Origin: Candidatus Azambacteria bacterium RIFCSPHIGHO2_02_FULL_52_12
GTDB taxonomy: Bacteria > Patescibacteriota > Minisyncoccia > GWC2-36-17 > WO2-46-25
DNA: 36,235 nt
Direction: 5' to 3'
Assembly: GCA_001775835.1 (NCBI GenBank)
Contig: MEYP01000006.1
Span: forward strand, 16,486-52,720
Shown piece after piece: positions 1-36,235 of the stretch. The notes below the pieces were generated by a model, which worked only from the letters and a program-made list of their open reading frames with translations, had not been told where the DNA came from and did no database searches. Position 1 is the stretch's first letter; the number at the start of each line of letters is the position of its first letter. Both the position numbers and the translations under genes were made by a program.

Positions 1-1006
1 CGTCGTGTTCCGATCTTTCTTGCTCTGGTTCTTCCATCATGCGCTCGGCTTCTTTCGCCGCTTTGCGCGCTTGGACGGATGTGATAAAGGAGTCTCCGTA
101 TGAACCGCGCTCTGATTGAGTTCTTGCGTTCTCAAGCGCATGCTTTGCTTCTTCCAGTTTTTGTTCCGCGTTCGGCCGGCTTGCGCCTTCAGACTGCGCT
201 TTCTTAAGGGTCTGCTCCATCTCGCTAACCCTGTCTTGGACGGATCTTATTTTTTTGCGTGATTTTTCCTGGAACTCCTTGCGAACGGCTTTTTGCTCCG
301 TTAACAATGTCTCGCCCGTACCGGGAACTAGCGCGTCCTCTGTGGAGGTGCCTGCTAAAAGAGCGAGATTGGCGAATTCGTTCTGTGATTCCGCATGCTC
401 GTCAGCATCATCAAGGTATCGTTTAAGCGTATCGGCAAATGTCTTTTTCTGTGATTTTTCCGAGATCTCCTTGATGGTCTGCTGGTGCGCCGAGGTGGCT
501 CGGTCGATGCGCGTCGCGATCTCTTCGGTTTCCCGCGGATCTTCATCGAGCAGTTTTTGGCTTTCTTCCAGTTCAGTCTTATAGTTGATGAGCAAGGCGT
601 CTACGTTCATCTGTCGCGCCGATTCTTCCTGAACGATCTTTTCAAGCTCGTTCAAGCGCCGTGAGGCGAATTCCAAATGAAGCCCGCTTTTTTTTGCCGG
701 GCTTGCGCTTAATGCGACGCGTACCTGTTCGGTCCTAAGTTTCAACGGGTAGAGCGTATCGCCCGGCAAAGCATTCTGCGAAGCAAGCGTAACGCCGCCG
801 GTCGTCAGCACGACCGCAACGACCAACAATGCCGCGGCGCCTTTGTGCGCGAAGAAAAAGAACATCGCGCCAAATTCACGTCTTTGTTCAAGCGCCGGGT
901 ATGCCGCCATGTGCGACCGGAGCACAACCCGAAATTCCGCTTTGCGTTTTTCGCCGGCGCTCATGCGTCCAAGCCGTTGCAGTCTGTTTTTGATAGTGTT
1001 ACTCAT
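1..1006 (-). CDS. Membrane-anchored coiled-coil protein, putative anti-sigma partner (3' end outside window)
   Basis: This ORF is absent from the ORF track because it runs off the window edge. Hand translation of the minus strand from the ATG at 1006 gives MSNTIKNRLQRLGRMSAGEKRKAEF...GAMFFFFAHKGAAALLVVAVVLTTGG, which contains one TM helix. About 270 further codons of E/K/Q-rich sequence follow with no stop down to position 1. The ATG overlaps the sigma-factor stop (ATGAGTAA, 999-1006), which suggests translational coupling. The anti-sigma function is an inference from that position. Confidence 0.6.
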   Translation of the reverse strand, partial: MSNTIKNRLQRLGRMSAGEKRKAEFRVVLRSHMAAYPALEQRREFGAMFFFFAHKGAAALLVVAVVLTTGGVTLASQNALPGDTLYPLKLRTEQVRVALSASPAKKSGLHLEFASRRLNELEKIVQEESARQMNVDALLINYKTELEESQKLLDEDPRETEEIATRIDRATSAHQQTIKEISEKSQKKTFADTLKRYLDDADEHAESQNEFANLALLAGTSTEDALVPGTGETLLTEQKAVRKEFQEKSRKKIRSVQDRVSEMEQTLKKAQSEGASRPNAEQKLEEAKHALENARTQSERGSYGDSFITSVQARKAAKEAERMMEEPEQERSEHD

Positions 1007-1535
1007 GGATATTTTTCGTTTGCGCCATGCGTTTGAGCTTTTTAATTGCGCGGTGCGCTTCCACCCGAACGGAGACGGCGCTTTTGCTCAGAATTCCCGC
1101 GATTTCGGAAAACGACAGTTCTTGCGTGTAGCGCATGGTCAGGATCTCCCGGTGATGTTCCGGCAGCAGTTTGAGCAATTTCAGCATGTTGCCGATCTCA
1201 TCTTTCAAGACGGTCTTCTCGTGCATATCGTTACCATCGGGAATGGCATGCGCGACCTCTTCCAGGTCTATCGTTGTCTGCTTTTCTTTCTGCCGCCAAT
1301 GATCGATGACGATGTTGCGGGCTATAGTATAAAGAAACGCCCTTTGGTTCTTTACCTTCTCGCGCTTCCCGTCGCGCACATATTCCCACATTTTCAAAAA
1401 GCACTCCTGCGTCAAATCCCACGCAAGGGCCTGGTTGCTTGTCCTGAAAAAGATGAACCGGTAGACAGCGTCCGCGTAGGCATCATACAGGTCCGTAAAT
1501 TCTTGCGATAGTTGTTGATGGGGTTGAATGTTCAC
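999..1535 (-). CDS. ECF-type RNA polymerase sigma factor (sigma-70 family)
   Basis: The 178-aa ORF has a region-2-like segment (FLYTIARNIVIDHWRQ) and a region-4 HTH (LSFSEIAGILSKSAVSVRVEAHRAIKKLK). It starts with GTG at 1535. Confidence 0.85.
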   Translation of the reverse strand: MNIQPHQQLSQEFTDLYDAYADAVYRFIFFRTSNQALAWDLTQECFLKMWEYVRDGKREKVKNQRAFLYTIARNIVIDHWRQKEKQTTIDLEEVAHAIPDGNDMHEKTVLKDEIGNMLKLLKLLPEHHREILTMRYTQELSFSEIAGILSKSAVSVRVEAHRAIKKLKRMAQTKNIHE

Positions 1536-1574
1536 GAATTACACAATTAAAGACGATAAAAAGCGGTATTTGTT

Positions 1575-1603
1575 ACAATAAGATGAACAGCAGTTCTTGT
1601 CAA
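1575..1603 (-). promoter_or_regulatory. Sigma-70-type promoter for the sigma / anti-sigma pair
   Basis: The minus strand reads TTGACA (1603-1598), a 17-bp spacer, then TATTGT (1580-1575). The sufU TGA stop (1602-1600) lies inside the -35 hexamer. Confidence 0.5.
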
Positions 1604-1983
1604 GAATGCGTTTTACCCGATCTTAACACAGCAAGCGCAAGCAGGGCGCACGGCACGCGCGCGGGGCTGACATCCACCCCTAGAAGCTTGAACATTTTTT
1701 CCGGCGCGAGATTTTGTATCTTTTCAAGCTCTTTGCCTTTAGCGTATTCCAAAAGCACCGAAGCGGCCGCGCCGCTCAAGACACATCCTTGATGGATGAA
1801 TTTCGCCTCTTTTATCTTTCCTTTCGTAAGGGCAAGGTCGATGCTTATTTTGTCGCCGCACAGCAGATTGTCGCCTGACGCGCGCAGGTCCGGTTTTTTC
1901 AGTTTCCCCTTGTAAGGCGAGAGTTCGGCGTGGTTCCGCAGTTGTTTGAAAGCGTTTATGTCCATGGTATGTGTATAGCCCAT
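1600..1983 (-). CDS. sufU: SufU/IscU-like Fe-S cluster scaffold / sulfur acceptor
   Basis: This is the C-terminal 127 aa of track ORF 1600..2166, starting at the ATG at 1983, 10 nt after the sufS stop. Three conserved Cys contexts are present: LLCGD, QGCVLS and RVPCALLA. Confidence 0.8.
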   Translation of the reverse strand: MGYTHTMDINAFKQLRNHAELSPYKGKLKKPDLRASGDNLLCGDKISIDLALTKGKIKEAKFIHQGCVLSGAAASVLLEYAKGKELEKIQNLAPEKMFKLLGVDVSPARVPCALLALAVLRSGKTHS

Positions 1984-1993
1984 GTTTGGAAGT

Positions 1994-3214
1994 TCAACTT
2001 CCAAACATGGTTTTATTGATATCACCCAAAGCGTCATACAGCACGCCGATGTCTTTTTTGGTGTTATAGATGTAGGGACTGATGCGGCAGGTCGCCGGAA
2101 CGCCGAGGAATTTGTGCAGGGGCATCGCGCAGTGGTTGCCCGCGCGCACGGCGATGTTTTGTTCATCCAGCAGGGAAGCGATATCGTGCGGATGGATGCC
2201 CTTGAGGTTGAACGCGACCGCGCCGCTTCGGCGCTTCATGTCTGTGGGACCGTAGACAGTCACGCCGGGGACCTGCCGCAATTTTTCCAGAGTGTACTGT
2301 GCAAGCTCTTTTTCATGGCGCTCGATGTTTTTCATGCCGATATGTTCCAGATAATCGACCGCCGCGCCCAAAGCGATGGCCGCTTCGATGGCGGGCGTCC
2401 CCGCTTCGAATTTCGCGGGCGCGTCGGCAAAGACGACGTTCGTTTCCGAAACCGAGCGTATCATCTCGCCGCCGCCCAAAAACGGGGGCAGGGAACCAAG
2501 ATATTTGTCTTTCATGTATAAAACGCCGATGCCGGTCGGCGCGAGCATTTTGTGCCCCGAAAACGCGTAAAAGTCGCAGTCCATCGCCGACACGTCCACG
2601 CTCATGTGCGGCACCGCCTGCGCGCCGTCAATCAGCGCGGGAATCCCGCGCGCGTGGAAAAATGAAACCAGGTCGCGCGCGGGGTTCACGGTGCCAAGCA
2701 CGTTGGAAACATGGGTGAACGCCGCCAATTTCACCTTCTTGGTCGCTTTTGCCACCAGATCTTTGGGGTCCAGCGTTCCGTCGCTTGTGATGCGTACAAA
2801 CCGCAGTTTCAGCTTCTTTTCTTTTGCGACCAGATACCACGGCACGATATTGGAGTGGTGCTCCATGACGGTCAGCAGGATTTCATCGCCCGCTTTCAGA
2901 TGGTGACGCGCGAAGCTCTGCGCCACCAGATTGACGGCCTCGGTCGTATTGCGGGTGAAAATGATGTTTCTCGCACCTTGCGCGCCGATGAAGCGGGCAA
3001 TCTTTGCGCGCGCTTCCTCGTAGTGCTTCGTCGCTTGTTCGCTCATTTCATAAATGCCCCGGTGGATGTTCGCGTTGGTGTTTTCATAATGCTTCACCAG
3101 CGCGTCTATCACCGCCTGCGGCTTTTGCGTCGTTGCGGCGCTGTCCAAATACACCAATTTAGGATTGGCTTTGAAAATAGGGAAGTCTTTTTTAATGGTG
3201 TTTTTGTTTATCAT
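1994..3214 (-). CDS. sufS: Cysteine desulfurase SufS (class V aminotransferase)
   Basis: The 406-aa ORF carries a PLP-lysine context (FSGHKMLAPTGIGVLY), the catalytic Cys loop (RAGNHCAMPL) and HHSNIVPW. Its start overlaps the sufD stop by 4 nt. Confidence 0.93.
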   Translation of the reverse strand: MINKNTIKKDFPIFKANPKLVYLDSAATTQKPQAVIDALVKHYENTNANIHRGIYEMSEQATKHYEEARAKIARFIGAQGARNIIFTRNTTEAVNLVAQSFARHHLKAGDEILLTVMEHHSNIVPWYLVAKEKKLKLRFVRITSDGTLDPKDLVAKATKKVKLAAFTHVSNVLGTVNPARDLVSFFHARGIPALIDGAQAVPHMSVDVSAMDCDFYAFSGHKMLAPTGIGVLYMKDKYLGSLPPFLGGGEMIRSVSETNVVFADAPAKFEAGTPAIEAAIALGAAVDYLEHIGMKNIERHEKELAQYTLEKLRQVPGVTVYGPTDMKRRSGAVAFNLKGIHPHDIASLLDEQNIAVRAGNHCAMPLHKFLGVPATCRISPYIYNTKKDIGVLYDALGDINKTMFGS

Positions 3215-3789
3215 GGCGTCAGAGCGAGAACATTGCTCATATCTTGGAAAAATCCGGCGACGCAGATTTTTTTCGCTTCTTTTTCGGAAAGCCCGCGCGA
3301 CCGCAGGTAAAACAGGTCCTTTGCGCTGACGCGCCCGATGCTCGAGCCGTGGCTTGCCTTCACTTCGTTTTGCAGTATCTCCAGGTCGGGCTTGATGAAC
3401 GCGCGCGCTTGTTCCGAAAGCAAGAGCGCTTTGGCGCCCAGTTTGGCATCGGCGTATTTCGCGCTTTTTTCGATGCGCACCGTGCCGTGAAACGTTACGC
3501 GCGACGAGTCTGCGAGCGCCCCTTTGAAATTCACGTTTGACGCCGTCCCTTCTGCTTTATGGACGATATCAAGCGCGATGTCCGTTTGCATGTCGCCCGA
3601 ACCTTTATATGCCCATAGTATTTCAACGGAGCTTTTTTTGCCCGCGAGCGTGACGGAAAGATGCATCTTTCTGGGCGCGTGCTTCTCAAAAAGAAAAACA
3701 AGGCGCCGCGCTTCGTTCGCTTTCGCAAGGACGATGGCATGCTCGAACGTTTCCGGCAGGGTATTTGAATGAATGGTAATATCTTGCAT
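3211..3789 (-). CDS. sufD: Short SufD-like Fe-S assembly protein (C-terminal half only)
   Basis: The 192-aa ORF matches the SufB/SufD C-terminal region (FHGTVRIEKSAKYADAKLGAKALLLSEQA...EILQNEVKASHGSSIGRVSAKDLFYLRSRGLSEKEAKK). Confidence 0.8.
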   Translation of the reverse strand: MQDITIHSNTLPETFEHAIVLAKANEARRLVFLFEKHAPRKMHLSVTLAGKKSSVEILWAYKGSGDMQTDIALDIVHKAEGTASNVNFKGALADSSRVTFHGTVRIEKSAKYADAKLGAKALLLSEQARAFIKPDLEILQNEVKASHGSSIGRVSAKDLFYLRSRGLSEKEAKKICVAGFFQDMSNVLALTP

Positions 3790-3810
3790 GTTAAAGTAGA
3801 GTTGGATTTT

Positions 3811-3845
3811 TTCTATTTTCTATTTTCTAAATTCTAGCTTCTATG
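3811..3845 (-). repeat. Heptad array (TAGAAnn) x5 in the sufB-sufD spacer
   Basis: The plus strand reads ttctatt ttctatt ttctaaa ttctagc ttctatg. On the mRNA strand this follows the sufB stop directly: TAG-CATAGAA GCTAGAA TTTAGAA AATAGAA AATAGAA. Confidence 0.9.
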
Positions 3846-5243
3846 CTAACCGATCGCGTTCTCCATTTCCATTTCAATGAGACGGTTGAGCTCAAGAGCG
3901 TAGTCGGCGGGGAGTATTTTTGCCAGCGGCTCGAAAAAACCGGCAACGACTAAGGATGCCGCTTCCGTTTCGGAAAACCCGCGCGACTTAAGATAAAAAA
4001 GCTCCTTCTCGCTGATGCGGGACACCGTGGCTTCATGTTCAATCCTGGTATCCTGTTCTTCTATCTTCATGGTCGGATACGTGTCCGAGCGTGACTGCTT
4101 GTCCAGTATGAGGGCGTCGCACCGCACTTTTATCTTGGCGTTTTTCGCGCCTTTCACGACTTGCGCGAGCCCGCGATACGCGGTGCGCCCGCCGCCAAAC
4201 GCGACGGATTTTGAGACGATGTTGGAAGAAGTGTCGGATGCCATATGCACCACTTTCGCGCCCGCGTCCTGGCACTGCCCCTTGCCCGCCAGCGCCACGG
4301 ACAAGATATCCGCCCGCGCGCCCCGTCCGACCAAAAACACCGAAGGGTATTTCATGGTGATCTTCGAGCCCAGGTTGCCGTCTATCCATTCTACAAGCGC
4401 GTTTTCTTCCGCCCGCGCCCGCTTGGTCACCAGATTGTACACGTTGGCAGACCAGTTCTGGATGGTCGTGTAGCGCACCCGGGAGCCCTTCTTTGCGATT
4501 ATCTCCACCACGGCGGCGTGGAGCGCATCGGTGGTGTACACGGGCGCGGTGCACCCTTCAATGTAGTGCACATCGCTGCCCTCGTCGGCGATGATGAGCG
4601 TGCGCTCGAACTGCCCGATATTCTTGGTGTTGATGCGGAAATACGCCTGCAGGGGCATCGCGACCTTCACCCCCTTGGGCACGTAGATGAAACTGCCGCC
4701 CGACCAGCACGCGGAGTTGAGCGCCGCGAATTTGTTGTCGCCGATGGGCACCACCGTCCCGAAGTATTGCCGGAACAGGTCGGGATATTTCTTGAGGGCG
4801 GTGCCCGTGTCGGTGAAGATGATGCCCTGCTTCTCGAGATTTTTCTGGATGTTGTGGTATACCGTTTCGGAGTCGTATTGCGCGCCCACGCCCGCGAAGA
4901 ATTTCCGTTCGGCTTCGGGCACGCCCAGCTTGTCGAATGTTTTTTTGATGTCTTTGGGCACATCCTTCCATTCCCGGGTTTGCGCCCCTTCAGGCTTCGC
5001 GTAGTAGATGATGTTTCCAAAATCGATGGCGGACAGGTCGGGGCCCCACGCGGGCATTTTTTTTGCGTTGAATATCTCAAACGCGCGCACGCGGAAGTCG
5101 CGCATCCACTGCGGGTCGTTCTTCTCCGCCGAAATGCGCTCGACGATCTCGCGGGAAAGTCCGCGTTCGGTCTGATATGCGGGCTTCACGTCGCTGTGAA
5201 ATCCGTATTGGTATTTCGTGCTGGAGGTTGTATTACTGGGCAT
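3846..5243 (-). CDS. sufB: Fe-S cluster assembly protein SufB
   Basis: The 465-aa ORF is SufB-like along its whole length (YGFHSDVKP..., FIYVPKGVKV, ...HEATVSRISEKELFYLKSRGFSETEA). Confidence 0.95.
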   Translation of the reverse strand: MPSNTTSSTKYQYGFHSDVKPAYQTERGLSREIVERISAEKNDPQWMRDFRVRAFEIFNAKKMPAWGPDLSAIDFGNIIYYAKPEGAQTREWKDVPKDIKKTFDKLGVPEAERKFFAGVGAQYDSETVYHNIQKNLEKQGIIFTDTGTALKKYPDLFRQYFGTVVPIGDNKFAALNSACWSGGSFIYVPKGVKVAMPLQAYFRINTKNIGQFERTLIIADEGSDVHYIEGCTAPVYTTDALHAAVVEIIAKKGSRVRYTTIQNWSANVYNLVTKRARAEENALVEWIDGNLGSKITMKYPSVFLVGRGARADILSVALAGKGQCQDAGAKVVHMASDTSSNIVSKSVAFGGGRTAYRGLAQVVKGAKNAKIKVRCDALILDKQSRSDTYPTMKIEEQDTRIEHEATVSRISEKELFYLKSRGFSETEAASLVVAGFFEPLAKILPADYALELNRLIEMEMENAIG

Positions 5244-5955
5244 ATGATTTGTATCCTTCTTTTTCCAGTTTTTTAACGATCTCTTTTCCGCCCGACGTGA
5301 CGATGGTCCCTTTGCACATCACATGGATATAATCGGGTTTGAGCATTTTGATGATGCGCGGGGAATGGCTCACCAGCAGGAGCCCCATGCCTTTTTTGAC
5401 CATGCGTTTTAAGATCGCCGCGATGCTTTTAAGCGAATCGATATCGAGCCCCGAATCGATTTCGTCCAAAATGGCGAGCTTGGGGTTCGCCGCGACAAGC
5501 TGGAGTATTTCGCTTTTTCTCTTTTCTCCGCCGGAAAACCCGTCGTTTAAGAACCGCTCCATGAAATGTGCCGAAAGCCCGAGCTGTTTGGCGATTTTTT
5601 CCACATGCTCCACGGCCGCGCGGGGGTCGCCGCCTTTTTGCTTTTTTGCGACGGTGCGTAGGAAAGAAGACATGCCCACGCCCTGGATTTCAGGTACTTC
5701 CTGAAACGACAGGAACATGCCCTGTTTCGCGCGCTCTTCCGTCTCTAATTTCGCGATGTTTTTTTTACCAAATGCAATACTCCCTTTTATGATGCGATAC
5801 GAAGGGCTGCCGAGCAGAGTGGCGCACAGCGATGTTTTGCCCGACCCGTTGGGGCCCATCAGGGCGTGCATTTCGCCTTTGCGCACGTTCAAAGAAAGGC
5901 CGTTGACGACCTTCTTGCCTTCCCGTTCCACGGTGATTTTTTTGACGGAGAGCAT
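5233..5955 (-). CDS. sufC: Fe-S cluster assembly ATPase SufC
   Basis: The start is the internal ATG at 5955 of track ORF 5233..6123 (MLSVKKITVEREGKKV...). It has Walker A (GPNGSGKTS), an ABC signature (FSGGEKRK) and Walker B (LAILDEIDSGLD). It overlaps the sufB start by 11 nt. Confidence 0.93.
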   Translation of the reverse strand: MLSVKKITVEREGKKVVNGLSLNVRKGEMHALMGPNGSGKTSLCATLLGSPSYRIIKGSIAFGKKNIAKLETEERAKQGMFLSFQEVPEIQGVGMSSFLRTVAKKQKGGDPRAAVEHVEKIAKQLGLSAHFMERFLNDGFSGGEKRKSEILQLVAANPKLAILDEIDSGLDIDSLKSIAAILKRMVKKGMGLLLVSHSPRIIKMLKPDYIHVMCKGTIVTSGGKEIVKKLEKEGYKSYAQ

Positions 5956-5959
5956 ACGG

Positions 5960-6361
5960 TTATAATTGATCAAGGGTGAATCGTTCGAGCGTTTTACGGA
6001 TTTCCATTTCCGCCTTGTACCATCCTTTGCGGGTGGGGCATACCGAAACGAGCGCGCACGATTTTTCAGGAACCACGGAGTGCAGACAGCGCATGATGGG
6101 TTTTGCCTGAAAAACATCCACAATGTACTGCAGGGTTATTTTTTTCGGGTCTTGCACGAGCCGATATCCGCCATCTTTGCCGACCCGTGACCGGACGACG
6201 CCCGATTGCTTTAAAATAGTGGCGAGCTTTTCGATGTAGGAGTAGGGGAGCCTGTACTGCGCGGAAATACTGCGCAGGGATTTAAAGCGCCGCGAAGCGA
6301 ACGTGTCTTTCAACGCCCCTATCAAAATAAGTCCGTAATCTGTTTTGCGCGATATGTACAT
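5960..6361 (-). CDS. Rrf2-family transcriptional regulator (IscR/SufR-like, probable Fe-S sensor)
   Basis: The 133-aa ORF has an N-terminal wHTH (MYISRKTDYGLILIGALKD...) and a Cys cluster (CLHSVVPEKSCALVSVCP) resembling Rrf2 cluster ligands. It is the first gene of the suf operon. Confidence 0.85.
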   Translation of the reverse strand: MYISRKTDYGLILIGALKDTFASRRFKSLRSISAQYRLPYSYIEKLATILKQSGVVRSRVGKDGGYRLVQDPKKITLQYIVDVFQAKPIMRCLHSVVPEKSCALVSVCPTRKGWYKAEMEIRKTLERFTLDQL

Positions 6362-6380
6362 AACTTATTTCTTGTCCGCA

Positions 6381-6487
6381 GCCATGCTTCCCGGCTCTTT
6401 CCTCCATCCGCTCGCGCCCTTTATCGTAAAATGATAAGGAAGGGCTGCGCTTCCGTTGAGATTGCAGAAAGAGCTGGGGAGCATGGC
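6381..6487. repeat. 107-bp element closed by a 17-bp long-range inverted repeat
   Basis: The arms are gccatgcttcccggctc (6381-6397) and gagctggggagcatggc (6471-6487). They pair at 15 of 17 Watson-Crick positions. The 2 mismatches become G-U pairs only if the plus strand is read as RNA. Confidence 0.7.
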
Positions 6488-6503
6488 TATAAAGACCATT
6501 TCT

Positions 6504-6526
6504 ATTCAGACCATATTGCTCTGAAT
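6504..6526 (-). promoter_or_regulatory. Candidate operator (7-bp inverted repeat) downstream of the suf promoter
   Basis: ATTCAGA-N9-TCTGAAT lies between the predicted -10 box and the Rrf2 gene. Binding by Rrf2 is an inference. Confidence 0.3.
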
Positions 6527-6535
6527 TATCCTTGC

Positions 6536-6564
6536 ACTGTAGCAGTAGAACGCGTAATTGTCAA
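6536..6564 (-). promoter_or_regulatory. Sigma-70-type promoter of the Rrf2-suf operon
   Basis: The minus strand reads TTGACA (6564-6559), a 17-bp spacer, then TACAGT (6541-6536). Confidence 0.5.
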
Positions 6565-6568
6565 TGAG

Positions 6569-8704
6569 TCACTTAACCTTCAATTTCGGCTCGATGCGCT
6601 TGAGCAGGACGGCGTTGGCGGCAACGATGATGGAGGAGGCCGACATCAGGAGCGCGGAGATTTCCGGGCGCAAAGACCAGCCCAGGGACGGATAAAAAAC
6701 TCCGGCGGCGACGGGAATCGCGAGAATGTTGTAAATGGCGGCCCAGAACAGGTTTTGTTTCATGGTGCGCACGGTTGCTTTGGAAAGCGTGATGGCGGCA
6801 AGCACGTCCGCCGGGTCGGATCTCATCAGCACGATATTCGCGGTTTCGATGGCAACGTCGGTGCCCGCGCCGATGGCGATGCCGATATCGGCCTCTGCGA
6901 GGGCGGGCGCGTCGTTGATGCCGTCGCCCACCATCGCGACGAATTTCCCTTCTTCCTGCAGTTTTTTCACGTACGACGCTTTATCCTGGGGGAGCACTTG
7001 CGCGAACACGCGCGTGATGCCGAGCTCGCGGGCGACCGCTTGCGCGATTTTCGGGTGGTCGCCGGTGATCATGGCGACTTCAAGTCCCAGCGCACGCATG
7101 CCCGCAACGGCTTTTTTCGCCGTCGGTTTTATCGCGTCCGCGATGCCGACGACCCCGGCGGCTTTTCCGTCGACGGCCAGCAGGGCAACAGTGTTTCCTT
7201 CATCAAGCAGGCGCTCCATGTCCTGCGCGAGGGGGGTCATGTCGATAGCATTGTCGCGCATCAGGCGTTCCGTTCCGACGAGCACGAGTCTTTTTTCCAC
7301 CATACCGCGCATGCCATGGCCTCCCAGCGCTTCGAATTTTTCGACGTCGTTGCTCGGCATGATGTTTTTTTGTCTGGCGGCGGCGAGCAGTGCAAGCGCG
7401 ATCGGGTGGTTCGATTTTGCTTCAAGCGACGCCTCCAGGCGCACCACTTCTTCCTCGGTATAGGGAGCAAGCGCGATGATTCGCGTGATAACCGGCTTTC
7501 CCTGGGTGAGCGTACCGGTTTTATCAAGGACTACGGCATTGATTTTTGACGTGTTTTCAAGCGTGGCGGCGTCTTTGATGAGGATGTTGTATTTCGCGCC
7601 GATGCCGGTGCCCACCGCGACGGCGGTCGGCGTCGCAAGCCCTAGCGCATCGGGACAGGCGATGACGACGGCCGAAATGGCGAACGTCAGCGCGGCAAGG
7701 AGCGTGGAACCGCCGATGACGTACCACCCTAAAAACGTCGCGATGCCCGACCCCAGCGCCAGCACCACCAGCCACGCGGCGGCGCTGTCTGCGATACGCT
7801 GGCCGGGCGCTTTAGAGTTTTGCGCGGTTTGGACCAGCTTCGCTATCTGCGCGAGCACGGTATCACTGCCGATCTTGGTCGCCTGAAATACCAGCGCTCC
7901 GGACGTGTTGAGCGAGCCGCCAATCACGCTATCACCTATTTTTTTTACGACCGGCATGGATTCTCCCGTCACGAGCGACTCGTCAACGGAACTTTCACCG
8001 GAAACGACAACGCCGTCAACGGGGATTTTATCGCCCGGTTTCAGCACGACCCTGTCGCCCGGCGCGATTTCCGCCGTAAGCACGAGCGTTTCTGTGCCGT
8101 CGCGCAGGACGGTCGCTTTGGGCGGAACCAGATCGAACAACGCATGCAAGGCGTCGAACGTTCCTCTGCGCGATTTCATTTCCATCCAGTGGCCGAACAA
8201 TACGAACGCGACCAGCATCGCGGCGGCTTCAAAAAACGTTTCTTCTCGCGTAAAAACAGTGAGAAGGACGCTTGCGATGTACGCGGTCAAAACGCCGGTC
8301 GCGATGAGCACGGACATGTTGAGTTTGCGCGCTTTAAGGGAGTAGTACGTTCCGGTGATGAAGATCGAACCAGCCCAGAACACTACAGGCGTCGTCAGAA
8401 GCAGCATCATCCAATTTGCCGGCAGGAAAGCGGGAAGCGTCGGGCCCAAAAAAGCCGTTCCCAGCGATGAGTACAAGACCGTGGGAATGGAAAGCGCCAA
8501 CGAGACAAAGAAACGCCGCCGCATGTCCGCTTCCATCTCTTTCGCCATTCGCGGGTCGGTCATCGCCATTTCGTGGTCCCTGTGGCTCGCCTTCCGGATA
8601 GCGTGTCCCGTATGCGTATGATTTTGCGCTTTCAAGGAGAAAGAGAAAGATTTACGGCTGGCGATGCGTATCGTCTTTTTTATCGCCGGAGCGCGTTTGC
8701 GCAA
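6569..8704 (-). CDS. Heavy-metal translocating P1B-type ATPase (copper-type signatures, CPD variant)
   Basis: The 711-aa ORF has the phosphorylation site DKTGTLT, a hinge GDGINDAPAL, the TM6 motif ACPDALGLATP, and TM7/8 motifs YNILAIP and MSASS. The N-terminus is His-rich (HTHTGH...HRDHEM) with no CxxC HMA domain. The start is uncertain: 8704 overlaps the upstream gene by 53 nt, and 8569 is the alternative. Confidence 0.9.
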   Translation of the reverse strand: MRKRAPAIKKTIRIASRKSFSFSLKAQNHTHTGHAIRKASHRDHEMAMTDPRMAKEMEADMRRRFFVSLALSIPTVLYSSLGTAFLGPTLPAFLPANWMMLLLTTPVVFWAGSIFITGTYYSLKARKLNMSVLIATGVLTAYIASVLLTVFTREETFFEAAAMLVAFVLFGHWMEMKSRRGTFDALHALFDLVPPKATVLRDGTETLVLTAEIAPGDRVVLKPGDKIPVDGVVVSGESSVDESLVTGESMPVVKKIGDSVIGGSLNTSGALVFQATKIGSDTVLAQIAKLVQTAQNSKAPGQRIADSAAAWLVVLALGSGIATFLGWYVIGGSTLLAALTFAISAVVIACPDALGLATPTAVAVGTGIGAKYNILIKDAATLENTSKINAVVLDKTGTLTQGKPVITRIIALAPYTEEEVVRLEASLEAKSNHPIALALLAAARQKNIMPSNDVEKFEALGGHGMRGMVEKRLVLVGTERLMRDNAIDMTPLAQDMERLLDEGNTVALLAVDGKAAGVVGIADAIKPTAKKAVAGMRALGLEVAMITGDHPKIAQAVARELGITRVFAQVLPQDKASYVKKLQEEGKFVAMVGDGINDAPALAEADIGIAIGAGTDVAIETANIVLMRSDPADVLAAITLSKATVRTMKQNLFWAAIYNILAIPVAAGVFYPSLGWSLRPEISALLMSASSIIVAANAVLLKRIEPKLKVK

Positions 8705-9260
8705 GAAGCCATTTTACCGAAGCGACAAAGCCGACGATAAGCAGAACCCACACGACGAGCATGAGAAGCCCGCCGAACCATCCGGCGTGGCCGAAGCTGT
8801 ATGAAGGGCCATAGCCCATCATGCCCCACCCCCCGAAATGTCCGAATCCTCCGAACGAACCGCTGTGCATCATGGACATGAAATCACCGCTTCCCGCAGG
8901 ATATGCCGCGGTCATATCGCATCCGCTCATTTGTTTTCCCATCGCGGCATGCATCTCTTCTTCACCCTCTTTTCCCAGTCTTCGTTCTATCATTTCATTC
9001 ATGGCTTCGTGCGAGGAGCCCATCATCCGGCCCATGTAGTATTCTCCCAATGCCTCAAAATCTCCCTCGGACAGTTGAGCGCAGGTGATCTGCTTCGCCT
9101 GCAATTTTTCCCAGATTTCCTTGCCCTCCGCTTCTTCTTTTGCGGTATGGCCGTCCGTTTTTTCGCCATAGCCCATCATACCCATTTGCGCCGAACTTGG
9201 CGCGGCCGATACCGCGAAAACCCCCGCCAACAGCATTCCTAGAACGATGAAATATCTCAT
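8652..9260 (-). CDS. Met/His/Gly-rich exported, C-terminally anchored protein (putative metal-binding partner of the ATPase)
   Basis: The 202-aa ORF has a signal peptide (MRYFIVLGMLLAGVFAVSAAPSSA), M/H-rich stretches (QMGMMGYG, MMGSSHEAMNEM, FMSMMHSGSFGGFGHFGGWGMMGYG) and a C-terminal TM helix (LLMLVVWVLLIVGFV). The function is inferred. Confidence 0.6.
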   Translation of the reverse strand: MRYFIVLGMLLAGVFAVSAAPSSAQMGMMGYGEKTDGHTAKEEAEGKEIWEKLQAKQITCAQLSEGDFEALGEYYMGRMMGSSHEAMNEMIERRLGKEGEEEMHAAMGKQMSGCDMTAAYPAGSGDFMSMMHSGSFGGFGHFGGWGMMGYGPSYSFGHAGWFGGLLMLVVWVLLIVGFVASVKWLLAQTRSGDKKDDTHRQP

Positions 9261-9333
9261 AGTTTTCCGATTAATTGATTATAAAAAATATCCCCCTTCT
9301 AGTATACGCCCATTGACATATGATAGCAATGTA

Positions 9334-9463
9334 TTGACCCCTCACTTGGAAAGCGCTGCGCAAAGCGCAAACATGTTTTTTTAAAAAAAGAAGTATTGTT
9401 TTGCAAAACGGACTATGAAAGCATCAGCGTTGGTTGATTGCGCCTTCCAAGCGAGGGGTTGAC
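9334..9463 (+). repeat. 130-bp TTGA-flanked inverted-repeat element, copy A
   Basis: The structure is TTGA-CCCCTCACTTGGAAAG...CTTCCAAGCGAGGGG-TTGAC. The arms are 14 of 15 complementary. The right flank doubles as a -35 box. Confidence 0.85.
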
Positions 9464-9487
9464 TCGCTATTCGTCAAGTGCTATATT
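9459..9487 (+). promoter_or_regulatory. Sigma-70-type promoter with extended -10
   Basis: TTGACT (9459-9464), a 17-bp spacer, then TGc-TATATT (-10 at 9482-9487). Confidence 0.6.
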
Positions 9488-9558
9488 ACGGGGGTTGGCG
9501 AGGGATGATTCGTAGCTCGTTTACAACTGGTTTTCACTCAGGGAAAGGAGTGTGCGCC

Positions 9559-9717
9559 ATGCAATGTAACCGCTGCAAAGGTTTAATGGTTCGAGAGTGG
9601 GCTTCGGATTCAGAAGGAACCGCAGTTTGGATTGAATTGTGGGGCTGCATTTGTTGTGGAAATTATATAGACGAAAAAGTGATTTACAACAGAATGGATG
9701 TGAAGAATTTCAAATAG
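9559..9717 (+). CDS. Small zinc-ribbon protein (52 aa), hypothetical
   Basis: The start is the internal ATG of track ORF 9478..9717, preceded by the SD AAAGGAG (9544-9550). The product is MQCNRCKGLMV...WGCICCGNYIDE, with CxxC...CxxC. A strong terminator follows. Confidence 0.55.
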   Translation: MQCNRCKGLMVREWASDSEGTAVWIELWGCICCGNYIDEKVIYNRMDVKNFK

Positions 9718-9724
9718 TACCGAT

Positions 9725-9765
9725 AAAAGGGTCGTTTCGCTTTTTGAGCGAAACGACCCTTTTTG
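9725..9765 (+). terminator. Intrinsic terminator
   Basis: The stem is aaaagggtcgtttcgc / gcgaaacgaccctttt with loop tttttga. The T-run merges into the next -35 box. Confidence 0.75.
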
Positions 9766-9791
9766 ACATCTCACGTTTTTTATCGTAAGAA
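9763..9791 (+). promoter_or_regulatory. mnmA promoter
   Basis: TTGACA (9763-9768), a 17-bp spacer, then TAAGAA (9786-9791). The ATG is 9 nt downstream of the -10 box. Confidence 0.5.
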
Positions 9792-9800
9792 TAAAGCAGT

Positions 9801-10955
9801 ATGGAAGCGGCCGCAAAGAAAATTTTTGTAGCTATGTCGGGAGGCGTGGATAGCTCTGTTACTGCCGCTCTGCTTAAAGAGCAGGGGCGCGACGTAACAG
9901 GCATATTCATGAAGAACTGGTCTGACAGTGCGTTTTTGAAAGACACGACTATGTGCCCGTGGGTGGCGGACCAGGAAGATGCGCGCAAGGCGGCCGCGGT
10001 CATCGGCATTCCTTTGTATACGTTCGATTTTGAAAAAGAATATCGGGAAAAAGTCGTCGCGTATATGATAGCGGGATACAAGGCGGGGATTACGCCCAAC
10101 CCGGACGTGATGTGCAACAAGGAGATAAAGTTTGGACTGTTCTTACAAAAAGCGCTCGAGCTTGGCGCCGATTTTGTGGCGACCGGCCATTACGTCCGCC
10201 TTCGGCGGAATGACGAATTTCGAATTTCGAATTTCGAAATTGATTCAAAACTTAAAATTCAAAATTCAAAATTAGGTTGCCAGTTGTTACAAGCAAAAGA
10301 TCGAAATAAAGACCAATCTTATTTTTTGTGGACTCTTACGCAAGAACAGTTGAAATATTGCGTTTTTCCCATTGGAGAATATACCAAGCCGGAGGTGCGC
10401 GAGATGGCGCGGAAATACGGTTTGCATAACGCCCAGAAGAAAGACAGCCAGGGAGTGTGCTTCGTGGGCGACTTGGATGTGTTTGAATTTTTAAAGAGTC
10501 AAATCCCGACGCACAAGGGAAAGATCATGACCGCAAGCGGCAGGGAGGTCGGCGAGCACGAGGGTGTGGAATTTTACACTATCGGCCAGCGCCATGGCAT
10601 CGGTTCGCCTGGTGGCGGAACGGCGTATTATGTGGTTGGCAAGGATGCAAAGAAGAATATCTTGTATGTCGGCGAGGGCGCGGATGACAAAGAGCTCTAC
10701 GGCATGGCGCTTGAAGCCAGGGCAGCGCATTGGATTTCCGGCAACGAGCCAGAGTTGCCGTTACGCTGTGAAGCCAGAATACGGTATAGACAATCATTAC
10801 AGAAGTGTATTGTGAATTCTCTGTTTCATGTTTCACGTTTCATGTTTCACGTTGAGTTCGACGAGCCCCAGCGCGCTATCACGCCTGGCCAGTCTGTTGT
10901 TTTTTATGACGGGGATACGGTCCTTGGCGGTGCCGTAATCGTGCAAAAAGTTTGA
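9801..10955 (+). CDS. mnmA: tRNA 2-thiouridine(34) synthase MnmA
   Basis: The 384-aa ORF has the PP-loop (VAMSGGVDSSV), NPDVMCN, ATGHY, KDQSYFLW, DSQGVCF and the C-terminal AITPGQSVVFYDG. It contains two heptad-repeat tracts, listed separately. Confidence 0.93.
   Translation: MEAAAKKIFVAMSGGVDSSVTAALLKEQGRDVTGIFMKNWSDSAFLKDTTMCPWVADQEDARKAAAVIGIPLYTFDFEKEYREKVVAYMIAGYKAGITPNPDVMCNKEIKFGLFLQKALELGADFVATGHYVRLRRNDEFRISNFEIDSKLKIQNSKLGCQLLQAKDRNKDQSYFLWTLTQEQLKYCVFPIGEYTKPEVREMARKYGLHNAQKKDSQGVCFVGDLDVFEFLKSQIPTHKGKIMTASGREVGEHEGVEFYTIGQRHGIGSPGGGTAYYVVGKDAKKNILYVGEGADDKELYGMALEARAAHWISGNEPELPLRCEARIRYRQSLQKCIVNSLFHVSRFMFHVEFDEPQRAITPGQSVVFYDGDTVLGGAVIVQKV
10214..10276 (+). repeat. Nine 7-bp repeat units (63 bp, 21 codons) inside mnmA
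   Basis: The units read cgaattt x3, cgaaatt, gattcaa, aacttaa, aattcaa x2, aattagg. The tract is AT-rich compared with its flanks and encodes DEFRISNFEIDSKLKIQNSKL. Confidence 0.9.
10823..10853 (+). repeat. GTTTCAY heptad x4 inside mnmA
   Basis: The sequence gtttcat gtttcac gtttcat gtttcac gtt encodes FHVSRFMFHV. Confidence 0.9.
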
Positions 10956-11082
10956 CCCCATACTCAACAAGGATTGCCCCCTTGGCGCCAAGAGGTTTTT
11001 TTACTGTCAACAAGAAATAGCATAACAAGAATGTGCAAGACCAATTCATGAGGTAATTATCCTTGTTGAGTATGGGGTTGAC
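10952..11082 (+). repeat. 131-bp TTGA-flanked inverted-repeat element, copy C
   Basis: The structure is TTGA-CCCCATACTCAACAAGGAT...ATCCTTGTTGAGTATGGGG-TTGAC, a perfect 19-bp inverted repeat. The left TTGA contains the mnmA TGA stop. Internally there is a hairpin plus T7 (cccttggcgccaagagg-ttttttt) and arm-like copies at 11007-11016 and 11024-11032. Confidence 0.9.
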
Positions 11083-11105
11083 AAAGTATATAAAAAAAGT
11101 ATATT
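11078..11105 (+). promoter_or_regulatory. Promoter at the right end of element C
   Basis: TTGACA (11078-11083), a 16-bp spacer, then TATATT (11100-11105). Confidence 0.5.
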
Positions 11106-11159
11106 AGAGAACGGGTTGTTTTATGTTCATTTCATTTCTCACACAAGAGGAGGAGAATC

Positions 11160-11360
11160 GTGGAAACGATACCCTATGTGGTTTTAAAGCATGCTCATCT
11201 CATCGGAGATGAAGCATTTGTTTTGCGACGGTATCTGTTGTTCTTTCTTCCCGACTCGTTGCAGTATGTGGATGAAGAACAAGAGAAAAATCGTCAAAAA
11301 GCCCTTAATTGCAAGGAATGTTTCGAGGCGTTCGTCGAGGACTATAATCTTGGCGGTTAA
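11160..11360 (+). CDS. Hypothetical small protein (66 aa)
   Basis: A GTG start is preceded by a strong SD (GAGGAGGAG, 11147-11155) and followed by a strong terminator. I recognise no family. Confidence 0.5.
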   Translation: METIPYVVLKHAHLIGDEAFVLRRYLLFFLPDSLQYVDEEQEKNRQKALNCKECFEAFVEDYNLGG

Positions 11361-11385
11361 GCGGTTTTAAAGGGTATAACACAAC

Positions 11386-11420
11386 AGCGCCATGACGAAA
11401 TCTGTCGTGGCGCTTTTTTT
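11386..11420 (+). terminator. Intrinsic terminator
   Basis: The 11-bp stem is agcgccatgac / gtcgtggcgct with loop gaaatct, followed by T7. Confidence 0.8.
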
Positions 11421-11421
11421 A

Positions 11422-11450
11422 TTGCAATCATGGGAAAAATTTACTATGAT
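11422..11450 (+). promoter_or_regulatory. alaS promoter (leaderless geometry)
   Basis: TTGCAA (11422-11427), a 17-bp spacer, then TATGAT (11445-11450). The ATG at 11458 is 7 nt after the -10 box. Confidence 0.6.
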
Positions 11451-11457
11451 GGACGCT

Positions 11458-13404
11458 ATGACGACTAATGAAGTACGGCAGAAATTCCTTGAATTCTTCC
11501 GAGAAAAAGGGCATGCCGTCATTCCCTCGGCTCCGCTCGTGCCCGACGACAAAACGGTGCTGTTCGTGACGGCCGGCATGCAACCGCTGGTGCCGTATTT
11601 GATGGGGGAGAGAAAGCACCCGCAGGGCGCGCGGCTTGCCAACTCGCAGAAATGCCTTCGCACGGATGATATTTTAGAAGTGGGGGACAATCGCCACCTC
11701 ACATTCTTTGAAATGCTCGGCAACTGGTCGCTGGGGGACCCGTCCGAACCGGACGCCAGCCCGACAGGGTCATCCGCCCGGCCAGGCCATTCGGACGGGT
11801 TCCGGCGGGGTATCGGCCGGGCGGGCTATTTCAAAAAAGAGTCCATTGCGTGGAGTTTTGAGCTTTTGACGTCAAAAAAATGGTTCGGCATCGATCCCGA
11901 AAAACTGTATGTCACCGTGTTTGAAGGAGATGCGACAATGGGTATCGCGCGCGACGACGAATCTATCGGTTACTGGAAAGAAGCATTCAAAACCGCGGGC
12001 ATAGATGCGAGTTTGGAAAACGGGCGCATTTCCGCCTATCCCAAAAAGAAAAATTGGTGGGAACTTGCCGGGTCGGGACCATGCGGGCCGGATACGGAGA
12101 TTTTCTACGATATGGGAAAAGAACATGACCCGGTATTTGGCGAACAATGCCATGCGAACTGCGACTGCGGGCGGTTTGTGGAAATCTGGAACAATGTGTT
12201 CATGGAATACGAAAAAAAGGCGGACGGTCCGCCGGTTGGCGGAGGTGGATATTCGTATGTACCGCTCGCGCAGAAAAACGTGGATACCGGCATGGGTCTT
12301 GAGCGCATCACGATGGTTTTACAAGGCGTTGAAACGGTATTTGAGATAGATGTTTTTAAAAAAATCATCGGGAGCATAGAGACAAAAAAAGTCCCCTACG
12401 AGAAAGAAGCGCGAAGATATCGCATCATTGCTGATCATCTGCGCGCGGCGGTGTTTCTGATCTCTGACGGCGTTGCACCTTCGAATGTGGAGCGAGGATA
12501 TATTCTGCGCAGTCTTTTGCGGCGTGCAATAGCGCAGGCGAGGATTTTGAATTTGCCGTTGCGTGATTTTCCAGTGAAACCGATTGAAAGAACACGCGAG
12601 TACTATAAAGAAAATTACCGACTTTCCGCGCTGCCGGCGATTATTGATATTGTAAAAAAAGAATTTGACGCGTTTCTGACGGCATTTGAGAAAGGGAGAA
12701 AAGAGGTTTTACGCATTGTCGGGAAAATACCCGAGGGCGGCGTGATACCCGCCAGAGACGCGTTCAATCTTCATCAGACATACGGTTTTCGGATTGAGTT
12801 GATGATTGATCTGGCAAAAGATTCCGGGCATACCGTGGATGAAAAAGGGTTCTGGGAAGAATACAAAAAGCACCAGGAGATTTCCCGCGCGGGATCAGAG
12901 AAAAAATTCGGCGGGCATGGTTTAATGCTGCAGACCGGTGAGCTGAAAGCGGCTGATGAAGAAGAGTTGAAAAAAGTGACGCGCCTGCACACGGCGACGC
13001 ATCTTTTGCAGGCGGCTTTGCGCAGGGTTTTGGGCGACCACGTGCACCAGATGGGTTCGGACATCACGGCAGAACGCCTGCGGTTCGACTTTTCGCACCC
13101 GCAAAAAATGACGGATGAGGAAAAAAAGAAGGTGGAAGAGGTGGTGAATAAGGAAATCCAAAAAGGACACGCGATGACCCATAAGGAAATGCCGATTGAC
13201 GAAGCGGAAAAAACCGGCGCATTGATGTTTCAAAAGGAAAAATACGGGAAAACGGTGAAAGTATATTCGGCCGGAGATTTCTCCAAAGAGCTCTGCGGAG
13301 GACCGCATGTGGCGAACACGAAAGAAGTGGGAACATTCAAAATCCTCAAAGAAGAGGCATCTTCCGCCGGCGTTCGTCGCATCCGCGCAACAGTTGTTGA
13401 TTGA
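11458..13404 (+). CDS. alaS: Alanine--tRNA ligase, short form lacking the C-terminal C-Ala/DHHA1 region
   Basis: The start is moved to MTTNEVRQKFLEFFREKGH because track start 11392 lies inside the terminator stem. The ORF has FEMLGNWSLGD...YFKKE, the editing-domain motifs HTATHLLQAAL and CGGPHV, and ends at ...RRIRATVVD. It is 648 aa. Confidence 0.9.
   Translation: MTTNEVRQKFLEFFREKGHAVIPSAPLVPDDKTVLFVTAGMQPLVPYLMGERKHPQGARLANSQKCLRTDDILEVGDNRHLTFFEMLGNWSLGDPSEPDASPTGSSARPGHSDGFRRGIGRAGYFKKESIAWSFELLTSKKWFGIDPEKLYVTVFEGDATMGIARDDESIGYWKEAFKTAGIDASLENGRISAYPKKKNWWELAGSGPCGPDTEIFYDMGKEHDPVFGEQCHANCDCGRFVEIWNNVFMEYEKKADGPPVGGGGYSYVPLAQKNVDTGMGLERITMVLQGVETVFEIDVFKKIIGSIETKKVPYEKEARRYRIIADHLRAAVFLISDGVAPSNVERGYILRSLLRRAIAQARILNLPLRDFPVKPIERTREYYKENYRLSALPAIIDIVKKEFDAFLTAFEKGRKEVLRIVGKIPEGGVIPARDAFNLHQTYGFRIELMIDLAKDSGHTVDEKGFWEEYKKHQEISRAGSEKKFGGHGLMLQTGELKAADEEELKKVTRLHTATHLLQAALRRVLGDHVHQMGSDITAERLRFDFSHPQKMTDEEKKKVEEVVNKEIQKGHAMTHKEMPIDEAEKTGALMFQKEKYGKTVKVYSAGDFSKELCGGPHVANTKEVGTFKILKEEASSAGVRRIRATVVD
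11740..11826 (+). repeat. 87-bp GC-rich palindromic element translated in-frame within alaS
   Basis: It encodes PSEPDASPTGSSARPGHSDGFRRGIGRAG between the GD and YFK residues. It has interleaved perfect 10-bp inverted repeats at 11739-48 / 11790-99 and 11774-83 / 11815-24. Its core resembles the reverse complement of the 61-bp element at 14011 and 14728. Confidence 0.85.
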
Positions 13405-13426
13405 AGACGCTATAGTGTGGTATATT
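13397..13426 (+). promoter_or_regulatory. hicBA promoter (leaderless geometry)
   Basis: TTGATT (13397-13402), an 18-bp spacer, then TGg-TATATT (13421-13426). The ATG at 13433 is 6 nt after the -10 box. The -35 region overlaps the alaS stop. Confidence 0.55.
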
Positions 13427-13432
13427 TTATCT

Positions 13433-13651
13433 ATGAAACAGGAATTTACAGCGGTCTATAAAAAGAGCGGAAAGTGGTACGTGGGGTGGGTGGAAGAGGT
13501 TTCCGGCGTGAATACGCAGGGGAAAACGCTCAAGGAAACAAAGGAAAATCTCCGCGAGGCGCTTTCTTTGGTGCTTGAGACGAACCGGATGTTGAGCAGA
13601 ATAGACGGGCGTCGGGCGATACGCGAACCGATCAGCGTTTTTGCGCGATGA
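13433..13651 (+). CDS. hicB: HicB-like antitoxin (72 aa)
   Basis: The start is the internal ATG of track ORF 13307..13651. MKQEFTAVYKKSGKWYVGWVEEVSGVNTQGKTLKETKENLREALSL fits the HicB/UPF0150 N-terminal fold pattern. An ATGA overlap couples it to hicA. Confidence 0.7.
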   Translation: MKQEFTAVYKKSGKWYVGWVEEVSGVNTQGKTLKETKENLREALSLVLETNRMLSRIDGRRAIREPISVFAR

Positions 13652-13842
13652 AGCGGGGAGATCTGATTTCGCATCTTGTACGCGAAGGATGCGTATTCAT
13701 CAGGGAGGGCGCTCGCCATAGCGTCTTTTTTAATCCGTTTACCAGGCGGACCTCCACGGTACCGCGGCATACGGAAGTAAATGACTTTCTTGCGCGGAAA
13801 ATTTGCCGCGATTTGGGCGTTGATAATGTGCGGAAAAAGTAG
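13648..13842 (+). CDS. hicA: HicA-family mRNA interferase toxin (64 aa)
   Basis: MKRGDLISHLVREGCVFIREGARHSVFFNP...TVPRHTEVNDFLARKICRDLGV matches the HicA pattern (G-x-H ... VP-x-H). Confidence 0.8.
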   Translation: MKRGDLISHLVREGCVFIREGARHSVFFNPFTRRTSTVPRHTEVNDFLARKICRDLGVDNVRKK

Positions 13843-13863
13843 TTGCGATGGTGATTTAACATT

Positions 13864-15096
13864 ATGCCTTTCATTGAACGAAAAGAATTTCAAAAATATC
13901 AGGAAACGATCATGGTTGCCGTATACAGTGACAGGGTTTCCGCGTATGCGATAGGGAAAAATGCGGCCGGATACAACATTGTCGCCGGCGCGACCGAAGA
14001 ACAGGAAGAAGCCCGCCTGAACCCCGTCCGAACGGATGTTCATCCGGGCGGGGATCCAATGGTCGGGCAGGGAGAATTAAATACGGGAAAAATAAAACTT
14101 AACTGCCAGAAGGCGCTGCAGCGGCTCCCGCGCGAACACATGAAAAGCGGTATGCCCGTCGTCTTCGCGCTGGGGCCGGGCGCTTCGGAATGCGCTTTTG
14201 TATCGATCGATGCGCGGCGCGAACAGAAAGACGCGATCATTTCCGAAAGCGAAGTGAAGTCCATTATCGAGAGATCGTACGGCCTTAAGGCATCCGAAAG
14301 CGGCAAGGCATCCCTCAATGTTCCCGCGGGTTTTCTTGTGGACGGATTCTCGGTGCCTGACCCCGTCGGTTTGAACGGCCAGAATATCACCGTCAATCTG
14401 GTCAGCGTCAGCGCTTCCCGGGCGCTCGAAGAATCGTTTTCCGACATCGCGTCGTCGTACGGCTTGCGGTATGGCGGCATGGTCAATATATGCGGCATGC
14501 TTGCCGATGCCATGCCGTTATTCACGCAGGATGCCGATTGCGTGGCGATGCTCGTTTTCGAGCGGGAGATCATTCTGGCGCTCGTGCGCGGGAAAAAAAT
14601 ATCCGCCATTGGAAAAGCGGACGGCGGATATGGTATACTAGAACAAGAAGCGGCACGATCGTTTTCGGTAGGAATCGAGGAGGCGAAGAATATTTTGCGC
14701 GCGTTCGAGAAAAAACAGACGGATGCCGCCCGCCTGAACCCCGTCCGAACGGATGTTCATCCGGGCGGGGATCCAATGGTCGGGCAGGCCGTCGCGGAAA
14801 AGATAAACGAGCTGTCCGCGCGCGTCGTTTCCGACATCGCGCGGCGCATCGGATCGGCGCTTCCCAAGCTTGATTTTGAACATCTGATTCCCGCGACATT
14901 CCTGGTTGCGCAGTTCGGAAATCTTTCGCACCTGTCGCAGGCGTTGATCGACAACCCGACCTGGCTTGCCCAGGCGCCGGTCGCGAGAAACGCAGGGGTC
15001 GCGCGCATGAGCCCGCTCAAACAGAACATTCAGGACGACAAAAAAGTGCTCGCGGACGGCGATGCATACATACTAACCGCGCTTATGCGATCATGA
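13864..15096 (+). CDS. FtsA/PilM-like actin-fold protein (degenerate nucleotide-binding motifs)
   Basis: The 410-aa ORF has segments resembling FtsA (VNLVSVSASRALEESFSDIASSYGLRYGGMVNICGMLADA; GGYGILEQEAARSFSVGIEEAKNIL). The phosphate-binding DxGGG-type motifs are not evident. It contains two identical 61-bp inserts. Confidence 0.5.
   Translation: MPFIERKEFQKYQETIMVAVYSDRVSAYAIGKNAAGYNIVAGATEEQEEARLNPVRTDVHPGGDPMVGQGELNTGKIKLNCQKALQRLPREHMKSGMPVVFALGPGASECAFVSIDARREQKDAIISESEVKSIIERSYGLKASESGKASLNVPAGFLVDGFSVPDPVGLNGQNITVNLVSVSASRALEESFSDIASSYGLRYGGMVNICGMLADAMPLFTQDADCVAMLVFEREIILALVRGKKISAIGKADGGYGILEQEAARSFSVGIEEAKNILRAFEKKQTDAARLNPVRTDVHPGGDPMVGQAVAEKINELSARVVSDIARRIGSALPKLDFEHLIPATFLVAQFGNLSHLSQALIDNPTWLAQAPVARNAGVARMSPLKQNIQDDKKVLADGDAYILTALMRS
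14011..14071 (+). repeat. 61-bp GC-rich palindromic element, copy 1 (in-frame)
   Basis: The sequence is gcccgcctgaaccccgtccgaacggatgttcatccgggcggggatccaatggtcgggcagg. It encodes ARLNPVRTDVHPGGDPMVGQ and is identical to 14728-14788. Confidence 0.95.
14728..14788 (+). repeat. 61-bp GC-rich palindromic element, copy 2 (in-frame)
   Basis: It is a perfect copy of 14011-14071, lying 717 bp (239 codons) downstream in the same gene. The flanks are unrelated. Confidence 0.95.
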
Positions 15097-16814
15097 AAAA
15101 AATACTCTACGTACATCCCGACGAAACCATCGCCTATCTCATTGACCGGATGGAAAATACCGATTCGGATACGCTTTTTATCGTCGCGGACGCCAACGCC
15201 GCGCTCTTTATGGATTCGGTGAACCTGAAATTGCTCAAGCGCGAAGCGGACGGATTCCGCAAGCAATGCGTCATCGTTTCCCAAGCCCCGGCTGTTCTCG
15301 CCATGGCGCGCGAGGCCGGGTTTGACACATCGTCGGAAGATATCGCTCCTGAAGAGTCCGGGTACCCGCCCGTACCGAATGAGTACGTTCGGGCGGGCGG
15401 CGTGCAGCATGAAGTACCCAGTTCGACGGATTCGGCGGGCTCACTGCAGGCGGAATCGGAAGAAGAAGTGCCGGTGCATGTCCGGTCCAGCGCTCCCGAG
15501 AGCGGTCTTTCCATGGCTTCCGGGCGTTTTGTTTCGCATGACGCGCCACCCTCCGGCACAGAGGCCGATGAAGAGATGCATTATGAGAACAGCCCCGAAG
15601 AATCCGAAGAAGCGGGAGCGGGTGGTGCGCGCGACTATCGTGACGCCCGAAAAGGGGCGCCCGGCATGCCGCTCAACTGGAAATTCCTTGGCGCGACGCT
15701 CGCGGGGGTGCTTGTCGTCGCTGTCGCCGGTTTCTATCTTTTTTCCCCTAAGCTGTCCGTTTCCATCGTTCCCAAGAAAGAAACGCTGAATTTTGATTTT
15801 CAGGTGGTTGGCGACCTTGCGTTGTCGAGCGTTAATCTGACGAAAGCGCGCATCCCCGGGCAGGTCGTCACCATCGCGCAAGAGCAATCCGATTCGTTTC
15901 CCGCTACGGGAAAACAAGACAAAGAAACCAAGGCGGAAGGGGAGATCGTTATTTACAACGCGTTCGGCGCGGGCATCCAGACGCTGGTGAAAAATACCCG
16001 TTTCAAAGCGAAAGACGGCAAGTTGTTCCGCCTGGTGAGCGCGGTGACGGTTCCCGGCGCGAAGATGGAAGGAGGGAAAGTCGCCACGCCGGGCACGGTG
16101 AACGCGCGCGTTGTGGCAGACCAGCCGGGCGCGGCGTACAATATCGATCCGACTGATTTTTCAATACCCGGATTTCAGGATACTCCCAAGTTCCTCGGTT
16201 TTTACGGGAAATCAACCAAGCCCATGAGCGGAGGCGGTTCAAGCAACGCGCGGTTCGCCACTCGGGAAGATCTGGACAAAGCGAAGGCGGCGCTTTCCGA
16301 TGCTCTTGCCAAAAGCGCCCAAAGCCATGTCGCGTCGCAGATTCCCAAAGGGCTCAAGGCCGTTTCCGAGGCATTCGCACAGGAGGCGCCCCAGTTGACT
16401 CCCGGTTCGGTTGACGCGGACGGGATGTTCAAAGCGACGCTCAAAACGACCTATACCATTTTCGCTTTTTCCGAGAATGATATCATCGCGCTGATAGACC
16501 ATACGGTATCGGGAAGGATCTCGGAACGGCGCAAGGCCATCCCGGAGACGCGCGTTATTTCTTATGTCGATGAAGTCGTCAGTCAGGACAAAAAGTCGTT
16601 CTCGTTTACGGCAAAAATAAGCGAGCTGGTGCTTGGCATCATAGACCACAACGACATGCGGCTCCTGTTGGCGGGCAAAAACGAGTCGGAGATCAGGCAG
16701 ATACTGGGCGCCAATGAATCCATTGAGGGAGCGGAAATAACGTTTTGGCCGTTGTGGGCTTCGGCGGCTCCGGCAAACCCCGACATGATAAAGGTTTTTG
16801 TGGATGAGTCTTGA
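15093..16814 (+). CDS. Single-pass membrane protein with acidic linker and large extracytoplasmic domain, hypothetical
   Basis: The 573-aa ORF is coupled by an ATGA overlap to the FtsA-like gene. It has an N-terminal cytoplasmic domain, a low-complexity E/S/P-rich linker, one TM helix (LGATLAGVLVVAVAGFYLF) and about 350 aa outside. Confidence 0.75.
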   Translation: MKKILYVHPDETIAYLIDRMENTDSDTLFIVADANAALFMDSVNLKLLKREADGFRKQCVIVSQAPAVLAMAREAGFDTSSEDIAPEESGYPPVPNEYVRAGGVQHEVPSSTDSAGSLQAESEEEVPVHVRSSAPESGLSMASGRFVSHDAPPSGTEADEEMHYENSPEESEEAGAGGARDYRDARKGAPGMPLNWKFLGATLAGVLVVAVAGFYLFSPKLSVSIVPKKETLNFDFQVVGDLALSSVNLTKARIPGQVVTIAQEQSDSFPATGKQDKETKAEGEIVIYNAFGAGIQTLVKNTRFKAKDGKLFRLVSAVTVPGAKMEGGKVATPGTVNARVVADQPGAAYNIDPTDFSIPGFQDTPKFLGFYGKSTKPMSGGGSSNARFATREDLDKAKAALSDALAKSAQSHVASQIPKGLKAVSEAFAQEAPQLTPGSVDADGMFKATLKTTYTIFAFSENDIIALIDHTVSGRISERRKAIPETRVISYVDEVVSQDKKSFSFTAKISELVLGIIDHNDMRLLLAGKNESEIRQILGANESIEGAEITFWPLWASAAPANPDMIKVFVDES

Positions 16815-16940
16815 CCCCTCACTTGGAAAGGATATTTGATGGGAATATGCCGTAATACACTTAACGTTTTTGACTAACGTATTTTGGGAACTTGGAAGGC
16901 ATGTCGCTTTGCGACAATCCTTTCCAAGTGAGGGGTTGAC
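16811..16940 (+). repeat. 130-bp TTGA-flanked inverted-repeat element, copy B
   Basis: The structure is TTGA-CCCCTCACTTGGAAAGGAT...ATCCTTTCCAAGTGAGGGG-TTGAC, a perfect 19-bp inverted repeat. The left TTGA contains the TGA stop of the upstream gene. An internal third arm-like copy, ACTTGGAAGG, lies at 16890-16899. Confidence 0.9.
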
Positions 16941-16978
16941 TTCTTTTCTATAATTTGTTACAAAGGATAGGCTCGTAT

Positions 16979-17197
16979 ATGGTACAAGAAAACATTCGCC
17001 AAGAAGGCGTGGTCCAGGAGAATCTGCCCAATACCCTTTTTCGCGTCAAGTTTCCCGATGAGACGGTCATCCTCGCTCATCTTTCCGGCAGAATGCGGCT
17101 GCATTACATCAAAATTTTGCCCGGCGACAGGGTTATCGTGGAAATAACCCCCTACGACAAAACAAAAGGAAGGATAGTGCAACGACTCAAACAATAA
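16979..17197 (+). CDS. infA: Translation initiation factor IF-1
   Basis: The 72-aa product starts at the internal ATG at 16979 ([25 protein letters not shown]...GRIVQRLKQ). AAAGGA lies upstream. Confidence 0.93.
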
Positions 17198-17279
17198 AAA
17201 GAGCAGAAGCAGGAGACGACATTTCCGGAAAAACCGGGGATGTCGCAAAATTATCGTTGTCAAGTTACAATGTCCCGTC

Positions 17280-17393
17280 ATGAAAATCAGAGCATCCGTA
17301 AAAAAAATATGCGCGAAGTGCAAATCTGTGCGAAGGTTCGGAAGGATCTATGTGCTCTGCGCGAATCCAAAACATAAACAAAGACAGAAATAG
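17280..17393 (+). CDS. rpmJ: 50S ribosomal protein L36
   Basis: This ORF is too short for the ORF track. Hand translation gives [37 protein letters not shown] (37 aa). The stop TAG is the first unit of the heptad array. Confidence 0.9.
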
Positions 17394-17473
17394 AAACTAG
17401 AAATTAGAAAGTAGAATCTAGAACTAAGGAGTCCAAACTTCTATTTTCTAGATTCTAGCTTCTAGATTCCACA
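17391..17473 (+). repeat. Heptad palindrome: (TAGAAnn)x5, a spacer containing AAGGAG, then (TTCTAnn)x4-5
   Basis: The sequence is tagaaac tagaaat tagaaag tagaatc tagaact | aaggagtccaaac | ttctatt ttctaga ttctagc ttctaga ttccaca. For example, tagaatctagaa pairs perfectly with ttctagattcta. Confidence 0.9.
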
Positions 17474-17476
17474 ACT

Positions 17477-17863
17477 ATGCCCAGAATCGCCGGTATAAAC
17501 ATACCCGATAACAAACGAATAGAAATAGCGCTTGCCTATATTTACGGCATCGGCCCGACATTGGGGACGCACATCGTCACCCAGGTTGGCGTCGACCCGA
17601 ACAAGCGGGCCAACAAGCTGACCGCCGAAGAGCTCAACCGCATCAAAGAGTACATCGAAAAGCATTACAAGATAGAAGGGGATCTGAAGCGCGAGATTAT
17701 GCTGAACGTCAAACGGCTGAAAGACATCAAGGCGTATCGTGGCGTTCGGCACATGCGCGGGCTTCCCGTGCGGGGCCAGCGGACCAAAACCAATTCACGA
17801 ACGCGCCGTGGCAACACGAGAAAGACGGCGGGATCGGGAAGGAGATCGGTTGATAAGAAATAA
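17477..17863 (+). CDS. rpsM: 30S ribosomal protein S13
   Basis: The 128-aa ORF begins MPRIAGINIPDNKRIEIALAYIYGIGP and contains YRGVRHMRGLPVRGQRTKTN. Confidence 0.95.
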   Translation: MPRIAGINIPDNKRIEIALAYIYGIGPTLGTHIVTQVGVDPNKRANKLTAEELNRIKEYIEKHYKIEGDLKREIMLNVKRLKDIKAYRGVRHMRGLPVRGQRTKTNSRTRRGNTRKTAGSGRRSVDKK

Positions 17864-17871
17864 GGGCTTTC

Positions 17872-17994
17872 GTCCCCATCAGAATGCTTTTGCTTTGAGC
17901 GTTCTGATGGGGACTGAAAACCTTACCGAAGCACATAACCAATAGTTATGTGCTCGGTGCTCAATGTGAAAGTAAAATTTACTTCGCAGTGAGC
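17872..17994 (+). other. Three tandem stem-loops in the 154-nt rpsM-rpsK spacer (candidate cis-regulatory RNA or processing site)
   Basis: HP1 spans 17872-17914, with a 13-bp perfect stem gtccccatcagaa / ttctgatggggac. HP2 spans 17926-17957, with stems of 9 and 4 bp. HP3 spans 17959-17994 and is imperfect. Confidence 0.6.
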
Positions 17995-18017
17995 TCGCAA
18001 ATTTTAATCACATTGGC

Positions 18018-18473
18018 ATGGGAAAGAAGAAAATAACAACGCAGAACGAAGCGCAGATGTTGAAAGAAACAGGAGCCCTTGAAACGGCGTCTAAGAAAGT
18101 CGCGGCCGCGCCCGCCTCAAGCAAACGTTTCATAAAAAGCGGCAAAGCATACGTGCAGGCGACCTACAACAATACCATCGTATCGTTGACGGATGATGCG
18201 GGCAACGTGCTTGGCTGGGCGTCCGCGGGTTCCATGGGATTTAAAGGAGCGAAAAAATCGACGCCGTTCGCCGCGTCCAAAGTCGTTGAAGCGGTGGTGG
18301 AAAAGGGAAAGAAGGCCGGCATGCAGGATGTCGCGGTTTATGTGAAAGGCATCGGTTCAGGCAGAGAATCGGCCGTCCGGTCCCTCGCTACCCATCTTAA
18401 TCTGTCCAGCATAACGGACGTGACCCCCATCCCGCATAACGGATGCCGGCCGCCGAAAGTCAGGAGAGTATAA
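18018..18473 (+). CDS. rpsK: 30S ribosomal protein S11 (N-terminally extended)
   Basis: The 151-aa ORF contains [18 protein letters not shown] and ends [20 protein letters not shown]. Confidence 0.93.
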
Positions 18474-18514
18474 CAGAAATAGAAACTAGAATTTAGAAAA
18501 TAGAAACTAGAATA
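18473..18514 (+). repeat. Heptad array (TAGAAnn)x5-6 filling the rpsK-rpsD spacer
   Basis: The sequence is acagaaa tagaaac tagaatt tagaaaa tagaaac tagaatATG. The last unit overlaps the rpsD start, and there is no SD. Confidence 0.9.
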
Positions 18515-19134
18515 TGATCGATCCAAAATGCCACCAATGCCGCCACGCGGGTGAAAAACTCTTTTTGAAAGGAGCGCGTTGTTTTTCGCCAAAATGCGCA
18601 ATCGTGCGCAGAGTCGGGCCTCCCGGCGTGCATGGCGCGAAACGCAAGCGCGCGGGCTCGGAATTCGGCGTTCAATTGCAGGAGAAGCAGAAGGTGAAAC
18701 GAAGCTACGGATTGCGGGAGCGGCAGTTCCGGAAATATTTCGAGACCGCCAGCAAAAGCAAAGGGGAGACGTCTGCGATGCTGGCGCGCATTCTGGAAAC
18801 CCGTTTGGACAATATCGTATTCCGGCTCGGTTTTTCCGGTTCGCGCAGCCAGGCGCGCCAGATGGTCGGGCACGGCCACTTCACGGTGAACGGCAGGCGC
18901 GTCGACGTTCCTTCGATTCAGGTTAAAAAAGGAGATGTGGTCGCCATCAGGCCGCAATCGGCTTCCAAAAAGATATTCACCGACCTGCGCGCCATTTTAA
19001 AAAAGCATGAACCGCCCGTATGGCTTTCTTTGGACAAGGAAAATCTGAAGGGGCAGGTGGAGAAAGTTCCCGGGTATGATGAAATGGAGATGCCGTTCAA
19101 TTTGCAGCTTATCACTGAATTTTATTCAAAATAA
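18514..19134 (+). CDS. rpsD: 30S ribosomal protein S4
   Basis: The 206-aa ORF has an N-terminal Cys cluster (CHQCRHAGEKLFLKGARCFSPKC) and an S4 domain (RLDNIVFRLGF..SRSQARQMVGHGHF.VNG). Confidence 0.95.
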   Translation: MIDPKCHQCRHAGEKLFLKGARCFSPKCAIVRRVGPPGVHGAKRKRAGSEFGVQLQEKQKVKRSYGLRERQFRKYFETASKSKGETSAMLARILETRLDNIVFRLGFSGSRSQARQMVGHGHFTVNGRRVDVPSIQVKKGDVVAIRPQSASKKIFTDLRAILKKHEPPVWLSLDKENLKGQVEKVPGYDEMEMPFNLQLITEFYSK

Positions 19135-19200
19135 TTAATCACCAAAGGGCGGGCAGGGAAACTATAATATGGTATGCCTGATCGCCACGAGGCAATGTGT

Positions 19201-20169
19201 ATGTATATAACGCTCCCCAAAAAACCGGAGGTCATCAAGAAGGACAGGTTTCACGCGACCATCGAGATCGAGAATCTCTATCCGGGATACGGCATGACGC
19301 TCGGAAACGCCCTGCGAAGGGTTCTGCTTTCCTCGCTTGAAGGGTCGGCCGCGACGCTGGTGAAGATCAAGGGGGCATCGCATGAATTCTCGACCATTCC
19401 CAACGTCATGGAAGACGTGGTTGAAATTCTGCTGAATATCAAAAAACTGCGGTTCAAACTGCACTCGGAAGAGCCGCAAAAAGTGCACATCAAGGTGCAT
19501 GGGGAAAAAAAGGTGACGGCAAAGGATATCGAGGCGCCAAGCCAGGTTGAAGTGGTCAATACTGACGCGCATATCGCCACGCTGACCGATAAAAAAGCCG
19601 ATTTTGAAGCTGAAATAACCATTGAGAGGGGATTCGGCTATGTGCCGGTTGAAAATAGAAGGAAAGAAAAACTGGATATCGGCACGATTGCGCTCGATGC
19701 CATCTTCACTCCTTTGCGGAAAGTCAATTACGAAGTGGAGAATATGCGCGTGGGCGAACGAACCGATTTCGACCGGCTCCGTTTTTTCATCGAGACGGAT
19801 GGCATCATCGACCCGGAAGAAGCGTTTACGAAGGCCGCGCGCACGTTAGTGGACCAATTCCAGGAATTGATCGCGATGAAAGAGAGCGCGCCCGCGCAAG
19901 AAGGCGTTGAGCCGGACGAAAAAGAGAAAAAAGAAGAATCGGGTGAGAAGGAAAAAGACGGCGATGCGCTTAAAACAAAGGTTTCAGACCTGGCGCTGGG
20001 CTCACGCGCCATGCGCGCGCTTGAAGAAGCGGGCATCAAGACGGTGAGCGGCTTGATTCGCAAGACGGAATCTGATATATTGGCGCTCGAAGGCATGGGA
20101 GAAAAAGGCGTTTCAGAAATCAAGAAAGTTTTGAAAAAACTGGGCGTCAGCTTAAAAACGGAAGAATAA
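19201..20169 (+). CDS. rpoA: DNA-directed RNA polymerase subunit alpha
   Basis: The ORF contains GYGMTLGNALRRVLLSSLEG and a C-terminal HhH domain (LSDLALGSRAMRALEEAGIKTVSGL). The start at 19201 follows GAGG (19189-19192) by 8 nt. The alternative in-frame ATG is at 19174, 5 nt after TATAAT (19163-19168). Confidence 0.9.
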   Translation: MYITLPKKPEVIKKDRFHATIEIENLYPGYGMTLGNALRRVLLSSLEGSAATLVKIKGASHEFSTIPNVMEDVVEILLNIKKLRFKLHSEEPQKVHIKVHGEKKVTAKDIEAPSQVEVVNTDAHIATLTDKKADFEAEITIERGFGYVPVENRRKEKLDIGTIALDAIFTPLRKVNYEVENMRVGERTDFDRLRFFIETDGIIDPEEAFTKAARTLVDQFQELIAMKESAPAQEGVEPDEKEKKEESGEKEKDGDALKTKVSDLALGSRAMRALEEAGIKTVSGLIRKTESDILALEGMGEKGVSEIKKVLKKLGVSLKTEE

Positions 20170-20173
20170 TCCA

Positions 20174-20521
20174 ATGCGACACCTTAAAAAAGGCAGAAAA
20201 TTTCACCGGGAATCCGCACAGCGAAAAGCGCTCATGAAAGCGCTCTTGACCGCGCTCGTCGTCAACGGCAAGATTAAGACGACCCACGCCAAGGCGAAAG
20301 AATTACGTCCTGCGATAGAGAAAATGATCACGCGCGCAAAAGTGAAAACCCCCTATAATATCCGTCTTATCCGCAAGACGCTTGCCGAAAAAGTCACGAA
20401 AAAATTATTCGGAGAAATAGCGGCAAAATATCAGGATCGGGCCGGGGGCTATACGCGCATCATCCGGCTGGGACAGCGCAAATCAGACAGCTCTTCCATG
20501 GCGCATATCGAATTCATATGA
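20174..20521 (+). CDS. rplQ: 50S ribosomal protein L17
   Basis: The 115-aa ORF begins MRHLKKGRKFHRESAQRKAL and contains GGYTRIIRLGQRKSD. Confidence 0.95.
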   Translation: MRHLKKGRKFHRESAQRKALMKALLTALVVNGKIKTTHAKAKELRPAIEKMITRAKVKTPYNIRLIRKTLAEKVTKKLFGEIAAKYQDRAGGYTRIIRLGQRKSDSSSMAHIEFI

Positions 20522-20892
20522 AAAACAAGGAGCGCAACGCGCATACAATCGATGCAACGGACAAATCGCTGGGCCGACTCGCCACCGAAGTCGCTTTATT
20601 GCTGATGGGCAAGAACAAAGCGACTTTCCAACGCCACATTGACGGGGGAGATTCCGTCGATGTGTTCAATTTTGACGCGGTAAAGATAACCGGCAATAAA
20701 CGCGAGCAGAAGACCTATTACCGGCATTCCGGATATCCCGGCGGCCTGAAGGAAGAGAAGCTTAAGAATCTGCTTGAAAGAAACCCGGGAGAAGTCCTGA
20801 AGAAAGCCGTATACGGCATGTTACCGAAGAATAAACTGCGCCCGCTCATGATAAAGCGGCTTACGACGCATCGGAAAGAAATCGCATCATAA
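20518..20892 (+). CDS. rplM: 50S ribosomal protein L13
   Basis: The 124-aa ORF contains IDATDKSLGRLATEVALLLMGK, YYRHSGYPGGLK and AVYGMLPKN. An ATGA overlap couples it to rplQ. Confidence 0.95.
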   Translation: MKNKERNAHTIDATDKSLGRLATEVALLLMGKNKATFQRHIDGGDSVDVFNFDAVKITGNKREQKTYYRHSGYPGGLKEEKLKNLLERNPGEVLKKAVYGMLPKNKLRPLMIKRLTTHRKEIAS

Positions 20893-20901
20893 CGGGAAAC
20901 C

Positions 20902-21438
20902 ATGAAAACCACAAAAACCACAACCGCATCAAAAACGGAAAAAGAGAAAAAACGAGCAACAGCCGAGGAGCGCGTTGTTCCTGTTGTCGACACCGCCGCT
21001 GTTTCTCCGGAAGACGACGGTGAGAATATCACCTATGTGACCGACACGAAGTCAGACCGGTATTATGAAGCCGTGGGAAGGAGAAAAACGGCAATCGCGC
21101 GCGTAAGGATTTATACCAAAGGGACTGGCTGTGCGGTAAACGGCAAAGATTACATGACCTATTTCCCGCTTGCAACACTGCGCATCATCGACGCGCCTTT
21201 GAAGAAAATGAAGAGCATGGACCGTTTCAGGATAGAAGCCCTGCTCTCGGGCGGCGGCCTGCATGCGCAGGCGGAGGCTTTACGCCACGGCATCGCGCGG
21301 GCGCTGGTGGTTTTCAACCAGGATTTTCGAAAGCGGTTAAAGCGGGCGAAATTTTTGAAACGCGACCCGCGCCGGAAGGAACGAAAGAAATTCGGACTCA
21401 AAAAAGCAAGAAAGGCTCCGCGATGGAGCAAGCGCTAG
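20902..21438 (+). CDS. rpsI: 30S ribosomal protein S9 (N-terminally extended)
   Basis: The 178-aa ORF contains YEAVGRRKTAIARVRIY, GGGLHAQAEALRHGIARAL and a C-terminal ...PRWSKR. Confidence 0.93.
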   Translation: MKTTKTTTASKTEKEKKRATAEERVVPVVDTAAVSPEDDGENITYVTDTKSDRYYEAVGRRKTAIARVRIYTKGTGCAVNGKDYMTYFPLATLRIIDAPLKKMKSMDRFRIEALLSGGGLHAQAEALRHGIARALVVFNQDFRKRLKRAKFLKRDPRRKERKKFGLKKARKAPRWSKR

Positions 21439-21451
21439 CCGATGCTGTATT

Positions 21452-21487
21452 AAAAAAATCCCTCTACCAACAGGCGGAGGGATTTTT
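21452..21487. terminator. Bidirectional intrinsic terminator between convergent genes
   Basis: The hairpin is aaaaaaatccctc-(loop)-gagggattttt, with an A-run and a T-run flanking a GC core. Confidence 0.7.
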
Positions 21488-21488
21488 G

Positions 21489-22883
21489 TTATTCGAGCAG
21501 CGATATTTTCTTGAGCGTCGTTCCGTCAAGGAAGTAGATGGTGTCGTCATAGGAATTATAGATGATCTTTGAGGAGCTCTTTACCGCGATGACGTCGTGC
21601 GTATTGCGTTCATCCCTGCCGTCGAGCTCGGTCAATTTCAGTTTTCCCTCCGTGGTGAACAGGATGTGTTCGTTGTCGTACGCGAACCATTCGCTGTTTT
21701 GGATGGGCCGGGAAAATCGCGTGATGAGTTCGATATCTCCGATCTTTTTGTACGGCTGGATGAGAATGTCCCTCAAATAGAGCACGTATAGCTCATTTTG
21801 ATTCTGATAGAGCAGTTTTTTCTTATCGGAAGAAAATGCGGCTTTCAGCACGTTGCGGGCAATTTGGTTGAAGGCGTTTTTTTCATTATCATAGAGGAAA
21901 AGCGTTTTTTTGCTGTCGATGATGGCGATATGCCCGTCATCCGACCGGAGCATCTTTCCGGCGTTATCAAAATTCTCAAGGGGCGTTCGGGTGATCTGCG
22001 TCGTTTCGCCCGACGCAAGATCTTTTTCGTAGAGAATCGTCGGCGTTATCGTCGCGTACATCACCTTTGAGCCGAACAACTCGAAATTGCTTACATTTCT
22101 CGCCAGAACTGTTTTCTCGCCGGGCGTATCAAGATCAAGCGCATAGAGGGCGTTTTGGTCGGAAAGCGCCACCAGTTTTTTCTGGCCGCCGGGGTACTGT
22201 TTCAGCTTCATGTATTGCTCCATCTCATCTTCGGGGATGTCGGTGACCGTTCCGGTATCGCGGTTGAGGACATATTTTCTTGTTTTGTTCTTTTGCAGGC
22301 TTTCGATGATGAGATAGTTTTCGTCGCTTCCGAAATTTATCTTTCCGATGGATTCTCCTTCAGCGCGGGGGATCAGAGTCGCCGCGTTCGTGGAAACGTC
22401 CAGCACGGTAATGCCTTCTTTCTGAACGAACGCGATGAGCGCATGAGAATCGGATATGATAAAACCGTTGATCGCCAAAGCGATGATAATAGCCTGTTTT
22501 TCCAAAGGAGCCAGAAAAATATTGCGCGCTTCCGTCACCTTATTGGGCTCTATATCAAGCGTTTTTTCCCATGGCGCAAAACCCGATTTTTCAACCCGTA
22601 CGGCGTGCCGGGCGGGGGTGAGCCGGGAAACAAGCTTGCCCTGGGAAAGCAGAAATGTGCTGGTCGTCCCCTTGAGCGCGCCGTCGATGCGTATGTCCGT
22701 TCCTTTCGGGTATGCGCCGATATAGACGCCCCCCGTCTTTTCAAGGCTTCCCGTGCCCCAATTCATCCGGTATCCCGAAGAATACAAAATGACCAACGGC
22801 GTCCCGATGAGAAAAGCCGCCGCCAAGAGCGCGAAATAAAGCCTTCGTTGCGTGAGCGTCATCGTAGGTATGGTAGCATACAC
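21489..22883 (-). CDS. PEGA-domain membrane-anchored protein with beta-propeller-like C-terminal region
   Basis: The 464-aa ORF has an N-terminal TM helix (LYFALLAAAFLIGTPLVILY) and a PEGA-like segment (GAYPKGTDIRIDGALKGTT...LTPARHAVRVEKSGFAPWEKTLDI). Confidence 0.7.
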   Translation of the reverse strand: MYATIPTMTLTQRRLYFALLAAAFLIGTPLVILYSSGYRMNWGTGSLEKTGGVYIGAYPKGTDIRIDGALKGTTSTFLLSQGKLVSRLTPARHAVRVEKSGFAPWEKTLDIEPNKVTEARNIFLAPLEKQAIIIALAINGFIISDSHALIAFVQKEGITVLDVSTNAATLIPRAEGESIGKINFGSDENYLIIESLQKNKTRKYVLNRDTGTVTDIPEDEMEQYMKLKQYPGGQKKLVALSDQNALYALDLDTPGEKTVLARNVSNFELFGSKVMYATITPTILYEKDLASGETTQITRTPLENFDNAGKMLRSDDGHIAIIDSKKTLFLYDNEKNAFNQIARNVLKAAFSSDKKKLLYQNQNELYVLYLRDILIQPYKKIGDIELITRFSRPIQNSEWFAYDNEHILFTTEGKLKLTELDGRDERNTHDVIAVKSSSKIIYNSYDDTIYFLDGTTLKKISLLE

Positions 22884-22949
22884 AAGACGCGCCGCACAAT
22901 AATTATTCCGGGATTATAGAGCATTTTGCATTTAGGAGGCGCGCATGAT

Positions 22950-23960
22950 ATGCTGAATGAAGAAATATTTATTTTTTTACATCATACTATGCCAAAAGTA
23001 TTCGTTACCAGAAAGATCCCTGACGCGGGGATCCGCATGTTGGAGCAAAAAGGATATGCGGTCGCGGTCAGCGCGAAAGACGGCGTGCTCACGAAAGATG
23101 AATTAGGACAGGAATTGCAGGGGAAACAGTATGACGCGCTCTTGTCTTTGCTGACTGACAAGATAGACGGGGCGATTTTGGACGCCGCCGGAGCGCAGCT
23201 GAAGATCGTCGCAAACTACGCCGTCGGCTATGATAATTTTGCCCTGGCCGATTTCAAGCAGCGCAACATTTACGCGACCAACACGCCCGACGTGCTGACC
23301 AACACGGTCGCCGAGCACGCGTTCGGTCTCATCCTCTCCATCGCCCAGCGCATCGCGGAAGGGGACAGGTTCACCAGGGCCGGCAAGTATCACGGCTGGC
23401 AGCCGATGCTCCTTTTGGGGAACGACCTGTATAAAAAAACGCTCGGCATCCTGGGTCTGGGGCGGATAGGCAGCCGCGTCGCGCACCATGGTTCGCGCGG
23501 TTTCGATATGCCCGTCATCTATTATGACGTGCGCCGCAACGAGGCGTTTGAAAAAGAATATAACGCGACATTCATGGCGACTCCCGAAGAGCTGCTCGCG
23601 CGAGCCGACTTCGTGTCCGTGCACGTGCCGCTTTTGCCGACAACGCATCATCTTATGAATGCCGAACGCTTAGGGATGATGAAGAAAACCGCTTATCTTA
23701 TCAATACGTCGCGCGGTCCCATCATCGACGAAGCGGCATTGGTGGAAGCATTGCGCACTAAGGTCATCAGGGGCGCGGCGCTTGACGTGTTTGAAAAAGA
23801 GCCGGATCTCGCGCCGGGCCTTGCGGAGCTTGAAAACGTCGTGCTGACGCCCCACACCGCTTCCGCGACGGAAGAGACGCGCGCCGCCATGTCGGAAGTC
23901 GCCGCCCGGAATATCATCGAAGCCCTTGAGGGCCGCGTTCCTCCCAATGCGCTTTCTTAA
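22950..23960 (+). CDS. D-isomer-specific 2-hydroxyacid dehydrogenase (glyoxylate/hydroxypyruvate reductase-like)
   Basis: The ORF has the NAD-binding motif GILGLGRIGSRVA and catalytic-region motifs (NTSRGPIIDE, ALDVFEKEP, TPHTASAT). The start at 22950 lies 10 nt after AGGAGG. The alternative start at 22989 gives MPKVFVTRKIP. Confidence 0.88.
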   Translation: MLNEEIFIFLHHTMPKVFVTRKIPDAGIRMLEQKGYAVAVSAKDGVLTKDELGQELQGKQYDALLSLLTDKIDGAILDAAGAQLKIVANYAVGYDNFALADFKQRNIYATNTPDVLTNTVAEHAFGLILSIAQRIAEGDRFTRAGKYHGWQPMLLLGNDLYKKTLGILGLGRIGSRVAHHGSRGFDMPVIYYDVRRNEAFEKEYNATFMATPEELLARADFVSVHVPLLPTTHHLMNAERLGMMKKTAYLINTSRGPIIDEAALVEALRTKVIRGAALDVFEKEPDLAPGLAELENVVLTPHTASATEETRAAMSEVAARNIIEALEGRVPPNALS

Positions 23961-23972
23961 GCTGTTGAGGGG

Positions 23973-24001
23973 TTGATTATTTTTTTCATCCATGCTATTC
24001 T
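23973..24001 (+). promoter_or_regulatory. Sigma-70-type promoter with extended -10
   Basis: TTGATT (23973-23978), a 17-bp spacer, then TGc-TATTCT (23996-24001). It is preceded by GGGG, as at the ends of the inverted-repeat elements. Confidence 0.55.
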
Positions 24002-24027
24002 TAATCAGTCGAAGAAGCCCTTTCCTT

Positions 24028-24336
24028 ATGGCGAAAAAGGCGACAAAAACCATATTTTTGGGACTCTGTCCGATTTGCCGCAAGAAATTGCACGAAAAGA
24101 ACCTTGCGATCATCGATAAAAGCAATGTCACGACGCTCTGTTGCGTTAAATGCCTTTCGTGCGAAAGCTCCGTTCTGTTCACTGTCGCGTCGCAGGAGCA
24201 CAACATGGTGACTACGGTGGGGATCCTGACGGATGTCCAGGCGCAAGACATTGCGATGCTCAAAAACGGCGCCAAAGTGGATTATGACGACGTGCTGGCA
24301 ATGCACGTATTTTTAGAAAAACATGGCACATCTTAA
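24028..24336 (+). CDS. Zinc-ribbon-containing hypothetical protein (102 aa)
   Basis: The start is the internal ATG (MAKKATKTIFLGLCPICRKKL...CCVKCLSCES). It overlaps the L25 start by 14 nt. Confidence 0.5.
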   Translation: MAKKATKTIFLGLCPICRKKLHEKNLAIIDKSNVTTLCCVKCLSCESSVLFTVASQEHNMVTTVGILTDVQAQDIAMLKNGAKVDYDDVLAMHVFLEKHGTS

Positions 24337-25003
24337 AGCAAAACCAAGAGACGTGGAAAAAGACAGCATTAAGCGGATGCGGAAAACGGGAAGCGTTCCC
24401 GCTGTTTTGTACGGGCATAAAGTCAAAAATCTGCACCTGACGCTGGACGGCTCGCTGTTTCAAAAATTATATAAAACGGCCGGAAGGACGACGGTGGTCG
24501 GCTTAGCGTTGGAAGGAGAGAAGGAAGACCGCAACGTGCTCATTCATGAGGTTGCCGTCGATCCGGTCTGGAGCTTCGTTACGCATGTCGATCTGTATCA
24601 GGTCAATGCGAAAGAAAAGATAAAAACGGAGGTTCCGCTGGTTTTCATCGGCGAATCGAACGCGGTGAAGTCGGAAGGAGGCGTGCTCGTGAAGAATATC
24701 CATCATGTCGAAGTTGAGGCGTTCTTCAAGGACTTGCCCCATGAAATCAAGGTGGATATTTCCAAACTGGCGACCTTTGCCGACAGCATTACCGTCGCAG
24801 ATCTGGATATCGCTCCTGAAGTCAAGATCCACGCCGATCCCAAGGAAGTCATCGCGAAAGTCGCTCCGCCGCGAACCGAAACGGAATTGGCTTCTCTGAA
24901 AGAAGAGGTGGTCATAAAAGTTGATGAAGTGAAGGTGGAGGGCGAGGAGAAGAAGAAGGAGCGCGAAACCGCCCAAGCCCTCGAGGAAAAAACGGAGAAG
25001 TAA
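24323..25003 (+). CDS. rplY: 50S ribosomal protein L25 / general stress protein Ctc
   Basis: The 226-aa ORF contains RMRKTGSVPAVLYGH, HVDLYQV and VPLVFIGESNAVKSEGGVL, with an acidic C-terminal tail. Confidence 0.88.
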   Translation: MAHLKAKPRDVEKDSIKRMRKTGSVPAVLYGHKVKNLHLTLDGSLFQKLYKTAGRTTVVGLALEGEKEDRNVLIHEVAVDPVWSFVTHVDLYQVNAKEKIKTEVPLVFIGESNAVKSEGGVLVKNIHHVEVEAFFKDLPHEIKVDISKLATFADSITVADLDIAPEVKIHADPKEVIAKVAPPRTETELASLKEEVVIKVDEVKVEGEEKKKERETAQALEEKTEK

Positions 25004-25019
25004 TTCCCAATCCCCAATA

Positions 25020-26381
25020 ATGGGTGAATCATTGAAAATCGCATTTTGGTATTTTGAAAAAGCCTTGTTGAGCTTCGTGCTTACCGGGCTTTTTCTGTTT
25101 GCGGCGTCCGGCGCCGTTACGTGCGCGCAAAACGATGCCGGCGCCCCCCAAGACACCAAAGAAGCCCTGCGCGCGGAGCTGAAGGAGGTTGAGCGGCAGA
25201 TCGCCGAGTCCAACACGAACATTGATGAAGTCCGCAAACAGCAAAAATCCCTGAAGCAGGAAATCGCGCTCCTGGACCAGCAGGTTAAAAAACAGAAACT
25301 GCAGCTGCGCGAGACCGACCTTATTCTCAAAGAGGTCGAAGAAAACATCAAGGATACCGGCAACGAAATCAGCGGACTGGAAGGCACCCTGGAAGAAAGA
25401 AAGCGCCTGCTTGACGCGTCGCTTAAAAAACTCAACGAATATGACCGCACAAGCTGGGCGAGCATTTTTCTGATGAGCGACAGTTTATCCGGTTTTCTAA
25501 ACCAGATCCGCTATCTGCACGCCATTCAGGCGGATATCGCCGATTTCATCGCCAATATCGATACTATCCGCATGAATCTGGAAAGCCAAAAATCCGATTT
25601 AGAGGACAAGAAGACGGATATCTTGAGGTTGCGGGGACTGCAGAGCCTGCAAAAAACATCTCTGGAGCAGAAACAGAAGCAAAAAAGCGCGCTGCTTTCC
25701 CAAACAAAAGGACAGGAAAAGCTGTACGAGGCGACGATCAAGAAATCGAAAAAAGACATTATTTCCATCAAACAGCAGCTTTTCGTGCTTGAAAGCGTCG
25801 GGGTTTCCTTGTCGTTCGAGGAAGCGATGGAGCGGGCGAAATTCGCGGCTGAAAAAACAGGGATCCGTCCCGCATTTCTGCTTGCTGTTTTCCAGGTTGA
25901 ATCCCGTTTGGGAACCTATGTGGGCGGCGGTTCCTGGCGCGTTGACATGAAACCCAAAGAACGCTCAATCTTTTTACAGCTCACCAGCAAGCTGGGACTC
26001 GATCCGGACACCATGCCCGTATCAAAACGGCCCTCTTACGGCTGGGGCGGGGCCATGGGCGCGGCGCAATTCATCCCTTCCACGTGGATGATCTATGAAA
26101 ACCAGATAGCGGGCCTTACCGGGCACAATCCTCCTTCGCCGTGGAACATCGAGGACGCGTTCATCGCTTCCGCGCTGAAGCTGACTTCAAATGGAGCGGG
26201 AAGCCAAGCGCAAAAGGACGAACACAAAGCGGCAGCCATGTACCTGGGAGGAGGGAACTGGAAGAAACGCGTTTCGCAAAATTACGCAAATACGGTGCTG
26301 GACTGGGCCGAGTACTACCAGGAACAGATGGACGCCATCAACGGCGTGAGCGTTTCACGAAGCGCGATAGGGAATAATTAA
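25020..26381 (+). CDS. Exported coiled-coil protein with C-terminal lytic transglycosylase-like domain
   Basis: The 453-aa ORF has a signal/TM segment and about 230 aa of heptad coiled coil. It also has FLLAVFQVESRLG and GWGGAMGAAQFIPSTW, which is MltB/SLT-like. Confidence 0.72.
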   Translation: MGESLKIAFWYFEKALLSFVLTGLFLFAASGAVTCAQNDAGAPQDTKEALRAELKEVERQIAESNTNIDEVRKQQKSLKQEIALLDQQVKKQKLQLRETDLILKEVEENIKDTGNEISGLEGTLEERKRLLDASLKKLNEYDRTSWASIFLMSDSLSGFLNQIRYLHAIQADIADFIANIDTIRMNLESQKSDLEDKKTDILRLRGLQSLQKTSLEQKQKQKSALLSQTKGQEKLYEATIKKSKKDIISIKQQLFVLESVGVSLSFEEAMERAKFAAEKTGIRPAFLLAVFQVESRLGTYVGGGSWRVDMKPKERSIFLQLTSKLGLDPDTMPVSKRPSYGWGGAMGAAQFIPSTWMIYENQIAGLTGHNPPSPWNIEDAFIASALKLTSNGAGSQAQKDEHKAAAMYLGGGNWKKRVSQNYANTVLDWAEYYQEQMDAINGVSVSRSAIGNN

Positions 26382-26388
26382 ATAGCGT

Positions 26389-26406
26389 ATCCGCCAGCTG
26401 GCGGAT
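26389..26406. terminator. Palindromic hairpin between convergent genes (possible terminator)
   Basis: atccgccagctggcggat is a perfect 18-nt palindrome. The U-tracts are weak. Confidence 0.35.
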
Positions 26407-26412
26407 TAAAGA

Positions 26413-34335: not shown

Positions 34336-36235
34336 ATGTATATCAAGTCGATTTCGCTCAGCAATTTCAAAAAATTCGACAAGCTCTCAGTGGCCTTTCC
34401 TTCGGATATCACCGTGGTGAAGGGCCCCAACGAACAGGGCAAATCAAGCCTGCTCGCGGCGCTTTTGGCGGGTCTTTTTTACGATCCGAAAAAAAGCAAC
34501 CAGCAGATCTCCTCGCTCAAATCGTGGCAGTCGGACAAGCTGTATGAGCTGGTCACCGGCATCGAACACAACGGCGAGGATATCGTGCTTTCGAAGAATT
34601 TCGAGACCAAGGAACTACTGTTGGAGAATAAGACGACGGGGAAAAAGCTCAATACGTTCGCCGCAATCGGCGATGAACTGTACACGATCGGCGCCCTGCG
34701 GTCGCTTGCTCTTTTTGAGAATACGGCGTGCGTGCGGCATGACGCGCTGGCACAGATGACTGAAGGCAAGAAAGAGATTTCACAGGCGTTGCAGGCGCTC
34801 ATGACTGCGTCGGGGGAAAACGTCAGCTCCGAGAAAATACTGAAAAAACTCGGCGACGGCATCGCGTCGCTTCAGCGCGGCACGAAACAGCAGGCGAAAA
34901 CGCCGGGCCTGTTGAAGCAGCTTGATGCCGACCTTGCTGTACTTGCGGGGAAAAAGACGGCCATAGCATCCGCGCTTGCGGACTTGGCGGCAAAAAGCGC
35001 CCATGCGGGAGAGCTTGCCGCGCTCGAACGCATCAGCAAACGCGAGTACGACGCGAAAGAGAGCCAATACCAGAAGAATATCGCGTATTTCAAGACGATG
35101 CAGGAGCTTGAGAAACTGCACGCGCAGGCGGACAAGGCGAACGCGGATTACAACGCGCTCATGGACATCGAGAACAAAAAAGGATATTTGAGCGTCCAAC
35201 AGGAAAAAATGAAAACGCTCAAAGCGATCGACTGGGAAAAGCTCTACGCGCAACGGGAGGCGTTGAGCGTCAAGAAAGAAAAGCAGAAAAATATTCTCGA
35301 GGAGGCGGAGCGCCTTGCCAAAGAAAAGAAGAAAACGAAAATACACGTGAAAATATCGCATGTTGCCGTGTCTGCTCTACTCGCCGCGCTCGGGTTTCTG
35401 GGGTTTGTGCGCGTTGAGCTGTTCGCGGCGTGGGTTTTGTCTGCCGTTGCGTTCGCGTACAGTTTCGTGTTTCGGCGCGGCATCGTCGTGCATACGGGCG
35501 TCCAGCTTGGCGCCGAGTCGGAAAGTCTGGCGCATGAGATCGCGGTGCTTGAAAAACAGCACACCAGCATCATGGATGAGAACGGCGTTTCCAGCATCGA
35601 AGAGCTGGTCCAGAAAGTGAAACGATACAACGAATTCGGGGTTGAACGGGAAAAATTGGAAAGCAAAGAAGAAGGGATATTGCGCGGCGGACGCCGAGAC
35701 AATTTCAAAAAAGAGCGCACCGAACTGCTCAAACGCATCGCCATCGAAGAAGCGAAGATCTCCGATGAAGAAAAAGCATCGCCGCCGTCTCCGTCGGCGC
35801 AGCGGCTCTTGGAAGTAGACCGGGAAAGGCACAAGCAGGAACTGGATAAGCTGGATAAGGAAATAGCGCACGTGAACGCTATCTTGCATTCGCAGTACAG
35901 CAGGGAGGATCTGGCGAAGACGGAGGAAGAGATGGAATACAAGCAAGCGCAGAAAGTGAACGCGGAGCGCAAGCTTGAAACGCTCCAGGTGCTTGCGGAC
36001 GCGCTCGCGGAAGCCCAGATAAGAACGATCGCGCAGTCGCGCTCCGTCATCGAACAATACATGCGGCGCTATCTGCCGGCCATCACCGACGGACGGTATA
36101 CGAACGTGAAGATCAAAGACGACCTGTCGTTCGAGGTGTGGTCCGACGAGAAGAAAGGGATGATCGTGCCGGAAGAAAATCTCTCCAAAGGGACGATCGA
36201 CCAGTTTTATCTCGTCGCGCGCTTTGCCGTGCTCG
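34336..36235 (+). CDS. sbcC: SbcC/Rad50-like SMC-type ATPase (3' end outside window), with a hydrophobic hairpin in the coiled coil
   Basis: This ORF is absent from the ORF track because it is open-ended. Hand translation from the ATG at 34336 gives MYIKSISLSNFKKFDKLSVAFPSDITVVKGPNEQGKSSLL (Walker A), long K/E/A-rich coiled coils and a signature-like LSKGTIDQFYLVARFAVL at the window end. The stretches I translated from 34336 to about 35520 contain no in-frame stop, and the window end reads in the same frame. The segment between them I inferred to be open only because the track lists no complete ORF in that frame. Confidence 0.8.
   Translation, partial: MYIKSISLSNFKKFDKLSVAFPSDITVVKGPNEQGKSSLLAALLAGLFYDPKKSNQQISSLKSWQSDKLYELVTGIEHNGEDIVLSKNFETKELLLENKTTGKKLNTFAAIGDELYTIGALRSLALFENTACVRHDALAQMTEGKKEISQALQALMTASGENVSSEKILKKLGDGIASLQRGTKQQAKTPGLLKQLDADLAVLAGKKTAIASALADLAAKSAHAGELAALERISKREYDAKESQYQKNIAYFKTMQELEKLHAQADKANADYNALMDIENKKGYLSVQQEKMKTLKAIDWEKLYAQREALSVKKEKQKNILEEAERLAKEKKKTKIHVKISHVAVSALLAALGFLGFVRVELFAAWVLSAVAFAYSFVFRRGIVVHTGVQLGAESESLAHEIAVLEKQHTSIMDENGVSSIEELVQKVKRYNEFGVEREKLESKEEGILRGGRRDNFKKERTELLKRIAIEEAKISDEEKASPPSPSAQRLLEVDRERHKQELDKLDKEIAHVNAILHSQYSREDLAKTEEEMEYKQAQKVNAERKLETLQVLADALAEAQIRTIAQSRSVIEQYMRRYLPAITDGRYTNVKIKDDLSFEVWSDEKKGMIVPEENLSKGTIDQFYLVARFAVL

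What the first reader, a model, noticed from the sequence alone, without database searches (positions are those of the whole stretch)
17391..17473. Heptad-periodic palindrome (TAGAAnn x5 / TTCTAnn x4-5) occupying the whole rpmJ-rpsM spacer
The array starts with the rpmJ TAG stop codon and ends 3 nt before the rpsM ATG. Five TAGAAnn units are followed by a 13-nt spacer containing AAGGAG. That AAGGAG is 45 nt from the ATG, too far to act as a normal SD. Then come four to five TTCTAnn units that can pair with the first array; for example, TAGAATCTAGAA pairs perfectly with TTCTAGATTCTA.

rpsM has no SD of its own. The same TAGAAnn x5 unit recurs at two other operon-internal junctions (18473-18514, and 3811-3845 on the other strand), always in the sense orientation of the mRNA.

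Strict 7-nt phasing of UAG/AGAA motifs suggests a periodic RNA-binding protein site or an SD-independent A-rich translation enhancer or coupling device. It does not look like random AT-rich spacer.
Basis: partly seen in the sequence, partly recalled or inferred. Interest (0 to 1): 0.7.

Follow-up and report, generated by a model that had tools for sequence, protein, structure and literature searches.

The report
Heptad-repeat hairpin filling an operon spacer
The rpmJ-rpsM gap of this tiny groundwater bacterium (Candidatus Azambacteria) is filled by a hairpin built from 7-base repeats; it belongs to a fast-changing family of such repeats that have colonised gene junctions in this lineage, a known but still unexplained kind of bacterial repeat rather than a specific protein-binding site.

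Summary
TAGAAnn x5, a 13-nt loop and TTCTAnn x4-5 fill the rpmJ-rpsM spacer exactly. They fold into a -29 kcal/mol hairpin. Period 7 is the only enriched period in the window.

- Close relatives carry different repeat units at the same junctions, or spacers of only 1-17 nt.
- The same genome has TTCTAnn (opposite-orientation) arrays before groES and groEL.
- Other heptad families sit between sbcD and sbcC, and as in-frame insertions inside mnmA.
- 34 of 40 genes here lack a Shine-Dalgarno sequence, so the missing one before rpsM is not special.

Copies share flanks and unit order across junctions, genomes and even CPR (Candidate Phyla Radiation) lineages. They therefore behave as a dispersed, rapidly turning-over repeat family.

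Heptanucleotide repeats next to start codons, overlapping the upstream stop, without a Shine-Dalgarno sequence and inside ribosomal-protein operons, were already described (TAACTGA repeats in Beggiatoaceae, MacGregor 2015). So was the general excess of heptamer repeats.

What looks new is the inverted-array hairpin that pairs the stop codon with the start-codon region, its occurrence in CPR bacteria, and a CPR-specific mixed-unit TAGAA variant. Its function remains inferred: most likely a tolerated insertion that preserves translational coupling.

The parts
17280..17393 (+). rpmJ (ribosomal protein L36, 37 aa). Its TAG stop (17391-17393) is the first repeat unit.
   Evidence: ORF and translation [37 protein letters not shown]. 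Orthologous ORFs in L216 and L217 are annotated PF00444 Ribosomal_L36.
17391..17425 (+). 5' arm: TAGAAnn x5.
17426..17438 (+). Apical loop AAGGAGTCCAAAC. The AAGGAG is partly paired with ACUUCU in the minimum-free-energy (MFE) fold.
17439..17473 (+). 3' arm: TTCTAnn x4 plus a degenerate TTCCACA. It contains the 20-mer TTCTATTTTCTAGATTCTAG, which is shared with CPR loci L017, L019 and L056.
17477..17863 (+). rpsM (S13). Its start is ATG in the context CUAUG, whose CUA pairs with the rpmJ UAG at the base of the hairpin.
18480..18513 (+). Single-arm TAGAAnn x5 array filling the rpsK-rpsD spacer and abutting the rpsD ATG (18514). It is predicted to be unstructured. It shares the 18-mer CAGAAATAGAAACTAGAA with the rpmJ end.
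3811..3843 (-). Single-arm TAGAAnn x5 array in the sufB-sufD spacer. It starts 2 nt after the stop codon and ends 19 nt before the ATG. It shares the 21-mer CTAGAATTTAGAAAATAGAAA with the rpsK-rpsD array.
34256..34336 (+). Second heptad palindrome, of another unit family (AGCTTTY ... RAAAGCT, with some 9-mers), filling the sbcD-sbcC spacer.
   Evidence: (-31.7 kcal/mol, z = -4.2).
10214..10273 (+). Heptad palindrome (CGAATTT x3.6 then AAATTCA-type x4.4) inside the mnmA ORF. It is an in-frame 15-aa insertion relative to the L014 ortholog.
10822..10853 (+). TGTTTCA (= CATGTTT) x4.6 array inside mnmA. It is a 4-aa insertion or replacement relative to L014.

Best explanation
What it is. The element is one copy of a dispersed, rapidly turning-over family of heptanucleotide tandem-repeat elements. 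Some copies are single arrays. Others, like this one, are two inverted arrays that form a long hairpin. The family has colonised the ancestrally tiny (1-9 nt) intercistronic spacers of one Azambacteria sub-lineage, and occasionally surface loops of ORFs.

How it arose (inferred). Arrays grow and shrink by slipped-strand replication errors in 7-nt steps. They are copied between junctions; shared flanks and shared unit order show copying, but the copying mechanism is unknown. The array at this site probably grew out of the native rpmJ 3' end, CAGAAATAG.

What it does (inferred). The element is transcribed within the infA-rpmJ-rpsM-rpsK-rpsD-rpoA mRNA. Its arms pair into an imperfect hairpin of roughly 30 bp. 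At the base of the hairpin the rpmJ UAG pairs with the CUA of CUAUG at the rpsM start. The 83-nt insertion is therefore looped out and stop and start remain side by side. A ribosome finishing rpmJ would melt the base of the hairpin and expose the SD-less rpsM start, so the tight translational coupling seen in relatives would be kept. On this view the element is tolerated, perhaps mildly useful. It is not a site for a TAGAA-specific factor.
For: Shown by tool results:
- Period 7 is uniquely enriched in the window. Period-7 arrays number 18 per 148 kb in Azambacteria loci against 6 per 756 kb in control ribosomal-protein loci.
- Orthologous junctions in relatives carry other units, or spacers of only 1-17 nt. 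Flanking coding DNA is still 79-82% identical with no indels.
- Dispersal. The L011 rpmJ-rpsM element matches the L215 rpsK-rpsD element at 86 of 114 alignment columns. Two L012 copies differ mainly by whole 7-nt units.
- The window arrays share an 18-mer flank and a 21-mer unit order. A 19-mer, TAGAATCTAGAAAATAGAA, recurs in 4 other CPR/DPANN loci and in none of the other GTDB hit loci. The adjacent-spacer pair (TC,AA) is seen 4 times in CPR loci and 0 times among 404 pairs in the others.
- There are in-frame insertions in mnmA.
- The hairpins are strong: z = -4.5, -4.2, and -2.5 to -10.4 for sister elements. UAG pairs with CUA(UG) at the hairpin base in the window rpmJ-rpsM, window sbcD-sbcC and L215 rpsK-rpsD elements.
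- 34 of 40 genes lack an SD.
- The arrays are identical in 10 assemblies, so they are not phase-variable.

From the literature: heptamers are the most abundant long simple sequence repeats (SSRs) in many bacteria, and polymerase slippage has been proposed as the cause (Mrazek 2007, as cited in PMC4679880 and PMC4692102). TAACTGA repeats have the same anatomy (PMC4679880).
Against: - TAGAA is invariant in about 30 units of this genome while only the two nn positions vary. Neutral decay of a slippage product would not predict this.
- All 6 TAGAA/TTCTA-family sites in about 58 kb lie within 0-19 nt of a start codon in transcribed DNA. None lies in the 7 convergent or divergent spacers. This hints at selection for position.
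- The L011 and L217 rpsM-rpsK elements have kept the same 72-nt length, about 75% identity and 2 compensatory pairs across deep divergence. This hints at purifying selection on at least some copies.
- No transposase, target-site duplication or other copying mechanism was identified.
- The coupling mechanism is pure inference. There are no expression data.
Confidence: 0.55

Rival explanations
1. Selected translation device. The arrays serve as AU-rich, structure-free, SD-independent ribosome landing sites (single arms). The palindromes are coupling hairpins that make rpsM, hydL and sbcC translation depend on translation of the upstream cistron. Periodicity is only the quickest mutational route to such sequence.
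For: - Every array in this genome ends 0-19 nt from a start codon in transcribed DNA, including the groES 5'UTR downstream of the CIRCE operator.
- Single arms are predicted to be unstructured.
- The organism is largely SD-less.
- Genes downstream of palindromes encode partners that need fixed stoichiometry (hydrogenase small and large subunits, SbcD and SbcC, ribosomal proteins).
- The L011 and L217 elements are conserved with compensatory pairs.
- MacGregor proposed a translational role for the analogous TAACTGA repeats (PMC4679880).
Against: - Close relatives express the same operon with 1-9 nt spacers and no arrays.
- Unit, orientation and arm number all vary.
- The same kind of array sits inside the mnmA ORF.
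- Across phyla, TAGAA arrays show no orientation bias and also lie in convergent and divergent spacers.
Confidence: 0.25
2. Binding array for a periodic nucleic-acid-binding protein. One option is an RNA-binding ring protein of the HutP or TRAP type reading UAG every 7 nt. The other is a DNA-binding protein reading tandem heptads, as ToxR and H-NS do on TTTTGAT repeats. Either would define a regulon of highly expressed operons.
For: - TAGAA is strictly invariant with free nn positions in about 30 units.
- UAG-N4 spacing equals the HutP site spacing (own knowledge).
- Identical 19-26-mers occur in several CPR/DPANN lineages but in no other phylum among the hits.
- The arrays precede ribosomal-protein, groESL, suf and hydrogenase genes.
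- Occurrence in both orientations is compatible with a double-stranded-DNA binder.
Against: - Both orientations occur in the mRNA sense. This argues against an RNA-specific reader.
- Orthologous junctions in 79-82%-identical relatives have unrelated units or none.
- Several unrelated unit families share the same architecture in one genome.
- There is no terminator or antiterminator context and no promoter match.
- No candidate protein appears among the precomputed Pfam annotations of about 58 kb.
- In viral contigs, same-composition cores form 6-unit heptad arrays as often as TAGAA does: ATGAA 81, AAGTA 87, GATAA 85, TAGAA 61.
Confidence: 0.12
3. Intercistronic RNA-processing or stability element. 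The ~30-bp hairpins are RNase III-type cleavage sites, or 3'-exonuclease barriers that segment the polycistronic mRNA, as REP hairpins and phage T7 intercistronic sites do.
For: Long, nearly perfect stems sit between cistrons. They are not followed by U-runs, so they are not terminators.
Against: Single-arm arrays of the same family cannot act this way. Relatives lack the hairpins. There are no transcript data.
Confidence: 0.08

Closest known systems
TAACTGA heptamer direct repeats of marine Beggiatoaceae, some cyanobacteria and Bacteroidetes (MacGregor 2015, PMC4679880)
   Same: - 2-6 tandem 7-nt units with 'split' variants.
- Mostly in forward orientation ending about 1 nt before a start codon.
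- Often overlapping the upstream stop codon, because the unit carries stops in all three frames.
- No SD.
- Internal to ribosomal-protein operons, including upstream of S4.
- Occasional in-ORF copies.
- Function unknown.
   Different: - The unit sequence differs (TAGAAnn with two free positions, plus several other unit families in the same genome).
- Many copies are inverted double arrays forming hairpins; only one inverted repeat was reported in the BOGUAY genome.
- Both orientations occur.
- The host is a CPR bacterium with a genome of about 1 Mb.
- Copies at orthologous junctions are replaced by other units in near relatives.
Long heptanucleotide simple sequence repeats (Mrazek 2007, as cited in PMC4679880 and PMC4692102); cyanobacterial STRR heptamers (Calothrix, cited in PMC4692102); GGGAATC and GGGGAYT repeats of Xanthomonas and Nostoc (Rehm 2015, PMC4692102)
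   Same: - Period 7 is selectively over-represented.
- Intergenic location.
- Length and sequence vary between close relatives at the same junction.
- Some occur as inverted pairs able to form stem-loops.
- Polymerase slippage has been proposed as the origin.
   Different: Those arrays are mostly perfect repeats, and G-rich ones form quadruplexes. Here the units are heterogeneous at two positions while the core is invariant. Arrays span exactly from stop to start, and copies share flanks and unit order like a dispersed element.
REP/REPIN elements and Rickettsia palindromic elements
   Same: Short palindromic, hairpin-forming repeats dispersed through a genome. They often lie between genes of one operon. 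Rickettsia palindromic elements also insert in frame into ORFs, as the mnmA copy does here.
   Different: No RAYT-type transposase or other mobilising gene was seen. The arms are built from tandem 7-nt units rather than a unique sequence. No target-site duplications were recognised.
HutP (UAG-N4 x3, two sets) and TRAP ((G/U)AG with 2-3 nt spacers, 9-11 copies) RNA-binding sites (own knowledge)
   Same: Periodic UAG triplets. The spacing equals that of HutP sites.
   Different: There is no antiterminator context and no cognate protein was found. The reverse orientation is also used. The motif is not conserved at orthologous sites.

Membership tests
Heptanucleotide long SSR / STRR-type tandem repeats | At least 3 head-to-tail copies of a 7-nt unit, more than chance allows | tested here: met
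   TRF gives 5.1-5.6 copies. There are 15 dimer hits against 0.07 expected. Only period 7 is enriched.
Heptanucleotide long SSR / STRR-type tandem repeats | Copy number changes in whole-unit (7-nt) steps between copies or strains | tested here: inconclusive
   Two L012 copies differ mainly by 7-nt units in the 3' arm. However, 10 assemblies of this population are identical, and no strain series at 95-99% identity was available.
Heptanucleotide long SSR / STRR-type tandem repeats | Units homogeneous (perfect repeats), as expected from ongoing slippage | tested here: not met
   The nn positions differ in almost every unit. In the non-CPR GTDB hits, adjacent units mostly share the same nn.
Start-codon-proximal heptamer direct repeats (TAACTGA type, MacGregor 2015) | Array ends within a few nt of a start codon, overlaps or abuts the upstream stop, and has no SD | tested here: met
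   The rpmJ TAG is unit 1. The rpsK-rpsD array abuts the ATG. No SD is present. The same holds in CPR loci L019, L025 and L113.
Start-codon-proximal heptamer direct repeats (TAACTGA type, MacGregor 2015) | Strong bias to one ('forward') orientation | tested here: not met
   There are 2 single TAGAA-sense arrays (sufB-sufD, rpsK-rpsD) against 2 single TTCTA-sense arrays (groES 5'UTR, groES-groEL) in this genome, and L217 has another TTCTA-sense array.
Start-codon-proximal heptamer direct repeats (TAACTGA type, MacGregor 2015) | Unit sequence TAACTGA | tested here: not met
   The units here are TAGAAnn, AGCTTTY, CGAATTT and CATGTTT.
REP/REPIN/MITE-like palindromic mobile elements | Dispersed copies with recognisably homologous sequence at non-orthologous sites | tested here: met
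   L011 rpmJ-rpsM matches L215 rpsK-rpsD. L012 infA-rpmJ matches L012 rpsM-rpsK. An 18-mer, a 21-mer and a 19-mer are shared between sites.
REP/REPIN/MITE-like palindromic mobile elements | Associated transposase (RAYT or IS) or target-site duplications | tested here: inconclusive
   None appears among the Pfam annotations of about 58 kb. No consistent duplication is seen at filled versus empty junctions.
HutP/TRAP-type periodic RNA-binding site | NAG triplets at fixed spacing within a leader that switches a terminator or antiterminator | tested here: not met
   UAG-N4 spacing is present, but there is no terminator-like structure or U-run. The site is intercistronic, and the reverse orientation is also used.
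HutP/TRAP-type periodic RNA-binding site | Cognate ring protein encoded in the genome | not testable with these tools
   Only about 58 kb of the 941-kb scaffold could be read.
Phase-variable contingency SSR | Length polymorphism within a population that switches expression | tested here: not met
   The arrays are identical in 10 assemblies from different samples. The units are imperfect.
Known Rfam RNA families (ribosomal-protein leaders and others) | Match at the gathering score | tested here: not met
   There are 0 matches in the whole window.

The most novel reading that the evidence does not exclude
CPR and DPANN organisms share a dedicated, horizontally spreading intercistronic element: the mixed-unit TAGAA palindrome, core TAGAATCTAGAAAATAGAA / TTCTATTTTCTAGATTCTA. 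It would be read by a conserved periodic nucleic-acid-binding factor, or by the SD-independent ribosome itself. By pairing the stop codon with the start-codon region, it would act as a programmable coupling or shunting module that replaces Shine-Dalgarno-based control in these minimal genomes.
Probability: 0.1. Interest if true: 0.75.

Novelty: new variant of a known kind. Interest (0 to 1): 0.45.

Why it matters
Heptamer repeats next to start codons have been noticed in Beggiatoaceae and cyanobacteria, with related arrays in Xanthomonas, but they remain unexplained. Finding them in a streamlined genome of about 1 Mb, inside essential operons (ribosomal proteins, groESL, suf, hydrogenase), is informative. 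These genomes have very little room for junk.

The hairpin architecture places stop and start side by side. Unit families are replaced at orthologous junctions within about 20% nucleotide divergence. Together these facts give a tractable comparative system.

Either such arrays are nearly neutral selfish or mutational filler, which limits how far 'streamlining' purges repeats. Or they are a cheap way to build SD-independent coupling elements. Both readings are testable with existing Rifle aquifer metatranscriptomes and simple reporter constructs.

Tried and rejected
- Phase variation: rejected. Ten assemblies are identical.
- Known RNA family: none. Rfam at gathering score gave 0 hits.
- Internal promoter built from TAGAAT or TAGATT as -10 boxes, or intrinsic terminator: no consensus promoter and no terminator in the arrays. 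The groES array lies downstream of the promoter and the CIRCE operator.
- AAGGAG in the loop as a functional SD: rejected. It is 45 nt from the ATG, partly paired, and absent from the loops of sister elements.
- TAGAA as a universally special motif: rejected. In viral contigs, 6-unit heptad arrays with same-composition cores are as common (TAGAA 61; ATGAA 81; AAGTA 87; GATAA 85). TAGAA arrays at period 6 (at least 119) and period 8 (58) are as common as at period 7.
- Universal sense bias: rejected. In GTDB loci, arrays between co-directional ORFs number 28 sense against 25 antisense, with 23 between convergent and 16 between divergent ORFs (ORF calling was crude).
- Metagenome scan for close relatives via RpsD peptides: this mostly returned distant bacteria, with only L134 at 69% identity. 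Those loci served as a control set only.
- One encoding-contig look-up failed because the ORF start was guessed wrongly.
- Target-site duplications at filled versus empty junctions: none convincing.

Full report
**Observation**

The window comes from a Candidatus Azambacteria (Patescibacteria/CPR) genome from Rifle aquifer groundwater: GCA_001774085.1, also present on a 941-kb ENA scaffold.

rpmJ (17280-17393) ends in a TAG that is the first of five TAGAAnn units (17391-17425). A 13-nt loop, AAGGAGTCCAAAC, follows. Then come four TTCTAnn units plus a degenerate TTCCACA (17439-17473), then ACT, then the rpsM ATG at 17477.

- TAGAANNTAGAA occurs 15 times in the window against 0.07 expected.
- Tandem Repeats Finder calls period-7 arrays at all the stated places.
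- Among periods 4-12, only 7 gives dense self-matches.
- The arrays are identical in ten independent assemblies, so they are neither artefacts nor phase-variable.

The two other TAGAAnn x5 arrays are real. One is at 18480-18512 (+), between rpsK and rpsD, abutting the ATG. The other is at 3811-3843 (-), between sufB and sufD. Both are predicted to be unstructured.

**What else is in the genome**

The window holds further period-7 arrays built from other units.
- An AGCTTTY / RAAAGCT palindrome fills the sbcD-sbcC spacer (34256-34336; -31.7 kcal/mol, z = -4.2).
- Two arrays lie inside the mnmA ORF. One is a CGAATTT / AAATTCA palindrome at 10214-10273. The other is (CATGTTT)n at 10822-10853. They are in-frame insertions of 15 and 4 residues relative to the L014 ortholog.

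Extending the same genome by about 22 kb added three more sites.
- A TAGAA-like / TTCTA palindrome lies between the hydrogenase small and large subunit genes.
- TTCTAnn x3 lies in the groES 5'UTR, downstream of a CIRCE operator.
- TTCTAnn x5 fills the groES-groEL spacer.

So the TAGAA family occurs in both orientations relative to the mRNA. All six TAGAA/TTCTA sites end 0-19 nt before a start codon in transcribed DNA. None was seen in the seven convergent or divergent spacers.

Only 6 of 40 genes have an SD-like 4-mer. The missing SD before rpsM is therefore the norm.

**Relatives**

At the same junctions:
- L011 (RpsD 91% identical; coding DNA 79-82% identical with no indels) carries palindromes made of GTTCATAAA (period 9), CTTGAAA and GAATTAG / ATTCCTA units.
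- L012 (84%) carries AATGATA / TATCATT and AGCTTTT / CTAAAAG palindromes.
- L215 (74%) carries AAATTCA and AAGTT-core palindromes.
- L013 and L214 have spacers of 3-17 nt. Their rpsM-rpsK spacer holds just two TAGAA units.
- L014 and L216 have spacers of 1-20 nt, with neither arrays nor an SD.

The ancestral state is therefore tight stop-start coupling. The arrays are lineage-specific fillers whose unit is not conserved.

Period-7 arrays number 18 per 148 kb in these Azambacteria loci. In control ribosomal-protein loci from other bacteria they number 6 per 756 kb.

**Evidence that copies are related by copying, not only by local slippage**

- The L011 rpmJ-rpsM element aligns with the L215 rpsK-rpsD element at 86 of 114 columns, yet the two sit at different junctions.
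- Two L012 copies (infA-rpmJ and rpsM-rpsK) are nearly identical and differ mainly by whole 7-nt units.
- In the window, the 18-mer CAGAAATAGAAACTAGAA occurs both at the rpmJ end, where CAGAAATAG is native coding sequence, and after the rpsK stop.
- The rpsK-rpsD and sufB-sufD arrays share a 21-mer with the same order of unit variants.

One element looks conserved. The L011 and L217 rpsM-rpsK spacers have the same 72-nt length, about 75% identity, and two compensatory plus three half-compensatory pairs.

**Wider distribution**

They span Bacteroidota, Cyanobacteria, Acidobacteriota, Proteobacteria and 15 CPR/DPANN loci.

Most arrays outside CPR are perfect repeats. With crude ORF calls, 114 of 127 arrays are intergenic and show no orientation bias: 28 sense and 25 antisense between co-directional ORFs, 23 between convergent ORFs and 16 between divergent ORFs.

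CPR arrays are more often of mixed units. The 19-mer TAGAATCTAGAAAATAGAA, whose complement lies in the window's 3' arm, recurs in four loci:
- Parcubacteria DG_74_3 (L017);
- Jorgensenbacteria (L019);
- Staskawiczbacteria (L056);
- a bin labelled Nanoarchaeota (L029).

It occurs in no other phylum among the hits.

L019 and L056 have the same palindromic polarity as the window element. L019, L025 and L113 repeat the 'stop codon is unit 1, start codon follows the last unit' layout. Their hairpins are strong.

In viral contigs, same-composition cores and periods 6 and 8 are as common as TAGAA at period 7. TAGAA is therefore not a universally special word.

**Mechanism**

*Shown:* the sequence anatomy, predicted hairpin stability, turnover between relatives, dispersal of copies, and the lack of an SD, a promoter match, a terminator or an Rfam match.

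*Inferred:*
- Arrays arise and resize by slipped-strand errors in 7-nt units. This idea comes from Mrazek 2007, as cited in PMC4679880 and PMC4692102.
- The rpmJ-rpsM array may have been seeded by the native CAGAAATAG end.
- Once transcribed, the arms pair so that the UAG of rpmJ pairs with the CUA of CUAUG at the rpsM start. The same base pairing is predicted for the window sbcD-sbcC element and the L215 rpsK-rpsD element.
- The insertion is thus looped out and stop and start stay adjacent. A terminating ribosome would open the base of the hairpin and expose the SD-less start, preserving the coupling seen in relatives.
- Single arms would act as unstructured AU-rich spacers.

A side observation fits this but rests on few, non-independent cases. 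The upstream stop is TAG at 6 of 13 palindromic junctions, against 1 of 16 short junctions.

**Comparison with what is known**

The closest description is MacGregor 2015 (PMC4679880). That paper reports TAACTGA heptamer direct repeats that:
- end about 1 nt before start codons;
- overlap upstream stops, because the unit carries stops in all frames;
- lack an SD;
- lie inside ribosomal-protein operons, including upstream of S4;
- occasionally lie inside ORFs.

Their function is unknown, and S1, Csp or CsrA binding was proposed.

Rehm 2015 (PMC4692102) documents intergenic heptamer arrays in Xanthomonas and Nostoc. Those include inverted pairs and vary between close relatives. A Nostoc preprint (10.1101/2022.06.06.494920) only speculates about regulation.

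The present case differs in four ways:
- the prevalence of inverted double arrays spanning exactly from stop to start;
- the coexistence of several unit families;
- the use of both orientations;
- the CPR host.

It fails the tests for a HutP/TRAP-type site, a contingency locus and any Rfam family.

**Verdict**

This is a real, non-random feature. It is a new variant of a known but unexplained kind of repeat. The idea of a sequence-independent coupling or leader role stays open. Interest is moderate.

Noticed in passing
window 16815-16830 with 16920-16935; 9338-9353 with 9447-9458; 10956-10974 with 11059-11077: Long-range inverted repeats about 100 nt apart (CCCCTCACTTGGAAAG ... CTTTCCAAGYGAGGGG, and CCCCATACTCAACAAGGAT ... 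ATCCTTGTTGAGTATGGGG). The 3' arm runs straight into a GGGGTTGAC box (-35-like) upstream of infA, a small ORF, and ORF 11160. This looks like a recurring hairpin-plus-promoter module.
   Followed up: partly
window 30157-30192 and 30796-30831: An exact 36-nt repeat, CGTACACAATTATTACTATCGGCTATTTTGTGTACG, that is itself palindromic at its ends. It lies upstream of a PaaX-like regulator gene (30219-30776) and of the next gene (30893). It is probably an operator pair.
   Followed up: no
window, start regions of about 40 genes (for example 17280, 19174, 13433, 30219): Only 6 of 40 genes have an SD-like 4-mer. Several ATGs have a TAnnnT box 5-8 nt upstream (TACAAT before rpmJ, TATAAT before rpoA, TATATT, TAAAAT). 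This suggests leaderless or near-leaderless transcripts, including inside the ribosomal-protein operon.
   Followed up: partly
window 17864-18017: The rpsM-rpsK spacer is 154 nt here, against 9-138 nt in relatives. It holds three ordinary, non-heptad hairpins and has no Rfam match.
   Followed up: partly
window 10214-10273 and 10822-10853 (mnmA ORF 9801-10955): Heptad arrays, one of them a palindrome, lie inside an essential tRNA-modification gene as in-frame insertions of 15 and 4 aa. This recalls Rickettsia palindromic elements.
   Followed up: yes
L219 about 15990-16046 and 16338-16386; L218 19556-19627 (same genome, just outside the window): A CIRCE operator upstream of groES is followed by TTCTAnn x3. 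The groES-groEL spacer is TTCTAnn x5. The spacer between the hydrogenase small and large subunit genes is a TAGAA-like / TTCTA palindrome.
   Followed up: yes
L017 7682-7707, L029 3152-3177, L056 2964-2989, L019 3704-3723: An identical 26-mer, TAGAATCTAGAAAATAGAATCTAGAA, occurs in L017, L029 and L056. Its 19-mer core also occurs in L019 and, as the complement, in the window's 3' arm. The four loci are from different CPR lineages and one bin labelled Nanoarchaeota. This fits horizontal spread or a shared constraint. The taxonomic binning of L029 was not verified.
   Followed up: partly
junctions in window, L011, L012, L215 compared with L013, L014, L214, L216, L217: The upstream stop codon is TAG at 6 of 13 palindrome-filled junctions but at only 1 of 16 short junctions; the rest are TAA. 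In three folds the UAG pairs with the CUA of CUAUG at the start codon.
   Followed up: partly
window 13433-13842: A HicB-like / HicA toxin-antitoxin pair sits between alaS and two large genes of unknown function, upstream of the ribosomal-protein operon.
   Followed up: no
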